This document shows, one piece after another, positions 1-64,000 of a stretch of 64,000 bases of DNA. The DNA comes from Candidatus Heimdallarchaeota archaeon. GTDB taxonomy: Archaea > Asgardarchaeota > Heimdallarchaeia > Hodarchaeales > Hodarchaeaceae. Every line of letters begins with the position of its first letter. The stretch's first letter is position 1. Location of the stretch: NCBI GenBank assembly GCA_020353515.1, contig CP070695.1, positions 633,722 through 697,721 of the forward strand. Reading direction: 5' to 3'. The notes below the pieces were generated by a model. That model was not told where the DNA came from, did not search any database, and saw only the letters and a program-made list of their open reading frames with translations. A program made the position numbers and the translations under genes.

Positions 1-50
1 CCCAAATCAGTCATAAGAGTAAATACATCGTCTGAAGATGAATTAGTCAT
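1..50 (-). CDS. 5' end of a gene running off the window; probable SAM hydroxide adenosyltransferase (DUF62/chlorinase-fluorinase family)
   Basis: Manual translation MTNSSSDDVFTLMTDLG with a GGAG SD upstream; resembles the N-terminal 'ITLxTDFG' motif of the family. Only 16 full codons are visible. Confidence 0.45.
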   Translation of the reverse strand, partial: MTNSSSDDVFTLMTDL

Positions 51-169
51 TTTTAGAACTCCAAAGATATGAATAAGATGTTACCTATTTTTTCCTTTAA
101 TTTCTATGCGTTTGAGAGCTTGAATAATTATTCTTTGGTTAGATAATTTGATAGAAATTCAAAGTGAAA

Positions 170-907
170 TTAAGAACTCAGGGGAATGTTCATATTTTTA
201 CTCATGATCCAACCAATTGCATGGTCTAAGGAATCAAAGATGATAGTAGGTTGACAATATTGCTGGAACGTTGTTTTATTAAGCAAACCTGTAGTCAATC
301 CAATAGTAGTTGTTCCAGCATTATTTCCTGCAATTATATCGATAGGCATATCTCCAATAAAATATCCCTTTGATGGATGAATTGAACAATTTTCAAGAGC
401 TAGTAAGAGACCCTCAGGATCTGGTTTTGCTCGCTTAACATCATCACGTGAAATCAATCCTTTAGGATTAAAAAACTGAATAATATTATGTTTTCTTAAA
501 CTCTCTTTTAGTTGTTTTCGTGAAGCCATTGTATATATTCCAAGTTGAAATCCAGCGTCATGAAGCAGAGTTAGTGATTTTATCGTATCTGGAAATAATG
601 GTGCCGAATGGTACACCCTTCTCGCTTTTGAAGCACATTCATAAGTGAAACCAATCGCTTTAAGTCTCGAAAGCCCAAACTTCCTACCAATTTTCCAAAA
701 CAAGTTAAAAACAAGTTTGATACCTTGTCCTGAGGGGGGCGTTTGATAATCTTTTAATAATTCACTACCAACTTGTTTTAAGGATTCTTCCGAAACCTCA
801 ATATTTCTTTGTTCAAGATTATGAACAACCAATGCATAAAAACTCCTCATCGAATCGATTAATGTTCCGTCCAAATCAAAAAATACTCCCATGCCGTCAA
901 ATGTCAT
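170..907 (-). CDS. HAD-superfamily hydrolase (phosphoglycolate phosphatase-like)
   Basis: FFDLDGTL (motif I), KPDPEG (motif III), IGDMPIDIIAG (motif IV). Confidence 0.9.
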   Translation of the reverse strand: MTFDGMGVFFDLDGTLIDSMRSFYALVVHNLEQRNIEVSEESLKQVGSELLKDYQTPPSGQGIKLVFNLFWKIGRKFGLSRLKAIGFTYECASKARRVYHSAPLFPDTIKSLTLLHDAGFQLGIYTMASRKQLKESLRKHNIIQFFNPKGLISRDDVKRAKPDPEGLLLALENCSIHPSKGYFIGDMPIDIIAGNNAGTTTIGLTTGLLNKTTFQQYCQPTIIFDSLDHAIGWIMSKNMNIPLSS

Positions 908-1230
908 GATAATTCCACTAATGCTGATTAAATGAGTTCCTATTTGTTAAAACATATATATAGACAAAATCTAGTATTTAATAAGTTGTATTGGGTTTTA
1001 GATCAACTATCAGGAGTTTTTTGGTATAATCTAATACACTTTTTGCAATATAAAACCGAGTAAATCAATTTTCCTTTCTCAAATACTTGATGACTTTTCC
1101 TGAAGCTTTTATTTGATTCAATCAAAGATAATTTATATTTGGTTTTTTTTCCTTATCATACGGTTTATAGGGCTTTTCTGCTTACATTCTCCCAAAAATA
1201 TTAATTACTGCTTATTTAATTCCTAATGGT

Positions 1231-2196
1231 GTGTTGTATATGGCCAAGGCCTTTGAAGTTCAAGACCTTAGGATTTTGAAAGATGAAATCATTCAACTCC
1301 GAAACCAGAAATCGCAATTACTAAGTAAGATTCGAAATCTGGAACGGGAACGAAATCAAAGTCGTGCGGAAAGAGATGAACTAAATACCATAGCTTCAGA
1401 AAATTTCGCTCAAGTGAGGGAACTTAAAGATCTACGAGATAAGAATAATCGTGCGATCCAAGAGCTAAAGATGGTTCGACGCAGTGTTCTTGAGGAAATG
1501 AAAGGGCTTATTGAGAAAGTTAAGTCATTACATGCTGAAATTAAATCAATGGACATTGATGAAAAGGAAATCAGACAATCAAAAAGTATTCGGAAGCGGA
1601 TTGACAAATTGGATTGGAAGATTCAAACAACTCCTTCCATGGGAATAGCAGAAGAAAGAATGTTAACAGAACAAGTTAATAGTCTGATGGAACAATTAGG
1701 GGGTATTTCTGTATCAGAAGAAAAATTAAAAGCACGAAAAGAGCTTAATCGTGAGATTGATAATCTCCGAGGATTTCTTGATCATAGCTGGAAGGATTTC
1801 TCTGAATTAGTCGAAAAATCACAAAAATCACATCAAGAATTAACCGAGCTATACGAAGGCGGAAAGAGAGCAAAAGATGAAGCTGATCGTAGGCATAAGG
1901 AATTCTTGGAAAAAGTAGAGGAAATTAGAGGACTGCGTGAAGAATTTCGAGCTGTAAACAAAGCTCTTCGGGAAAAGTCGAGTATCTTAAGAGAACAGAG
2001 TCGAATTCGTAAGGAGCGAGTTCAAATCGAAAGAGACAGAGCTACTGCTGAAATGCTTGAGGAACAAAGCGCTAAAATTCGTGAAAAATTAAGTCAGACA
2101 AAAAAGAAAACTCTTTCGATTGAAGAAATGAGAATTCTAATGACACAGAATCCTGATTTTCTTGAATCAAGTCCTGATAGAGAGGAAGAGGAGTAA
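1231..2196 (+). CDS. Archaeal coiled-coil protein (COG1340-like); true start probably the ATG at 1240
   Basis: Heptad-rich throughout, with a 'IDKLDWKIQTTPSMGIAEERML' segment typical of this family. Confidence 0.7.
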   Translation: MLYMAKAFEVQDLRILKDEIIQLRNQKSQLLSKIRNLERERNQSRAERDELNTIASENFAQVRELKDLRDKNNRAIQELKMVRRSVLEEMKGLIEKVKSLHAEIKSMDIDEKEIRQSKSIRKRIDKLDWKIQTTPSMGIAEERMLTEQVNSLMEQLGGISVSEEKLKARKELNREIDNLRGFLDHSWKDFSELVEKSQKSHQELTELYEGGKRAKDEADRRHKEFLEKVEEIRGLREEFRAVNKALREKSSILREQSRIRKERVQIERDRATAEMLEEQSAKIREKLSQTKKKTLSIEEMRILMTQNPDFLESSPDREEEE

Positions 2197-2318
2197 TAAA
2201 TAATCATGTTAGCTAAGCCTATAACTAGTCAGCTGAACTACTAGTAAGCTTTAAAATTGATTAGTTTTTTTTGCTTCCCTGAACAAAACGGCTTAATTAT
2301 AAGGGAGTCTTACTTCCT

Positions 2319-3056
2319 GTGAACGAAAAAGAATTTTTTAACTTGATTGGTAACGAAACACGTCGAAATATCTTAAGATCTATTGCACATGAGCCAAAAT
2401 ATCTTTTTCAGCTTTCACAGGAACTCAATAAGACACAACAATCTCTTCAAAGACATCTCAACTGTCTAATGGATAAAGGCTGGATTATTCGTGAATCCGT
2501 TGAAGGTCCTTTTGGTCCTTCAAGGAAGATATATCGAATAGCAAAGAATCTTTCCGTTAGGATCACCTTAAGTCAACATTCTTTTGATTTTGATGTTTTT
2601 GAGATTTCAATCGGAAAATCTGCTAAGAAACAATCGTTTCCCTTAAAACGCGTCGAATCTTTAAGCAAAGATTTCTCATTAAATGTATTAGAAGCATTAG
2701 AAAAAAGAGACATTGATTTCGACGAAAAAATCAGTCGAATAGATTCTGTACTCGACCAACTTGGCTCCATTGAAAACTTTCTTCTTAGTAGGAAACTTTC
2801 TATTACAGGTGAATTAAACGAAACCATTTCTATGAAACTTGAAGGTGACGCACATAGGAAGGATAGAGAATTAGCTTATACTATTTTCTCTAAATCAGCT
2901 CCCATAACCATTGATTTAATCCAAAAAGAGGTCGAAACCGAGCGTCCCGAGCTTTTAGCATCATTAAAGAGATTATATGAGAAAAATTTGCTACCAGAGA
3001 AAGGTATTCATTTGATGAACAAGTTAGAGTTAACATTGAAAGCAAACCAAGAGTGA
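2319..3056 (+). CDS. ArsR-type wHTH heat-shock regulator (Phr/HSR1-like, COG1777)
   Basis: 'LIGNETRRNIL...HL..L...G...RKIYRIAKNLSVRITLS' matches the remembered Phr/COG1777 N-terminus; first gene of the grpE-dnaK-dnaJ run. Confidence 0.8.
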   Translation: MNEKEFFNLIGNETRRNILRSIAHEPKYLFQLSQELNKTQQSLQRHLNCLMDKGWIIRESVEGPFGPSRKIYRIAKNLSVRITLSQHSFDFDVFEISIGKSAKKQSFPLKRVESLSKDFSLNVLEALEKRDIDFDEKISRIDSVLDQLGSIENFLLSRKLSITGELNETISMKLEGDAHRKDRELAYTIFSKSAPITIDLIQKEVETERPELLASLKRLYEKNLLPEKGIHLMNKLELTLKANQE

Positions 3057-3066
3057 GGTATCTGTA

Positions 3067-3720
3067 ATGAATCAGAAATCCCCTTCAAACTCCAATGAGA
3101 ACGAAGAAGAAATCATTGATATTGATTATCAGATTGAAAAAGCTGATGTTGAAACTCCTCAGAAAGCTGAGAATAATGAAGAAACAGTTTCAAGTTTAAC
3201 AGAAGGATCTGCAAATAAAGAGCTATTTGAAGAATTAGAACGGATTTACAAAGAACTTGAAGAGAAAGATGAGCTCTATGACAAAGCCCAACAAAATTAT
3301 ATGCGAGCTTTAGCTGATTACGAGAACTTGGAAAAACGGACACGAATGGAACGAGCTGAAATCGTGAAGCAAGCTAATGAAAAGCTTTTACTGAAGCTTG
3401 TAGACCTTGCTGACAGTTTTGAAAAAGCAGAAGCAGAATTATCTGCAAATAAGTCTGAAACTCTCGACTCAATAGTTGAAGGGTTTCAAGCGGTTCACAA
3501 ACAGTTTAAAGGTATCTTAAAAAATGAGGGGGTTGAAAGAATTCCAGCTATTGGGGAGAAATTTGATCCAAACTTCCATGAAGTAGTATTTGTGAAACCT
3601 GATTCAAACACTGAAGATGATATTATTCTAGAGGAAGTTCAAATTGGATATTTATTGAATTCTAAAGTATTACGTCCTACAAAAGTTGTCGTTGCTAAAA
3701 CAAAGACAGAAGGTGAATAA
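3067..3720 (+). CDS. grpE: Nucleotide exchange factor GrpE
   Basis: [38 protein letters not shown]; directly upstream of dnaK. Confidence 0.97.
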
Positions 3721-3724
3721 TAAA

Positions 3725-5578
3725 ATGACAAAACCAATTGGTATAGATTTAGGAACAACATTTTCTGCTATTGCTACTATAGAAGGCGGAAAAGCGAAAA
3801 TTATTCCAAATGCAGAAGGTCAGAGGATCACTCCTTCAGTAGTCACGATTACAAAGGAGGGGGAACGAGTAGTAGGGTTATTGGCTCGAAGACAGGCTGT
3901 ATCGAATCCTGAACGCACTGTAAGATCCATAAAGAGAGAAATGGGTACTACCTACACGGTGACTATTGATGGAAAGATCTACAAGCCACCTGAGATTAGT
4001 GCTATGATCCTTCAGAAGCTTAAACGAGACGCTGAAGCGTACTTAGGTGAATCCATTAAACAAGCTGTTATTACAGTCCCAGCGTACTTTTCTGACTCTC
4101 AAAGACAGGCAACTAAGGATGCTGGACAAATAGCAGGATTGGAAGTATTACGGATTATCAATGAACCGACAAGTGCCTCATTGTCTTATGGAATTGATAA
4201 AGAGGAAGAACAAACTGTTTTAGTCTTTGATTTGGGAGGAGGTACATTTGATGTTTCGATTCTGGAATTGTCAGAAGGTGTTTTCGAAGTTAAAGCAACT
4301 TCAGGAAATAATCGATTAGGTGGGGATGATTTTGACCAAAGAATTATGGATTGGATGATTGAAGAGTTTAAGCAACAAACTGGATTAGATATCTCAAATG
4401 ATCCGATGGCAATGCAACGCTTGAAAGATGCAGCTGAACAGGCAAAAATTGAACTCTCACAAAAAACATCTGCTGACATTAACTTACCATATATTTATGC
4501 GGATAATACTGGACCAAAACATCTAAACCTTTCACTATCACGGTCAAAATTCGAGATAATGATAGCTGATCTGATCGAAGCTGCTATGGGTCCTACTCGT
4601 CAAGCAATGGCAGATTCAAAACTACAACCTTCTCAAATTGATAAAATTTTACTAGTTGGTGGTTCAACTAGAGTACCAGCTGTTCAATCTGCACTGAAAT
4701 CTTACTTCAACAAAGAATTAACCAAAGAGATTAATCCTGATGAGTGCGTTGCTTTAGGTGCTGCTGTACAGGCTGGCATCTTGATGGGAGAAATAAAAGA
4801 TGTGTTGTTACTTGATGTTACTCCTTTATCACTCGGTATAGAAACGTTAGGTAGGGTATTTACAAAATTAATCGAAAGAAATACTACTATTCCCACTAAA
4901 AAGAGCCAAATATTCTCTACAGCCGCAGATAATCAACCATCCGTCGAAGTTCATGTACTACAAGGTGAGCGGAAGATGGCAACAGATAATATAACTCTTG
5001 GCCGATTTCAATTAATTGGTATTCCTCCTGCTCCCCGAGGAGTTCCACAAATAGAAGTAACTTTTGATATCGACGCAAATGGAATTGTTAATGTCTCTGC
5101 AAAAGATCTTGGAACTGGAAATGAACAAAAAATAACTATAAAGAGCGAAAGTGGGCTTACAGAGAATGATTTCGAACGGATGGTTCAAGAGGCCACACAA
5201 TATGAAGAAGAAGATGCAAAACGTCTTGAAGAAGCAGAAACAAGAAACAAGGCTGATTCGTTGGTTTATCAATCAGAGAAGCTCATAAAAGATTTAGGTG
5301 AACAAGTTGACGCTGATTTACGCTCAAGAGCTGAAAAACAGATTGAAGCGGTAAAAAATGCATTAACTGCAAACAATATTCCAGAGATTAATAAAGAAAG
5401 TGAAGAATTAGAGAAAGTTACACATGAACTCGCTCAAAAATTATATGCCCAGCAAGCAGCTCAACAGGCTCAAGCACAAGCTCAACAGGCTGGTGCATCT
5501 GGTTTTCAAGGAGCACCAGGCGGAACAGATGAATCTGAAGTTGTCGATGTTGATTATGAAATAGTGGATGATGAGTAA
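3725..5578 (+). CDS. dnaK: Chaperone DnaK (Hsp70); start taken at ATG 3725
   Basis: [46 protein letters not shown]; short form lacking the N-terminal-domain insert, as in archaea and monoderm bacteria. Confidence 0.99.
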
Positions 5579-5611
5579 GCGTAGAATTCAGAAATTGCTG
5601 ATCAGAGTAAG

Positions 5612-6772
5612 GTGACTGTGCTGAGTGAGAAGAAAAAAAGAGATTATTACGAAGTTTTAGGAGTCTCAAGGGACGCTGATCTAAAGACCATAAAAAAGGA
5701 ATTTCGTAAGCTGGCCAGAAAATATCATCCTGACATGAAACCCGATGATCCTGATGCTGAAGAAAAATTCAAAGAAGTAGCAGAAGCTTTTGAGGTTCTT
5801 TCAGACAACGAAAAACGTGCTACTTATGATCGCTTTGGTCATGCTGGATTATCAGGGACTCCCTTTAGAGATTTTTCAGGAATTAGTTTTGAGGATCTCT
5901 TTGGTGGCTTTGGCATTTTCGAAGATTTATTTAGTGCATTTGGAGGAGGTTCTCGTGCTAGAACATCTCGTCCTAGAGTAAGACGAGGACTAGATGTAAG
6001 GTTAAATCTGGAAATGTCTTTTGATGAAGCAATGACTGGATTAAAAAAGAAAATTAAAGTACCTAATTGGGCACAATGTCCAAGCTGTCATGGTACTAAA
6101 GTAAAAGGCGGAAAATCGCAAATAGAGTGTAATACGTGTCAGGGAACTGGAGAAATCCGTAGAATTCAACGCTCGGCATTTGGCCAGATTGTAAATATAT
6201 CTACATGTCCGATATGTCACGGAGAAGGTAAAAATGTTCCCAAAGGTGCCGAATGCCAAACTTGTGATGGTATCGGCAAGGTAAAGCAATTTCGAACCGT
6301 TTCTGCTGATATTCCTCCAGGGGTTGATAGTGGGATGCGGGTTGTAATTCAAGGAGAGGGTAGACCAGGAGAATTAGGAGGACCGCCAGGCGATCTTTTC
6401 CTTGTCATTTCAGTAGATGAACATCCATTCTTCCATAGAAACGGTTCTGATATACTTATGGAATATCCTATCAGTTTTATAGAAGCAATTTTAGGTACAA
6501 AGCTTGAAGTTCCAACCATAAATGGAAAAGAAACGATTAAAATTGATCCTGGAACAGAACATGGAAAAATTATTACACTTCGTAATAAAGGTGCTCCATA
6601 CCCAAATAGTTCCCAAAGAGGAGACATGCATGTTGGAATTGTTGTGAAACTTCCTAAGAAATTGAATAAAACGTCTAAAAAAGCAATCAGGGAACTTGAT
6701 AAGTTAATAGATAAGCAATATGTTTTTGAGGGAAATGATGAGCTTCTAAAAATCTTATCTTCATTGAAATAA
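5612..6772 (+). CDS. dnaJ: Chaperone DnaJ
   Basis: J-domain with HPD, G/F-rich region, four CxxCxGxG-type repeats, GDL motif. Confidence 0.98.
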
Positions 6773-6778
6773 AGGCGT

Positions 6779-7876
6779 TTACTCATTTAAAGGATCAAGT
6801 CGTCGTAATCGTGACAGATTTCTTGATCGAAAAGTTTCAATTGGAGTTTCTACAAGAACTTTCCATTTACAAAAACAGCTACATAATTTTGAGGGATCAT
6901 CATTTACTTCTTCTTTCTCAGTGATCTTGTTAATTAGGTCAAGTACAGTTTTATCACATTTTCCGCAATTGTGAGTTCCTCTTAACTTCCCTCCTGCAGT
7001 TGGTTCGCAAAGAATCTCGATGTTCGGAAATTCTTCGCGAATTGTTTTCACAATATATAACACAGACCATATCCAAGGAGGCTGATAACGGTCTTGTTTG
7101 TGTAAGTGGCTCACTAGTGTTCCATTTTGGATATTGCACGGATTAAATGAAATTACGTCAGTTCCAATATCTATTGCGTCCCGAGCTGTCTTTATTGCAT
7201 CAACTATTGCTTCATTTTCAGTTAAAAATGGTGGTTTTACAAAAACATAACTTTTAAGTCGAATATTCAGTGAGCGAATTATTTGTACACTCTTCTTATA
7301 TTCTTTAATAGAGAATCCTTTATTCATACAATCTTTTAGAATAGCGTTGTTAGAACTCTCAATTCCTATCCCGATTTCTAGCTGAATAGGTTCTAATATC
7401 TTTTTAGCTTCTTTAATAATTTTAACTTGATTTATGAGAAATTCTGGCCTGTTTTCAACACTTAATTTATAGATATCAGGATTTTTCTGGATTTTTTCAA
7501 GAATTTTTATTCGTAAGTTTTTTGGCACATCATTTTCGTCAAAAAAACTACCAGAGTTATACAGCTTAAACTCAATGGGTTTAACAGAATCAACTCGACT
7601 TAGAGTAAGATCTATCTCTTTAAGAATTCTTTCTTCTGGAATAGGTCGCTCATGGGAAGAATCATTTATATAACCACAAACAGAACATCCTCCAGATTCC
7701 GAAAAAGCCCAGCTACATCCTCGTGTTGGAACTACCATTACAATAACAATATCTTGCCTAGTTTCTGTAATAGAACTCCATAATTTCGGTTTAAAATCCA
7801 GGGGACGATTTTCAAGAAATTCCTGTCGGATTTCAAAAATTTTTGAAGCTAACAAGAAGTTCTTTTGTAAAGGCAC
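6779..7876 (-). CDS. raSEA: Radical SAM enzyme RaSEA (archaeosine synthase beta subunit)
   Basis: TRGCSWA..GGCSVCGY, YNSGSFFD, KPPFLTE, HNCGKCD; directly downstream of arcS. Confidence 0.9.
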   Translation of the reverse strand: MPLQKNFLLASKIFEIRQEFLENRPLDFKPKLWSSITETRQDIVIVMVVPTRGCSWAFSESGGCSVCGYINDSSHERPIPEERILKEIDLTLSRVDSVKPIEFKLYNSGSFFDENDVPKNLRIKILEKIQKNPDIYKLSVENRPEFLINQVKIIKEAKKILEPIQLEIGIGIESSNNAILKDCMNKGFSIKEYKKSVQIIRSLNIRLKSYVFVKPPFLTENEAIVDAIKTARDAIDIGTDVISFNPCNIQNGTLVSHLHKQDRYQPPWIWSVLYIVKTIREEFPNIEILCEPTAGGKLRGTHNCGKCDKTVLDLINKITEKEEVNDDPSKLCSCFCKWKVLVETPIETFRSRNLSRLRRLDPLNE

Positions 7877-7877
7877 A

Positions 7878-9806
7878 CTACCTCACCTTTTGCCGAATAC
7901 TTATCCCCTTTCCATATTTCATTTTGACTAAAAGTTCCCCAGAAAGACGTGAGACTCCGACTGCTAATAGATCCCCATTTTCATTAATAATCAGAACTTC
8001 ATCATTCGGACGAATCTCAGAATCTGCCTTAATTATGGCTTTCGCGAAGATAGTAGAACCTTTAATCTTTTGACCATCAAAAGTAACCACATTACGAGTA
8101 TGGTTTAACAAAAGTCTCCCCGCTGAAAGAGATAAAGTCAAGTACCCTGTTTCAGGACGGAATGTGAGGAGGTGCTCCCCATTAAGCTGTACTCGCAACC
8201 CAAGCTCCTTTCGACCTTTAATTCTAACATTATTTGGAATTAAAAATGACCCACACCCCTTTCCAAATTGGAAATCCGCGATTGTTCTTAGAAATGTGAG
8301 CTGAGTGGCGATTTTAGGTGTAATAGAAATGTTTAGAAATGCTTCTTTAAGAAGGATTGAAAATTCATTCAATGCATCCTTTGAGGTTAATGATTTCGTG
8401 TTTTGATTGAGAATTAGAATTGGACGATTCTTTTGTCTACAAATTGCCTCTAATATTTCTCGTTCTGCTCCTTTAACATAACCTACGAGAGGAATTGACG
8501 GTTTAATTTTTGTTAGAAAGCCTATTAGATCTAGGGTTAGGTGATTTCTTTCAATCTGACTCCATTCACCTGTTACTGGAATATCATAATGAGCTGCTGG
8601 AAAGGAATACTCTAGATTTCGGGGTACTACTCCTAAGGGGCTAGTTAGAATAATTTCTTCAATTGAATGTCGTTTCCCCTTCAAGCTTTGACGAATGACT
8701 TTTCGAAAGAGGTTATGTGACCTTGATTGTGAATATGGCTTTTTCGCTGAACAGGGGAGAAAAATAAAGCCAGTTATAAGAGTGGACGGATGATAACGAG
8801 CTTTGATTCGTTCTCGAAAACGTTTTACTTCTGGACGGTTGAAATCCGTTTCATCAGTACAATTAAGTGTATGAGAATAGAGGGGAGTTCCCTCTTCTAG
8901 GGGAAGTTGAGAGTCACTGATTCTCAATAAAGCCTTTAAAGGAGGATAAGAATTTGCATAAATCCTGGTTAAATCCCTCAACTTTGATGAGGCTAGAGCT
9001 TTTCTTGTAAGTTGGAGAACATCAATAAATGATCTATTGGTAGTTTCTTGCTCAAGGATTGGAGTTGATTGTTTCGCAGGGTTCGTCTTATTCATCTCTG
9101 GAAAAAATAAATCAAGAAGATCGACTCCAAGGTAAACTAAAATCGGGATATAGCTTGAAGGAATTGCAGGAGCATATAACATCTTATTAGGGGATATCCA
9201 AGATCTAATTTGGATTAAATATTTTATTAGAAGTGATGGGTGTGTTAATAAAGATGAAATATCTCCTAAACACACTGCAGCAATTTTGGTAGACTTTATA
9301 CGAGGGAGTTTAATTTTAAGCTTTTCTGGTATTAGAGGAATGTTCAGTACAAATTTCATCTGATCATTTAACTTTGGTTCATCTATTTCATTGATTTTTT
9401 TCAAGTATTTTTCATATCGATCTAAGTGAATTGTGGGCAGATCCCAAGGAAGAAGGTGAAAGGAAATTCCTTGAATAGAAATTTTACTAATATCAATGGG
9501 AAACAAATCATCAAAACAGGTAATGTCCTCTAAAGACTTTCCTTGCATTTGTAAAGAAGGATAAGTAAAACAGGATGGGGTGAAAGAAAAATTTCTGTCT
9601 TCTTCTGTTTTAAGAAAACTAGATCTGGAACCTGGTTGAATTTCATTTATTTGACACTTAACGGAGGTTGGTAAAGAAAAGAATTGAGAATGGGAAGAAT
9701 CATCAAAAAAACATGGGTTCACTATATTTGGTGTGATAAACCCCTCTTTTCCGAAAGCACGCCCTATTCGTCCCCATCCTTCGCATTTCTCAATTTCAAA
9801 TGCCAT
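7878..9806 (-). CDS. arcS: Archaeosine synthase alpha subunit ArcS (TgtA2) with C-terminal PUA domain
   Basis: TGT-like N-terminus (GWGRIG, TPN), LPCSAKKPYSQSRSH, TSPLGVVPRNLE, YDIPVTGEW, C-terminal PUA (IRPNDEV...GKGISIR). Confidence 0.92.
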   Translation of the reverse strand: MAFEIEKCEGWGRIGRAFGKEGFITPNIVNPCFFDDSSHSQFFSLPTSVKCQINEIQPGSRSSFLKTEEDRNFSFTPSCFTYPSLQMQGKSLEDITCFDDLFPIDISKISIQGISFHLLPWDLPTIHLDRYEKYLKKINEIDEPKLNDQMKFVLNIPLIPEKLKIKLPRIKSTKIAAVCLGDISSLLTHPSLLIKYLIQIRSWISPNKMLYAPAIPSSYIPILVYLGVDLLDLFFPEMNKTNPAKQSTPILEQETTNRSFIDVLQLTRKALASSKLRDLTRIYANSYPPLKALLRISDSQLPLEEGTPLYSHTLNCTDETDFNRPEVKRFRERIKARYHPSTLITGFIFLPCSAKKPYSQSRSHNLFRKVIRQSLKGKRHSIEEIILTSPLGVVPRNLEYSFPAAHYDIPVTGEWSQIERNHLTLDLIGFLTKIKPSIPLVGYVKGAEREILEAICRQKNRPILILNQNTKSLTSKDALNEFSILLKEAFLNISITPKIATQLTFLRTIADFQFGKGCGSFLIPNNVRIKGRKELGLRVQLNGEHLLTFRPETGYLTLSLSAGRLLLNHTRNVVTFDGQKIKGSTIFAKAIIKADSEIRPNDEVLIINENGDLLAVGVSRLSGELLVKMKYGKGISIRQKVR

Positions 9807-10143
9807 AATAGCCTACCATATGTATTAAAGAAGAAGAGAATTACTTTATGAATCCTACTATACTTGTAATGCGTATAAATGCAGAGAAACAATTCCGGTA
9901 AAAAATCAATTTTATACTATGATAGACTTTTCTCATATTCCAGTCAAATTGAATTTTGGTCTCTTTAACTGCTTTATTAATACTATATTTTAATGATAGA
10001 AAGCTGGTGTTTGATGTAAAAGATTAATGATTATATAAAGTCGTTTAATTTATTTATAACAGCCCATCTACTATTGAAAACAATTAGAAAGGAAAGTATG
10101 AAGATTTATCTGTATAATCCACATAATATGGTTATTGAAGTAA

Positions 10144-11661
10144 TTGTTGAAGACCTTAATCATCTGTTTTCCGAAATTCCCCTTTCTTATCCTAATAATA
10201 GAAAGGTGGTACTTAATACACTTAATTAAAGAGAAATCAGCTTTGAGCTCACAAACTGATAGAAATTCAATTTTGGAATATTTTCGTCCTCGTGGAAAGA
10301 TAGTGTGTATTGGTGAGGACTTAACAACTGAATTAGGAATTATAAATGAATATTTAGCTACAAAAAATGATGCTCGTCTTCCTCATTTATATATAACCAC
10401 AAATCCAGCCTATAAAACTGATACGTGCGATCAGGTGGTTGTTTTTGATTCCGAAACGATGATGCCTCAGATATATCGTCTCTTAAATTCATACTTTTTA
10501 ATATTCATTTTCAATTCCTCTGAGGAAGGGATTTTCAAAATACTTGGGGCAATTTTAGCTTCTATCAAATTCTCTGGTTCTATTCCCTTATTTATTGATA
10601 CAGGAAAAGGATTATCTCAAGACCAAAAGGAAATTTTTGGTCAAAACTATTTCAATTTTGATTGTTCGATAAAAAACGGTCGTTGGGAATTTTTAATATT
10701 CATAGACAGCATAATCTCAGGACTTACACCATCTTCAGGATTTGGAGTGTCTTTCTCAAATTTAATCCGAATTTTTGGGAATTCTAAGTGCTTGTATTAT
10801 GGAATTTCCTCTTCTAAGAATTTAAATGATGCGATAGAAGAATCTATTAATCAAATCGGTGAGAAACTTGTTACTACTCTGCCTGAAAACCTTGAAAAAT
10901 TGCAAGTAATATTTCTTTCAATAGCTTCTGATAAACCTCTTAGTTTGAAAATATTGAACGAGATATCCAAACAAATTGCTAAAACCTTTGGAAAGGACAT
11001 CGAAATAGTTTTCTCTAATGTAATTGACTCACAAGCGTCAAGTTGTAATATCGTTATTATTTTAACTGATTCTCACCCAATAGATAGCATTATGCACAAT
11101 ACAACATCAACAGAGCTCCTTAATTCTGTAATTCCAAAACTTGCATCATGTGAAGCTTCAAATGAAAGAGATATCACGGACCCCATGCTTTTTAATGAGA
11201 TTTCTGATGAAGACGAGCGTTTTAAGATTTTAAACAGAATTTTCTCGGATTCTGAGATATATATTTTCGATGATGGTGGGCTTCCTTTATTTGCGAGTCA
11301 CCGTCCAGCTGGACAAGAAGTGTGTCTTTATACAGGCCTTTTTTCTGCAATTCAATCAATGAGTTCTGACTTAATCGGACACACACCTGACCATTTAACT
11401 GCAGGAGACAAACGATGCGTTTTTGTGTCACAGCTTGGGCCGCATAATTCTCAGTTACGAGGGGTTGCTATTTTCAACGCTGGCCTTGAAAAGAGTGCTC
11501 GTAATGATTTGACTGCATCCATGAATTTAGTTAAAAGACTTTTAGAGAAAGGAGAACCCGAATATGCTATTAATGACAAAATTCAAGTTCTTCTTGTTAA
11601 CGGATTCCATAATGGATCAATTGATAGCATTTTGAAATTAGCTGATTTCCATGCAAGCTGA
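10144..11661 (+). CDS. Degenerate FtsZ/tubulin-like domain fused to a C-terminal longin-like domain (start uncertain, may lie ~10216-10243)
   Basis: The segment ~10744-11070 follows the FtsZ C-terminal-domain pattern and lacks a GGGTG motif. The C-terminus 'IYIFDDGGLPLF...LYTGLFSAIQSMSSDL...HLTAGDKRCVFV' fits the Asgard longin pattern. Confidence 0.6.
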   Translation: MLKTLIICFPKFPFLILIIERWYLIHLIKEKSALSSQTDRNSILEYFRPRGKIVCIGEDLTTELGIINEYLATKNDARLPHLYITTNPAYKTDTCDQVVVFDSETMMPQIYRLLNSYFLIFIFNSSEEGIFKILGAILASIKFSGSIPLFIDTGKGLSQDQKEIFGQNYFNFDCSIKNGRWEFLIFIDSIISGLTPSSGFGVSFSNLIRIFGNSKCLYYGISSSKNLNDAIEESINQIGEKLVTTLPENLEKLQVIFLSIASDKPLSLKILNEISKQIAKTFGKDIEIVFSNVIDSQASSCNIVIILTDSHPIDSIMHNTTSTELLNSVIPKLASCEASNERDITDPMLFNEISDEDERFKILNRIFSDSEIYIFDDGGLPLFASHRPAGQEVCLYTGLFSAIQSMSSDLIGHTPDHLTAGDKRCVFVSQLGPHNSQLRGVAIFNAGLEKSARNDLTASMNLVKRLLEKGEPEYAINDKIQVLLVNGFHNGSIDSILKLADFHAS

Positions 11662-11695
11662 TTAAGACTTGCTGAAATAATGTAGAAGAAAAAAG

Positions 11696-12337
11696 TTATC
11701 GAGATTTTGGGACTGAGTTATAAGAATCCTGTTGAAACACCCGTTCACAAACTTTCTCGACATGTGTGAATTCTTCCATAAGTTCTTGAATATGCCCAGG
11801 TTCAATGTAAATCTCTGACGTCCAGAGAACCAAGCAAATCGTGATCTTTGTGGGTTGTAAAGAAATTGATTCTTGAATTTCTTTTATTAACTGCTTTCGA
11901 AGTGTGAGTTCAGTCTCGTACATATCAACTATTTCTTGGATAGTTCTTTCTGCTTGCTCTATAATCTCGAGGTCATATGGCCATGTATCAGTTCCTTCCG
12001 TCACATGTTTTCTGGCCATTACTGAGAAATCTAAACGAAAAGTTCGTTCTATTTTTCTCATTTCGCTAACAATATCAGACAATTGATCAATATAAGAAAA
12101 AAGATCAGTAATACTTTTATTTATCAATTCTGCTAAATGGAAGGCTAATCGTTCTGGAATATCAGTAAATTTGGATAACAATGTTTTTGAAAAAGCATCA
12201 GGACGTTGAGTCAGGTTTAATCTTGAAAGAATAGTTAAAATATTATTTACCGTTCTTAATGAATGGCCTTGAACTGTATTCCATTTCTTCTGAGAAATTT
12301 GAAGTCTCTTCTTGAAGACACGAATACGCTGACTCAA
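11696..12337 (-). CDS. CINP/C1orf109-like helical protein
   Basis: 'TWP...MYETELTLRKQLIKEI...LVLWTSEIYIE' resembles the remembered CINP C-terminus (WP...MYRKELLLKRTVAKEL...LSMWLHQPYVE); similar length. Confidence 0.6.
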   Translation of the reverse strand: MSQRIRVFKKRLQISQKKWNTVQGHSLRTVNNILTILSRLNLTQRPDAFSKTLLSKFTDIPERLAFHLAELINKSITDLFSYIDQLSDIVSEMRKIERTFRLDFSVMARKHVTEGTDTWPYDLEIIEQAERTIQEIVDMYETELTLRKQLIKEIQESISLQPTKITICLVLWTSEIYIEPGHIQELMEEFTHVEKVCERVFQQDSYNSVPKSR

Positions 12338-12625
12338 ATTATTTCCAAACCCAAATTATTGGTTTTAAATGTGTGGGATTCTGACTATAATCAGAAAGGT
12401 TTTTTTTTAAATCTTTTAGTTGAATAATTGTATGAGAACTATATTAAGTTAATCAAAAGGGATATTGATTACTTTTTTTAACGCGTATATATTACAGCTA
12501 TACAGGTGATTTGTTTAAAGTAATAAATCCAAATCAAATAATCTCTAGGTTTAAAGGTAAAAAATAACTAGAGAAGCTGACTGTGTAATTAATGTTTCTA
12601 CAACCCCCCCATCGGAGTAAAACTA

Positions 12626-14770
12626 ATGAATATTAAACCACAAAAACTCAATATCTTACTGATGGTTGTATTAGCATTAAGTTTTCTTGTTAATTGGTCT
12701 TCTCCACTTTCCCTAAGTTCAACTTCAAATATGAGGTTAGATCATCGAAATAAGATTACCAGGCCTTCAGATATAGTTTTAAAAAATGGGGTTCCTTTCG
12801 ATGCCCTCTTTACTAATGAATCATCGTCACATACTTATAAAATACGCCAAGTTTTGCAGGGACAAGAAGTTTATTTTTCTCTTAATCCTGATTATGATTT
12901 TAATGTGACACTCTATACTCCTTCAGGAACAATTTTTGAGATCGAAAGAGTAAATCATGAAACAAAGTATTTAGGGGTATGGGAAACATCAGTCAGTGGA
13001 AATTGGAGAATACAGGTGGATGATACAAGGCCAGTGAAAAATGAGAATCTTTCTTATAGCATTCAAGTAAATATGCCACTATTTGGTTTTAATGAAGTAT
13101 CAGCACAAGAACTTGACAGCTCAGTTTTTCAAGCTAATTTTAGTATAGACCATGAAAATCATTATTGGAAGGTCTATTTACACGATAATCAGAATGGAAC
13201 CCTTTTACTGAAGGAAACAGAACAAAGTGTTCTTTATAAATCAAGAATAACAATTTATCGTCGAGGACACCCCCAAAATCCAGTACTTCCTTCAGACACA
13301 ATTGAGAAAGGGAGTTATAATTATTCGTGGAATGCTTATAGTAATGATTTTTACTATATAGTAATAGGGCATAATCCTGATGAGGCTTTTTCCCCGCTAG
13401 GGGAATATAACATTTCTTTCATTTCTGAAGATGAATTATACAACTTTGAAACTGCAGGAAGGTTGCCTCATAATCAAACTATTTCAGTCCAATCCAATCA
13501 GCCCTTTTCTCCCAGAAAACCTTATTATTTTTGGTTTTTGGTAAATTCTAGTAGAGCGAATATATTTTTAAGGGTATTTGGGGTTGGTCCTGAAAGAAAT
13601 ATTCTGGAAGACTCTACAATTGAGATCTATGATGAAGGTGAGCAAAATCGAATTCATAAAGATCCCTTTGAAGAAATTGATCAAATTGTTGACAAAGAGT
13701 TTAACATCTCTCTGACAAATATTGATGCTGGAAAATATTATTTGAAGATCTCCCCTGAATCGAATGCGGTAGGGACATTCTACATTCATTTTCAGTATGA
13801 TTTACCAAGACCATTTGTTTGGACACCCCTGGCTATATTGCTTTGTTTCCTTGTGCTAGTCGCACTTCCTGGATATCTTATCTATCTTGATTGGAAAGGA
13901 AAGTGGTATCGGATAAATCAGTGGACCGTTCCTGCAGAGTTACAAGATACTTATAAGATTCTCAAAAATAGTTTTAGTGGGATTTTTAAAATTAAAGAGG
14001 TTCCAAACACTTCTATTTTAGTCCCAATTACAAATATTCCTTTCAAGACATTTGGATTGTTAAATTTTATCGAACCATCCGAAAAAGAAACATTAGTAGC
14101 AGTGAAACGTCTTCATCGAAAAATAGAGTGGTTCTTATATTTCTTACTTGGGATAATAATCTTTGATATCTTAAATTTTCTAAGTTTTACTTTTTTTTCA
14201 ATCCATTTTCTTCCTTTTGATGTCTCTAATTCGTTAGATTTATTATTTCTTTTGATAATACCAACAATCATCCTAATAATTATTGTGCTATTTGTAAATA
14301 TACCTTCTTATCTTAGTTACAGTCAAGTAGTAAGTAGGATATCTTATACTATTGAAAATTTCCAAGAATCCTCCCGTAAAGAATTTCCTACAAAGAGTTT
14401 GGATCCAGGACAGGCGTTAAAAAATATCAATTATGTTCGTGTTCTCTGGAACCAAGCCAAACATGCTTTTAAGGAAAGTAACTATGAACTTTTTGTGATT
14501 AAAGCTGATGCAGCAGTCAAAAATCTCCTATCTACTCGTTTTCAACAAGTAGTATCCAGTCCGATATATTCCAAACCTGATTTTCAGTTTCAGGTGACTA
14601 ATCTCCGAAGTCGCGGATTCGATCTTCCCAGCGAAAAAAAGATAGCCCACTTCCGAAATTTAAGAAATAGAATTGTGCATTCCTCAATCACATTAAATGA
14701 AAAAGAATCTGTTGACTGTTTTGCCTTTTATTCAACTTTTATCGCAAGACTGGGTCTTCGATCAAGTTAA
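12626..14770 (+). CDS. Membrane protein: signal peptide, three PPC-like beta-sandwich ectodomains, three TM helices, cytoplasmic HEPN-like domain
   Basis: Hydrophobic N-terminus; about 10 NxS/T sequons; repeated 'Y/W..F...D..l.lY....G.YY..I...G.Y.I' units; three TMs; C-terminal 'QAKHAFKESNYELFVIKADAAVKNLL...RNRIVH'. Confidence 0.75.
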   Translation: MNIKPQKLNILLMVVLALSFLVNWSSPLSLSSTSNMRLDHRNKITRPSDIVLKNGVPFDALFTNESSSHTYKIRQVLQGQEVYFSLNPDYDFNVTLYTPSGTIFEIERVNHETKYLGVWETSVSGNWRIQVDDTRPVKNENLSYSIQVNMPLFGFNEVSAQELDSSVFQANFSIDHENHYWKVYLHDNQNGTLLLKETEQSVLYKSRITIYRRGHPQNPVLPSDTIEKGSYNYSWNAYSNDFYYIVIGHNPDEAFSPLGEYNISFISEDELYNFETAGRLPHNQTISVQSNQPFSPRKPYYFWFLVNSSRANIFLRVFGVGPERNILEDSTIEIYDEGEQNRIHKDPFEEIDQIVDKEFNISLTNIDAGKYYLKISPESNAVGTFYIHFQYDLPRPFVWTPLAILLCFLVLVALPGYLIYLDWKGKWYRINQWTVPAELQDTYKILKNSFSGIFKIKEVPNTSILVPITNIPFKTFGLLNFIEPSEKETLVAVKRLHRKIEWFLYFLLGIIIFDILNFLSFTFFSIHFLPFDVSNSLDLLFLLIIPTIILIIIVLFVNIPSYLSYSQVVSRISYTIENFQESSRKEFPTKSLDPGQALKNINYVRVLWNQAKHAFKESNYELFVIKADAAVKNLLSTRFQQVVSSPIYSKPDFQFQVTNLRSRGFDLPSEKKIAHFRNLRNRIVHSSITLNEKESVDCFAFYSTFIARLGLRSS

Positions 14771-14859
14771 TTTGCTGGATCTGTAATTTAAGGAAGAACT
14801 ATTTCCCGTTTCTTTTAAAGACTTATAAAAACATTCTTAAAGCATACCTTAAGGCGTAG

Positions 14860-16098
14860 TTAATTTCCTCCAAGTCTAACAGAACATTTAGATAATTTTT
14901 TGTCATCCTCAATATAGCCATTTGCCTTGATAATGTACCCTGAGAAATGTGTTTTATCTAGGTCAAAACTAACACGAATATCATATTGAAAAGACTCCCC
15001 TTCTCCTAATGTACTGATATATTTTTCACTAGTTCCTTCTTGGATTTTTATTCCTTCAGGGATTTCTGTTACAATTTTCACGTCCTGAAGGCCTGTTTTT
15101 CCTACATTCTCAGCAGATATGGTTAGTACGTATTCTAAATCCTCCTCTATAGTTTCAGAGTTCATTGATAACTTTAAAGCAGGTACGGCATCTTTAACTA
15201 CAAAAAGAATTGGTGCTGATGTTACTGGGTAATCTCCAGTCTCAGATGGAATCGAATAGACCAGAGAAAGGGGACCTACCGACCAATCCCCTGGGAGATT
15301 AGGGATTAGAGAGAAAATGATAGAATAATTTTCACCTGTACTCATTTTTAATGGAAGTTCAGGGATTGAGGATGTCAACAATCTTCCTCTTGGGCCAGTT
15401 TTCAAACTAATTTTTCCAATGGATAAATGTGCATGAGAAGTTATTGTTACAGATAAATCAAACTCGGTACCTTTTTGAATATCTTCGGGTTGACCCATGG
15501 CTTTTAACTCAACCTCACATAAGGAACACCTTTGCATGACTTTTTCAGCTTCGTCTAAAATGCTGTGAAATTCTTTTGGAAGGTCAAATTGTGGAAACAC
15601 TTCTTTTTTCTCAAAGGTATCACTTGAGTGGATCAAAGTCCAAGTTTTATCAAAAGCTTCCTTGTATTTATCAGAGGAATCCTTGTTTAGTCTGTTATAT
15701 AAGGCAGTTAATTGATCGAATTCCTTTTCAGAGAGAAAAATCAAGAATTTCATAAAAAAAAGTTTATTTATAGAAATAGAGGGTTTTTCAATGTGTCGTG
15801 CCATTTGTATAGCTTTATCAATATCATTTAAGACTTCTTTAGGTCGTTGACCCGTAGAGAGTTTTATAAGAAGGGTGTGATAGTATAATTCCAACGATTT
15901 CTCAAACATATCAGCATATTCAGCAGCTATTGCTGCATTCTCTAAAGAGATGATTCTCATATCAATGGTATCGAATTTTTTATAGGTTTTTTCAAATAAT
16001 TTGGAAGCTAAGGAGTATTTTCCTTGATCAAATGCCATTCGTGCCTTTGAAAAATCTTTTTGAGGATCTATACCAAATATTCGTCGTAAAATGAACAT
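14860..16098 (-). CDS. TPR-like alpha-solenoid plus two C-terminal Ig-like (CARDB/NEW3-type) domains
   Basis: N-terminal 'ARMAFDQGKYSLASKLFEK' TPR-like helices; C-terminal beta-rich 'LTISAENVGKTGLQDVKIVTEIPEGI...LGEGES' repeats; no signal peptide. Confidence 0.6.
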   Translation of the reverse strand: MFILRRIFGIDPQKDFSKARMAFDQGKYSLASKLFEKTYKKFDTIDMRIISLENAAIAAEYADMFEKSLELYYHTLLIKLSTGQRPKEVLNDIDKAIQMARHIEKPSISINKLFFMKFLIFLSEKEFDQLTALYNRLNKDSSDKYKEAFDKTWTLIHSSDTFEKKEVFPQFDLPKEFHSILDEAEKVMQRCSLCEVELKAMGQPEDIQKGTEFDLSVTITSHAHLSIGKISLKTGPRGRLLTSSIPELPLKMSTGENYSIIFSLIPNLPGDWSVGPLSLVYSIPSETGDYPVTSAPILFVVKDAVPALKLSMNSETIEEDLEYVLTISAENVGKTGLQDVKIVTEIPEGIKIQEGTSEKYISTLGEGESFQYDIRVSFDLDKTHFSGYIIKANGYIEDDKKLSKCSVRLGGN

Positions 16099-16259
16099 AA
16101 ATACACCTAAATTTCCAATAAATCGTTATTTCAAGAGAATCTTAGTGTTTTTTGAAAGTTTGGCGAGAAAAGTCGATTTGAGTCTAATAAAAAAATCCGA
16201 AAAAAACATTCAATGAAAAAATAAATAGAAATTATGTTTCTTTTTGTCTTTGAAACATC

Positions 16260-16667
16260 TTAAGATGGGCGAATTAAATCAATTAATTCTCTTTCTCGCT
16301 GTTTTAATATTTTAATAACCTCTTTCTTAAGATTTTCTGGATTACCTGATTCTGCTTTTCCAATTTCATAAACTCTACGAGAAAGTTCAGCATCACCTAG
16401 GATATAGTTAATCCATAAAGCAAGGTCGGAACGCACCACAGGCCCGTTAAGTTGTTTCGACTCAAAGAGACCTTGGGTTGTTTCACGAAAGATGTGAAAC
16501 TGCGCAATTGTGGCTGGAATTTCGGGTAATGTAGATATTAATTCGGATATATTTGAAATTGTTGCTATTACTTTGCCATTACTGCCAAAGAATCGGAAAA
16601 CAAGTTCAGGGCTACATTTTTTGAACGCATCTCTTACAAAACTAGCGGAAGATTCGGTTCCTACCAC
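16260..16667 (-). CDS. DUF5752-family protein
   Basis: 'FRF...ISELISTL..IP...AQFHI...SDLALWINYILGDAELS' pattern. Confidence 0.65.
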   Translation of the reverse strand: MVGTESSASFVRDAFKKCSPELVFRFFGSNGKVIATISNISELISTLPEIPATIAQFHIFRETTQGLFESKQLNGPVVRSDLALWINYILGDAELSRRVYEIGKAESGNPENLKKEVIKILKQRERELIDLIRPS

Positions 16668-17014
16668 TTTAACACCTATGTGTCTTGAAAAAATTATGAT
16701 TCATAAAGGTTTCCATTTTCTTTTGCTTTCAAACGGCTAATAAGGAATTCTATGTCTTTATTCTCTCTATTTAGGTTATTGTGAGGATCATAAATTCCTA
16801 ATAACAGCCTTACGAAAAATTCCTAAATCAATAATTCTCTCAAATATCATTATTCATAGATCTTTAGAAACTACAAAAGCATCCCTATCGTGTAGTAGAT
16901 CATTGTAAGAAGAAAGAAAGCCAGCAAATTATCTCTTTTGGACCAGATATCATCTATAATGACTCTAAAAGACCGTTTTAGGTTATAATAGACCCATAAA
17001 CAGTGAATAAAACC

Positions 17015-18178
17015 TTAGGAAAGAAGATTTTTTATAATTTCTTTCTTTTTCTGCTGGAGTAGATTGTGTGCACTGGAAAACGATGAAGAAATAGCTGAAA
17101 TAGCACAAATTGGGTATTCTGGATGTGATATCACCCCAGGCAGGTTTCGTTGAGTACAAAGACCTATTGGTAAGGGAGGGACTTTAATAGAACGATGAGA
17201 ATATATCGGAAGTTTGTAAGTGGAGACTGAAGAAGTAAATTGGGGGACAAAATCATCTTTTAATGAAAAAAGAAAAGGAACTAGAGTTATGGGGGATATT
17301 CTTTCCCAAATGTCGTAATTTTCATCAGGGAGCACATTACATGAAATTGGGTAAATCTGATTTTCTGATAGTCCAAAATAAAATGAAATTATACCAACAA
17401 TTCCTAATTGAGTGATAATTTTAGAGAGACGCGAGATAATTTTCTTGAAAGTGAAACCAGGTATTTTAGTAAAAGGAATCATACCATTTTTCTCTAAGTG
17501 ATCAATAAAAAAAGTATGTTCATGAGGAGCAGTAAGTGTTTGCAACCCAAGGAATTTTAAACCATGAGTAAAGCCTATAAAAAATGCACAGTGAATCTGA
17601 GAGATTGGGAGGAGAAAACCAGAGAGATTTAACGAATCGAAAGAGGACATAGATGTAGCAGAAGAAATGAAAGAAATTCCATTTTGAGAGACAAAAACTA
17701 CAGGAGAATCCTTTATTTGTTCTTTAGATAGATCAGAAGTAAAAGTAGAAGGAATTAATTCTGGGAATTTTGAGGAAATATTCGTTAAAAAAATATAAGC
17801 CGAAGTAAATTGCTCTAAAATTTTATAACTAGGAGAACAGACCTCTATTTCTCTGGATAACCTGTAAATGTGCTGAGGTTCAGTCTGAAGAGGAGCAAGA
17901 GGAATCAATAAGTCAAATTCTAGATCCTCCAACATTACTAAAGCTAACTCTAGAAGCAGATCAAGGATAGATCGATGCTTAATTCGTAGAATCGAAGTAT
18001 CAGGAGACTGTTTTTCAACTGAAAATTTCCAATCTGCATAGAAGCGAGTTTCTTCGTTTCCTAATAAGTCAACCGCTCCTACTGAAACCTTTGGATCTCT
18101 TTCTTTGATTAACTGGACGATAGATCCGACTTCTCTTCCAATGATTAATACACGCTTTGATGAATGGGATATGGTCAT
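17015..18178 (-). CDS. ATP-grasp-like protein (COG2232 type), apparently degenerate
   Basis: N-terminal 'VLIIG...VGAVDLLGNEE' and C-terminal 'KLPIYS...NLPGVISHPEYPICAI' resemble COG2232; canonical ATP-binding KP/GG and ExNPR motifs are not evident. Confidence 0.5.
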   Translation of the reverse strand: MTISHSSKRVLIIGREVGSIVQLIKERDPKVSVGAVDLLGNEETRFYADWKFSVEKQSPDTSILRIKHRSILDLLLELALVMLEDLEFDLLIPLAPLQTEPQHIYRLSREIEVCSPSYKILEQFTSAYIFLTNISSKFPELIPSTFTSDLSKEQIKDSPVVFVSQNGISFISSATSMSSFDSLNLSGFLLPISQIHCAFFIGFTHGLKFLGLQTLTAPHEHTFFIDHLEKNGMIPFTKIPGFTFKKIISRLSKIITQLGIVGIISFYFGLSENQIYPISCNVLPDENYDIWERISPITLVPFLFSLKDDFVPQFTSSVSTYKLPIYSHRSIKVPPLPIGLCTQRNLPGVISHPEYPICAISAISSSFSSAHNLLQQKKKEIIKNLLS

Positions 18179-18312
18179 GGGAAAAACCTAATTATAGAAA
18201 GAAACCTTGGAAATGTTTTAAAGGGGACTAAAATAAGTTTTTCTTTTTATTTAAATGCATTCAGGAATTGAACTTGGAGATACTTATTAAAGACAAATGT
18301 TGAAAAATATGA

Positions 18313-19059
18313 ATGATAAAAGGTTCATTAAAAGAGTTTTTTGAGTTAATTCAAATGTTTGAAGCCAGAAGTTCCTCTCCTGACCGTAAACGATTTTTAT
18401 ATCTAAGAGTGATTGTAGATTATCTAAAAACAAATAGTCACAGAATTGCTCATCATGCGTTATCACGAACGACCACCCCTTTAGCCTCACGTAATGATAT
18501 TAAACCTCTTCTCTCTTTAATCAATGGGGAAATCGCAGACATATTTACCTTGGATCCTAACAGCAAAAAGACTTTTGTAAAATCTATTGAATCAGATGAA
18601 CTAGTTGCTCATTTCCCAGGAGATATTGCTTTGAATGAGAGTTTGGCACGAATTCAAGGAGAAAATTTAGAGGATATTCATTTTATCTTTGTTACAAATG
18701 GAATTTTAACACCCGAATTATTACAAATTGACTATACAGGTCAATATCCCTATCTAAGTAATGTTACATTTTTAGAGACAAGGTTTGATTCTGAAAGTAT
18801 TCACAAAATTAGTAATCCAAGTATTTATCTTCGCAAAGTTGTGGGTCAAGTTCGACAAGTAGAAACTAATTTCATGGAATCTTCTAGTGATAATTGTGAA
18901 TGTGGAGGAAAATATTGGCAGGGAACTTACAAGATTAATTATTGGGGGAAAAGCCACAGCTTAACGTACTCCGTTTGTGCGAATTGTGGAATTCAGCGTG
19001 AAAGTGCTGATAATCCCAGCTCAATCATGAATTTCTTAATAGGACTTTCTGCAGAATAA
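18313..19059 (+). CDS. Hypothetical protein with C-terminal YgiT/MqsA-type zinc ribbon
   Basis: CECGG...VCANCG near the C-terminus; 248-aa ORF. Confidence 0.6.
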   Translation: MIKGSLKEFFELIQMFEARSSSPDRKRFLYLRVIVDYLKTNSHRIAHHALSRTTTPLASRNDIKPLLSLINGEIADIFTLDPNSKKTFVKSIESDELVAHFPGDIALNESLARIQGENLEDIHFIFVTNGILTPELLQIDYTGQYPYLSNVTFLETRFDSESIHKISNPSIYLRKVVGQVRQVETNFMESSSDNCECGGKYWQGTYKINYWGKSHSLTYSVCANCGIQRESADNPSSIMNFLIGLSAE

Positions 19060-19957
19060 GTTTCTTTTCGACCTTGGAAAAAAATTTCTGGTTTTTCCTC
19101 GAAATGGTAATTTTTTTAATATTCTTATAATCCAATTAGGGAGTCCCTCCCTTAATGGATTTTTTCACCTTTTTTGTCGTTTTTCTTAAAGTTGAAATTC
19201 CCCGAAGAACCCGGTTTTAAGAAAAATAAGCCGACAAAAAAAGTTTTGCTGGATTACTTCTACACACCCATGACACTTGATGATACAAAAACTAACCATA
19301 GCTAAAAATTGTAGGATTCAAATAAAACATGGAGAAAATCATCAAGTTGAGAAAAGGTGGAAAGAAAAGGAGGTTTGCGGTAACCATAAAAAAGTTAAGC
19401 GAACTGAAGCCTTTTCTTTCTTGTATAAGATTATTACATACAAGATTATAAGTTTTCCCGTATAAACGAATCCTATTTTTATGAAAATAGAGCCCTTCTC
19501 ACTGTTTTTTACTTCGACAGGTGGATGCATAAACATGAGGCAATGACTTGAGGGAATGTGAATCTGATATCACATGAAGAACTTTCAGGTCATGGATGAG
19601 AAAATACCTAGTGATAACCGAGGCATAAGCTGGCGAGTTACTTTGAAGGACTTTTCAAGTAGGAATGTTACTAGAGACTTAGTGTAGTTTGGCACCAATT
19701 AATTACTTACATGTCAGTTCTTAAAAAATACGCCTTGACATAACTTAGAATACACTTAAATGTCTTTTATTGATGAGTAGGAACTTGCTATTAGTTGATT
19801 TCTATATTGGAGTTTCCTTCTGGCTGGAAATTATGAATAAGATATTTTCTCCTGAAAAATATCAATTGGACTACTAAATACTGATAAGTACATAGTTTCA
19901 TTGATAAAAGTAGAGATAAAAATATGTCTTTCATGTGAATCAAAGCATATAAAATGA

Positions 19958-20647
19958 TTATTCTGGTAAAAGACGTCTTTTCCAATCTTCAACAGCTTTA
20001 TTAATCTCTTCTTTAACTTTAGATAACATTTCTGGACCGATAGTTCTGCTTTGGACATGTTTTTCTAATTTGAGAACGAAACGATTCATTTCATAAGAAA
20101 TTGTTCCTGAATTGACCAATGTGAACAAGTCATCTTTTGCAGCTTGAGTAATACTAATCAAATCATTGGCAGAGACTGCTTGGTTTACTTTGTGAGAGAA
20201 TGAATCGAAAAAAGTCAGAATTTTACGCTGATTAGGAGCCTGAAGTCTTTCACGTTCTTTTATCTCAATAGCGACGCCTTCAATTGCATTAGAGATAATT
20301 GGCTGAAGACGACGCATCTCATGGATGATTGTGGTCTCAAGATTTTCATCAACAATAGCGGTAAGCACTACTTTAGGATTGGAATCGATTACAGTAGAGA
20401 GAAGTAGCCCTCCACTTGTTCGAACAGACATATTAACGAAATTTCCTTCTAACTCCCGTGCGATTGTGTCTCCTGTTGAAATAACAAGACTACTCAGGGC
20501 GCTGAGAGCTACCTCAACGTCTTCCGTATCGATTTTTGATCGAGTTACTATTGGTAACCCTGAAATGTCTGACAAAACACAGATCTTAGCTCCAAGCTCT
20601 ACAATAGAGTCAATAAGTACAGATAACGATTCTACATCAGTACTCAC
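19958..20647 (-). CDS. Roadblock/LC7-domain protein with C-terminal helical domain
   Basis: 'CVLSDISGLPIV...ALSALSSLVISTGDTIAREL...MSVRTSGGLLL...VVLTAIV'. Confidence 0.8.
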   Translation of the reverse strand: MSTDVESLSVLIDSIVELGAKICVLSDISGLPIVTRSKIDTEDVEVALSALSSLVISTGDTIARELEGNFVNMSVRTSGGLLLSTVIDSNPKVVLTAIVDENLETTIIHEMRRLQPIISNAIEGVAIEIKERERLQAPNQRKILTFFDSFSHKVNQAVSANDLISITQAAKDDLFTLVNSGTISYEMNRFVLKLEKHVQSRTIGPEMLSKVKEEINKAVEDWKRRLLPE

Positions 20648-20904
20648 AGAGAAAACCTTCTTCGAGTGTTACTGTGAATTAATCATCCTACTTAATTCAA
20701 AATTAAAAAAGGCTTGCAAAATGAAACTTAAATTTTCTTCAAGCATTGAAAGTTGTCGGATTTCGATCATTTAAAATAATCCGACAATATTAGAAGAAAT
20801 TAAAGAAATAAAAGAATTTAAGTACGTAGTGATGAAACAAAGTATTTGGCAACTCATCGCGATCATTTCAGGTTTTTTGTTCTAGTTCAACAATAAAAAG
20901 GAGC

Positions 20905-22125
20905 ATGAAAACATTAAAAGAAGGTTCACTCATGGAACTCTCCCCAAATGTTGTAAATATAAAATATGCGATTAGAGATATTGTAATCTTAGCGAAAAAG
21001 GTAGAAAAACAGGGAAAAAGGCTATATTACTTCAATATAGGTGATCCTGATAAATTTGACTTTGATACTCCTGATTTTTTAAAGCAAGCATTAGTAGATG
21101 CAATTACAAAAGATTGTGCCAACTATTATGCAGATTCAGCGGGGGACCCTAGACTACGTGAGGAAATAGTAAAAAGACGGAAAAGGCTTTGGGGAACAGA
21201 CACTGACCCAAACAAGATTTTGGTCACATCAGGGGTTTCGGAAGCGATTTCATTCATTTCTGCAAGTATAAAAGCTGGAATGGAAATCTTAATCCCTTCT
21301 CCCGCTTATCCTCCTTATCTATCGTATTTTAATTACCATAATATCAAACCAGTAGAGTATTACACCGTAGAAACTGAAGGTTGGCAACCTGATATTGAGG
21401 ATATTAGGAAGAAAATATCAGACAAAACCCAAGCAATCTTAATGATCAACCCAAACAATCCAACAGGAGCAGTCTACTCTCAAAGTATGGTGAAGCAGAT
21501 AGCGGATCTTGCTGGTGAACATAATCTTCTACTAATCTCTGATGAAATCTATGATTTATTAACATATGAAAAAGGTTTTTTTCGTTCAGTGACTTCCTTA
21601 ACAGACATCCCTGTTTTAGTACTCAATGGTATTTCTAAAACGTTACTTTCACCTGGATGGCGATTGGGATGGGCAATATTAAAAGATGAAAATGATGTAT
21701 ACTCTGAGTTCTGGGAGGCATTAGCAAAACAGTCACGGATTCGATTATGTGCAAATAGTCCAGTACAAGTAGCAGTAAGTAAAATCCTAAATAAAGAAAT
21801 GGATTTCTTAGCTACTGTCATAGAGAAATTGAAAGATCGTGCAAACTATTTTTCCAAAAGGATAAACGAAATGAATGGATTATCAGTCGTTAAACCCAAA
21901 GGTGCCTTTTACGCATTCCCTCGAATTGATCTAGAAATTGATGACCGTCGTTTCGTAATGGATCTCCTTCAAGAGACGGGTGTTCTTTTTGTCTTCGGAA
22001 GTGGTTTTGGAGAACTTGGAAAAGGCCATTTCCGATCTGTTGTGCTTCCTGAGGTTTCAATTATGAGGGAGGCTATGGATCATGTTGAATCCTTTATAAA
22101 AACCAAATTAGATGTGATGAACTAA
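20905..22125 (+). CDS. PLP-dependent class I/II aminotransferase (alanine aminotransferase-like); start may be 20932
   Basis: YAIRDIV, FNIGDP, NPNNPTG, SDEIYD, NGISK..PGWRLGW. Confidence 0.92.
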   Translation: MKTLKEGSLMELSPNVVNIKYAIRDIVILAKKVEKQGKRLYYFNIGDPDKFDFDTPDFLKQALVDAITKDCANYYADSAGDPRLREEIVKRRKRLWGTDTDPNKILVTSGVSEAISFISASIKAGMEILIPSPAYPPYLSYFNYHNIKPVEYYTVETEGWQPDIEDIRKKISDKTQAILMINPNNPTGAVYSQSMVKQIADLAGEHNLLLISDEIYDLLTYEKGFFRSVTSLTDIPVLVLNGISKTLLSPGWRLGWAILKDENDVYSEFWEALAKQSRIRLCANSPVQVAVSKILNKEMDFLATVIEKLKDRANYFSKRINEMNGLSVVKPKGAFYAFPRIDLEIDDRRFVMDLLQETGVLFVFGSGFGELGKGHFRSVVLPEVSIMREAMDHVESFIKTKLDVMN

Positions 22126-22366
22126 GAAGAAAATGAAATTAATAATCTAAAAAGAGTAGTTCGCTTTTTGAAAGTGTTATAGGAAGTATTAATCTATTGA
22201 GTGAAAGTATTACTACTGAATAATTTCCGATGAGAGTTTAGAGATATTACTGGACCTTGGAGAATTATTTATATTATAGGTCTGTAAATATTAAAAATAG
22301 TTTCCTACTCACTTTTCAAGCTGTTTTCATGTATATTTAACTTAATTACAGCGGATAGAGGCCATC

Positions 22367-22849
22367 ATGACGAGGATCGATGAAATAAAAAAGATCGAAA
22401 TTTACCCTATTATCGACGTTGAAAGTCATCTCAATGTGAAAGGATTGAAGGATGAAGATGGTCGGAACAGAACAGGATTTTTTATTACTGGCATGCGATT
22501 TATCAATATTGAACAGCCAGAGCCGCGACGTATTCGGGCTCGAATTTCTTGGAATGTAGAAAATCAAGCAATTGAAGTGGAGGAAAATGTATCTAGTATG
22601 ATGAAACGAGGGATAGCTCTCTCTGTTTTTTTTCTACAAATAAAGAAAGGAGAGAATGGCTTGGAGTTTCAAGAACCAGTTATAGTAAGGGGGAATCCTG
22701 AGATCACAGAACGTATTTTTGAAGGTGCTTCAATTCGTTGCGCCTGGTCTAATAATCCACTAATGATGGAGCTTTCTTCTGTAGAAGGCCGCTTTCTATC
22801 CTCTAACTTACGAACAAAACAACAAATAGTTGAGGTTCGAATCGGTTAA
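22367..22849 (+). CDS. Hypothetical protein
   Basis: 160-aa ORF with a GAGG SD; no recognised motif. Confidence 0.6.
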   Translation: MTRIDEIKKIEIYPIIDVESHLNVKGLKDEDGRNRTGFFITGMRFINIEQPEPRRIRARISWNVENQAIEVEENVSSMMKRGIALSVFFLQIKKGENGLEFQEPVIVRGNPEITERIFEGASIRCAWSNNPLMMELSSVEGRFLSSNLRTKQQIVEVRIG

Positions 22850-22948
22850 CAGTGAAATAATCTTCAAAATTAAGATTATTAATAATTCTCACATTATTTA
22901 TATTATACATAATTTAATTAAATTTAGTAGTATTAATCCATAGAAGGT

Positions 22949-24178
22949 GTGATACCTGTGCCTCTAGAAGATGAGGAACTTAGAAGAATTATGAAGATAC
23001 CTGATGACCAAGAATTGCCTCCGGATGCCTTGTGTGATGTTATGATTCGGGCGTTAGAGTCACATCAACTACTTATTCGTTCATCAGCAGTCAATCAGTT
23101 AGTTATAGTTGGAAAAAGCCATCCCCAAATGGCTATATCAAAAATACTTTCAGCCTTAGACCCTTCCATTGATTATTGGACTGTTAGATTTGGAGCTGTA
23201 GAAGCTCTAGGTGAAATAGCAAATAAATCAACTATACCTCCATTGCTTGAGTATTTAGAAACAGATGAAGACCCAGACTTCCGTGCTATGGTTGCCAAAC
23301 AACTAGGGGAGATGAGAGATGTAGCCAAGGAGGCAGGATCAGGACTCATTAAAGCGTTGTCCGATCAGGAAAGCTCTGATATTCGAGAAAATGCTGCCCT
23401 TGCATTAGGACAGATCAAAATTCCTCATGCTGTAGAACCTTTAATTGCTGCTCTTGAAAAGGAAAAGGAAGCATATGCCCGTCGTCAGATGTGCTGGAGT
23501 CTGGGTGAATTAAGTAATTCTCAAGCAAATCCTGTGTTAATAAAGACTCTAAAGGATAAAGATAAGGAAACTCGTGGAAATGCTGCAGAGGCCTTGGGAA
23601 AAATAAGGGATAGTACTTCAGTTCTTCCTTTATTAGCAGCAGCTAAAGATAGAGATGTGGATGTTCAAGCGAAGGTGATCTGGGCTTTAAAGCAATTATC
23701 TTCGGAAACCATTGTTTCAGAAGTTGAGAATGCCGCACAGGGAGACAGTTTAGTCGCAATTCAATATTATGGTGATTATTTATTTAATGTAGACAATGAT
23801 GAAGTAGCTAGGATTTGTAAGGAAATAAAAAATCCGATCATTGCAGAATATCAGAGTGAATTGGGGAAGATTAAGACCGAACTGGAACGATGCAAAGTTT
23901 TTGTGTCTGAAACTTTTGCAAAACTTGCCAATCTATCCTCAGAGGAATTGGATAATCTCCTTCAAAGAGATATTCCCGCTATCGAATCTAGGATTGGTGG
24001 AATTTCGCTTTATAAGTACCGTAAATATAAATGGATTGAGAACGATCTTTTTTTCGATTTAGACGAAGCTAACAAATTATATAAGGAATCAGGCGTCATG
24101 ATATCCGAGCTTCGAGACAATGTTCAAGCTTTGCAGAAAAAGAAAGGAGTTGAAATTTCTCAAACAGAAGTAACCTAG
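22949..24178 (+). CDS. HEAT-repeat (PBS lyase-like) protein with C-terminal helical/coiled-coil region
   Basis: Tandem 'VRxxAaxALGxI...avxpLixaL.D.d' repeats. Confidence 0.9.
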   Translation: MIPVPLEDEELRRIMKIPDDQELPPDALCDVMIRALESHQLLIRSSAVNQLVIVGKSHPQMAISKILSALDPSIDYWTVRFGAVEALGEIANKSTIPPLLEYLETDEDPDFRAMVAKQLGEMRDVAKEAGSGLIKALSDQESSDIRENAALALGQIKIPHAVEPLIAALEKEKEAYARRQMCWSLGELSNSQANPVLIKTLKDKDKETRGNAAEALGKIRDSTSVLPLLAAAKDRDVDVQAKVIWALKQLSSETIVSEVENAAQGDSLVAIQYYGDYLFNVDNDEVARICKEIKNPIIAEYQSELGKIKTELERCKVFVSETFAKLANLSSEELDNLLQRDIPAIESRIGGISLYKYRKYKWIENDLFFDLDEANKLYKESGVMISELRDNVQALQKKKGVEISQTEVT

Positions 24179-24310
24179 ATGTGAAAGAATCTCACACTGA
24201 AGGAATTTTGATATGTAATCTCCTGCTTTACTAGATTTTAAAGGTGGTTTACACATAATAAAGAGGAGGATTTTAATAAACGTAAACCAATTATTTGTCA
24301 TTCTAACTTT

Positions 24311-24457
24311 TTAATCCATTCGAATAATTTTTACACGTTTTCCTATCCACGATGGGGGTAAATATACCCTTCCGCTGTTCCCGCTTTTTTTTACTTCTTT
24401 TTCTAGCATTTCTTCGCCATATACTTCGAATTTACTTTGACGGATGAGTTCACTCAA
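24311..24457 (-). CDS. DUF2080-family small protein (48 aa; absent from the supplied ORF track)
   Basis: Manual translation from TTG: MSELIRQSKFEVYGEEMLEKEVKKSGNSGRVYLPPSWIGKRVKIIRMD; 'GNSGRVYLP..W.GK.V.I' motif; starts 13 nt after the GNAT stop. Confidence 0.85.
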   Translation of the reverse strand: MSELIRQSKFEVYGEEMLEKEVKKSGNSGRVYLPPSWIGKRVKIIRMD

Positions 24458-24470
24458 TATATTCCTGCTC

Positions 24471-24938
24471 CTAAGATCCAATATTCAATTCCAAAGTCAA
24501 ATAAGTGGATAGGTCAAATCCGACAGAGCTAAAGAATTCGACTAAGTCACCCCAATTCCATGCACAGATGGTACGAATCGTTTTGATTCCTTTTTGATTG
24601 AAATAATCAAGAGCTTGTTTCACTAGAGCTGTTCCTACTCCTTGATCCTGATATTCAGGATCAACACCAAGTAAAATAATCCAAGCGCTTAAATCATCAG
24701 TTCCGTAAATATATACAACAGTTTCAGCGATCAGATATCCCACGAGTTTCCCCTTAGAGGTAACTGCACCGAAACTCTCATCACCATGTTTTGTGATTTG
24801 TTCCATTAATTGGTTGCGAAATAAATCTGAGCGCTTTCTTCGAAGGATTTTCTCGTCAATTTCAATAATAGTATCAATATCATCTACTTTGAGAGGTCGA
24901 AAGCTTAAATCAGTGTTCAGTTCTTTAGTCGGAGTCAT
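24471..24938 (-). CDS. GNAT-family N-acetyltransferase
   Basis: LGVDPEYQDQGVGTALV acetyl-CoA motif A; FFSSVGF. Confidence 0.92.
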   Translation of the reverse strand: MTPTKELNTDLSFRPLKVDDIDTIIEIDEKILRRKRSDLFRNQLMEQITKHGDESFGAVTSKGKLVGYLIAETVVYIYGTDDLSAWIILLGVDPEYQDQGVGTALVKQALDYFNQKGIKTIRTICAWNWGDLVEFFSSVGFDLSTYLTLELNIGS

Positions 24939-25054
24939 ATTTGTCCACTCTTGCTATGATTCGTTTGATTTAAGACACAAAATAAATACTTTGTCACTTT
25001 CTGAGTGATTCGAAATAGATTAAGCTCAGATAGATAATATTAGTTTTAAGAGTA

Positions 25055-26173
25055 CTAATCTTTTAAATTTAAATTATAGCGATAAATAAGTCTTTTCTTG
25101 CAACGTGAGGTTACTGATGCTAATAGAATGAAAAAGTTCAACGTATTAAGGATTAAAAAGTTAGTTTGGTAATTAATGGTTGTAAGATTCGTTAGCCACC
25201 CCTCTGAGGTCAAAAGTTGAATAAGTGTTGATTCAAGGGTCAATCCTACTGCGTTTATAGTGTGCATATCAATAAATGTCATATTGTCAAAGCTTGTATG
25301 CCATGGTTTGAATCGATGGACAAAATCATCTATAATATCAACAGCAGGGATATCATTTTCTATAAGAGGAAGATGATCATCTATTATTCGAGATCCAGTT
25401 TGGTTTATAAAATACTTGTTAAATCCTAATTTATCAGCTTCATTCCATATTTTAGTAACAAGTGTTCCTGCATATTGATCAGAATACTTTTCTCTTTTAA
25501 ATGTGGCATTTTTTCCTGCAACCATATCTAATAAGATTGCAAATGACAGATTTTGACTTTTAAATTCTTGGGACTCAACATAGAATCTTGATCCAAGAAG
25601 CCAGTCCCAACCCAAAATTTGTCCCTGATCTTCCCCATCGAAGAAAACTAGTTGGAAATTTGAATAATTATACTCCTTGAATAATGTTTTTCCAAGTTCC
25701 AATGCTATAGCTACTCCTGAGGCACCATCATTTGCTCCAAGGACTGGTTCTTTACGTTTTGAAAGATCAGGATCTTTATCAGCCCATAAACGCGTATCAT
25801 AATGAGCCATTAGTAGAAAAAATGGTTGTGTAAAATTAGGAGAAATCGGGGTACAAATAATATTAACTAAAATAACATCTTGATCATCCCATTTTTTGGA
25901 GAAATTTTGGTAGATAATAACCCAATTTTGGGTTGGAAGGAGTTCCGAAGCAATCAGGTGCCTAACTTCTTCAATACCTTCAGAACCAGGATAGCGCGAA
26001 CCTAAATCAACTTGTTTCTGTATGAAATCGTAAGCAAGTGTGGCATTAAACTTAAATGTTTTAACAGAAGAGTGATAATTCGATAAAGAGAAACTAGAAT
26101 GAACATTACTTAGTATTAAAAGTGGTGAGCAGGTAACAACAAACAGTATAGTCAAATCATACTTCCGTTTCAT
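25055..26173 (-). CDS. Secreted/membrane-anchored M28 peptidase (glutaminyl cyclase-like)
   Basis: Signal peptide; AHYDTR, GANDGASG, FFDGED, LLDM, DDHLP, WHTSFD; C-terminal hydrophobic anchor. Confidence 0.88.
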   Translation of the reverse strand: MKRKYDLTILFVVTCSPLLILSNVHSSFSLSNYHSSVKTFKFNATLAYDFIQKQVDLGSRYPGSEGIEEVRHLIASELLPTQNWVIIYQNFSKKWDDQDVILVNIICTPISPNFTQPFFLLMAHYDTRLWADKDPDLSKRKEPVLGANDGASGVAIALELGKTLFKEYNYSNFQLVFFDGEDQGQILGWDWLLGSRFYVESQEFKSQNLSFAILLDMVAGKNATFKREKYSDQYAGTLVTKIWNEADKLGFNKYFINQTGSRIIDDHLPLIENDIPAVDIIDDFVHRFKPWHTSFDNMTFIDMHTINAVGLTLESTLIQLLTSEGWLTNLTTINYQTNFLILNTLNFFILLASVTSRCKKRLIYRYNLNLKD

Positions 26174-27053
26174 TATTTTTCGCTGATTCCCATTCTGCTA
26201 CAATATCACGCGCCTCATTGGCATACTTTAAGGCTTTTTTGTTAAGAGACTCCATATTTAATTTTTTAGAACTTTCTGCTGTTTCAATTTGTTTTATACT
26301 ATCATCAGCAACCTCTGTATATTCATCCATGTTTTCATTCTCTGCTGCTTCGCGAGCTATTTTTAAGGCGTCAAGGGCTTCTTGGAATTTTTGATCCTTT
26401 GCAGATATTAAGCCTTTAGCAATTAAGCCTGAAATCATTGCCTCAATCTTTTCAGATGCCAGAGATCTTTTAAGAATCTCATCAATATCATTTACATCTA
26501 AGTTAATAGTTTTCCCACTATTTCTAATTTCTCTATCACTAGATTCTAGGAGATTTGCGGTCTTTGTCGCTTCCCTAATAAATTGCCTTGTTTGATCTAA
26601 TGCCTGGGTAATTTCTTGAGAAGAAGATTGAATCATGGCTCCAAATTCACGAACAATCTTTTGACCTTCTTCACTAATTTTCTCAAAAAGTGATCCAACA
26701 ACACCAGAAATTGATCCTTTGGCAATACGTTCCTGATACTTGAGAATTTCTTGTAAAAGGTATTCGGGTGAAATATCAATGGATTCAAAGGAGACTGAAA
26801 CTGATACATCACCTCTGGCAAAATTTAATTGTACTAATTCCTTTTTTTTGAACCATTCACGTGAAATAACTAAGTTTGCACTTACGAATTCTTTCATATG
26901 ATAGGATCTTTCTAAATTTGGATCTTGATTTTGGGGAAAAAATATCATCATATTTTTCTGGAATGTAAGCAATCCTTTGACATTTTCAATATCAGTAGAT
27001 GGATCCTCGTGTTTAAGAATCACACGGAATTTTCTTGTGTCCATTTCTTCCAA
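26157..27053 (-). CDS. Hypothetical protein: possible N-terminal PH-like domain plus helical/TPR-like C-terminus
   Basis: Beta-rich ~100-aa N-terminus ending in a helix, then heptad/TPR-like helices; overlaps the M28 gene start by 17 nt. Confidence 0.5.
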   Translation of the reverse strand: MEEMDTRKFRVILKHEDPSTDIENVKGLLTFQKNMMIFFPQNQDPNLERSYHMKEFVSANLVISREWFKKKELVQLNFARGDVSVSVSFESIDISPEYLLQEILKYQERIAKGSISGVVGSLFEKISEEGQKIVREFGAMIQSSSQEITQALDQTRQFIREATKTANLLESSDREIRNSGKTINLDVNDIDEILKRSLASEKIEAMISGLIAKGLISAKDQKFQEALDALKIAREAAENENMDEYTEVADDSIKQIETAESSKKLNMESLNKKALKYANEARDIVAEWESAKNNETEV

Positions 27054-27271
27054 AGATTTATCTCCAGATTATATATTGATTCTTTACTGTTTATTGGTTA
27101 TTACAACTTACTATTTGAGACAAGAAAAAGAATTTTAAATCATTTCTCTATTGAAGCACCTAAAACCAATTAAAAAACATCAAAAGAAGACATATCTTAA
27201 AGATTAAAAAATACCACGAATGATTGTAATATACAGTCATTATTGGTCATAAGAAAGCGAAGTGCATAGGT

Positions 27272-27748
27272 GTGAACACTAAACAGAAATCCAACACTGA
27301 TTTTGATGAGATTTCATGTGGTGGGGTGCCTGTTTATTTCAAGAGGAGTCTTAAAAAGAATATAGAGCCCTTATATCTATTGGTCCAACATCGTGGCCCG
27401 TTACATTACTGGGCATTCCCCAAGGGACGTCAATCACAGGGTGAATCTTATGAGCAAACAGCCATCCGCGAAATTCGTGAGGAAACTGGCCAAACAAACT
27501 TTAAAATAATGAAAAGGCTGATAAGTGATTCGATTTATTTTCCCAAACGAGGCCCTAGAACTATCGTCAAAAAAGTAGTTTTTTTCCTGGTTAGGTTTTT
27601 TTCTAAAGAAATTAAACTCTCTACAGAACACATCAATTGGTGTTGGGCTACTTTTGAAGAAGCCCTATCATTATTAACCTTCGATGATTACCAGCGGGTA
27701 TTAAAAGAATCTCACGAGCTATTAATGACTGAAATCGAGATCATATGA
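27272..27748 (+). CDS. NUDIX hydrolase (Ap4A hydrolase-like)
   Basis: WAFPKG...GE...TAIREIREETG Nudix box; LSTEH..W.W. Confidence 0.93.
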   Translation: MNTKQKSNTDFDEISCGGVPVYFKRSLKKNIEPLYLLVQHRGPLHYWAFPKGRQSQGESYEQTAIREIREETGQTNFKIMKRLISDSIYFPKRGPRTIVKKVVFFLVRFFSKEIKLSTEHINWCWATFEEALSLLTFDDYQRVLKESHELLMTEIEII

Positions 27749-27811
27749 ATCAAAAAAGTAATAAAATAATATATGTAAAAAAAAGGGGAAAGAAAAAAAA
27801 AAGAGATCTTT

Positions 27812-29278
27812 CTAAACCCTGCCAGATACAAATTGGACTGATTTTTTCTTCTGTTTCTCAGATTGAATAATTACCGTTCGTGCCCATTTCTGAGTCAATC
27901 TCTGGTTAAGATCTGGAACCTGAGTTTGGTCTTTCACAATCAATCCTATGATGACATCTACAGGTAAAAAGAATGCTTTTCCTATTGCGGAGATGATTAT
28001 GTCCTGTAAAATGGGACGATCGCCAGTGGTTTCTGACACTACTTCGAGATTTAAGGCCATTTTACCCAAGGTTTGGCCATAATAGTGTTCCATTACTACA
28101 GTGTATACAAAGAAAATGATTGAAGAAGGACCTAGGCTAAATACCCATTGAAAGGGATTCCAGATGCCAAAAGACCAAAAGCTCCAGTCGCTGATAGTAA
28201 AGAAAATTATAGAACTCAACGCACTGGAGATTGCTCCAGTGATAAGGATATCAATTAACCAGGCCCAAAAACGAGGCCAACCTTCTGCCACAACTAGTTT
28301 ATCACCAGTTGGTTCAAATATTTCCACTTCAGTTTTCTTTGTTACTTCCTCCACGGTCTTCCGATCCTCTGAAAGGAGAATCTCACCACATCTTGAACAG
28401 AATGAACTGTCAGGCTCATTTAATGAGCCACAATTAGAACATTGAAGATTGAACTTTGGGGGAGGTCTTTCAATAGCTTCAACTCGTGTGGCCGGAGCTC
28501 CTTGGTAATATCTTACACGTTCTGCTCGTGGTTTCTTGGTTCTCAGCCCACTCCAAAGAAGGATAATACCTAATAAGGTGAGTAGGCCACCAAATACTAC
28601 GAGTACCCATCCAATAGCATTTAGAATAGGAATATTAGCTCCGATACTGAATGTAATATCAATACTATATGATTCACCTAGATCTGTATGCATAAGTATG
28701 AAGGAAATAGTTTCACCACTTGTCAAAGTTTCGTAAGAGGGATCCCATTTGAAAGAAGTGCCAGTAGTTCCGCCTTCGAACCAAGAAACACTTTCTACCG
28801 ATGGACTAGCCCAATTGGTTGTATTAGAAACAATGTCATATTCCATTTGATAGATAGGATCTTGTCTATCTTCACCAAATTCAAAACCATAATATTCAAA
28901 GTTTGTAATCTGAAGATAAGCAATACTTGTGCCTAGAAATGAGTCAGCATCATTTTTGGAGCATAATCCTAAAAAAACATCCTCAGATGTTGTTTTTCCA
29001 TGGACATCAATTTTAAACTTAACAAATTTCGCAGGATCAACTTCTATTCCTATCTGAACGTCATCAAGGGGAATGTCAAGTCGGATTGCCGAAAAATTAG
29101 CATTAAAGTCCTCAGATTGTATAGCAATTGGTGTGGTCATAAAATAACCTTCACCATCAGTAAATAATGGGACAAATAGAAGTACCGCTGAACCACCAAT
29201 AAAGATAGGAAATCCAATCAATATAATGAAGATGCCTGCAATAATTTTTATTGCACTTGTCATGTTTTGTACACTCAT
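27812..29278 (-). CDS. RDD-family membrane protein with extracellular domain and zinc ribbon
   Basis: N-terminal TM, ectodomain, TM, CSNCG...FCSRCG ribbon, then RFWAWLID, GQTLGKM and QRL of the RDD domain. Confidence 0.85.
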   Translation of the reverse strand: MSVQNMTSAIKIIAGIFIILIGFPIFIGGSAVLLFVPLFTDGEGYFMTTPIAIQSEDFNANFSAIRLDIPLDDVQIGIEVDPAKFVKFKIDVHGKTTSEDVFLGLCSKNDADSFLGTSIAYLQITNFEYYGFEFGEDRQDPIYQMEYDIVSNTTNWASPSVESVSWFEGGTTGTSFKWDPSYETLTSGETISFILMHTDLGESYSIDITFSIGANIPILNAIGWVLVVFGGLLTLLGIILLWSGLRTKKPRAERVRYYQGAPATRVEAIERPPPKFNLQCSNCGSLNEPDSSFCSRCGEILLSEDRKTVEEVTKKTEVEIFEPTGDKLVVAEGWPRFWAWLIDILITGAISSALSSIIFFTISDWSFWSFGIWNPFQWVFSLGPSSIIFFVYTVVMEHYYGQTLGKMALNLEVVSETTGDRPILQDIIISAIGKAFFLPVDVIIGLIVKDQTQVPDLNQRLTQKWARTVIIQSEKQKKKSVQFVSGRV

Positions 29279-29478
29279 TTATTTTGTTTTAATGTCTAAT
29301 CAGGGAAAGAAACGATTACAAATAAATAATTAAGGTTGCGGTATTTTTTCTCCGAATTATGCTTATTAAAACCAGTTAAAATGACTTTTTCCAGTCCCTC
29401 CCTTGTTTAAATCCTTATTAAACTTTAATTTCTCTAACCAGTGTTTTACACGCAAATATTAATCAAACCTGAAATGAT

Positions 29479-29778
29479 TTACCGTGCATCATACTTTTTC
29501 ATTGTTTTAAGCAAAGCAGTTTCTAAGTTTATATCCAGTGAATTTGCTAAACAGATAAGGGCAAAAAAGAGATCACCACATTCCTCTTTAATAAGCTTTT
29601 CCTTAGGTTTTTTCCGTTTTACACTATTTAAACCACGAACACCATAATAAGTCTGGAGTGCATGTGATAATTCCCCTAATTCTTCAGTGATTGCAGCCAA
29701 AAGCCATCCTGGATCCCAATAACCTCCATGTGCTTTAATATACTTGTCTACTTCGTCAGTTAGTTTTTTTAGATCCAT
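29479..29778 (-). CDS. MazG-like nucleotide pyrophosphohydrolase
   Basis: GYW, EELGEL, EECGDLFF..CLAN, KY..R. Confidence 0.9.
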   Translation of the reverse strand: MDLKKLTDEVDKYIKAHGGYWDPGWLLAAITEELGELSHALQTYYGVRGLNSVKRKKPKEKLIKEECGDLFFALICLANSLDINLETALLKTMKKYDAR

Positions 29779-29902
29779 GAGAATTCACTTAGTTGAAAGT
29801 AATTGGTGGTTCAAAATTTTTGAAAACTTGCAATAAACATTAAGGTATTCGAAGAAATTTTAAGATGTGAATTTTTAATTCGAAATAATAGAGGAATAAC
29901 CT

Positions 29903-31258
29903 ATGAGCTATGTAGAAAAGGCATTTTGGGACTATTTGAAGACAACACTATTCGGTGGTGTTCGAATTCTTTTTTCTAAACGATTAATACTGTTTAGTTT
30001 GATTTTGTTTGTCACTTCAGTCATGACTACTGGAGCTGTCGTTCTACAAAGCCAAACATCAGAAACAATCAGTATTGGTGAGTTTACACTCCTTGAATTG
30101 ACATTTATGATGCAAATAAGTATAGCGCTGGGATTCATTATTTCTGGTTTAGTTTCTAAGAAATTGAACACATTAATTCGTTTCATTCTTCTCTTAATAG
30201 TAGTTGTAATTACTCTAGTAGTTCTATTAATAGAAAATATCTCTGATTTGATATTTCAATATTTTCCTCTTGTTGCTTTCTTAAGCTGGGCATTTTTAGT
30301 CCCCCTAGCATCATTTGCCTTTTCAAAGGGGATGTTTGACAATAAAATCACTGGCAGCGTCTTATTTTTAGGAAAACCCACAACAGACCATAAATCCATC
30401 TTTTCTGGTGTAATGACGCTCGTCGCTATAGCATCTCTTTTATGGAATATCGTTATGGCTTATATTGGATTCACAGAAAACCGTTTGAGCTACTTAGTAC
30501 TCGGAATCATAGGGATTGTCGTTGCATTCCTGATTATATTAGTGGTTCAAGGATGGATTTTCAATGACGATATTTTTAATACAACACTAGGATTCTTTTT
30601 CGTAATGACTCTCCCGAATCAAATTATGATCTTTTTAACTTCTGTGACTGGATCTGAAAGTATTATAACAAGTTTTGATTACTTTTTTGTTATATTCTCC
30701 CTTCTTTATAGTGCTCAGAATATTTCACGCCGTGTTAAAATGAAGGGTGTAGTTATTGACCCATCAGAGAAATCTAAAAAGAAGGTCAGAGAGGATCCAT
30801 TTAGAATTGGCAGGTTTATTGGTTTTGTTGGCGGAGAAGGAGTGGTTTTGATTTATTTAGGTCTAGCTTTAGGATTTCACTTAATTCAGTTACAAATAAT
30901 GAGTGGTGTTGCATTAGTATGGGAAGATATTTTTGGTACTTTGTCTTTCTCCGAAGGGTATCATGACATTACAATGGTTTTCATGGTTATCATTCTCATT
31001 CTTGTATGCATTGTTTACACATTACAGCGAGGTAAAGGCTACTGGGCTGCTGAAATCTATCGGTTTGACTTTCTCCCCCCTTACGAAGATCTAGTTGATT
31101 ACATGGAAAGAATTAAGAGAGGAGAGATAAGTAAAACAGATATTGCATTGACTGTTGGAAAAAAGGCGGTTGAAGCAAGTGGAGTTGGTGTTTTTTCCGC
31201 TGCCAGAAAATTTAGGGACAAAATCTTTGGAGAAAAGAATAAATCTGATCAGTCGTGA
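29903..31258 (+). CDS. Polytopic membrane protein of unknown function
   Basis: About 11-12 hydrophobic segments; GAGG SD. Confidence 0.75.
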   Translation: MSYVEKAFWDYLKTTLFGGVRILFSKRLILFSLILFVTSVMTTGAVVLQSQTSETISIGEFTLLELTFMMQISIALGFIISGLVSKKLNTLIRFILLLIVVVITLVVLLIENISDLIFQYFPLVAFLSWAFLVPLASFAFSKGMFDNKITGSVLFLGKPTTDHKSIFSGVMTLVAIASLLWNIVMAYIGFTENRLSYLVLGIIGIVVAFLIILVVQGWIFNDDIFNTTLGFFFVMTLPNQIMIFLTSVTGSESIITSFDYFFVIFSLLYSAQNISRRVKMKGVVIDPSEKSKKKVREDPFRIGRFIGFVGGEGVVLIYLGLALGFHLIQLQIMSGVALVWEDIFGTLSFSEGYHDITMVFMVIILILVCIVYTLQRGKGYWAAEIYRFDFLPPYEDLVDYMERIKRGEISKTDIALTVGKKAVEASGVGVFSAARKFRDKIFGEKNKSDQS

Positions 31259-31300
31259 ATCACATACTTTCTCTCTTAATTTAACACATTAACCTACTTC

Positions 31301-32128
31301 TTAACTTTCAAGACTATCTGTCCTAGTACTACCCTTTGATATGATATTGTGTTTGTGAATAGACTCTTGAGAAATCACTGTAGCCTGAACTTCGAGTTTG
31401 CGATTTGAAAAGTGCTTCAAGGCAAGCTGCAAGAGATTTCGGGTGACATCCTCAACAAATAATGGATTCTCCCACATTTGATTTATGATCCATTGTTCAT
31501 CCTCAGCTTTTAGAAGTGAAAATGTTGGAGCGGAAAAGCTCTCATCAAGAATCATAGTGACATCCTCCATATCAGGAATATCAGGTGTCTCACCCTGCAA
31601 ACTTATTTCTGCATAAGCTCGCTGGATGTGTGTACGGTTCGCAGGATTCTGAGAGAGTGCATGAGGACAAGCAGTGCTTCCATAAGTTCCTAAAGTCAAC
31701 TTGTGACTGATCTTCCCTTGATTCCACCAAGTAATTAATTTCGCACTATAATTCTCAATTGAAGGCCGTTGAGACACTGGAGTGGTTTTATTCGTGAAAA
31801 AAATGAATTTAAGAGTAATTGATCCTTTTTCATATGGATGACGTTTGTTTAATGTCATTAAAACGTGACTAGACATTTCTTCTAATGAATAATGAGTATG
31901 AACTTCACTACTCAATATCTCTGAGATTGACTCCACGAATCGGGATAGATGAGCTCCTTTTCGAGATGGGGGAAGATCTATTACAACACTTACAGTAGTT
32001 TGATAGCGATAAACTTTTGTTCCCCGAGTGATAGAAACTTGGGTTATGAAATTTGTTAGACCAACTTCATCCAAAGATAATGAAACAACAGGGGATTGGT
32101 CTTGTGTTTCCTTTTCCATTGAAAACAA
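31301..32128 (-). CDS. GTP cyclohydrolase, FolE2/MptA family
   Basis: TQD, KGAHLSRF, TACP, THIQR, LLKAEDE, NPLFVEDV.R, ESIHKH. Confidence 0.93.
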   Translation of the reverse strand: MFSMEKETQDQSPVVSLSLDEVGLTNFITQVSITRGTKVYRYQTTVSVVIDLPPSRKGAHLSRFVESISEILSSEVHTHYSLEEMSSHVLMTLNKRHPYEKGSITLKFIFFTNKTTPVSQRPSIENYSAKLITWWNQGKISHKLTLGTYGSTACPHALSQNPANRTHIQRAYAEISLQGETPDIPDMEDVTMILDESFSAPTFSLLKAEDEQWIINQMWENPLFVEDVTRNLLQLALKHFSNRKLEVQATVISQESIHKHNIISKGSTRTDSLES

Positions 32129-32488
32129 TCCTTGTGCAAATAAATCATAGGTAAAATCATAATACTTATGAATAGTTGGTATACTGACAATTCTAGTATC
32201 AAGTGATGGCGAATAATACTAGACCAAAAGTTTATTGATTGTGGTTTGATAGAACTCGATACTCAACTTAGCTAGATTATAAAAGCAGAATAGGTGACTC
32301 TGGAATATAAACTCAAAATTCTTAAATAAATCTCGGTATCTTAGGAATTAGAATCCCTTAAAAACCATAATTTGATGATCAAGATTATCTCCAAAATCAG
32401 TCAACAACAAAAAAGCTCATCATCCAATTAATATAGCTTTTAAGGTTTATTTCGATTCTGAATCCGGAAACTTAGTGCTGAATTAAAA

Positions 32489-34192
32489 ATGGCTACTCCT
32501 AAAGTGATCAGTATTTATTCGCGAACCCCTAGCTGTGGGAAAAAAACAATAGCTCTAAATTTCTTTTTAGCTTATACTCAATCTAAACCTGGATTTCGAG
32601 TCCTTATTGTTGATTTTTCAAGGACTGAAAAGTTAAGATATTCACTTTTTAAATATGGAAAATCTCATTTTACTAGTACCGACTTTCTAAGCGAGATCTC
32701 TGAAGATACCCTTGTTAGTGAGTCTTTATCAATCTTTGAAGATAAGGACAAGGGTTCATTTGTGCGGGTTCTTCCTTCTTCTGGCGTTCCAATAACTCAG
32801 ATTGAGATACAGGAGCGTACTAAATATCGCGTAAATTCACTTTTCTTCAAAGATACAATAGATCTTCTTGCTTTCATTCTTCCAGTCAGTTTGGATGAGA
32901 AGAGTATTACAACGGCAGCAATTCTACAAAGTGACATGGTTTGGATTATTTCGTCAGAAAAATATCCAACATTCAATCTGACAAAATCTACAATTCAAAA
33001 TTTCTTATCTTTTCTTACCACACCCACTTTGGTAATCATGAACATGATGAAACCCCCAGTAGTTTTTGGGAAACTTGATAGAAAGCTAGAACTACTGGAA
33101 ACGAAACTTAGACATCCTATTTTTTACACAATTCCTTGGATTTCTGAGTTATATGAATTCTCAGATCAAGGTATTTATTATTTAGAATTACCACATTCCG
33201 AAGTAAATGAAACGTTTCAAGATTTGAGTCAAAGATTCCAAGATTTCACTGAAAAAGAGGAGTTTGGAAGAAGTAACGATGGTACGGAAGCATCTCCCAT
33301 TGCTTTGTTCATAACTGATCTTGAATCAGGATCAACCATGTATTATTACTTCTTTGGAAAAGCAGAGGACGAAATGAAAAATCCAGTACTCATAACAGCA
33401 GCGTTAACTAGCATTGCTCATATGGTATCAGAAACTGCAGGACGAAGAGGCGATTTACGCTATATCGATAATGGAAATATGAAAATTGTACAAAGGAAAG
33501 GAAAAAAAGTAATTGGGATTCTCTATAGTCCAGTTATGAACGATACTCTTACAGATTTACTGTTTAGGGTTATTGAACGGTTCGAAAAAGATTTCAAAGA
33601 AGCTATTATTGATTTTTCTAAGACAGGAAGTACTGGAGGATTTAGAGGGGTTACCAAAGTTGTAGAAGAAATCTTTGAACCCTTCGTTTTTGATATTGAT
33701 ACAGTAAATGAACAGTTACGTCAGAATATACTAACTTATGGAGCTGAAATCAATCTTCTGCGAGGAGATCCTGAAAGGCTATTCCATAATTATGTGCAGG
33801 AGAATTATTCTGATCCAAAAATCAAAGATTTGTTATTATACGAATTTACAACCTCCCACAATTCTAGACACGAGTATTTACTAGAATTAGGAATAAATCC
33901 AAGGCCTGAACGCCAAAAATTAGAAGAAGAAACAGGGAGAAAGATTTGTACTTGTACAGCGCCACCTCAGTATATTCAAATCCAACCTTTTGACACTCTA
34001 GGAATACTAGATCTCCCAGAAAAATTACGACCGACAATTAGAGCGTTGCTAACGTCTAAAGTGCTTTCTCCTGAATCATCAACAGAAATAACAAAACGTG
34101 GTCAGGATTTAGAACTTGAATGCTTAGAAGAATTACGAAAACGAGGATATGTTAAACGAGTCTCCCCTACCAATTCTGAATTACATATCTGA
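32489..34192 (+). CDS. Degenerate MinD/ParA-type ATPase fused to a longin domain and a C-terminal wHTH
   Basis: KVISIYSRTPSCGKKTIALN (deviant Walker A), VLIVD; longin 'ALFITDLESGSTMY...LITAALTSIAHMVSE...IDNGNMKIV...RFEKDF'; C-terminal 'LPEKLRPTIRALL...ITKR...LEELRKRGYV'. Confidence 0.75.
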   Translation: MATPKVISIYSRTPSCGKKTIALNFFLAYTQSKPGFRVLIVDFSRTEKLRYSLFKYGKSHFTSTDFLSEISEDTLVSESLSIFEDKDKGSFVRVLPSSGVPITQIEIQERTKYRVNSLFFKDTIDLLAFILPVSLDEKSITTAAILQSDMVWIISSEKYPTFNLTKSTIQNFLSFLTTPTLVIMNMMKPPVVFGKLDRKLELLETKLRHPIFYTIPWISELYEFSDQGIYYLELPHSEVNETFQDLSQRFQDFTEKEEFGRSNDGTEASPIALFITDLESGSTMYYYFFGKAEDEMKNPVLITAALTSIAHMVSETAGRRGDLRYIDNGNMKIVQRKGKKVIGILYSPVMNDTLTDLLFRVIERFEKDFKEAIIDFSKTGSTGGFRGVTKVVEEIFEPFVFDIDTVNEQLRQNILTYGAEINLLRGDPERLFHNYVQENYSDPKIKDLLLYEFTTSHNSRHEYLLELGINPRPERQKLEEETGRKICTCTAPPQYIQIQPFDTLGILDLPEKLRPTIRALLTSKVLSPESSTEITKRGQDLELECLEELRKRGYVKRVSPTNSELHI

Positions 34193-34505
34193 ATTGATAG
34201 GTTAATGTCAAGTCTATCTGCGAAAAACAAACACATTTAATATCGAATGAATCATTAGAGGAATAAATTACTTGTCCTCACTAATCAAATGATATTTATG
34301 TGTTAACAGAAAACTGATTTAAAACGAATAAAACTTTGATAAAAACAAAAACTACTAGAAAAAAGGTGTTCTCAGCTAGATTAAAGCTGGGAATTAGAAA
34401 ATTTGGTCATTCGGAATAAGTATAATACACTAATTTGTGTACAATCAGTTTAAAACATTTAATAAAAATGAAATCAACCAAAAATGGATAAAAAAGGTGA
34501 AATAG

Positions 34506-35045
34506 TTGAGTAATGAGGATCATCGCTTATGGAAAATTGTATTACTTGGAGACGGAGCTGTTGGAAAAACCTCCCTTCGGAAGACCTACTTAGGTGAGGG
34601 GTTCGAAACAGATTATTTAAGTACAATGGGAGCAGATTTTGCCCTTTATGATACAACAATAAAAAATACACATATTCGCTGGCAAATTTGGGATCTTGCA
34701 GGACAACCTGTTTTCAAGGATGTTGTTAGAGCTTATTATACGAAAGTTTTTGGCGGAATCTTAGTCTATGATATCACACGTAGACAAACCTTTGAAAATG
34801 TAGAAAAGTGGTTAAACGACATCTTAAGTAATTCTAAACGTGATAAGGATGTTCCCGTGGTACTTCTAGCAAATAAAACCGATTTACGTGAAGAAGGAAC
34901 AGAAACTGTATCCACAAATGAAGGTAAAGAATTAGCTGACCGTCTAGGACTAAGTTTCATAGAAACTAGTGCCAAGACTGGTGATGGAGTTCAAGCCGCG
35001 TTTGACCAATTAGGAAAAGAAATTTTAGAGTTTACTTCTAGTTAA
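34506..35045 (+). CDS. Rab-like small GTPase
   Basis: GDGAVGKT, YLSTMGADF, QIWDLAGQ, YY, LVYDIT, NKTD, ETSAKTG; no C-terminal Cys prenylation motif. Confidence 0.95.
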   Translation: MSNEDHRLWKIVLLGDGAVGKTSLRKTYLGEGFETDYLSTMGADFALYDTTIKNTHIRWQIWDLAGQPVFKDVVRAYYTKVFGGILVYDITRRQTFENVEKWLNDILSNSKRDKDVPVVLLANKTDLREEGTETVSTNEGKELADRLGLSFIETSAKTGDGVQAAFDQLGKEILEFTSS

Positions 35046-35105
35046 ATTTTCCTTTCCACTTTTATATTTCACCGAAAAGACCTTCAGGGGGATATGAGGA
35101 CAAAA

Positions 35106-35573
35106 TTATTTGTGAGAGTCCAATAATTCGAAAGGACGATCTTTAGGACGGAAAAGAACGGTCCGTGAACTTTCCTTTGATGGACTTGGAAATTTTTCAA
35201 GAATTCCCATCTTTTCAAGCTTATTAAGATGATAACTGGTCGTACTTCGACTCCGACCCATTCGCTCCGCTACTTCTGAAGCAGTCATACCTTTTTCTGG
35301 TTCCTGAGCCTCAGCCAATGTTTGGTATGTACGTTTCAAGTGATCATCTAGATTATCAAAATCAGTCTGCTCTCTATTTTCTACAGCGGATTTAAGAATA
35401 CTAGATCTAGTTGAGATCGAAAGATTTCTGTCTATATAGCCCTCAAGTTGTGAAATTCGATGATCTAGGTTATCAAAGTGAGTTCTCAATTCTGTAACAC
35501 TTAATAAAATCTCATCTAGTTTGTCTTGTGAGGATTTCTTCTTTTCACTATTTTGTGATACCAATAATACCAC
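35106..35573 (-). CDS. Coiled-coil plus wHTH transcriptional regulator
   Basis: N-terminal heptads; 'LDDHLKRTY...MTASEVAERMGRSRSTTSYHLNKLEKMGILEK'. Confidence 0.85.
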   Translation of the reverse strand: MVLLVSQNSEKKKSSQDKLDEILLSVTELRTHFDNLDHRISQLEGYIDRNLSISTRSSILKSAVENREQTDFDNLDDHLKRTYQTLAEAQEPEKGMTASEVAERMGRSRSTTSYHLNKLEKMGILEKFPSPSKESSRTVLFRPKDRPFELLDSHK

Positions 35574-36025
35574 ACTCTTGGGCTATGTTTAATCTTCACC
35601 CGCTGTTTTTAAAGTTTAACTTACCAGAACTTTAGTTCCAAACATACACTCCTCAAATGTATCCTCATCTAAAATCAATCTGATTCTCAATAAACTAGCT
35701 AGTTGAAACTGCAATTTTTATATCCAAAATGGTTGTTTTTATCGATATTTAGGGAATTAATAGTTAGAAAGCGAATAAATCTAAATGTTTTACTATTTGA
35801 AACTAAATAATATGCCAAACCATGTTATTTTCCTTCCTCAGATTCCTCTATTAATTCAAAATAAAGAAAAAAAGGTTGTGATTGGATTTATAACAAAATC
35901 AACCAGAGTATCATTTGAAATACATTAACTTAAAAGCAAAAGGTTTTAAGTACAATCGCAATTTAGTGTATAGATCGTTATTATTTAGCCGTCCTAGACC
36001 AGGTTATTTAGGGATTCGATGAAAA

Positions 36026-36373
36026 ATGTCACATGAAGCAGGATATTTATCACAACAGGCTCTGGAAAAGGTAATAGAATCAGTTGGTAAACATAAAGGA
36101 GTATATGGTGCTGTATTGAGTGATACAGATGGATTACCACTCCAATCTAGTCTTCCTGAAGAGGATACAGAGAGAGTAGCTGCACATGTTGCCTCTTTGG
36201 TAGGAAAAGTAAGAAGTATTTCTAGAGAAATCTCACAAGAAGAAGCCAGAAGTGTCCGGTTAGAATTAGAAGTCGGAGATGTAGAAATAATCCCTGATTA
36301 TAACTCCGAGATCATTATTGTAGCACTTGTGAAACGGGAGAGTAGTACCATGACATTAACATCAAAGAAATGA
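36026..36373 (+). CDS. Roadblock/LC7 protein (dynein light chain roadblock-like)
   Basis: HKGVYGAVLSDTDGLPLQSSL...VRSI...VRLE...IIPD. Confidence 0.92.
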   Translation: MSHEAGYLSQQALEKVIESVGKHKGVYGAVLSDTDGLPLQSSLPEEDTERVAAHVASLVGKVRSISREISQEEARSVRLELEVGDVEIIPDYNSEIIIVALVKRESSTMTLTSKK

Positions 36374-36391
36374 AGAGGAAGATGAAAAAAA

Positions 36392-36709
36392 ATGTCTGAT
36401 GATGAATATGTTATTCCTTCAGTATTACAAAATACAATCAAGAGATTGGCAGCTCGGCGCGGAGTCAAAGGTATATTAGTTTGTGATGAAGATGGTCTCC
36501 CTCTACAAAGTAATCTACCACAGTCAGATGCGGAGAGAGTATCTGCTCATGTAGCTTCATTAGTAAAAAAGGTTCGAAGTGTTTCAGATGCTCTTGATCA
36601 TGGACGATTGCAGAGTGTTTATGTTGAAATGCCGAAATCGGAAATAATTATCACACCTGATGAAGCAGCGGGGTTCACTATAGTAGTTTTGAAAGATCGG
36701 TCAGGGTAA
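36392..36709 (+). CDS. Roadblock/LC7 protein, tandem paralog
   Basis: TIKRLAARRGVKGILVCDEDGLPLQSNL; shares 'ERV.AHVASLV.KVRS' with the upstream gene. Confidence 0.92.
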   Translation: MSDDEYVIPSVLQNTIKRLAARRGVKGILVCDEDGLPLQSNLPQSDAERVSAHVASLVKKVRSVSDALDHGRLQSVYVEMPKSEIIITPDEAAGFTIVVLKDRSG

Positions 36710-36877
36710 TATCTTTTTCTATATTTTCTAATCATTTTTAATACGTTGTTATATTTACACATTTCCCTATCAATTTTTGTTTAATATTATTGTTTAAATC
36801 GGGCCTGTATCGAAGATTTTTTATTTCATGTCTCATCAACTCCTATTAGAATTATTACTAATAGACCTGTATTATAG

Positions 36878-37843
36878 TTGATTTTCATGAGTTATGATAG
36901 TCCTAAAACAACTCCAAGGTTTTGTGGAAATTGCGGTCAGAAGTTACTTGAGGGAGCTACATTTTGTGCCTATTGTGGGACTCAAGTACCAGCGATTGAT
37001 TCAACAGGTATTCCAAGTTCGAGACCATCAACTCCATCTACTTCAATACCTCCAACTGTAACAGATAGAGGAGTTCAAGCCTATCAAGCCTCTTATAGAC
37101 CAGATAGAATGATAACTGAACCTCCACTTCCATTTACTCAGCATTTTCAAGGAGTTTTAATATCACCTCAGTTAGAAATGCCACGAATTGCCAAGCGACC
37201 GAATCTTAAGCAACCTTTTCTTGTGGTTCTGATTGTAGGGATTATCGCGGGAATCTCTTCATTTCTACTTTTTTCAAAAGTTACATTTTCACCTCAATTT
37301 GCAGAAGATTTCATTCAAAGTATGGGTTACTCCTCTGATCTAATAGAGGGTTTTGATATAGAGTCTCTTATGCAAACCTCTCTAATGATGGGAGCTTTTG
37401 TATCCCCTCTCGGATATATTATCAATTGGATCATTATTAACAGTATTGTACTTTGGATTCTCCATGCAATATTCTCGTCTCAAGTACCGTCTCAAGAGAG
37501 AAACTTCAAGATTATGGCAACGATTGCAGGCTGGTCTTTCCTTCCACTAGTATTTGACGAATTAATTTATCTATTATTCGTAATTCTCTTTGTACCAGCC
37601 ACCACTGTTAACTCTTTTGCTGAACTCACAGCTCTCGAAACATTTGGGTCAGTAGGTGGAATGGGGATTTTTCTTTTATTTATAAGTCTGATATTTCAGA
37701 TTTGGAGTGCTATACTGGTGTATTTCGCTTCTAAGTCAATTGATGCCAAGGGTTATCATGCAGCAATTATTGCAGTTCTTTATGCGATTGTTCCTTATGT
37801 TATATCTTACTTGTTTTCTTTCGTTAATCCACTCGGATTTTAG
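36878..37843 (+). CDS. Zinc-ribbon plus Yip1-domain membrane protein (start possibly 36887)
   Basis: FCGNCG...FCAYCG, Pro/Ser/Thr linker, 'GVLISP', five TMs with 'F...TIAGWSFLP' and 'IWS'. Confidence 0.85.
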   Translation: MIFMSYDSPKTTPRFCGNCGQKLLEGATFCAYCGTQVPAIDSTGIPSSRPSTPSTSIPPTVTDRGVQAYQASYRPDRMITEPPLPFTQHFQGVLISPQLEMPRIAKRPNLKQPFLVVLIVGIIAGISSFLLFSKVTFSPQFAEDFIQSMGYSSDLIEGFDIESLMQTSLMMGAFVSPLGYIINWIIINSIVLWILHAIFSSQVPSQERNFKIMATIAGWSFLPLVFDELIYLLFVILFVPATTVNSFAELTALETFGSVGGMGIFLLFISLIFQIWSAILVYFASKSIDAKGYHAAIIAVLYAIVPYVISYLFSFVNPLGF

Positions 37844-37915
37844 TAAACAAAAAAAACAGAAATTTCTAAGAGACAATTTTCAAGTTAATTCTTTCTGTCC
37901 TTAGGAATTTCACTT

Positions 37916-38626
37916 TCAAACAATTCTTCGTGATTGGTAATGAACTGACATACAAAGCCATATCATGTCACCTATTCTATCAAATGTTTTGATTTCAAAA
38001 AAAGGTGACTCTATAAATGAAGAAAATGGTATTAATAGATTAAATAGGGGTATTCCTTGACCACAAATTACTGGGGCAAGAGCTAACTGGATTTCATGAA
38101 GGAGCTGTAGATTAATTAATTCACCATTCAAACGACTTCCTCCTTCTACCATTAGCTTCTCAACTTCGAAGTCTGTTTTAAGTTTGAATAGAAGTTGGTG
38201 TAAATCTGTTAAGGGCCCCTTTCCACATTCAATGACCTGACATCCCCTTTTTTCTAGTTTTGATCTTTGATTCAGCGAACATTGAGACGTAGTAGCAATA
38301 ATGGTCAGAATATCTGGTCTATGGGTTATTACTCTTGACTTCAGAGGAATTTTACCATCTGAGCTTACAACAACTCGTATAGGATGCTTATCAATTTCTG
38401 TGTCAATCAAGCTTTCATTAACAGTCAATTTTGAATCATCAGCTTTAATAGTTCCACTTCCAACCATAATAGCGTCAGAGTCGGCTCTTAATCGATGAAC
38501 TCGTTTCCAATCATCAGAGTTGGACAATTGGGTATCCCCCTCGTTTGTAGCAATTTTTCCATCAAGGCTAATTGCTGCCGATAGAAATACAAAAGGACGG
38601 GTTTTGGAAGGTTTAGGCAAGTTCAT
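37916..38626 (-). CDS. RibD C-terminal-type reductase (2,5-diamino-6-ribosylamino-4(3H)-pyrimidinone 5'-phosphate reductase)
   Basis: RPFV..AISLDGKIA, VHRLRA.SDAIMVG.GT..D, LMVEGG; start taken at the MNLPK ATG. Confidence 0.9.
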   Translation of the reverse strand: MNLPKPSKTRPFVFLSAAISLDGKIATNEGDTQLSNSDDWKRVHRLRADSDAIMVGSGTIKADDSKLTVNESLIDTEIDKHPIRVVVSSDGKIPLKSRVITHRPDILTIIATTSQCSLNQRSKLEKRGCQVIECGKGPLTDLHQLLFKLKTDFEVEKLMVEGGSRLNGELINLQLLHEIQLALAPVICGQGIPLFNLLIPFSSFIESPFFEIKTFDRIGDMIWLCMSVHYQSRRIV

Positions 38627-39773
38627 TAGAAATAACTTCTCCATGGAAGAGATTAAGAGATATATCCTCTGGAAATTGACATCTGAAGAGTAAATTCAGA
38701 ATAGGATCGTTTCCAAACGCAGTTCTGGTGCTTTGAAGATTAACTACTAAAAGATCAGCCCAATAATTTTCTTTGATGCACCCTGTAGATAGTTTTAATG
38801 CTTTTGAAGGATTGATTGTAATAAATTTTAGCGCATTTGAAGGATTAAATGGAATATTTTGTTCTTTCAATCGTAAAATGAGCCATCGCAATTCTTCTAA
38901 GATGTTTGGGGAATTTGACATAACATTATCTGTTCCTAGCCCAATTAAATGCGCTTTATTTAGAAAATAATCAATCGGGGGGAATCCTAATCCATAATAG
39001 GCGTTGGAACGTGGGCAAAATACAATGAATTTGGAGGTGGGGATTTCTTGGAGTTCATTTTCTTTAAGCTTCGTTAAATGGATAAGAATATCAGGATTTA
39101 AGTGATTTAAAGAGACCTGCAAATCTGAAAGCCCAAAACGTTTTAGGGATTCTTTGATCACCGAAATTTCTTCCCCGATATGCGTTGCTACCAAAACATG
39201 TGGAGAAGAAGTTTGATTTCGAATTGCTTCCATTTCTTTTTGAGAGTAGAGTAGTGGTGTTGCTAATCCCAATCCGTCACATTGAGAAAGTAATGTAGTC
39301 AAATTAGCTTCCAAATCTTGTCGTCCGAGGATATGAAGGTCAATTGGTAAATTTTCTACGGCTTCTCGAAGGACTTTAATTCCTTTTAAACCATTCTCTC
39401 TAAAATCGAAACATACCGCAGTTCCACTCTCAATCATTTCTATTATAGCAGATCTCATTGCAGCTACTCGGCTGACTCTAGGATATTGCTGAATTTGATA
39501 TTTATGACCTTGAATCCCGACAGCTTCATTTAAAGAGAGACCAAAAGCTTGGTTTTTTAAAATAGAGTCACCAAGGTGAGTGTGAGAATTGATAAACTTC
39601 GGGAGAAGCAGATGATGTGGAAATGAATACTCTCCAGGGGCTTCAGAATGGGATGAATTGCTTTTAATATTAGATATTCTACCTTGTTCAATCGTAACCT
39701 TTACATTTTGTTTTAGAATTAAATCGTCTCCGATTAATGCATATTTGCAGAATATATTGTGAGGAATTGCCAT
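38613..39773 (-). CDS. Amidohydrolase-family (deaminase-like) protein
   Basis: INSHTHLGD, HIGE, CPRSN, LGTDN, TINP, ADL. Confidence 0.9.
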   Translation of the reverse strand: MAIPHNIFCKYALIGDDLILKQNVKVTIEQGRISNIKSNSSHSEAPGEYSFPHHLLLPKFINSHTHLGDSILKNQAFGLSLNEAVGIQGHKYQIQQYPRVSRVAAMRSAIIEMIESGTAVCFDFRENGLKGIKVLREAVENLPIDLHILGRQDLEANLTTLLSQCDGLGLATPLLYSQKEMEAIRNQTSSPHVLVATHIGEEISVIKESLKRFGLSDLQVSLNHLNPDILIHLTKLKENELQEIPTSKFIVFCPRSNAYYGLGFPPIDYFLNKAHLIGLGTDNVMSNSPNILEELRWLILRLKEQNIPFNPSNALKFITINPSKALKLSTGCIKENYWADLLVVNLQSTRTAFGNDPILNLLFRCQFPEDISLNLFHGEVISNELA

Positions 39774-40195
39774 AATAGAGACACATTTCCGAATAATTCA
39801 GAGATTCCTATTGAAATGTTAATTTGATCTAGCTTTTAATTTCAAATCATAACTATAAATAATGGATCAATATCATCTAAAATCCATTTCTTTCTAGAAT
39901 GAAATAGAAAACAAAAGCTTGAAAAATTTACACATCAGGAATATAAAACAATACAGACATCAGAAATTGAAAATACAAGCTTTCAAATGATATTAGGAGG
40001 AAGAACTATTTTAATATTTAATCTCTGAAAAAAGAAGGATTAGTAATATATATCCATAGATAACAATGAAACTATGGTTGAATCAAACTTTTTCCATACT
40101 TTAAACGTGGAATAAATACCATAAAGATGTGTGTTATATTAGGAAAAAATAATGAAATCATGTATAAAATTACAAAAATCGTTATAAATCATAAC

Positions 40196-40205
40196 ATTTT
40201 TATAG
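40196..40205 (+). promoter_or_regulatory. Putative TATA box for the structured leader and Zn-finger gene
   Basis: ATTTTTATAG lies about 20-25 nt upstream of the first hairpin. Confidence 0.45.
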
Positions 40206-40224
40206 CCCCTCAAGAAAAAAAATT

Positions 40225-40327
40225 ATCTGCCAACTATTTTCACTTGTTGGCAATAGATCACCGAAATTACGTCGGTGTGATACAGTCTGGCTGTATCGGA
40301 AAATGAACCCGCATAGGGCGATTTTCC
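40225..40327 (+). ncRNA. Structured RNA leader with four tandem hairpins; not assigned to a known family
   Basis: TGCCAAC/GTTGGCA; CACCGA/TCGGTG; GATACAG/CTGTATC; GGAAAAT-GAA-CCC/GGG-CG-ATTTTCC; followed by AAGGAGGT SD at 40343-40350. Confidence 0.55.
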
Positions 40328-40356
40328 ACTCCAATAAAAGACAAGGAGGTTAATAA

Positions 40357-40569
40357 ATGACAATAGAAATCGAAGAGAATGTAGATCTCCAACATCGGGC
40401 TGAATTAGAGCTTTTATGCCCTTGGTGTCATACTCACACAATTACAACTATTGTAAATCATGGAACACTTCGTTTGAAGTGTAATGAATGTGGTATGGAC
40501 GCTTTTGTAACCCGAATCCCCCGTAATAAAAAATTATCCGATTACGTCTCACGAAGATTAATCGCGTAA
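40357..40569 (+). CDS. Small zinc-ribbon protein (70 aa)
   Basis: CPWC...CNECG; strong SD AAGGAGGT. Confidence 0.8.
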   Translation: MTIEIEENVDLQHRAELELLCPWCHTHTITTIVNHGTLRLKCNECGMDAFVTRIPRNKKLSDYVSRRLIA

Positions 40570-40859
40570 GATTTTGGGTTTAACCCATGGGAGGAATCGA
40601 AATTCTCAAGTTATATAATTGTGTATGCTCTCTACTTCTCGCTCTGGTCCCTTAAATGATTAATGAGATGGAAGTTGATGATTGAAGCTTTCGTCTCATA
40701 ATTGAAATTCTACTCTATTGCTAAATTCAAACCGTGGATTTTGATTGAACTTCAGTATTCAATATCAAGGGATCAACAATCTTTATGATTCAGTCTTCGG
40801 ATCAAATAAAAGGAAGGAGAGAGTCATCAGATCAAGAGGATGAGCTTCAATATTTATTC

Positions 40860-42176
40860 TCAAGCTCTGTCTGGTTGTTTTTTTAGACCTAAGATATTAG
40901 CGTAGCCATCCATATCCATGAAACCATGCCCGCTAACATTAAAAACTATAGTTTTTTTCTCATTCTCTTTTTTACACTTTACTGCCTCATCTATTGCACA
41001 GGCAATACTATATGCCGATTCAGGTGCCGGTAGAAAGCCTTCTGCTTGCACAAACTCTCTAGCTCTTTCAAAAACATATTTTTCATCTTCAGGATAAGCC
41101 ACTGTGTCAATGTAATTATGATGCCTCAATAAACTTAAAATTGGTGCACAGCCATGATATCGAAGACCATCACCTCGGATTGGAACCATTGTTATCTGGT
41201 GACCCAAGGTATACATTTTTAACATTGGAGTCATTTCAGCGTGGTCTGCAAAATCATACTTGTATTCTCCTTGTAGATTTGGAGCTGCTTTGCTTTGTGA
41301 AGCAATGAATTTAATTTCTGTCTTCTTTGTAAGAACATCATGCATAAAAGGAAGAGCAATACCCCCAAAGTTACTACCTCCTCCAAGACATGAAATTACA
41401 ATATCTGGATATTCACCAGCAAGTTCCATTTGAGTTTTTGTTTCAAGTCCAATAATGGATTGATGTAACATAACATGATTTAATACAGACCCAAGGCAAT
41501 ATACTGCGTTTGGGTCTTTCTTAGCATCTTCTAGCCCTTCAGAAATTGCAATTCCTAATGAACCATTATGATTGGGATCTTCTTTGTATAATTTCTTACC
41601 AAATTCTGTTCTGTTGCTAGGTGATGCATATACATCTGCGCCGTACATCTGCATAAATTTTAATCGTTGTTCTTTCCAACGATAGACAGCTCTAACCCAA
41701 AAAATCGTACAATCTAGATCATTCAAGCTTGCGGCGTATGCAAGTGCGTTACCCCATTGACCCGCTCCTGTTTCTGTCGTAAGTCGTTCAAATCCTTCTT
41801 GTTTTGCGTAATAAGCTTGAGCTAGGGCTGTGTTAACTTTATGACTGCCTGTTGGGCTATAAAACTCTGATTTATAGAATAATTTTGCAGGGGTTCCTAA
41901 CTTATTTTCTAGATTTTTTGCTCTGAATAATGGTCTAGGTCTTCCTGCAGCTAAGAATAATTCACGAATTCCTTCAGGAATTGGAACCCATCGCTGATCT
42001 GACATCTCCTGCTTCAAACATTCTTGTAAAAGCATATTGGGGAGATCATCAACTCTTGAATACCCTTCAGGGGGATCCTTAGGTGGTGGAAGCGGTTCAG
42101 GTAAATCTGGGATAATATTATACCACTTATCAGGTAATTCTTCAGCTTTGAGAATGATTTCTCTATTTGTATTCAT
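40860..42176 (-). CDS. trpB2: TrpB-like PLP enzyme (TrpB2)
   Basis: WYNI, GSHKVNTA, TTETGAGQWG, GSLGIAISE, GSVLNHV, GGGSNF, GLRYHG, PAPES, SGHG. Confidence 0.95.
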   Translation of the reverse strand: MNTNREIILKAEELPDKWYNIIPDLPEPLPPPKDPPEGYSRVDDLPNMLLQECLKQEMSDQRWVPIPEGIRELFLAAGRPRPLFRAKNLENKLGTPAKLFYKSEFYSPTGSHKVNTALAQAYYAKQEGFERLTTETGAGQWGNALAYAASLNDLDCTIFWVRAVYRWKEQRLKFMQMYGADVYASPSNRTEFGKKLYKEDPNHNGSLGIAISEGLEDAKKDPNAVYCLGSVLNHVMLHQSIIGLETKTQMELAGEYPDIVISCLGGGSNFGGIALPFMHDVLTKKTEIKFIASQSKAAPNLQGEYKYDFADHAEMTPMLKMYTLGHQITMVPIRGDGLRYHGCAPILSLLRHHNYIDTVAYPEDEKYVFERAREFVQAEGFLPAPESAYSIACAIDEAVKCKKENEKKTIVFNVSGHGFMDMDGYANILGLKKQPDRA

Positions 42177-42290
42177 GGTTTACACCTTTAGCTTCGATGA
42201 AGAGATGCGATAAACAATTTTTTATGCTTTCTGTGATCTATTAAAGAATTCTGGCGTTCAATTCAGGATTTTTTTCATTAATCAATAGAA

Positions 42291-43481
42291 TCATGAAAAG
42301 AAAGATTGAATTCGTGTGCCAGCTTCTCGGATATCTTCTTGATTTAAAAATCCATAAGACACACGCACATGATCTGGAGTTGCGGTTCCAAATTCTGATC
42401 CTGGAACGACAACTATCTGACATTCCTCTAAAAGACACTCTGAGAATTTTGTTCCATTCATCCCAAGTCCACTGACATCAGGATAAATGTAAAAAGCGCC
42501 AAGGGGATTATAATCTACTTTTATTCCATCTACAGAAGTGAAAGCCTTAATAGTCTCTGTTCGTCTTTTAGTAAGCTCTTCCATCATTGAATTTCGGATA
42601 GAGGAGGGAGAATCCAGAGCTATTTTGGCAGCTATTTGAGCTGGGCTATTTGCACAAGCTGTATTATATTGATGAACTAATGAAATAGAAGAAAGGATTT
42701 CAGGGGGAGCTAGAACATAACCAATCCGAAAACCAGTCATACAATAAGTCTTGGAAAAAGATGAAATGATAATCACGTTATCATAGTCAATTTCTGCTGC
42801 ACAGGTGTGTTGATGACCATTATAGGTAATAGCCTCGTATGCTTCGTCAGATATTACGAGTATTCCTTTATCTGAAGCAATTTCTACAACTGCTTTGATT
42901 TGTTCACGAATCATTACACTTCCAGTAGGATTACAAGGGAAGTTCAGAACAAGAGCTTTGGTTTTAGAGTTAATAGTTTCATTCACTGCGTCTGCTTCTA
43001 GCTCAAAATTGTTATTCAAAGGAATTGGTTTTACTTTACCCCCGGCGAGTCTAATCTGAGCAGCATAATAACCGAAAGTAGGATCTTGGATAAGAATTTC
43101 ATCACCAGGCTCAACATAGGCAATAAATGTATCGATCAAAGCTTCTAAGCAACCTGAGGTTACTACTACTTGGTTTGGTGAATAATCAAGATGATATTTG
43201 GCTTTATATCTTTCAACTATTGCCTCTCGTAATTCTTGAAGGCCTGCATTTGGAGAGTAACGATGAGAAACGGGATCATCAAGAGCAATTTTCAGTCGGT
43301 CGATGATTTCAGGCATAGTCGGGATATTTAGGTTTCCAAGCCCAAAAGAGAGAATCTTATGTGAGGTGGATTTAGCAATTTTGTGCTCCAATTCAAACAG
43401 TTTTCTCAATCCTGATGGGCGGATTCGTGACATACGACTGGCAGATCGTTTAGGATTACGAGACTTCTTCTCTACTGTCAT
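42291..43481 (-). CDS. PLP-dependent class I/II aminotransferase (aspartate aminotransferase-like)
   Basis: YSPNAGLQELRE, PCNPTG, SDEAYE, SFSKTYCMTGFRIGY, GAFY. Confidence 0.93.
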   Translation of the reverse strand: MTVEKKSRNPKRSASRMSRIRPSGLRKLFELEHKIAKSTSHKILSFGLGNLNIPTMPEIIDRLKIALDDPVSHRYSPNAGLQELREAIVERYKAKYHLDYSPNQVVVTSGCLEALIDTFIAYVEPGDEILIQDPTFGYYAAQIRLAGGKVKPIPLNNNFELEADAVNETINSKTKALVLNFPCNPTGSVMIREQIKAVVEIASDKGILVISDEAYEAITYNGHQHTCAAEIDYDNVIIISSFSKTYCMTGFRIGYVLAPPEILSSISLVHQYNTACANSPAQIAAKIALDSPSSIRNSMMEELTKRRTETIKAFTSVDGIKVDYNPLGAFYIYPDVSGLGMNGTKFSECLLEECQIVVVPGSEFGTATPDHVRVSYGFLNQEDIREAGTRIQSFFS

Positions 43482-43633
43482 TCTATTTGCCTAATCCTTT
43501 GTATTTTTATGAAAAAAAGAATCTTAATAATGAAAAGGAGATGATAATGAAAAACTTGTGTTTCATAACTGTTTGCTGAAAGACATGAATAGTTCCTTAA
43601 GTCTTTCTTTTTATTTCGTACAATTGTGATAAA

Positions 43634-44269
43634 ATGTTATCATTTCCAAAAATAATTCTTGCCTCCCAATCCCCAGCTCGTGCAAAGGTGTTAGGGCAGA
43701 TTCAAATTCCTTTCCTTGCTATCCCAAGTAAAATTGATGAAAATAGTGATGAGAATAAGACCGTAGATCCCCAAAAGTATGTATTACGAATTTCCCAGAA
43801 AAAAGTTACCAGTGTTGCCATTCAACAGCAATATGAACAAAAAAATTATGTTATTGTAGGATGTGATACAGTGGTCGTGAGTTCTTCGAACACGATCATT
43901 GGAAAACCTAAGAATCGGGAGGAAGCAGCTTTTGTATTACGAATCTTATCTGGGGATTCACATACGGTCATAACTGGTTGTACTATTGTCATTTATCCAG
44001 ATAAAGTCAAATATCAGACTGTAGTTTCTACAGTAGTTAATTTTAGGACACTTGTAGACGAAGAGATAAATTATTACTTGGAAAAAGGTGAATGGAAAAA
44101 TAAAGCAGGAGGTTATGCCATTCAGGGCTTAGGTGCTATATTAATAGATAAAATAGAAGGAGATTACTACAACATTGTAGGTTTACCTGTAAGTTGGATT
44201 TGGCAGACCCTTTGGAACCATTACGGAAAAAAGCTTCTTCTAATAAAGAAAGAAATAGATAAGAGGTAA
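43634..44269 (+). CDS. maf: Maf-family nucleoside triphosphate pyrophosphatase
   Basis: ILASQSPAR, GCDTVV, GKP, LSG..H, KAGGYAIQG, GDYYNIVGLP. Confidence 0.95.
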   Translation: MLSFPKIILASQSPARAKVLGQIQIPFLAIPSKIDENSDENKTVDPQKYVLRISQKKVTSVAIQQQYEQKNYVIVGCDTVVVSSSNTIIGKPKNREEAAFVLRILSGDSHTVITGCTIVIYPDKVKYQTVVSTVVNFRTLVDEEINYYLEKGEWKNKAGGYAIQGLGAILIDKIEGDYYNIVGLPVSWIWQTLWNHYGKKLLLIKKEIDKR

Positions 44270-44286
44270 AACTTTCTGATTTGATG

Positions 44287-44565
44287 TCAAGCTGCATTTG
44301 TTGTCTGAACATGAAACAATGACGTTCGCATATCACTAAAGTTTGCGACTTTTGTGACTAAACCAATTCCAATCAACTTTTTCAGAGCATTCCGAATGGT
44401 TCGATCAGAATATGTACATCTTTTCTCCAGATCTCCTGATGTTAAAGGTCCCTCTTGTGATAATATCTCAAAAATTCTCTTTGCACTCTGAGGCAAAGGT
44501 ATTGAATCGATTATAGACGAAATAACGCCTTTATTTTCTTCATCATCTAACAGAATTTGCATCAA
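44287..44565 (-). CDS. Small winged-helix transcriptional regulator
   Basis: LPQSAKRIFEIL..EGPLT...YSDRTIRNALKKL...DMR. Confidence 0.85.
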   Translation of the reverse strand: MMQILLDDEENKGVISSIIDSIPLPQSAKRIFEILSQEGPLTSGDLEKRCTYSDRTIRNALKKLIGIGLVTKVANFSDMRTSLFHVQTTNAA

Positions 44566-44642
44566 ATTCTTTTTTCACCAATTATATCTTTTTTAAGTGG
44601 AATATGAGCAGAACCAACGTCAAATAGTAGGATTGATTTGCT

Positions 44643-44711
44643 TTGTTTGTGATGTTGCTTTAGTTGTTTGTGTTGTTGCTTGTGTTGGTCTTGTTGCGCG
44701 ACATATTTAAA
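44643..44711 (-). promoter_or_regulatory. TATA box plus 18-bp direct repeats (candidate operator) upstream of the wHTH gene
   Basis: Minus-strand TTTAAATA at 44704-44711; + strand TTGTTTGTGATGTTGCTT (44643-44660) and TTGTTTGTGTTGTTGCTT (44664-44681), one mismatch, 21-bp period. Confidence 0.5.
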
Positions 44712-44862
44712 CCTTTGCATCAATTTGAAAATCGTTTTTTTTAAGAGGAAATTGTAGTTCTTACCAAGAAAAGTCAAAGGAGTACTACAAAATAAGTGGA
44801 AAAAAAACAGGTAAGAGATTGCTTAAGAAATCCTCATAAAAATCGATATCATTTAAGTTAAG

Positions 44863-45169
44863 TGGAACAGACCAGAACTTCGGGGCTTCCACACTAGTTC
44901 GGTTGAACTTGATGGTACTTAAGACCCGAGCCCGAAAAGCATAACCCCTCGGTCTTAGGGCTGTTCATTCCCATGCCTGACCCGTTTTAACCTTGCATTC
45001 TTATTCCTCTCTCCAGAGGAATCTCAGCAAGAGGTCACCTAGTCGGAGGATCTCTCATTGCACTTATCAAGGAGCCTTACTAGGCTTAGGCATCTCGGTT
45101 CTGGGATTAAGCTCGTCATATAGCGTTACGATATAGCTGAGCCGCTATCCTCAGCCGCCTACTGTTCCA
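44863..45169 (-). ncRNA. ffs: Archaeal signal recognition particle RNA (7S)
   Basis: Terminal helix UGGAACAG/CUGUUCCA; helix 6 UUCCUCU-GGAG-AGAGGAA; helix 8 GGGUCAGG-CAU-GGGA-AUG-AACAGCCC; ~307 nt; TATA-like element at ~45190-45198. Confidence 0.9.
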
Positions 45170-45416
45170 TGTAGTTTGTCTTTTGCACCTTTATAAATAT
45201 CGCCCCTTGTAAATAGGTGGGTTTCTCTGCGAGTTATCTACAGCTATTGTAGAAGCTTTTTTGCTTTACCGAAGTTAATTAAATAATGAGTTTAATATCC
45301 ATTTAAGAAAAAGCTTAGGAAAGATTAAATAAATTCAGAGAAGAGATGGTAATAAGGTTCACTCATCAAATCTTAAGCTGACGATTATAATTTTAACAAA
45401 ATTTGGTTGATTTTTC

Positions 45417-45911
45417 TTGGCCCTTTCCAATAATACTTCAAAGAAATCGAAAACTGGGCTTCGACAGGTATTGATTGACATCGTGAATTCTCTCGATGGT
45501 ATCTACTCTGGTTTTTGTGTCGATACAGACGGCCTCTTAATCGAAGAAGTAAATCTTGAAGCCACAATGGGGAAAGAAAGTAGCCTTATCCTTTGTTCAC
45601 TTGTAGCTGGCATTCAATCAAACATGGATATCATAGGTCATGAGATTGGAAGTTCCCCTTGGGTCTCTTTTACTGCTGAAAGCAGCAATTACAAATTTTT
45701 TTTACGAGCAATTGGCCAGGTTGCCTTTTTAGGCGTATTAACCGATCCATATGTGGATCTCGAGCTGTTGAAGTTAATAATTGGACCGGCTGTAGATTCG
45801 ATATTACAAATAATTCAACAGTGGTCTCCACTAAAGCGCCCTCAAACACAATTTTCCTCTTTATCTATTACTAGAGAAGACTTAGATAAAATGCTATCAA
45901 TGAAGAAGTGA
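45417..45911 (+). CDS. Roadblock/LC7-domain protein
   Basis: GIYSGFCVDTDGLLI...IGHEIG...FLGVLTDPYVDLELLK. Confidence 0.8.
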   Translation: MALSNNTSKKSKTGLRQVLIDIVNSLDGIYSGFCVDTDGLLIEEVNLEATMGKESSLILCSLVAGIQSNMDIIGHEIGSSPWVSFTAESSNYKFFLRAIGQVAFLGVLTDPYVDLELLKLIIGPAVDSILQIIQQWSPLKRPQTQFSSLSITREDLDKMLSMKK

Positions 45912-45932
45912 ATTACTCTGGCTAAACCTCCT

Positions 45933-46229
45933 GTGCGTGATTCGAAGATTCCTTGTCCTAATTGTAAAAAAGGAACCCTTTTTTGGAACCCTGAAGAGAA
46001 ATTATACGTTTGTACAGAATGTGGAATTCAGGAAGCCGCATTAAAAACATGGATTAGTGCTGCAGAGCATCGTCAGAAAATAAAACAACGAAAACGTGAA
46101 AAAGAACGTCAATGGGCATTAAATATTCTAGGGGTAAAAGACCAACTAAAATCTCCCAAAAAAACAAAACAAGAACAAGAGTGGGATGAACTAATCGAAA
46201 TGATTAAGAAAAAAGAGTCTAAATCTTAA
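45933..46229 (+). CDS. Zinc-ribbon (TFIIB-type) protein with basic helical tail
   Basis: CPNCKKG...YVCTECG. Confidence 0.75.
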   Translation: MRDSKIPCPNCKKGTLFWNPEEKLYVCTECGIQEAALKTWISAAEHRQKIKQRKREKERQWALNILGVKDQLKSPKKTKQEQEWDELIEMIKKKESKS

Positions 46230-46469
46230 AAAAAGTGGGGCTTCATTGAAGCGTTGATTCTCTTTCATTTTTTGAGAAGGAAAATAATGATTTTTCTCCA
46301 GATTAAACTTGATTTATAATTATAGAACATAATAACGTTTAATCTTCGATTAATTTGTAAAATCGAAGATAATTTGAAAAGACTTAATTAAAGCATTAAG
46401 AATCTTAAGTATGATAATGAACTCACCTCTTAAACTGAGGAGTCTTTTCAATTCAGTCTTTACAAACAA

Positions 46470-47789
46470 ATGGTGAGCCCAAGAATCATGGAAACATTCG
46501 ATAGGCGAGGAGACATTCCTATTCATTTTTTCTTAGCCCTTATTGTCTTTGATGAAGAACATGGACCTGTCTTAAACTCTTATTTGACTCATGGGTTAAA
46601 AATTCCGAAAATAATACTTCAGGGGGTTACAACTACTCTATTTACAATGGCTATTGGAGTCGGTGAACCAACAGGAGAACCTGAGACAGCAATTATTCCA
46701 ATAAATGTCACAGGAATCCAAGGCCGCATATTGATTCACTCATTTGTAATTGATGATCCAGAAGCGAGAGGAAGAAATCGGATTGAAAGCTTCATGTTGT
46801 TTATTCCTCGGGCTCATCAGGATAAATTGTTACAACACTCCTTAGCCTTCTCAAACATTCTACAAGAGGCCATCCATGAAAAAAAATATTTTATAAATAA
46901 CAGTAAGCAAGAAATTTATTCCTTGGATAATGTTTTTGAAAATATCAAGAAAATACTATTAACTAAAATCGATAATACCCTTCAAGATCGAATCAGTGAT
47001 ATTTGTACCGATAAAGAAACTGTATTAGTTTCTGATGGAACCATCAGAGCTGTACATAACATAATTTTGTCTCCAGATATAATTTCATTAGTGAATAAAA
47101 TCCCTTCACTCATACAAGATTATGAGGATGAGCTTAAAACATTTGGAACCTTTTTTGATGCACTTCCCATCGAAATTCATGGAAAAACTTATAGTAATCA
47201 CCAATTTTATATGGTATACATTAGAAATAACTTCATAATCGCCTTTAGTTCAGGTAAAGGGCGTCTAGGAAGTCTGTTTAGAAACTTCCGTGAAATTCTT
47301 TGGAATCTAAGCTTGCAGAGTAATCTTTCTTCACAATCTTCAATATCACGATACTCAACAACAATCAAAAATGAAAGTGAGCTATTTCCTCAAAATCAGT
47401 TTTTAGACAAGAGTTTTCAACTATTAAAGAGTTTTCAGCCAATTATTACAGATGTATCTCTTTCACGTTGTAATATGAATGTAGTAGAGACACTTCGTAC
47501 AAGTTCTAATCGCATTGTAAAAAAACACGCTTTAATTTGCCAAATCTTTGAAGCTATTAACAATATTTGTTCACGCTTATTCCGAACAGATTTGGTTCAG
47601 GTAGTTTTATCTCAACATGGGACAAATGCTATTGCATTAAAGTGGGCAACCAATAGTGAGGATGATACTTCTTTATTTATGGTTGGTGACTCCACTAAGG
47701 GAGTTGGGTTATTAAAACTTGTTGGTGAACAAGTCTTAGAATACAGAGGAAAACCTGACTCGTACACTAATATCACACCTGATTTATGA
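46470..47789 (+). CDS. Folliculin/SMCR8-like (u-DENN) longin domain fused to roadblock-like domains
   Basis: FDEEHGP and HSFVIDDPEARG..R motifs; C-terminal segments ending 'GKGRLGSL' and 'TKGVGLLKL' resemble roadblock C-termini. Confidence 0.65.
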   Translation: MVSPRIMETFDRRGDIPIHFFLALIVFDEEHGPVLNSYLTHGLKIPKIILQGVTTTLFTMAIGVGEPTGEPETAIIPINVTGIQGRILIHSFVIDDPEARGRNRIESFMLFIPRAHQDKLLQHSLAFSNILQEAIHEKKYFINNSKQEIYSLDNVFENIKKILLTKIDNTLQDRISDICTDKETVLVSDGTIRAVHNIILSPDIISLVNKIPSLIQDYEDELKTFGTFFDALPIEIHGKTYSNHQFYMVYIRNNFIIAFSSGKGRLGSLFRNFREILWNLSLQSNLSSQSSISRYSTTIKNESELFPQNQFLDKSFQLLKSFQPIITDVSLSRCNMNVVETLRTSSNRIVKKHALICQIFEAINNICSRLFRTDLVQVVLSQHGTNAIALKWATNSEDDTSLFMVGDSTKGVGLLKLVGEQVLEYRGKPDSYTNITPDL

Positions 47790-47804
47790 TGAGGAGAACG
47801 GTTC

Positions 47805-49190
47805 TTGGAAGTAGCAGTAGATCTACATGCTCATTCGGTCTTTGCTGGTGGAACTCAAGCTCTTGCGATAACACCAGAGAAAAAGAGTATAAACCAGAAA
47901 AAAGCTATTTCTCATTTAACAAAGACAAACCAAACAATGCCCTTAAAGGGTATCGATTTAATCGGTACAGGTGACTGTCAATTCACCTTATGGACAGAAA
48001 TTCTTAAGGAAATTCTCTCTGAAGATACGGATGGAATATTTTTCCTTCAAAATAAAAGACAGACACGCTTTTTACTACAAACTGAAATGATATTTACTGC
48101 GAAAATGGGTAAATACTCAAAAGAAACACATGTTATTTTTCTTTTTCCAAATTTTCCTTTAGTAGAAGAATTTCGAGCATTACTGGACGGATGGAGGGTT
48201 AAACACCAGAAAATGGCGAGACCATTCATTCCATGCCAATCCTCTAGTCAGGTTGCAGAACGTATTCACTCCATATTAGATTTAAATCCTTGGGTGGAGG
48301 CTATTCCCTCGCATATTATGACACCGCAGGGTGTTTTTGGATCTGGTAAGGGAAATATTCGAGTTAATCATCTAGTTGACTTTTTTGATTCAGTTACATC
48401 AAGATTGAAAATTTTTGAAACTGGACTATCAGCTGATCCAGAATTTTTGAGATTAATTCCAGAATTAGATGATAAAGTGTTAATTTCAAATTCTGATGCT
48501 CATTCAAGTGCCTTACATCGAATGGGACGGGAATATACTGTATTATCTACCTCGAGAATTGCCTATAAGAGTATCATTTCAGCTTTACGTAATAATCATG
48601 TTCTATACACTGCTGAATTTCCCCCAGAAGAGGGACGGTTTTTTCTCACAGGTCACCGAGCTGGGAGGAAACGACCAGGTTTTCATGGTGAAAGTGATTA
48701 CTGTTACTTTTCTCCTCAGCATGTTCCTTCAAACGATGTCTGCCCAATCTGCAATAAATCTCTCACAATAGGTGTATTCCAGAGGTGTGTTGAGATTAGC
48801 CAAGCTCAAGAAGGAAAGAGAGAACTAGGAGATGTTATTTCCCCCAGGAAATTCATTCGTATGGTACCTTTGATAGATATATTGAGTCATGTACTAGAAA
48901 TAAAAACAAAGACAGCAAAATCTTTAGTCAACAAATATCGTCAGATTATTAACATTATAGGGCCTGAACGAATGTTATGGCAATTGACTTCTGAGGATGT
49001 TGAATCTATGCTGAATGGCCATATAGAAAAGCCCATACTGAAGGCAATCCTCGAAGTTAAAGCTGGGGATTTCACATTTAAACCATATGGGTTTGATGGA
49101 GTTTATGGTACTTTAGTAATTGGCCAGAGGGGAAATTATAAAAATGTTAATGTGATTCATTCTTCAAAACCAATTCAACAAACACTTTAA
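47805..49190 (+). CDS. Endonuclease Q family (PHP domain, COG1379)
   Basis: DLHAHS, IGTGD, P.HIMTP, ETGLSAD, SNSDAHS, GRE, CPIC...GV..R, GFDGVYG. Confidence 0.88.
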   Translation: MEVAVDLHAHSVFAGGTQALAITPEKKSINQKKAISHLTKTNQTMPLKGIDLIGTGDCQFTLWTEILKEILSEDTDGIFFLQNKRQTRFLLQTEMIFTAKMGKYSKETHVIFLFPNFPLVEEFRALLDGWRVKHQKMARPFIPCQSSSQVAERIHSILDLNPWVEAIPSHIMTPQGVFGSGKGNIRVNHLVDFFDSVTSRLKIFETGLSADPEFLRLIPELDDKVLISNSDAHSSALHRMGREYTVLSTSRIAYKSIISALRNNHVLYTAEFPPEEGRFFLTGHRAGRKRPGFHGESDYCYFSPQHVPSNDVCPICNKSLTIGVFQRCVEISQAQEGKRELGDVISPRKFIRMVPLIDILSHVLEIKTKTAKSLVNKYRQIINIIGPERMLWQLTSEDVESMLNGHIEKPILKAILEVKAGDFTFKPYGFDGVYGTLVIGQRGNYKNVNVIHSSKPIQQTL

Positions 49191-49233
49191 TCTGCTGTTT
49201 ATTTTTCTAACAAGTAAAGATTTCAGTTAATAA

Positions 49234-50505
49234 ATGAGGATGATCATGGTTCAGATACCTGCAAATCAAGAACTCTGTCTTCGGTGCAAAGCAGGTAAAT
49301 TTCTATGTGGTCTTCATTACTGTCCAATCATCCTCAAAACGAAAGCTTTGTTGCCTGTTAGGAGGATGTTGCCCAAATTAAAAAGTAGGAAGGAATATTA
49401 TGGTCCTAGTCCTCCCAGTTTATTTGTCGGAAGGTTTGGCTATCCAAATGTTAGATTAGGTCCTATGGCGGCATTAAACTGGGAAGGAATTCATTTGATA
49501 GATGAACCTGATCTTTGGAAGACAAATATGACATTGGAAGACGTTGTGAATCTTCGAGCTCAAATGTTTCGATTTATGGCTGAACCAGTGAAAGTTACGG
49601 ATGTGACATCTTCAACCAAAATCCTAGAAATCACACAGGAACAAATCCAATCTTCCTCACCAGTTGACTTGGAAGTAAAGTTCTCTAAGAAACCTAGGTT
49701 AAACTTAAATTTCAATCAATTTACCCAACCAATGGGTACTCGCATTAGAATAGACTCCATCCAATTGACTACCACACCTAAGATCGATCACCAGGTAGAT
49801 CGTGTTGTAAGCGATTCTGATCTGAATGCTGTCTCAGCAGTTACAAAACTATACACAACGGAAGCTACAGTTACTCAAATTTCAAGAATACTATCTGCTG
49901 GCTTGTTAGGTTTGACTAGAAGTCGGAAATTGGTTCCAACAAGATGGAGTATCACAGCTGTTGACGATATGACTGGAAATTATCTCAGGAGGAAAATTCA
50001 AGATTATCCTGAGATCATGGATTATTTGGTTTTTCATAACTCCTATTTGGATAACGATTTCTGGGTTCTATTTATTCCTGGACGTGAATGGCATTTTGAT
50101 TATCATGAGGCTTGGAAACAAAAAAGTGCTTGGAATTTAACTGGATCTGCTCCATATATCGCAACAGATACAGAAGGTCCTAAAGGACGAACATCCTATG
50201 CAACCAATACCGTCGGAGGGTACTATGCAGCAAGATTAGCAGTACTGGAGAAATTGTTTCAGCTAAGACGAAAAGCTGCAGTTATTGCTTTTAGAGAAGT
50301 GGGAAAAGGGTATGCGATTCCATTAGGCGTTTGGGCAGTTCGCGAAAACATGCGACAGGCACTTAGAAACCCAAGTAAAAAATTTCCTAGCTTAGATGCG
50401 GCATTAACATTCATTCATTCCCAACTGACGATACCTATGAAATATTATCACCAAAAAAGCCCATTACTTAAGCAAAAAACATTGGATGTATTCTTCAAGA
50501 AATAA
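49234..50505 (+). CDS. nreA: Nre-family DNA repair protein
   Basis: CLRCKAGKFLCGLHYCPI, PPSLFVGRFGYP, RKLVPTRWSITAVDD, GGYYAARL, GVWAVRE, C-terminal PIP box QKTLDVFF. Confidence 0.93.
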   Translation: MRMIMVQIPANQELCLRCKAGKFLCGLHYCPIILKTKALLPVRRMLPKLKSRKEYYGPSPPSLFVGRFGYPNVRLGPMAALNWEGIHLIDEPDLWKTNMTLEDVVNLRAQMFRFMAEPVKVTDVTSSTKILEITQEQIQSSSPVDLEVKFSKKPRLNLNFNQFTQPMGTRIRIDSIQLTTTPKIDHQVDRVVSDSDLNAVSAVTKLYTTEATVTQISRILSAGLLGLTRSRKLVPTRWSITAVDDMTGNYLRRKIQDYPEIMDYLVFHNSYLDNDFWVLFIPGREWHFDYHEAWKQKSAWNLTGSAPYIATDTEGPKGRTSYATNTVGGYYAARLAVLEKLFQLRRKAAVIAFREVGKGYAIPLGVWAVRENMRQALRNPSKKFPSLDAALTFIHSQLTIPMKYYHQKSPLLKQKTLDVFFKK

Positions 50506-50861
50506 TTTCTAAAGATTAAGTATTTTTAAAGAGTACAGAAGAAATTTTTGTGAAAAAAAGAAGGGAGGATCATGAGATGGTGAAAAAATGCCCCCAACTC
50601 TTAATCCCTGATTTATACTTCATTTTATTTTTAATCACACTATTTTTTTATTAAAAGCACCCCAATTTTCCGATTGAATACATTCCATCAATTTAATCAG
50701 TTGTTGTGATTAATTTTTCACCAATTTATTCTACTGGTACTAATTTATAATATAATTAAGACACTTCTATTGACCACTAAAAATAAGAAGAATTACTTAT
50801 TATTGTATAGAGAAATTTAAATATGATGACATTGAAGTAGGTACCATTGGTGTAAATTCCC

Positions 50862-51218
50862 GTGAGTTATTATGAATCTCTTTCTGCAGCCATCACTCGA
50901 TATTATGTATTCAGCGGTCTTTTTCGAGAGGGTGATGAACAAATGACTTTTGAAATTGCTGATGCGAATTTGATTGAGGTGGGTCAGACTGTGGAGAAAG
51001 AATTCGCAGGAAGCGCTCGAGCTTTCTTTATTGAACTAGATAACTTCGATAACGAGACATATCAATGTGAAATTATCATTGGTTTTACAATTTGGCCGTA
51101 TGAAGATGATGAAAACGAAGAAAAACTCATATTAGATAGTGTACGAGAGGAGCTTGAGAAAGTTGGCTTTGTAGAAGATGACGCATATTATTTGGGGGAT
51201 GGACCTGATAGACGATAA
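50862..51218 (+). CDS. Hypothetical acidic protein
   Basis: 118-aa ORF with a GGTG SD; no recognised motif. Confidence 0.6.
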   Translation: MSYYESLSAAITRYYVFSGLFREGDEQMTFEIADANLIEVGQTVEKEFAGSARAFFIELDNFDNETYQCEIIIGFTIWPYEDDENEEKLILDSVREELEKVGFVEDDAYYLGDGPDRR

Positions 51219-51251
51219 TATTTCTTGTGATTATCCCTCAAAATAGACTCC

Positions 51252-52205
51252 TTACATATCTATATGATGGTAATATTTGATCTTTTTTCCATAAATTTGT
51301 TGAAATGTCATATGAACGGTTTGAGGCGGAATCAAACCCGCTTCAGTAATGTAAGCCGAGATATTGTATCTATCAATTGTTTCAAAAGCAGGATTCAGGA
51401 TTCTAATCCCTGGGGGAACATCTTCGTCCCAGATTTCAAATGGAGCTCGCATTTCGATTTCACTAAGACGGCCAATGCTTGTAGCTTGATCATATTTTAA
51501 GAGAGAAGTACAAATATACATTGGAATATGTTCTTCTTCCGCTGCTAACGCACAAAGACGGGAACCAATTTTGTTTAGGGCTACTCCTTCGACAGTTATC
51601 GCATCTGCTCCTAAAAATATCATGTGAGGATTGAAAATGTTCATTGCCCATCGCATTGCCGAGTCTACAATATGTGTTACTCGAATATTATTATTTATCA
51701 GCCTCTTGGCTGTTTTCCTGCCTTGAAAGAGAGGTCTTGTTTCTGTAGAAATAACCTCGAAATCTTTACCTTGTTTAGCAGCTTCAAGAAAGATCCCTAC
51801 AGTGATAGAGGAATGGCAGTGAGTGAATACTCTTGAGCCATCTTGAATCCTTTCAGCGCCAGTTTTGAAGATTTTCAATTTAGCATCATTTATAAGGTCA
51901 ATATATCTATTTCCATGATCCACAGCAGACTCATTTCCATCAATTTGGATACCTGTCATTACATATCGTAATCCGTTTCTTAATGCTGGTTCTGTAACCC
52001 TTACCCTACTGAGTTGATCAACAACGGCCTCTAAATGATTAAATAATTCTTTTTCTTTTAATGGAACAGTCTTTGCATGATTTGCAAAAGCACGAACCCC
52101 AAAAATGGCAACATTTGTAGCACCTTGAATTGATAGATTTTTAATTTTCTTCATTGTACTTTTTAGCTTGCGATACTCTGGGGTTTCTGCAAAATTGATT
52201 TTCAC
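51252..52205 (-). CDS. Ribose-1,5-bisphosphate isomerase (eIF2B alpha/beta/delta family)
   Basis: IQGA, TEPALRN, THCHSS, ETRP.FQG, GADA, NKIGS, NPAF. Confidence 0.88.
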   Translation of the reverse strand: MKINFAETPEYRKLKSTMKKIKNLSIQGATNVAIFGVRAFANHAKTVPLKEKELFNHLEAVVDQLSRVRVTEPALRNGLRYVMTGIQIDGNESAVDHGNRYIDLINDAKLKIFKTGAERIQDGSRVFTHCHSSITVGIFLEAAKQGKDFEVISTETRPLFQGRKTAKRLINNNIRVTHIVDSAMRWAMNIFNPHMIFLGADAITVEGVALNKIGSRLCALAAEEEHIPMYICTSLLKYDQATSIGRLSEIEMRAPFEIWDEDVPPGIRILNPAFETIDRYNISAYITEAGLIPPQTVHMTFQQIYGKKIKYYHHIDM

Positions 52206-52610
52206 AAGAAATACTCTCCTAGAAAAATAACTAACAGATTGGGATACTTTTTTGACTTTACTTAATATTTCTATTATAACCTCAAAACGTAATTTTGATT
52301 CTTCTACTCTAGCCCAAGGAACACAAAAGAAAATAAGGGCAATTATATTAAAGATCTTGAAATTTATTACCTTAGATTAAGGATTTCAGAGGTACTTATT
52401 TAGAATACAGTTGAAAAAGTATCTTTCATCCAAATTATTACGACAATAAGCTAAATTATTCTTTTTTTAATATAAGATGTTCTATAGAATTATTTTTCAG
52501 AAAATTAAAAGCTGGATTTGTAAAAATTTATGAGTGTAGGTTAAAAAATTGTACACAACATACTTATTTATTTGAATTAAGAACAATGACTGATCTAAAC
52601 TAATCGGTGG

Positions 52611-53561
52611 TTGTCAGTGTCAAGTATATTGCGAAGAATATTCAAAGGCAAGACAGTCGAGAAATATGAAATAACTATTGTAGGCCTCGACGGCGCTGGA
52701 AAAACCACAATTGTGAATCGGTTATTACGCTCTGAATTTGTTCCTACAACACGAACTCTGGGTGTTAACTACCGAACTGTGAAATATCGGCAGATTGAGT
52801 TCAACTTAGTTGATTTAGGTGGACAAGAAATTTATCGGAACCTTCTCTGGTATGATTCTTTAGAAAAGGCTTCAGCTATCGTTTTTGTGTTGGATAGTGC
52901 GGATCTTCGTCTTACAGAAGCATCGAACGCGTTTTGGGACTCAATCCAACGAAATGAGAAAGTACCTGTCCTTTTTATTGCTAATAAAATAGACCTGCCA
53001 GGTGCTAGAGCATTTGACCTCATCGTCCAGGATCTTGATTTACCACGAGCACAAAGATCTGCGAGGCCAGTGGGCCTCTTTCGAATCTCTGCAAAAACTG
53101 GAGAGAACTTCTACGACGCGTTTGATTGGGTAGCCGATGTTCTCACAGGAGAAGAATCCACATTTAAATGTAAAGTACGTGTTGTGATTTTAATAAATCT
53201 CGAGTCTCACCAGATATATACAACTAAGTTTACAAACATAGACCGCTCTATTCTGGATCAATTAAATATGGGTATTAGTGAAACTGTAAAAGAGTTATCT
53301 AAGAACCTAACTGGGATGGAAGTAATTACTGCGTCTGATCTCCAGCTCACTATTGTGAAAAACCATCCTTTAGTGATTGGGCTTATAATTGGTTACTCAG
53401 ATTCTGTCGTACGGGCTAAACTCATTGCTGAAAGATTATTGAAAACAGCTTCAGCGTCAATTGAAATTGATCAATTTGATTCACGTGTTTTACTAAAATT
53501 AATGAAGAAACAGTGGCCCCTAGACATCTATAAACCAAAAATCCAATTTGAAATTGATTAG
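52611..53561 (+). CDS. Arf-like small GTPase with C-terminal longin/roadblock-like domain
   Basis: GLDGAGKT, TRTLGVN, DLGGQ..YR, FVLDSAD, NKID, ISAKTG; ~130-aa extra C-terminal alpha/beta domain. Confidence 0.88.
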   Translation: MSVSSILRRIFKGKTVEKYEITIVGLDGAGKTTIVNRLLRSEFVPTTRTLGVNYRTVKYRQIEFNLVDLGGQEIYRNLLWYDSLEKASAIVFVLDSADLRLTEASNAFWDSIQRNEKVPVLFIANKIDLPGARAFDLIVQDLDLPRAQRSARPVGLFRISAKTGENFYDAFDWVADVLTGEESTFKCKVRVVILINLESHQIYTTKFTNIDRSILDQLNMGISETVKELSKNLTGMEVITASDLQLTIVKNHPLVIGLIIGYSDSVVRAKLIAERLLKTASASIEIDQFDSRVLLKLMKKQWPLDIYKPKIQFEID

Positions 53562-53573
53562 AAGTAAAAATTA

Positions 53574-55880
53574 CTAAAGATAATCTTTTAATCCTAAAAT
53601 ATCTTTTTTTCCGATTTCTGATTTACCTAAAAGCTTACGTTCTAACTCTATAAACTCTTTAATGATTCTATCATTGATACTAGGATGAACAGCTTTTTTA
53701 GCTTCATGAAAATGACGGAGTTCAATTAAATCTGCGTTTAAGTCTTCACGGAGAGCAATCATTACTGCTTCGCGGCATATTGCCGCGATATCAGCACCTA
53801 CATAACCTTCTAAGTCACTTGCGAGTTGAGAAAGATCTACATCAGTTCCTAACTTCATTCCATTTGTATGAATCTTTAGAATCTTTTTCCGAGATTCCAT
53901 ATCTGGTGGTTTCACTAGAAGTAGCCGATCAAATCTTCCTGGTCGGAGAAGGGCTGGGTCAATCATATCGGGCCGATTACTTGCCCCTAAGACCATAACA
54001 TCACGAAGACTCTCTAAGCCGTCTAGCAATGATAATATTTGGTTCACTACGCTTTCCGTGACATGACTTCCACCTGCAAAAGCCCCTCGACGGGGAGCGA
54101 TAGCGTCAAGCTCATCCAGAAATATAATAGAAGGGGAAGCTTGTTTAGCTTTTCTAAAAACTTCCCGAACAGCTTTCTCACTCTCACCAACCCACTTTGA
54201 TAATAATTCAGGCCCTCTAATGGCTATGAAATTTGCTTGGCTTTCAGTGGCAACTGCTTTAGCTAAAAGGGTTTTTCCAGTACCAGGGGGTCCATAAAGA
54301 AGAATACCATGAGGAGGTGTGACACCATGACGTTGAAAAATCTCAGGATGAACTATAGGCCACTCTACAGCCTCAATAAGTTGTTGTTTTACTGTTTCTA
54401 GGCCACCAATGTCATCCCAATGAATATTTGGAATTTCAAGGAGTACTTCTCGCATTGCTGATGGTTCTGTTATCTTGAGTGCTTCATCAAAATTCTCTTT
54501 AGACACAACTAGTTTTGAAAGAATCTCGGGCGTAAGAGGCTTGTCAAAATCTATTCTAGGTAAGACCTTTCGGAGAGTATGCATTGCAGCCTCTTTTGTA
54601 AGAGCAGCAATATCTGCTCCAACAAATCCGTGAGTTTTTGCTGCGTATTCATTTAGATCGACATCATCTGCTAAAGGCATCCCTCTAGTGTGAACTAATA
54701 GCACCTCATAACGACCATTTTTATCAGGAACCCCAATTTCAATTTCCCTATCAAATCGGCCAGGTCTACGTAAAGCGGGATCAAGAGCATTAGGTCGATT
54801 CGTCGCTCCGATTACTATTACTTTACCACGGCTCTTTAATCCATCCATTAATGCGAGAAGTTGGGCTACAACACGTCTTTCAACCTCTCCAGTCACCTCC
54901 TCACGTTTTACAGCGATAGAATCCAACTCATCAATAAAAATAATGCTAGGTGCCTCTTTTTCCGCATTTTGGAAAATTTCACGAATACGCTGTTCGCTCT
55001 CTCCATAGAATTTTGACATAATTTCTGGTCCAGCTATTGAAACAAAATTGACACCAGATTCATTTGCAACAGCTTTTGCAAGTAAGGTTTTTCCTGTTCC
55101 AGGAGGACCATGTAATAATACACCTTTAGGGGGGTCAATCCCTAAACGCTCAAAGAGTTGGGGGTGTTTCATTGGAAGTTCTATCATCTCCCTAACTCTT
55201 TTAATTTCTTCTGACAGCCCACCAATATCCTCATAGGTCACACGTGGCATCATTCGAAGATCTTTAGGTGCTTCCTCTACAATTTTAACTTCCGTTGTAT
55301 CACCTACAGTTACAATGCCATCAGGATCCGTTGCTACAACCACAACCTTAATTTCACCTAAAGAAACAGGACTCGTTGCACCAAAAAAACGAGATATAAA
55401 ATCATCCATTCCTGTTCCTGTAGTACCTCCTCCAGAGGGAGGAATCTTACGAATTTGCCCTGTAATAACTAGTAAATCTCCACGGGAAACAGGATGGTTT
55501 TGTAAACGTTCACGTATGATCTCTGATCTTACTAAAAGGCGAATTCTTTCTTCTGCAGGAGCAATCGTGATGCGTTTTGCTTCCCGTTTTTTAATTTTCC
55601 TGATTCGAACTGTTTCACCTAAGCTTGTTCCCACATTACCGCGAATCAACCCATCCATTCGAATGATATTTTTCCCCCGATCTTCTCTTCTTCCAGGTAT
55701 GACTAAAGCACCTGTTTTTTTTCCTCCTGCCCTCTCACTGGCGATTTCCACAATATCACCAGTTTCTAATCCATTCTCCCGCATGATAGAGTAATCAACT
55801 CTAACTAATCCTCGGCCAACATCACCTTGATTGGCTTCAACTACTTTTAAAAGTAGGTCCTTCTCATTATCATCTGTCAT
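53574..55880 (-). CDS. cdc48: CDC48/VCP-family AAA+ ATPase
   Basis: N-domain, two AAA modules (GPPGTGKT twice, DELD, RPGRFDR). Confidence 0.97.
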   Translation of the reverse strand: MTDDNEKDLLLKVVEANQGDVGRGLVRVDYSIMRENGLETGDIVEIASERAGGKKTGALVIPGRREDRGKNIIRMDGLIRGNVGTSLGETVRIRKIKKREAKRITIAPAEERIRLLVRSEIIRERLQNHPVSRGDLLVITGQIRKIPPSGGGTTGTGMDDFISRFFGATSPVSLGEIKVVVVATDPDGIVTVGDTTEVKIVEEAPKDLRMMPRVTYEDIGGLSEEIKRVREMIELPMKHPQLFERLGIDPPKGVLLHGPPGTGKTLLAKAVANESGVNFVSIAGPEIMSKFYGESEQRIREIFQNAEKEAPSIIFIDELDSIAVKREEVTGEVERRVVAQLLALMDGLKSRGKVIVIGATNRPNALDPALRRPGRFDREIEIGVPDKNGRYEVLLVHTRGMPLADDVDLNEYAAKTHGFVGADIAALTKEAAMHTLRKVLPRIDFDKPLTPEILSKLVVSKENFDEALKITEPSAMREVLLEIPNIHWDDIGGLETVKQQLIEAVEWPIVHPEIFQRHGVTPPHGILLYGPPGTGKTLLAKAVATESQANFIAIRGPELLSKWVGESEKAVREVFRKAKQASPSIIFLDELDAIAPRRGAFAGGSHVTESVVNQILSLLDGLESLRDVMVLGASNRPDMIDPALLRPGRFDRLLLVKPPDMESRKKILKIHTNGMKLGTDVDLSQLASDLEGYVGADIAAICREAVMIALREDLNADLIELRHFHEAKKAVHPSINDRIIKEFIELERKLLGKSEIGKKDILGLKDYL

Positions 55881-55947
55881 TTGGCAAACAATTCCCTAAT
55901 GCCATTTTTCTTCAATTTATTCCTAGTTCGAAAGAATTATAATTATT

Positions 55948-56769
55948 TCACCTGTCATTACCTGTTGAATTAATCAATTTATGAAGGTATGCTTTTGCGG
56001 CAAGGACTTCTTTCTTAGAAACCTCCTCTGAGCTAGCTGATTTAGAAATGATCAGGTGTATTTTTTTTTCTTCCTGATACGCTTCTGGAAGTGATTTTAT
56101 CCACACATCATATTTTTGACGTACTTGTGCTAAGAATGGAGCAAGTAACGATTCATCTGTGAAATGTGTGATAAATTCTGTTTCATAATAACCAATTTTT
56201 TTTTCTTTTTTTAAAACAGAGATTTTTGACTCAACCGCTTTATACATTTCCTTCATCTCACGGGGAACTCCAGGAAGACAGAAAATCCATGTGTTTGATG
56301 GACTATAGATAAAAAAGATACCAGGAGCAGTTCCCACTGGATTATTAATAGCTTGAGATCCAACAGGCAAAATTGCCATTTTTTTACGTGCTGAAGTAAT
56401 CTCAGCAGTATCTACTAAGTTTTTATTAAATAGGTCTTTATAACGCTCGGTAACTATTGATAAAGCCTCCATATTAAGTTCAGTATCCACATCTAATGCC
56501 TTAGCTAAGAAATTTGAAGTCGAATCATCCCAAGTAGGGCCTAATCCTCCTGTTATCAGAATAAGTCTATAGTCACCTGAAGAAAGAAGAAGAGAAATCT
56601 CTTGTGGGACTATTACTGGATCATCAGGAATAGTCAAGATTTTTTGAACAACAAAGCCGAAATTTGTGAGTCTTTTTGCAAGGAAGTTAGCGTTTGTGTT
56701 AATAGTTTTACCTGACAACAACTCATTACCAATAGATATCAAGCAAACTCTCATTTTTAAAAGCCTCAA
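55948..56769 (-). CDS. CinA-like molybdopterin-binding domain protein (start probably 56754)
   Basis: IGNELLSGKTINTN, TGGLGPTWDD, NPVGTAPG, LPGVPREM. Confidence 0.9.
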   Translation of the reverse strand: MRLLKMRVCLISIGNELLSGKTINTNANFLAKRLTNFGFVVQKILTIPDDPVIVPQEISLLLSSGDYRLILITGGLGPTWDDSTSNFLAKALDVDTELNMEALSIVTERYKDLFNKNLVDTAEITSARKKMAILPVGSQAINNPVGTAPGIFFIYSPSNTWIFCLPGVPREMKEMYKAVESKISVLKKEKKIGYYETEFITHFTDESLLAPFLAQVRQKYDVWIKSLPEAYQEEKKIHLIISKSASSEEVSKKEVLAAKAYLHKLINSTGNDR

Positions 56770-57126
56770 AAAACATAAATCTATTGATTTAACTACTGCA
56801 TGGACATTTCTTTCATCAAAACACTTGAATAAAAGAGATTGTCCTTAATTCTAATATATAAAAATCCTTGAAAATCTTTTCTGTGTTCAATATGTTTAGT
56901 AGAAATACATTGGATTTTCTATGAATTATGAAGCAAAGTACCAATATTAAAGAGTTCATTCAACATTCAAAGGTTTGATTTATTTGATCTGATTTGATTA
57001 ATTTAAAAAAGGGGAAAATTATCGTGAACTAAAGCTTATCATTGTAATACACATATATAACTGAAACATATAAAGAACATACTCTGTAACTAATGACGAA
57101 AAAGGACTCCACCTCACTATCAAAGG

Positions 57127-60100
57127 ATGCTTGTTAATATGGCCTCGGAAGGAAAACTTCTGGTTTCGAAGGAAGTTCTTCATAAAATTAGAGATTTAGT
57201 GACTGAACTACGCTCAATTGACCCTACAGTGCAAGTCGTCTCCGCTTTAAATGAAGCTCAAAAATTAGTGATAGAAATTGAAAAATTAGAGATAGCTTTA
57301 CCTAAAGCTGGATTTTTTAAAAAGAGGGGAATTAGAAAAACTCTTACTCAGGATAGAGAAAAGTACAATAAGCTTACCGAGGAGTTACTTAACGCTCTTT
57401 TAGTTGGATTTCGTAAGATTTACTTTGATCTAGCAAACAACATCAAAGAAATAGCTAAGTTTATCCCCCAAGAAACGGAGACTATACGGAAACTACAGAT
57501 CCCGAGTTTTGATGTGAACGAAATTCTGAGGTTTAGTTCGAATGTTCTGAGAACATATAATCAGATTTCCGAGGTTCTACGAGGAAAAAATGTTTCAATC
57601 TTATTATTTAATCGTGAAATAATCGAGCTATATGGAAAATTTGTCAATTTTGATGAAGAAAAGGTTCGGGCAACTAATCAAACAACAAAAACTAGTATCC
57701 ATGTGATGACAATTCCAGATTTACTTGAAGTTTATAGTATGCTGGAAGCTGAAAATGCGTATCTAAAACAACGAAGGAAGGGTACAGAGGGTAAAATTCA
57801 ACTGGCAATTGTTCAAATGTCCTCTGAGCTGCAACAGCATATTGATACTGTTGCATCAATTGGTTTAGATCTTTGGAGCAAAATTGATATATTGAAAGAG
57901 GAAGTCCAAGATATTCAAACCAATGCGGACAGAACTACCTCAGTAGAAACTCTCATCTCATTAGAAAAGCGGTTAAATTCTCTAAGTAATGAATTCATCA
58001 ACATGTTACGAACCTATGAGATATCCCTTAAGACAGAAACAGAGGATCAAATTGGACGCATAATACAAATTTTTGGAAAAGAAGGATTAGAATCAGCTTT
58101 TTCCCCAGTTCCAGAAACAGATATTTCATCTACTAGTATCCCAACCATAATCCAAGATATCGAAAAAATACGTTCTTGGCGCCAACAACAGATTATTGCT
58201 ACAAAGAAAATCCTAAGTACGTCAGAGTTAGTTAATTCATCTAAAGCTATACGTGCGATGAAGATACCAGTTCCTCAAGATTTTGTGAAGAATGTACGTA
58301 CGATTGAGAAAGAAGCAGCAAAAACAAGCGATCTACAAGAGTGGGTAGAATTAGCAAAGCGTTATTATGACTTGAAATCATCTCTAGCTGAAGAATGTCA
58401 AAACTATTTCTTTAGGCTACTTGAAAATCCACATATTCAAGAGGTCATTAACTTAAGTGAAGGGCCTCAAATTCCAACCATTCGCGATTTTGAAGCTCTC
58501 AGTCCCAGTGAATTGAGTACTAAAGCTCGTGAAATAAAAGATTGGGAGACCCGTTTGGTTGCATATTTCTCAAAGCCAGCTCAACAAAGTCTTAGACAAA
58601 ATTTGTTAAATCTATATGATTCCCGTGAAAGTTTACGAGACATCTTATCTGAAGACCTAAAAACTCAAATCGATTATCAAAGAAAGCAGAAAATTGCCGA
58701 AGAAATTGATATACGCGATTTAGTTCATGAGATTGAAGGTCTACATAGACTTAATTCAAATATAAAAACTGAACTTTGGAACAAAATAGACAATGAAATA
58801 CATCCTATTTACAATCAACTAACTAATCTCGAAACAATTCCCCCAAAACTAAAGGTACATGTCCCAATTCTAGCAATAGACGATTTAAAATCCTTCCGAG
58901 AAGAGGTTGGTGAGGCAGCTCAAAAAAGTACTCAGGAGCTCTTAGATGAGTACGAAAAAATTCCCCTCTGGAAATATAAGATTTCATCACGGATTCGTGA
59001 AAATTTGAAATCAATACCCTTTCCACTAATTCCTGTAGAGACACGTTTCGATTTGAGGGAAAAGCGTAACCAAATTGTGGAACTTATTGATGAATATTCA
59101 GAATTAGGAAATATAGAGGCTGTAATTAAAGAATATATCTCCTTTTTAGAAACGATTGAAGAGAATAAGAAAGAAATTCTTATCGAATTGAAAAAACAAA
59201 TCGGAAATCTAGAAGGAGTCGATAGAAGATTATTTAGATTACTAAAATCTCGAAAGACCAGTTTAATTTATTCTACTGATAAAGAAATCGATGGACTTGA
59301 TTATTCCGAAGCTCTAACAGAATTTTGGCAATTATCAGCTTTTATCGATCGGAAAGCATCTACATTAGCAGAACAAATGGAACGTGAAATTTCCTCTCAT
59401 ATTCAGGACTATTCAAAGCTTCCTATTCAGTATGCAGGTTTTTTTGATGAAACTTTGGATCTTATGAAAGAAAAGATGGATGAAATCAAAACTCATAAAG
59501 ATATTGTTCGTTTAGTCAATGTTTTTGAGAGTTACAGCTTGGAAAGCTTACAGATGTCAAAAGATTCCTTAGCTAAACTTCATCAGAATCTCTATAACTG
59601 GTTAAGAGTTAGTCTTCCGAGGATAAACGAAATAACACCTCTTGATGATACTATTTTTAGCGCAGAGAAGAAAGTTGCCGATTTTGAGGCTGAAGAAGTC
59701 TCTCATGAACGATTAGCTCATAAATTAAGACAGCTGATTTTCCTCTATGATACAGAAATATTATCTGTCTTGCTGACACATGGAGTACAAGAATCACGAA
59801 GGGTTCTGAAAAATGTTAATGATTTGAAAGAAGTCGGTATCAATATCATTGAGTTTGTTGGAGGGTATATTGAAAATTTTAGTCAAATAATTGTCAAAAA
59901 CCAAGAAGATGTTCAATTACGAGAAATCACAGATGTTTTTGTCGAGATTGATAATTTACAGACTGATCCCAAAGCTTGTCGCGAAATTCGTTCAATGGGA
60001 AAACGATATATTACTGAAATTCAAGATTCCGTTGAATATCTATTTAATCATTATCAAATTGATTTACGTCAGGATGAACGGGTTGATCTTGCATACCTAA

Positions 60101-60642
60101 GTCAGTTTCAAGAAATAGCAACAACTGATCATGTTAGTCGTTTAACTGAAGCAATTCTCAGACTAGTAGCAGTGAGAAGTTCTGTAATTGAGATCATGAA
60201 AACAATTGAAAAAAGTCGAAATGCATCCTTGCAAACTGAATTAGGGGAGTTAGAATACTATTCTAACATTCAAGAAGTGTTTAAGAGATATACTGAAGAA
60301 GCTTCAAAGAAGATATTTCCTTTATCTGAGTTAGTAAAAGCTCGTGAGGAATTTCTTGATTCTCATGATCTTAGATATATATTGGAGTTATTACCACAAA
60401 TAGATGAACAAAGAAATGAGTGGAAAAAAGTATCAATCCAGCTAAATCATTGGCACCGTGCAGTTCGAATGTTTCGGCCACGATATACACCAACAGAAAG
60501 TAGAGAAGAGAATTTACGGTTTTACAAAGAAATATCGAAGAAAATTAAAGAAACATATCCTCACAACGAAGTAATTCGTTCATATTTGAGCTTAGTTATG
60601 AAATTACTTATTGAAATTAAATCTGGAATTAAATTGGATTAA
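57127..60642 (+). CDS. Large (1171 aa) all-alpha repeat/rod protein of unknown function
   Basis: E/K/L/I-rich amphipathic helices; recurring ~120-140-aa unit; no NTPase, TM or signal motifs seen. Confidence 0.8.
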   Translation: MLVNMASEGKLLVSKEVLHKIRDLVTELRSIDPTVQVVSALNEAQKLVIEIEKLEIALPKAGFFKKRGIRKTLTQDREKYNKLTEELLNALLVGFRKIYFDLANNIKEIAKFIPQETETIRKLQIPSFDVNEILRFSSNVLRTYNQISEVLRGKNVSILLFNREIIELYGKFVNFDEEKVRATNQTTKTSIHVMTIPDLLEVYSMLEAENAYLKQRRKGTEGKIQLAIVQMSSELQQHIDTVASIGLDLWSKIDILKEEVQDIQTNADRTTSVETLISLEKRLNSLSNEFINMLRTYEISLKTETEDQIGRIIQIFGKEGLESAFSPVPETDISSTSIPTIIQDIEKIRSWRQQQIIATKKILSTSELVNSSKAIRAMKIPVPQDFVKNVRTIEKEAAKTSDLQEWVELAKRYYDLKSSLAEECQNYFFRLLENPHIQEVINLSEGPQIPTIRDFEALSPSELSTKAREIKDWETRLVAYFSKPAQQSLRQNLLNLYDSRESLRDILSEDLKTQIDYQRKQKIAEEIDIRDLVHEIEGLHRLNSNIKTELWNKIDNEIHPIYNQLTNLETIPPKLKVHVPILAIDDLKSFREEVGEAAQKSTQELLDEYEKIPLWKYKISSRIRENLKSIPFPLIPVETRFDLREKRNQIVELIDEYSELGNIEAVIKEYISFLETIEENKKEILIELKKQIGNLEGVDRRLFRLLKSRKTSLIYSTDKEIDGLDYSEALTEFWQLSAFIDRKASTLAEQMEREISSHIQDYSKLPIQYAGFFDETLDLMKEKMDEIKTHKDIVRLVNVFESYSLESLQMSKDSLAKLHQNLYNWLRVSLPRINEITPLDDTIFSAEKKVADFEAEEVSHERLAHKLRQLIFLYDTEILSVLLTHGVQESRRVLKNVNDLKEVGINIIEFVGGYIENFSQIIVKNQEDVQLREITDVFVEIDNLQTDPKACREIRSMGKRYITEIQDSVEYLFNHYQIDLRQDERVDLAYLSQFQEIATTDHVSRLTEAILRLVAVRSSVIEIMKTIEKSRNASLQTELGELEYYSNIQEVFKRYTEEASKKIFPLSELVKAREEFLDSHDLRYILELLPQIDEQRNEWKKVSIQLNHWHRAVRMFRPRYTPTESREENLRFYKEISKKIKETYPHNEVIRSYLSLVMKLLIEIKSGIKLD

Positions 60643-60681
60643 CATTTCCTTACAAATAAACGATAAAAAGAGCGTGTCAAA

Positions 60682-62052
60682 ATGTCAATTGAAGGAGGAC
60701 CAGAATCAGAGATCTTTGCAATTGGGATTGGTGAATGTGGCAGTAATCTCCTTGGGAGCTACCTAGCCAGATCTAAAAAAGGTGAGTTGCCTCAACGTAT
60801 TAGAGAATATCTAGTACTGAACACTGATAAAGGTGATTTACTGAAAGCCCGAAAAAAATATTCTATTTCAAAGAACCGAACCCTTCTCTATTCAGATGCA
60901 GAAATTGGAGTTGGGGGTAAGTTCTCAGCTGGTTATGAATCTGTAATAAACTCTCAGGACATTATTTTAAACCAGTTACAAGGGTTAGGTTATGAAGGAA
61001 TTAGTGGATTTTGTATATTTACAAGCTTTGGGGGAGGTACTGGATGTGGGGGAACACCTGCATTAATACAATTATTAAGAAAACGATTTGCTGAAGAAGA
61101 AAAACGTAAAATCTTCATATACGTCTTTGGGGTCTTACCTTTCGTTAATCAGTCATCTGAAGCAGTTAATAGCGTCTGGGCTTTGTCGAAATTACTTAGA
61201 CTTCAGCTCGAGGAAGGAAATATGGGACCAGATCTGATACTTCTTCTTTCTAATAGAACCATGCTTGAAAGGGTTTTAAGCTGGCAACGTGGGGAATCTG
61301 TCGATCTTTTGAGTCGCCAAATAGGAAAAGATTTAGCTGACTTAAGTAGTGAACAGGTAAGTTCTAGTATTCCCACAGTTATCGGTCAAGATGGAACAAC
61401 TTATCCAACCCAACTGGAAGAGGCTTTTGTTGAACTGGTTAATCCTCTAGCTTTGGAATCAATAGCTGAAATGTTATCACCTGGAGTACCAGAAGTTGGA
61501 AAGGAGGTTCTACCCACTACGGATATTGGTGACTTTGCGCTAAAATTAGATAGTGTCGTTGTACCTGCTATGTTTGATGATTTATCCGTTTTCCCAGAAA
61601 TCGGAGGGATGGATTCTCAGCTTTCAACTGCTGTAGAATATACTCTTTCTAATTGTAGCTTAACGGATATGGGAACGAACCCAACTGCATCATCTGTTTT
61701 CTCAGTACTAAGCGGCCCCCGTAACATTGCGCGAGTAGAATATGATCCCCTTTTGAAAAAAGCATTGGCTCCTTTTCTAGCAAAAGGTGCGAGTATTTCT
61801 CCTACTTATTGTGCTTATGATGATGATAGCACACGAGCATCTCTTCTTCTTTTGTTTGGTCTGCCAAAAATTCCAGAACTTCATGATATTCTTGAAGAAG
61901 CTAAAGCACTCATTAATCTTCATAGTGGGGACTCTGAATTGAAACAACACTGGTTTAAACGTTCAAAAGGTACAACGCGAAAAGAACTTGATGAGGCCGT
62001 AAATGATCTGGAAAAATTATTCGGTTACTATATAAAACCAGAAAAAGGATAA
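60682..62052 (+). CDS. Tubulin/FtsZ-superfamily GTPase (divergent, CetZ/tubulin-like)
   Basis: IGIGECGSN (T1), LNTD (T2), GVGG (T3), SFGGGTGCG (T4), VLPF (T5), LLSN (T6), TTDIGDF (T7-like DxxD). Confidence 0.92.
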   Translation: MSIEGGPESEIFAIGIGECGSNLLGSYLARSKKGELPQRIREYLVLNTDKGDLLKARKKYSISKNRTLLYSDAEIGVGGKFSAGYESVINSQDIILNQLQGLGYEGISGFCIFTSFGGGTGCGGTPALIQLLRKRFAEEEKRKIFIYVFGVLPFVNQSSEAVNSVWALSKLLRLQLEEGNMGPDLILLLSNRTMLERVLSWQRGESVDLLSRQIGKDLADLSSEQVSSSIPTVIGQDGTTYPTQLEEAFVELVNPLALESIAEMLSPGVPEVGKEVLPTTDIGDFALKLDSVVVPAMFDDLSVFPEIGGMDSQLSTAVEYTLSNCSLTDMGTNPTASSVFSVLSGPRNIARVEYDPLLKKALAPFLAKGASISPTYCAYDDDSTRASLLLLFGLPKIPELHDILEEAKALINLHSGDSELKQHWFKRSKGTTRKELDEAVNDLEKLFGYYIKPEKG

Positions 62053-62066
62053 GGTGCTAGATCAAA

Positions 62067-63146
62067 TTGGATAGAAGAGATCCGTCAAGGTTTGATTATA
62101 CCCAAAAGCGCTCAGCTTCTAACGAATCTATAGAAAGGCAACAAGACACAAAACAAGATCAAGTCGAGCGTAAAATCATTTCTTCAGATTTTTGGACATC
62201 CAGAGGAAACATGGGCGAGAAGATTAACATCTTAATTGGATTGAATCTTCAACTTATTAACATAATTTCCTCTTTAGTCCAAATACTAAGTAGAGAAAAT
62301 ACTCTAAGTGAAGATATGAGAATAAGTTTAGAAATGACTAAGGAATTCCTTTCCAAAATAACCATACAGCCCGATTCAGGTTTGGAAATTTTAAAAAATC
62401 TCGAAACAATTGACACTAAAGTGACTACATTAATGGAGGGACTTAATACTGGAGTGTCACCGATAGCTATTGAAAAAGAACCCCAGGATGCTCCAGAAAA
62501 GATTTTTGGTTTTTTTCAACGAAATGCGGTCTATCTTGATAAATGGGGAATAATTGATTCTATTGATAACCTACAAGCCTCTTACTCGAACTTATCTCAC
62601 TTGGGTTTTCCTAATTACTATTCTTCTGCTTGTAGAGAATTACATCGTTATGAGATCCAACAAAATGCTCCTTTTTATAGCCAGTCTGAAATTATACAAC
62701 TTCCTTCTTTTAAACTCAGAGACCTTATAAGTAAGCTTCTACGAGAAGCGCCCGCCGCTCGGTTACTGCAAAATCTTCGTAAAATATTTCCTGCAGAACA
62801 TGATTCAGCTCTTACATCAACAGAACAAGATAAAATCCAAAAAATAGTAGAAATGTACTATAAATGTATTTCAGAATATTTCAATGAAACTCGCAGCTTG
62901 CAGGATTCCCTCCGCATCTCATCAGGCATTCTAAAGAACTATAATCTAGGGACTGGAGACTTAGAATCGAGAATACCTAATGTCTCATTTAATATTGTGA
63001 AAGAAATCAGCTTAGACCTCCAAAATGCCAAAGATGATGAATTAAGAAGGTATATATTATCAGAAACTATCATCCTGATTCATCGATTGAATGATTCACT
63101 TTTACAGACAGAAAGATTTGTTCTCTTCTTGAGGCGTCTGAAATAA
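62067..63146 (+). CDS. Hypothetical helical protein, likely co-transcribed with the tubulin-like gene
   Basis: 359-aa ORF 14 nt after the tubulin-like stop; AAGGTG SD overlaps that stop. Confidence 0.75.
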   Translation: MDRRDPSRFDYTQKRSASNESIERQQDTKQDQVERKIISSDFWTSRGNMGEKINILIGLNLQLINIISSLVQILSRENTLSEDMRISLEMTKEFLSKITIQPDSGLEILKNLETIDTKVTTLMEGLNTGVSPIAIEKEPQDAPEKIFGFFQRNAVYLDKWGIIDSIDNLQASYSNLSHLGFPNYYSSACRELHRYEIQQNAPFYSQSEIIQLPSFKLRDLISKLLREAPAARLLQNLRKIFPAEHDSALTSTEQDKIQKIVEMYYKCISEYFNETRSLQDSLRISSGILKNYNLGTGDLESRIPNVSFNIVKEISLDLQNAKDDELRRYILSETIILIHRLNDSLLQTERFVLFLRRLK

Positions 63147-63156
63147 CTTTTTTTTT
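63147..63156 (+). terminator. Putative oligo-T terminator
   Basis: CTTTTTTTTT immediately after the stop of 62067..63146. Confidence 0.45.
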
Positions 63157-63236
63157 ATGTTTTAAGATATAATTAAAGATTTAAATTTCAGGTGTATTTT
63201 TGTTAAGAGTGAAGGAACTTCGTGTGAGGTAAGAAT

Positions 63237-64000
63237 ATGGGAATAGAAGATGGCATTAAAAATATACAGCAGATGACTTTGGAAAATAAGCAGTCACTCA
63301 ACAAAATTCAAGATTTTGTAAGCACACTTCAAGGAATTCAAGATCCTTCCCAATCAATCCAAAATCTCTCAATGGTACTATTGAATTTTGAAGAAAAACT
63401 CGAACAATCAAACGAAAAAATGAGAGGAGAAATGAACTCCATCCTTGAACTGGTTGATTCTTCACGGATAAGTACGGGTTTACAATCTTCAATTGAGAGT
63501 CTCCCCCAAATGATCTTGAGTCTTGAGGAATCCCTTGGAACTATTCTTAGTACGTTTGAGAAGACTTCTGAAGAGACAAAGAACGATTTGAAATTTATTA
63601 AGGTTAGTTATGTGGAAGATGTTGTTGGTAACATGCGTAATTTGTCTAAAGAAATTATAGATAAGGTGAATAGCTCCAACGACAGAACTACAGCCTTATA
63701 TGAAGCCAGTGTTGGCCACTTTGGGGAAATAGTGGAAAAATTGAATAACATTGAAAGCAGCTTAAATGCACTAGTTGAGAATCAAGCAGATCAATTAGCA
63801 ACTGTAGCAGATCTCAGGGATCGTGTTAGTGCAATTATTCAGGTAGAATTGGCATCACTGCGTGATCGTATTGCAATCTATCTAGAGACAACTATAAATG
63901 AGCTAAAAACATCAGTAACGGAACGGTTAGCCGTTCAAGATGGAACTCTTCAGAAATTAACAAAAGTAACAAAACAATTAACTCAGAATATTGCAGCCCT
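63237..64000 (+). CDS. Coiled-coil protein, 3'-truncated by the window end (not in the ORF track)
   Basis: Manual translation from ATG 63237 (GAGGT SD): MGIEDGIKNIQQMTLENKQSLNKIQDFVSTLQG..., open to base 64000, heptad-rich. Confidence 0.8.
   Translation, partial: MGIEDGIKNIQQMTLENKQSLNKIQDFVSTLQGIQDPSQSIQNLSMVLLNFEEKLEQSNEKMRGEMNSILELVDSSRISTGLQSSIESLPQMILSLEESLGTILSTFEKTSEETKNDLKFIKVSYVEDVVGNMRNLSKEIIDKVNSSNDRTTALYEASVGHFGEIVEKLNNIESSLNALVENQADQLATVADLRDRVSAIIQVELASLRDRIAIYLETTINELKTSVTERLAVQDGTLQKLTKVTKQLTQNIAA

Follow-up and report, generated by a model that had tools for sequence, protein, structure and literature searches.

A conserved and currently unannotated protein of a Hodarchaeales archaeon is predicted to be composed of two folded modules: an FtsZ-fold domain that has lost its nucleotide-binding loops and a C-terminal domain of the longin/roadblock type, connected by a disordered linker. 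The gene lies in a 64,000-nucleotide stretch of DNA that was analysed as a whole (the window; contig CP070695.1, positions 633,722–697,721), and its product, referred to here as the pseudo-FtsZ–longin protein or P0002, is a Hodarchaeales-specific FtsZ paralogue. The explanation that we tentatively favor, with confidence a little short of even, is that this GTP-dead paralogue would cap or anchor FtsZ filament ends through its T7 face, under the control of its longin domain. The author of an earlier note on this DNA knew of no described protein with this architecture; likewise, no published description was found in the literature that we searched.

Gene structure and start codon

The open frame of the gene spans positions 10144–11661 on the forward strand, the strand of all parts of this gene described below, and the strings quoted in the earlier note are all present in its translation. 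That note took the whole frame as the gene and overlooked the likely start codon, a TTG at position 10243 that is kept as a start candidate in 12 of 12 orthologous loci examined. Databases list the protein at 472 residues, and 67 homologs are ~460–477 residues long. Because the codon is conserved in all 12 loci and the database length is ~470 residues, we place the most likely start at TTG 10243 rather than at 10144, which gives a gene at 10243–11661 (stop codon included). The in-frame 5′ extension of 33 codons (10144–10242) is not conserved in the orthologs and is probably untranslated; some orthologous frames begin just a few codons 5′ of the conserved TTG.

The FtsZ-fold domain

Residues 13–277 (positions 10279–11073) are predicted to adopt the two-subdomain FtsZ/tubulin fold, in which a Rossmann-like, nucleotide-binding-like subdomain is followed by helix H7, the T7 loop and a C-terminal subdomain. 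The AlphaFold2 (AF2) model has pLDDT values mostly of 80–94 over this region, and the top 50 Foldseek matches to it are all FtsZ (E = 6e-14). VIA-align superimposes 251 residues on residues 7–311 of Mycobacterium tuberculosis FtsZ with a Z score of 20.1 and an rmsd of 3.1 Å, and the Z scores against canonical FtsZ structures range from 17.6 to 20.1. The canonical references were PDB entries 6ym1, 2q1x and 2vap, Odinarchaeota FtsZ1 (9v7v) and the TIGR00065 family. In the ESM Atlas, FtsZ clusters match the same residues 13–277; a feature search of the Atlas with the protein gave no usable match.

Single-sequence profile matches are below the curated thresholds. Pfam FtsZ_C (PF12327) scores 16.2 bits on P0002 (E = 0.013) versus a cut-off of 27, TIGR00065 scores 13.2 bits versus 295.2 and Pfam Tubulin (PF00091) has no match. 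A profile of the family searched against PDB sequences returns FtsZ chains in 25 of 27 matches (best E = 0.014), and hhalign aligns the family with Heimdallarchaeia FtsZ at a local E value of 3.7e-5 or, with a relaxed threshold, at 90% probability and colinearly across 318 columns. The stretch from T7 into the C-terminal subdomain is the region closest in sequence to FtsZ in both the HMM alignment and hhalign. The similarity is real and beyond chance: the by-eye FtsZ alignment in the earlier note is borne out by the profile and structure searches, its assignment of KIVCIGE to FtsZ strand 1 agrees with the hhalign register (which pairs KIVCIGEDL with the S1–T1 stretch VQVVGVGGAG), and the AlphaFold and Foldseek check that it proposed for the N-terminal region returned the FtsZ/tubulin fold.

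Like canonical FtsZ, the modelled domain has S1, H7, T7 and the C-terminal subdomain in colinear order within the same two-subdomain fold, and its core is followed by a disordered linker. The two differ in extent and in what lies beyond the linker. About 250 core residues align, compared with roughly 290–310 modelled in FtsZ chains, and FtsZ ends in a short C-terminal peptide where P0002 carries the longin domain.

Remodeled nucleotide-binding motifs

In FtsZ, the T1 (GGGGNN) and T3 (GxGAGxxP) loops hold the phosphates and the T7 loop (NxDFxD) carries the catalytic aspartates. FtsZ keeps the T1 glycine loop, T3, GGGTGTG and the T7 aspartates; P0002 has lost all of them. In the hhalign register, the T1 loop is reduced to G-E-D-L-T-T-E at residues 24–30 (positions 10312–10332), and column counts over 50 family members show Gly24 in 48 of 50, followed by D/E, D/N, L, two variable positions and E, with the glycine-rich loop absent. 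The same register shows a deletion in place of the T3 loop. The T4 tubulin signature G-G-G-T-G-T-G is replaced by F-N-S-S-E-E-G at residues 90–96 (positions 10510–10530), an altered sequence that is itself strongly conserved over the same 50 members (Asn91, 47/50; Ser92, 50/50; Ser93, 47/50; Glu94, 42/50), giving a nearly invariant family motif F-N-S-S-E-x-G. The T7 synergy loop, located both by HMM alignment to Bacillus subtilis FtsZ and by hhalign, reads G-V-S-F-S-N-L at residues 168–174 (positions 10744–10764) where FtsZ has N-x-D-F-x-D-V. Phe171 is invariant in the family. Both catalytic aspartates are absent from P0002; the first is replaced by Ser or Thr in 49 of the 50 members, and at the second position 29 members have Asp and 19 have Asn.

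Since the T1, T3 and T4 nucleotide-binding loops are lost, P0002 is almost certainly unable to bind or hydrolyze GTP as FtsZ does, and it is predicted to lack GTP-dependent polymerization. The earlier note had already reported that the GGGTG loop and the T7 aspartates are missing, which holds for P0002, with the difference that the second aspartate is retained in more than half of the family. Its broader description of a catalytically dead tubulin-fold adaptor stands as far as a tubulin/FtsZ fold without nucleotide-binding loops is concerned; the adaptor role is a matter of modelling. The former pocket is highly conserved in its remodeled form (Asp63, Gln64, Asn91, Ser92, Ser93 and Asp119), and it could now bind a new ligand or partner in a role that has nothing to do with FtsZ filaments.

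Linker, longin domain and C-terminal tail

Residues 286–321 (positions 11098–11205) form a poorly conserved linker that is predicted to be disordered (pLDDT <50) and is comparable in position to the C-terminal linker of FtsZ. Its mean identity is 23%, compared with 54–77% in the folded domains, and its dN/dS is 0.29–0.58.

The longin fold is a eukaryotic platform for Rab and Rag regulation. Residues 322–465 of P0002 (positions 11206–11637) are modelled as a domain of the longin/roadblock superfamily with the order α0–β1–β2–α1–β3–β4–β5–α2–α3 (AF2 pLDDT 77, pTM 0.72). In the numbering of the model, the five strands of the sheet begin at residues 20, 31, 67, 73 and 87, and the helices, which begin at 43, 99 and 123, pack on both of its faces, giving the longin topology β-β-α-β-β-β-α(-α). 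A helix at residues 5–16 adds an N-terminal trait of roadblocks, whose topology is α-β-β-α-β-β-β. Foldseek matches the model to Mon1, MglB and Fuzzy (E = 2e-4 to 5e-4). The best VIA-align scores belong to longins, with Z = 10.4 for TRAPP Trs23/TRAPPC4, 10.1 for MON1A, 9.4 for BLOC-3 and 9.3 for Fuzzy, and roadblocks follow at 8.2–8.9, about 1–1.5 Z units lower. Longin chains align to model residues 18–152 and roadblocks to 9–120. A separate search over 48,161 chains returned a top 50 that is almost exclusively of the longin, roadblock or profilin type.

These models indicate that the C-terminal ~145 residues are a longin/roadblock-type domain with features of both, slightly longer than the ~130-residue longin-like region proposed from the sequence by the earlier note. 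The domain shares the α/β sandwich of the longin domains in tri-longin Rab GEFs and TRAPP (Mon1, HPS1/BLOC-3, Fuzzy and Trs23/TRAPPC4) and of the MglB, LAMTOR and Asgard roadblocks; it differs in its extra N-terminal helix, in a topology that lies between the two classes and in its fusion to an FtsZ fold. Pfam gives no match above cut-off for the C-terminal domain of P0002, and within the family P0069 alone yields a weak Fuz_longin_1 hit (E = 0.0019, 18.9 bits versus a cut-off of 26.1). Elsewhere in the genome, weak paralogues of the domain (E about 0.004) proved to be further longin-like proteins that have no Pfam assignment. A profile comparison with the longin region of a MinD-like fusion protein, encoded at 32489–34192 of the window, was not significant (hhalign E = 0.089).

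The protein ends in a conserved tail, F-H-A-S-COOH, at residues 469–472 (positions 11647–11658). Ala471 and Ser472 are invariant in 50 of 50 sequences, residue 469 is Phe or Tyr and residue 470 is His or Gln. Distant relatives terminate in Ala-Ser, Ala-Tyr or Ala-Phe.

Distribution, selection and gene context

In 21 of 21 species of the genus the gene is present as one intact copy, with no internal stops in 22 of 22 genomes (the source genome included), and a diverged, syntenic ortholog is present in the sister family. Each of 24 representative Hodarchaeales genomes encodes FtsZ and the pseudo-FtsZ–longin protein as separate genes; the latter was not found in the other Asgard genomes searched. 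With dS near saturation, dN/dS is 0.10–0.17 for the FtsZ part and 0.03–0.08 for the longin part, the most conserved region of the protein at 77% mean identity. These ratios indicate purifying selection on each of the two folded domains. That the gene is a functionless FtsZ duplicate in decay is barely credible: loss of all GTP-binding motifs is what decay would produce, but the gene is intact and single-copy throughout the genus and present in the sister family, dN/dS stays well under 1 for each domain and the replacement motifs are themselves nearly invariant.

The neighbors of the gene, both here and for the sister-family ortholog, are an ArcS/radical-SAM pair and a large membrane protein; those of the distant relatives P0079 and P0082 are unrelated. 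No operon partner emerges from these loci.

We also considered whether the protein replaces SepF, an anchor of FtsZ. This idea is not supported, because two families that lack the pseudo-FtsZ–longin protein (f6 and f3) also lack a detectable Pfam SepF. Pfam SepF goes undetected in the source genome and in 20 of 21 species of the genus; one genome (G073) has a weak SepF-like ORF of 103 residues (E = 0.009) with a 65% identical homolog in the source genome, and SepF may be divergent rather than absent.

Proposed origin from the FtsZ of the lineage

A 572-residue protein, P0074, encoded on a metagenomic contig from run SRR31656001, has the architecture of P0002, with an FtsZ core, a long linker, a C-terminal longin-type domain and a tail ending in Ala-Ser, and differs from it in having intact GTPase motifs (GGGGNN, GGGTGTG and NLDYSD). 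P0074 scores above the NCBIfam ftsZ equivalog cut-off (332 versus 295 bits) and also passes Pfam Tubulin and FtsZ_C. Its C-terminal domain matches that of P0002 at E = 1e-9 and 35% identity, and its FtsZ portion, at 50% identity, clusters with the genus FtsZ on a long branch with a support of 94/94. Among the searches made, this fusion is known from one 1980-bp contig, too short for gene context. No intact FtsZ–longin fusion is present in the 24 representative genomes of the order, and a metagenome scan for further ones returned only an unrelated FtsZ.

Two other relatives look like intermediates between the intact and GTP-dead forms: P0079 still matches ftsZ (E = 7e-6), and P0083 keeps a T7 loop (NIDFND) and has lost T1 and T4. 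Because P0074 is a GTPase-intact FtsZ with the same C-terminal domain, we infer that the pseudo-FtsZ–longin protein arose by duplication of the lineage's own FtsZ, one copy of which would have gained the longin domain and later lost its GTPase function. Descent from a second archaeal FtsZ paralogue (FtsZ2) is not supported, since two FtsZ genes occur only in family f7 and the intact fusion groups with the single FtsZ of this genus.

Predicted interaction with FtsZ filament ends

In a controlled complex prediction, the pseudo-FtsZ and host FtsZ, the latter encoded at positions 856–2259 of locus L005 on the minus strand, pair with ipSAE scores of 0.64, 0.62 and 0.64, compared with 0.01 for the best of the controls, which were unrelated proteins and included no other FtsZ-fold protein. 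At least 84% of contacts are common to the runs, and the partner pLDDT is at least 77. When the tool was calibrated, 58 of 80 solved complexes attained this ipSAE mark, as did 2 of 110 mismatched pairs; the present run differs from that set in using its own alignments and a ligand. The predicted interface joins T2, T3, T5 and T6–H7 of FtsZ to pseudo-FtsZ residues 170–176, 232–243 and 251–259, suggesting that the T7 face of the pseudo-FtsZ may dock on the GTP (nucleotide) face of host FtsZ. The score may partly reflect the model's memory of solved FtsZ–FtsZ filaments. The suggestion in the earlier note that the protein could cap or co-assemble with FtsZ filaments therefore has support at the level of this model, with the same caveat about filament memory. 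For its other suggestion, a possible recruitment of small-GTPase regulation, no linked GTPase gene was seen either here or in the distant relatives.

The mechanism that we favor would work as follows. The pseudo-FtsZ would not polymerize alone. Its FtsZ-like bottom face (T7 loop, H8 and C-terminal subdomain) would dock on the GTP-bearing top face of canonical FtsZ, placing it at the nucleotide-exposing filament end, and its own dead top face would accept no further subunit. The longin domain would dimerize or dock on a longin/roadblock protein or small GTPase, setting the place and time of binding. In bacteria, the only group for which FtsZ filament polarity is established, the nucleotide-exposing end is the shrinking (minus) end (PMC8936486). 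We therefore propose that a pseudo-FtsZ at that end would not block growth but would serve as an end-cap, anchor or seed. Among the counter-points to docking on FtsZ are the lack of any conserved neighbor that connects the gene with division or a GTPase, and the high conservation of the remodeled pocket, which may point to a different role.

The strongest competing explanation, on balance unlikely, is that P0002 is a small-GTPase regulator or scaffold centered on its longin domain, a GEF/GAP platform like Mon1–Ccz1, TRAPP or MglB, in which the dead FtsZ fold is a structural or ligand module off filaments. This would account for the longin part being the most conserved (77% mean identity, dN/dS 0.03–0.08), for best structural matches that are longin domains of Rab GEFs and for a former nucleotide pocket that is now a new, nearly invariant motif set; longin domains have also been shuffled onto many unrelated domains in Asgard genomes (bioRxiv 10.1101/2020.10.19.343400; PMC10933270). 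However, a GTPase gene is adjacent neither here nor in the distant relatives, the face formed by T7 and the C-terminal subdomain is still FtsZ-like and is placed on FtsZ by the controlled complex model, and an intact FtsZ with the same domain exists (P0074).

We regard two further alternatives as improbable, and give them similar weight. In one, the pseudo-FtsZ assembles with itself independently of nucleotide, and the resulting filaments or oligomers carry longin domains. This would fit with retention of the complete FtsZ fold, with strong purifying selection on both domains and with conserved, altered top-face motifs that could define a new homotypic interface, but FtsZ builds its top interface around the nucleotide and loops T3 and T5, which in P0002 are missing or replaced. 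In the other, the partner is not canonical FtsZ but one of two divergent tubulin-family proteins, encoded at 60682–62052 of the window and, as a paralogue, at locus L006. The genome does contain two divergent PF00091 proteins besides one FtsZ, and one of them lies 49 kb downstream within the same window. Against this, no evidence of linkage or co-variation was found, the pseudo-FtsZ is FtsZ-like, P0074 groups with the FtsZ of the genus and the pairing with FtsZ already scores well.

Comparison with ARC3 and implications

To our knowledge, pseudo-enzymes are rare in the tubulin/FtsZ superfamily, the characterized example being plant ARC3, which plays a key part in controlling where the FtsZ ring is placed. 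The earlier note overlooked this precedent, in which a degenerate FtsZ domain is joined to an adaptor domain. ARC3 of plant chloroplasts consists of FtsZ-like, middle and MORN domains and acts on FtsZ directly as an inhibitor of assembly; through its C-terminal domain the protein is autoinhibited and is docked on two membrane proteins, PARC6 and ARC6 (PMC12232670). Like P0002, it fuses an FtsZ-derived domain to a C-terminal protein-interaction domain, and the mechanism proposed above for P0002 would follow the same plan. ARC3 is of independent, plastid origin and carries a MORN domain, whereas P0002 has a longin domain and no Pfam MORN match, and the resemblance is an analogy of design rather than family membership. 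By extension of the end-capping proposal, the GTP-dead FtsZ of Hodarchaeales might be a filament-end anchor or seed, an analogue of γ-tubulin or ARC3, with filament ends controlled via the longin domain by a small GTPase or a longin/roadblock platform; in this full form we consider the idea rather unlikely.

The family joins the fold of the archaeal division cytoskeleton to a longin domain in every sampled Hodarchaeales genome. If the modelled end-binding proves wrong, it would still be a strongly conserved, unannotated lineage marker that deserves a name. If end-anchoring and GTPase control both hold, prokaryotic signaling modules of the GTPase type would be wired directly to a tubulin-superfamily cytoskeleton. 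One study has proposed that eukaryotes have their closest relatives in this Asgard order (Eme et al. 2023, as cited in PMC12583498). End-binding, if true, would provide a testable handle on FtsZ filament organization in an Asgard archaeon, and would probe whether trafficking-type modules joined the cytoskeleton before eukaryotes arose.

Definition of the pseudo-FtsZ–longin gene

The pseudo-FtsZ–longin gene lies in an open frame at 10144–11661 (+) of the window, which contains every string quoted in the earlier note and has no ATG near its 5′ end. At 12 orthologous loci, the TTG at 10243 is the sole start candidate at one conserved position, and some of the orthologous frames begin only a few codons upstream of it. 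Because of this conservation, and because the database length of the protein (P0002) is 472 aa and those of 67 homologs are ~460–477 aa, we place the gene at 10243–11661 (+) as the likely extent; the earlier note had the right frame and probably too early a start, at 10144. Residue numbers are those of the 472-aa protein and lie 33 below those of the earlier note. The source genome is a single contig of 4.94 Mb.

An FtsZ fold with a remodelled nucleotide pocket

P0002 is composed of an N-terminal domain with an FtsZ fold, as indicated by sequence profiles and a predicted model, a linker and a C-terminal longin-like domain. The sequence signals for FtsZ likeness are weak and consistent with one another: Pfam FtsZ_C matches with E 0.013 and TIGR00065 with E 0.04, the matches from a phmmer search of the PDB are almost all FtsZ chains, and FtsZ accounts for 25 of the 27 PDB matches to the family profile (best E 0.014). 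In a profile–profile comparison, residues 157–278 match the Heimdallarchaeia FtsZ alignment with E 3.7e-5, and 318 columns are colinear at 90% probability under a relaxed threshold. The AlphaFold2 model, computed from an alignment of 50 family sequences with no templates, has pLDDT 80–94 across most of residues 14–285. Its top 50 Foldseek matches in the PDB are all FtsZ (best E 6e-14), and VIA-align superposes 251 residues on FtsZ residues 7–311, covering both subdomains, with Z 20.1 and an rmsd of 3.1 Å. FtsZ clusters are also recovered with residues 13–277 in an ESM Atlas shape search. The tubulin/FtsZ fold that had been read by eye is thus borne out by the model.

The nucleotide site of the P0002 family is gone, judging from motif positions taken from the hhalign register and from column counts over 50 family sequences. 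The FtsZ T1 loop (GGGGNN) corresponds to G24-[D/E]-[D/N]-L-x-x-E, the T3 loop (GxGAGxxP) is deleted, and the T4 signature (GGGTGTG) is replaced by F-N91-S92-S93-E-x-G. The T7 loop (NxDFxD) reads G-V-S-F171-S-[D/N], with Asp at the last position in 29 of the 50 sequences and Asn in 19; P0002 itself has Asn there and so carries neither T7 aspartate. The reported loss of the GGGTG loop and of both aspartates is therefore correct. The replacement residues D63, Q64, N91, S92, S93, P115 and D119 are themselves nearly invariant; rather than drifting, the old pocket was remodelled and then retained.

The linker and the longin domain

Residues 286–321, which follow the FtsZ-like domain, show predicted disorder and little conservation (mean identity 23%). 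In a separate model of the last ~150 residues, made from 39 sequences (pLDDT 77, pTM 0.72), the elements have the order α0-β1-β2-α1-β3-β4-β5-α2-α3. Foldseek matches this model to Mon1, MglB, Fuzzy, LAMTOR, TRAPP, sigma-adaptin and Sec22b (E 2e-4 to 5e-3). VIA-align gives Z scores of 10.4 for Trs23/TRAPPC4, 10.1 for MON1A, 9.4 for BLOC-3 and 9.3 for Fuzzy over model residues 18–152, and 8.2–8.9 for roadblock proteins over residues 9–120, values modestly above the tool's quoted background of 7–8. In a search of 48,161 chains that made no use of Foldseek, the top 50 are almost wholly longin, roadblock or profilin-type chains. The assignment rests on the consistency of these match lists and not on the Z scores, and no Pfam longin model scores above its cut-off for this domain. 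The model places the domain in the longin/roadblock superfamily, with longin topology and an extra N-terminal helix, in keeping with the difference between the two folds as described by Tran et al. (PMC10933270), in agreement with the longin-like C-terminus first proposed.

The longin domain is the best-conserved part of P0002 (77% mean identity). The family ends in an invariant Ala-Ser, and the distant relatives in A-S, A-Y or A-F. Against five orthologs, dN/dS is 0.10–0.17 for the FtsZ-like domain, 0.29–0.58 for the linker and 0.03–0.08 for the longin domain, ratios that are rough because dS is ~1–1.7, near saturation. Both domains are nonetheless clearly constrained, and the gene is not in decay.

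Distribution and gene neighbourhood

Every named homolog belongs to an Asgard MAG of Hodarchaeales or Heimdallarchaeota type, carries the annotation hypothetical and has no precomputed Pfam domain. When 1.84 billion cluster representatives were searched exhaustively with HMMER, only 15 proteins matched: the P0002 family, one relative with 39% identity, some fragments and a small number of distant relatives. In a survey of 400 genomes of the phylum, all 21 other species of the genus have a full-length, single-copy match without stops. In both genomes (2/2) of a sister family within this order the C-terminal part alone matches, and outside these groups there are only two weak matches to the C-terminal domain. 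In one sister-family genome (G079) the protein has 495 aa and lies in the same gene neighbourhood, flanked by radical-SAM and ArcS-like genes and, on the opposite side, by the gene for a large membrane protein; we regard it as a diverged ortholog.

The radical-SAM gene and the DUF5591 + TGT_C2 + PUA gene that follows it (6779–9806 (−) in the window; 2–2539 of the G079 locus, L024) form an ArcS/RaSEA-type pair for archaeosine, which is divergent from the pseudo-FtsZ gene and also flanks the sister-family ortholog. The large membrane protein gene is likewise nearby in both families of the order (12626–14770 (+), 714 aa; L024 4832–7192 (−), 786 aa); neither copy has a Pfam match, and a helical region near the C-terminus, with an R-N-x-x-x-H-S-S motif, is conserved between the two. 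A gene for a 213-aa helical protein (11696–12337 (−)) lies 35 bp from the pseudo-FtsZ gene, in convergent orientation, and its product matches Pfam CA109-like PF15011 (E 2.5e-11; 44.1 bits, cut-off 27). This ribosome biogenesis protein C1orf109-like family is of eukaryote type and occurs here in an archaeon. Around the P0002 gene, the sister-family ortholog and the distant relatives, none of the conserved neighbours suggests a link with division or with a GTPase.

Origin of the fusion and comparison with known proteins

A GTPase-intact relative, P0074 (572 aa), was found on one 1980-bp metagenomic contig only. Its C-terminal 120 residues match the P0002 longin domain in the exhaustive HMMER search (E 1e-9), and its N-terminal part is, by its sequence, a genuine FtsZ: it matches Pfam Tubulin (4e-40), FtsZ_C (1.5e-19) and TIGR00065 (332 bits, cut-off 295), and keeps the GGGGNN, GGGTGTG and NLDYSD motifs. 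In a small tree this core falls on a long branch beside the one FtsZ of the P0002 genus, to which it is 50% identical (support 94/94). Two distant relatives from Hodarchaeales MAGs look intermediate: P0079 matches the ftsZ family model with E 7e-6, and P0083 has lost T1 and T4 and keeps a full T7 motif, NIDFND. The simplest history is that the lineage's own FtsZ was duplicated, that the duplicate gained a longin domain after the linker, and that it then lost its GTP site. The data for this history are thin, because P0074 is a single 1980-bp contig and the representative genomes of the order contain no intact FtsZ–longin fusion.

Full-text literature searches returned no description of an FtsZ–longin architecture, and the likeliest papers do not mention one, consistent with the earlier note, whose author knew of no such protein. 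What is already known is the wide shuffling of longin domains in Asgard genomes (bioRxiv 10.1101/2020.10.19.343400) and ARC3 as an FtsZ-derived pseudo-GTPase. Plant ARC3, whose FtsZ-like domain inhibits FtsZ assembly and whose C-terminal MORN domain autoinhibits it and docks it on PARC6 and ARC6 (PMC12232670), is the nearest known design, by analogy and not by homology of the fusion.

The source genome also has a pair of overlapping genes (locus L002, 630–2124; G000:C1:930585–932079), the first for a MinD/ParA-like ATPase (Walker A KGGVGKS) and the next for a longin-like domain with a winged helix (TrmB-type, E 1.6e-4). With this pair, the genome links a longin domain to a positioning NTPase for a second time; a MinD-like–longin fusion at 32489–34192 of the window had been noted earlier.

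A predicted contact with host FtsZ

The source genome contains one canonical FtsZ (locus L005, 856–2259 (−); G000:C1 ~2326459–2327859) and two divergent tubulin-family genes, at 60682–62052 (+) of the window and at 679–2004 (−) of locus L006 (PF00091, E 2.8e-17 and 1.7e-19); the latter adjoins a gene for a 478-aa helical protein. The canonical FtsZ has an N-terminal extension of ~80 residues before its core, if the first ATG is the true start, and its C-terminal tail, KKSRKKFLGLF, is basic and hydrophobic. FtsZ paralogues number two in family f7 of the same class, against one in the order of P0002.

Pfam SepF is undetected in the source genome and in 20 of 21 species of the genus. Replacement of SepF by P0002 is not supported, since SepF is also undetected in lineages lacking P0002 and the source genome has a divergent SepF-like gene. 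That gene (G000:C1:2757821–2758111 (−), locus L074), which may be a divergent SepF, is 65% identical to a 103-aa ORF in another genome (G073, locus L072, 550–861) with a weak SepF match (E 0.009).

The stretch of P0002 that is still FtsZ-like in sequence comprises T7, H8 and the C-terminal subdomain, which in FtsZ filaments form the bottom face of a subunit and enter its neighbour's nucleotide pocket. We predicted the complex of the host FtsZ core (16-row alignment) and GTP with P0002 residues 10–290 (50-row alignment). Three runs score 0.64, 0.62 and 0.64, against 0.01 for the best control, with at least 84% of contacts in common and a partner pLDDT of at least 77. In the tool's calibration, 58 out of 80 solved complexes reach this mark, as do 2 out of 110 mismatched pairs; these counts are a rough guide here since our own alignments and a ligand were supplied. 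The modelled interface joins the T2, T3, T5 and T6–H7 loops of FtsZ (core residues 40–47, 60–72, 131–138 and 164–176) to P0002 residues 163–176 (T7), 232–243, 251–259 and 279–284, and corresponds to the canonical longitudinal contact, in which the pseudo-FtsZ is the T7-donating subunit. The co-assembly proposed in the earlier note is in line with this predicted docking; the score may partly reflect the FtsZ–FtsZ filaments already solved, and the prediction speaks for a likeness to the FtsZ contact, not for binding by P0002.

Docked in this way, the pseudo-FtsZ would sit at the nucleotide-exposing end of an FtsZ filament and could not itself be extended. For bacterial FtsZ, the prevailing view is that incoming monomers join through their GTP-bearing top face, on an exposed bottom face (PMC8936486, citing Du et al. 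2018), which would make the nucleotide-exposing end the shrinking one. With polarity taken from bacterial FtsZ, the pseudo-FtsZ would act as a minus-end cap, anchor or seed and not as a growth terminator, and the flexibly tethered longin domain would serve for dimerisation or for docking to a partner.

Follow-up and report, generated by a model that had tools for sequence, protein, structure and literature searches.

Three neighbouring genes of a Candidatus Heimdallarchaeota archaeon, encoding a large helical protein (ROD), a GTPase (TUB) and a third protein (PAR), form a set that six classes of Asgard archaea have inherited together, with the gene order fixed. The GTPase belongs, by its sequence, to the Asg.Tub clade, which was named in 2023 (Santana-Molina, del Saz-Navarro & Devos; PMC9871819). 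That study aligned four Asg.Tub sequences, whose position was unstable between CetZ and tubulins, and noted unknown coiled-coil-containing neighbours; its main text gives no function, no fixed three-gene module and no C-terminal HMM match to tubulins. Our analysis adds the spread over six classes, the fixed gene order, the way in which the rod is built of repeats, a pair of paralogues and a short similarity to tubulin H11'-H12.

Three genes inherited together in fixed order

The window, i.e. the whole stretch of 64,000 nucleotides that was analysed, contains the three genes on the + strand (Table 1), with gaps of 39 nt between ROD and TUB and 14 nt between TUB and PAR, exactly as in the first-pass annotation. 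The T9 run reported to close the set is present, but it is not a conserved feature, at least six T occurring within 40 nt past PAR in only 7 of 73 loci. The coiled-coil gene that follows (CC) does run off the end of the window, yet it is not long as had been thought, since it stops 130 nt beyond; it lies head-on with an opposite-strand gene. Neither can it be counted as part of the system: the loci in which CC adjoins the cassette are 18 close ones of Hodarchaeales, syntenic over the entire neighbourhood, and a single-protein query detected it in 17 of 18 further genomes of this genus and in no genome among the remaining 313. CC, found in one genus only, is thus outside the conserved module. 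The genes on either side are of chromosomal housekeeping or Asgard type (Arf-like GTPase, Cdc48, CinA-like, NTP transferase, RING); no plasmid or phage genes were recognised among them, in agreement with the first reading, and a plasmid search gave no match to the cassette. A scan for sigma-70-type promoters and terminators was set aside as uninformative, the host being an archaeon.

Table 1. Position of the genes and sequence features discussed in the text (window coordinates).
Feature	Position	Strand	Remarks
ROD	57127-60642	+	1171 aa; start may be Met5
GFFKKR basic-aromatic patch, tip of first ROD hairpin	57310-57327	+	turn between helices 38-57 and 63-104
TUB	60682-62052	+	456-aa Asg.Tub tubulin-superfamily GTPase, by sequence
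T1 loop GECGSN	60730-60747	+	Glu in place of tubulin/CetZ Gln; G17, E18 and G20 invariant in all ungapped rows of 103
T4 signature GGGTGCG	61030-61050	+	seven of seven residues invariant, 103/103
T6/H6-to-H7 insertion, ~45 aa	61279-61419 (boundaries approximate)	+	first half conserved, second half variable
T7 catalytic loop TTDIGDF	61516-61536	+	aligns to FtsZ NLDFADV; Thr for Asn; both Asp retained
C-terminal segment HWF...KG...EL.EA..DL..LF.Y	61948-62031	+	resembles tubulin H11'-H12
PAR	62067-63146	+	359 aa; TTG start
T9 tract	63148-63156	+	possible archaeal terminator, this genome
CC	63237-64000 in window; ends at window-equivalent 64130	+	297-aa coiled-coil-like gene

The order ROD-TUB-PAR is kept across Hodarchaeales, Thor-, Hermod-, Sif-, Baldr- and Asgardarchaeia amid unrelated flanks, and the triad is intact in all five of the lineages outside Hodarchaeales. 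ROD lies near TUB in 76 of 82 loci and PAR in 75 of 82, the exceptions being contig ends, one insertion of ~10 kb and the paralogue. The phyletic range is common to all three: the same 9 families, 119-124 of 379 genomes for each gene (PAR in 119) and 32 of 90 high-quality genomes. Both partners are present in 113 of the 119 GTPase carriers. This conserved order and co-occurrence with TUB bear out the suggestion that ROD and the third gene are its dedicated companions. A second ROD and TUB pair stands elsewhere in this genome, where the two genes were duplicated together; the 311-aa gene upstream of this pair was considered as a PAR and dropped, homology being undetectable. Of the Asgard genomes sampled, ~31% have the cassette, among them nearly every one from Hodarchaeaceae, whereas true tubulins were found in ~2% (~1% in PMC13394414). 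Lokiarchaeia and most other Heimdallarchaeia appear to be without the module (lineage names being inferred from codes), and it is therefore not needed for the Asgard body plan.

The GTPase and its relatives

The GTPase domain of TUB scores 64 bits with PF00091 (cut-off 33), whereas TIGR00065 (ftsZ) gives 29.7 bits against a cut-off of 295, and the protein matches neither FtsZ_C nor Tubulin_C in Pfam. Judged from these profiles and motifs, TUB is an intact member of the tubulin superfamily. The T1, T4 and T7 motifs lie precisely where they had been placed, and both T7 aspartates (D281 and D284) are invariant in 103 of 103 sequences. The insertion after T6 was likewise found as described, measuring 45 aa against CetZ, ~41 aa against beta-tubulin and 32-51 aa across the family, and so was the helical C-terminal extension in place of the FtsZ linker and tail, which both the alignment and profile comparison recover. 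In tubulin the H6-H7 loop lies near the longitudinal interface.

The last part of TUB resembles tubulin H11'-H12 in sequence, a segment absent from the CetZ and FtsZ sets tested. The two align by position and gap-free. The hhalign score is 27 (probability 74-90%) against tubulins, for a segment that is short and was picked post hoc, and at most 14 against CetZ, FtsZ and Halo.Tub, with maxima of 15 for shuffled sequences and 17.9 for helical decoys. W424, F425, K429 and G430 are invariant in all ungapped rows of the 103-sequence alignment. Searched against the PDB by itself, a profile of the TUB C-terminus recovered no tubulins. In eukaryotic tubulin, the H11'-H12 surface is the binding site of MAPs and motors.

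The operon had first been put forward as a novel candidate, but its GTPase is no new family: it groups with the founding sequences of Asg.Tub, to which it is 57% (OLS26264.1, i.e. P0070) and 83% (PWI48967.1, B3_Heim) identical, in a clade that includes both and has support of 100/99. It was right, however, to hold TUB apart from division FtsZ, canonical CetZ and alpha/beta-like Asgard tubulins. In trees built without artubulin and gamma-, delta- and epsilon-tubulins, the FtsZ clade (100/100) and the tubulin clade (100/100) exclude TUB, canonical CetZ forms a separate clade (100/99), and an AU test rejects Asg.Tub and canonical CetZ as a single clade (p=0.0002, with long branches and limited sampling). 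TUB thus nests in neither FtsZ nor CetZ, and its neighbours do co-occur with it. In one tree Halo.Tub is sister to Asg.Tub (90/89, unstarred). This genome has a separate FtsZ gene, in one copy, and no match to PF03953 (Tubulin_C). Asg.Tub is probably the 'CetZ-related Asgard archaeal clade' that served as outgroup in PMC13394414 (preprint: bioRxiv 10.64898/2026.02.15.705738). The searchable papers contain no bench study of any cassette member, and the accessible part of a preprint on a Hodarchaeales isolate mentions neither tubulin nor FtsZ.

The best PDB and profile matches of TUB are CetZ-type proteins (3ZID, 4B46, 4B45; full-length hhalign E 5e-24). TUB shares with them an NTD-type T2, a GVG-type T3 and a single subunit type, and differs by its 45-aa H6-H7 insert, the extra H11'-H12-like segment, its dedicated partners and a short M-loop region that lacks the hydrophobic insert of CetZ1. 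Canonical CetZ1/2 of Haloferax are reportedly those described by Duggin and colleagues in 2015. For the CetZ family, we refer to Brown & Duggin (PMC9856176). The full-length profile match to haloarchaeal Halo.Tub (PMC9871819) is equally good (E 1.6e-24), and Glu in T1 is common to both; Halo.Tub nevertheless has no sequence match to the H11'-H12 segment (score 9), and its gene context differs according to the same paper. OdinTubulin and AtubA/B/C (PMC8956254; PMC13394414; PMC13371889) are Asgard tubulin-superfamily proteins in which H11-H12 is present, and OdinTubulin is, like TUB, a single gene between two genes for helical proteins. Its neighbours have no significant homology to ROD or PAR in hhalign (probability at most 25%), and TUB lacks a Tubulin_C match, the tubulin N-terminal insertions and the GAxNNW-type T3. 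It also occurs in other families of Asgard archaea than the true tubulins. Canonical FtsZ, for its part, has an NxDxxD/E motif in T7 and a disordered linker with a conserved tail, where TUB has Thr for Asn and a helical C-terminus.

The partner proteins

ROD, PAR and CC give nothing above cut-off in Pfam or NCBIfam. The AlphaFold2 model of ROD (mean pLDDT 84, pTM 0.39) consists of helices only and predicts about 16 tandem three-helix bundles of ~65-70 aa each, with a super-repeat of ~130 aa. Its internal repeats cross-match at 20-33 bits and were gained and lost between lineages, the profile periodicity peaks at 130, 191 and 64 (z 2.3-3.3, which is modest), and the length of the protein ranges from 873 to 1396 aa, changing in blocks of about one or more repeats. 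EzrA, spectrin and FIVAR/DUF1542-type rods are likewise elongated rods of three-helix bundles set end to end, a likeness of architecture only; FIVAR and DUF1542 proteins gave weak shape matches in the ESM Atlas (TM 0.2-0.35). Compared with EzrA and spectrin-type rods, ROD has a shorter unit (~68 aa) and no transmembrane anchor (maximal KD19 1.3). Whole-model fold searches returned generic helical bundles only and gave no evidence that the fold is new; matches to dynein, talin/vinculin and gamma-TuRC were dismissed as chance, given their poor TM or Z scores. The basic patch at the tip of the first hairpin, usually with an aromatic residue, is kept in 17 of the 17 ROD sequences shown, from every lineage, with G62 and K66 nearly invariant, and is a candidate membrane-contact site. 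ROD, TUB and PAR are all without a transmembrane helix, and any membrane contact must therefore be peripheral.

The model of PAR (AlphaFold2, pLDDT 76) suggests a disordered N-terminus, a low-confidence three-helix region at 49-125 and a confidently predicted C-terminal domain at ~145-359, in which an EAPxARLL motif is conserved (invariant columns). Fold searches again gave generic helical-bundle matches and no evidence of a new fold. A relationship to T3SS gatekeepers was rejected, the ESM Atlas feature match of 0.76 being under the lead threshold. A predicted TUB-PAR complex scored 0.00, which we take neither for nor against interaction.

Possible functions of the cassette

The conserved linkage of the genes implies a shared function, but not which function. 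With a little less than even confidence, we favour a model in which TUB forms a GTP-driven homopolymer and ROD tethers it to the membrane, the system serving shape or organisation and not core division. The polymerisation, binding and function that we infer for the cassette proteins would involve 1) TUB binding GTP and polymerising head-to-tail as a homopolymer; 2) each subunit lending its T7 aspartates to complete the active site of the following one, by analogy with FtsZ, CetZ and OdinTubulin; 3) ROD serving as a spacer of ~45-50 nm if extended (our estimate, from 16 bundles of ~3 nm); 4) ROD contacting the membrane via its basic-aromatic N-terminal hairpin tip and holding or cross-linking filaments elsewhere along its length, probably at H11'-H12 on the outside or at the insert peculiar to the family; 5) PAR acting as a soluble regulator or adaptor, which the second Hodarchaeales paralogue may do without or have replaced; and 6) a job in cortical organisation or cell shape, beside FtsZ rather than in its place. 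Arguments in favour of this model are the conserved order with unrelated flanks, the common phyletic pattern and the joint duplication of ROD and TUB; the invariant nucleotide-binding and T7 residues, the conserved basic tip and an H11'-H12 similarity above controls; the tandem bundles of a rod that changes length by repeat blocks; and the retention of canonical FtsZ in carriers. Against it count the apparent absence of the module from Lokiarchaeia and most other Heimdallarchaeia, the Thr for Asn in the FtsZ-type NxDxxD motif of T7, the 45-aa insert at the H6-H7 loop, which could hinder simple polymerisation, and the fact that the H11'-H12 segment is short, was chosen after the lead and was not retrieved in the PDB search.

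The cassette might instead be an accessory division system, with an EzrA-like ROD and a TUB that co-assembles with the FtsZ ring or positions it. We find this rather unlikely: carriers from Thor-, Sif-, Baldr- and Asgardarchaeia mostly retain two canonical FtsZ, TUB has no FtsZ-type linker and tail, and the cassette is not adjacent to ftsZ in this genome. Genomes of this genus do carry one canonical FtsZ plus one or two Asg.Tub, and the tandem three-helix architecture of ROD recalls EzrA and spectrin, but the repeats of those two are ~100 aa long. In each of the 10 carriers that were checked, one or two canonical FtsZ genes are still present, which led us to discard the idea of Asg.Tub as a general substitute for an FtsZ paralogue. 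A membrane-remodelling or trafficking machine, in which TUB and ROD would shape protrusions or vesicles as proposed for FtsZ-like families with coiled-coil partners, would suit the conserved basic tip on the ROD hairpin and the position of both Hodarchaeales copies near small GTPase genes, this one being also near Cdc48. These flanks are not kept outside Hodarchaeales, however, Tubulin_2 of Pfam scores under its cut-off on TUB, and the family of the complete 6.04-Mb genome G131 (taken as L. ossiferum) has no carrier among 14 genomes, yet its lineage makes protrusions, which makes this role unlikely.

Segregation of DNA in the manner of TubZRC, with PAR or ROD as the adaptor to DNA, is very unlikely, even though TubZ is also a GTPase with small dedicated partners and C-terminal helical extensions and the ROD tip is basic. 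A plasmid or phage location would be expected of a TubZRC system, whereas the cassette is chromosomal, vertically spread and without plasmid match; in the tree, the two TubZ sequences included fall apart from TUB, and no Pfam DNA-binding family occurs among 59 PAR members. Finally, TUB may form no long filaments and act as a monomer or short oligomer on a helical scaffold, as a gamma-tubulin/GCP-like template or a GTP switch. The large helical partner is indeed near-obligate, the insert, lying close to the longitudinal interface, might stop filaments from growing, and an identity of ~55% across classes fits a protein with several binding surfaces. But invariant T7 aspartates are expected for mutual activation in a polymer, and among the carriers searched there is no alpha/beta-type tubulin that TUB could nucleate; we regard this reading as quite unlikely.

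Beyond the tethered homopolymer that we favour, it is conceivable, if doubtful, that in Asg.Tub a sister lineage of true tubulins survives, already with an H11'-H12 outer surface, and that ROD and PAR are dedicated filament-associated proteins using this surface, the former as a tether to the membrane or a cross-linker whose length can be tuned and the latter as a regulator. With three soluble proteins from one operon, probably thermophilic versions in Baldrarchaeia and cultured Hodarchaeales, these ideas are directly testable. If the sister-lineage reading is true, Asgard archaea have in the cassette a widespread tubulin-plus-MAP system, one that is much more common than AtubAB and that Hodarchaeales possess, and it shows how tubulin-partner interfaces arose before eukaryotes; Hodarchaeaceae come from the order proposed as closest to eukaryotes. 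Should ROD and PAR prove to bind the filament, they would rank with the first accessory proteins known to be dedicated to a tubulin-family polymer of Asgard archaea, and their binding would supply a step that is missing from accounts of how the microtubule cytoskeleton originated.

A conserved rod-TUB-PAR module

The helical-protein gene (ROD), the tubulin-superfamily GTPase gene (TUB) and the third gene (PAR) form a module: they are co-inherited in a fixed order, rod and TUB were duplicated as a pair, the GTPase's catalytic signature is intact and the rod is built of repeats. The three ORFs reported by the first-pass annotation, their gaps of 39 and 14 nt, the T9 run and three motif coordinates proved exact when the sequence was re-checked; the T tract is present at this locus, yet among 73 homologous loci just 7 have one. 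The window spans C1:633722-697721 of a 4.94-Mb genome assembled as a single contig, and the closest named homologues of its proteins are from Hodarchaeales (homology search).

Among 82 TUB loci, a rod is present in 76 and PAR in 75, the others being contig ends, one ~10-kb insertion and one paralogous locus. The flanking genes differ wholly between Hodarchaeales and Thorarchaeia, and the same order recurs in Baldrarchaeia, Hermodarchaeia, Sifarchaeia, Asgardarchaeia and LC_3. Whole-genome searches of 379 Asgard genomes found TUB in 119, PAR in 119 and ROD in 124, confined to the same nine families and each present in 32 of 90 high-quality genomes. Both suspected partners do accompany TUB, in 113 of 119 carriers (our count from the genome lists), in a pattern that covers six classes and includes related, non-independent genomes. 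Two genomes carry insertions between rod and TUB (a 1202-aa gene without a Pfam match in one, ~10 kb in the other), so this junction can be interrupted.

Rod and TUB were duplicated together: a second pair in this genome is 23% (rod) and 55% (TUB) identical to the window copies. That locus has no PAR, and its upstream 311-aa gene has no detectable homology to PAR. It adjoins two Rag/Arf-like GTPase genes and is found in only part of the genus's genomes.

The downstream coiled-coil ORF, described as long, does pass the window edge, but only by 130 nt, and it encodes just 297 aa. It follows the cassette in close relatives only, where Cdc48, CinA and other neighbours are equally syntenic, and a single-protein query did not find it in any other genus searched. 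Found in one genus only and lying within general synteny, it does not qualify as a fourth member; by clade and co-occurrence, three genes and not this one bear out the idea of a dedicated system separate from FtsZ and alpha/beta-like tubulins.

Features of the module, related loci and neighbouring genes
Feature	Coordinates	Remarks
ROD	window 57127-60642 (+)	1171 aa
TUB	window 60682-62052 (+)	456 aa
PAR	window 62067-63146 (+)	359 aa
Coiled-coil gene	window 63237- (+)	
Arf-family GTPase, ~140-aa C-terminal extension, convergent with Cdc48/p97 gene	window 52611-55880	pair syntenic throughout genus
Longin-like gene (by eye; no Pfam match); RING-finger protein, hydrophobic N-terminus	L001:8847-9587 + 10807-11793	just past window, after coiled-coil gene; genus-wide synteny
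Second rod-TUB pair	C1:2897419-2902179	outside window
Second Asg.Tub locus, which holds this pair (L003; homologue L103)	C1:2897419-2903177	311-aa gene, 1140-aa rod, 441-aa TUB
Rod-TUB insertions	L015:6154-9762; L016	
Closest outgroup (P0166)	L146:8001-10149	
Divergent tubulin-superfamily genes	L152:481-4055; L153:3761-7702; L154:4639-7099; L155:318-4179	Heimdallarchaeia
OdinTubulin-type genes	L242:6536-10940; L243; L244; L248	

Identity and anatomy of the GTPase

TUB matches the Pfam Tubulin domain (64 bits) and scores far under the FtsZ cut-off in Pfam and NCBIfam-type profiles, which recognised no domain in its C-terminus; the nearest solved structures, at low scores, are CetZ-type proteins. 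Its homologues form a tight family (identity between Asgard lineages mostly 52-62%) that includes OLS26264.1, with the B3_Heim protein a founding member of Asg.Tub (Santana-Molina et al. 2023, PMC9871819), so the GTPase is not the novel family it was taken for. That study found its position unstable between CetZ and tubulins, noted its coiled-coil neighbours as unknown and gave no function; we found no other treatment in the literature searched.

In our trees, which are limited by long branches and lack artubulin and gamma/delta/epsilon tubulin sequences, Asg.Tub is a single clade (support 100/99) nested, as anticipated, in neither FtsZ nor canonical CetZ; a joint clade with canonical CetZ is rejected (AU test, p=0.0002). 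Asg.Tub, true tubulins and the haloarchaeal Halo.Tub fall in one group (97/91), and a similar grouping persists once the C-terminal helices are removed (99/97). The closest outgroup, P0166, has GGGTGCG, a D-x-x-D T7 and a shorter insert; its locus has no rod upstream, a 262-aa gene whose N-terminus is hydrophobic comes next downstream, and an SMC-ScpA pair lies ~3 kb away. Other very divergent genes (L152-L155), in runs of 2-3 encoding ~400-460 aa each, some with basic/aromatic N-termini, form their own clade (100/99) apart from Asg.Tub and are possibly a separate undescribed multi-gene system.

No variation was seen among 103 aligned TUB sequences in the T4 loop (GGGTGCG), the Ser-Asn of T6 or either T7 aspartate; most have Thr where FtsZ has its T7 Asn. 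The ~45-aa insertion after T6 was borne out: the H6-H7 insert is 45 aa relative to CetZ, ~41 relative to beta-tubulin and 32-51 family-wide. Beyond the last strand, TUB aligns nearly gap-free with tubulin H11, H11' and H12. In profile comparison this piece, short and chosen post hoc, scores 27 against tubulins (probability 74-90%) and at most 14 against CetZ, FtsZ and Halo.Tub, with maxima of 15 for shuffles and 17.9 for natural helical decoys. Because the piece is short and a PDB-wide profile search with it did not retrieve tubulins, its sequence likeness makes a tubulin-like H11'-H12 segment probable only.

Partners and possible function

Neither ROD nor PAR matched any named family in profile searches, and a hydrophobicity scan found no transmembrane helix in any of the proteins. 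By our reading of its predicted model (pLDDT 84; pTM 0.39, which leaves the overall shape uncertain despite a confident per-residue fold), the rod would consist of about 16 end-to-end three-helix bundles, a long helix starting every ~68 residues. Profile cross-hits (20-33 bits) give a duplication unit of ~130 aa; homologues span 873-1396 aa, and the ~275 residues extra here relative to Thorarchaeia lie in the repeated region. The tip of the first hairpin keeps a basic, usually aromatic patch in all lineages. The C-terminal domain of PAR is confidently predicted as helical, and its EAPxARLL motif is surrounded by invariant residues.

Of 400 genomes searched, 8 have true tubulins, none of them from an Asg.Tub-carrying family, which is too few for this absence to be evidence of exclusion; the carriers examined retain one or two canonical FtsZ genes. 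OdinTubulin-type genes lie between two genes for ~480-545-aa helical proteins, the same architecture as the cassette, and no homology of these neighbours to ROD or PAR was detectable.

Our favoured reading, to which we give somewhat under even credence, is that TUB would form a GTP-driven homopolymer, with the rod as a membrane-touching spacer, or a cross-linker, and PAR as a regulator, serving cortical organisation or cell shape. That the module instead remodels membranes seems unlikely, and that it is an accessory division system slightly more so; TUB as a non-polymerising GTPase bound to a scaffold is less probable again, and a segregation system is the least probable of these. The GTPase family itself was already known; relative to the literature searched, what is new is the module as such, the predicted rod architecture and the probable H11'-H12 likeness.
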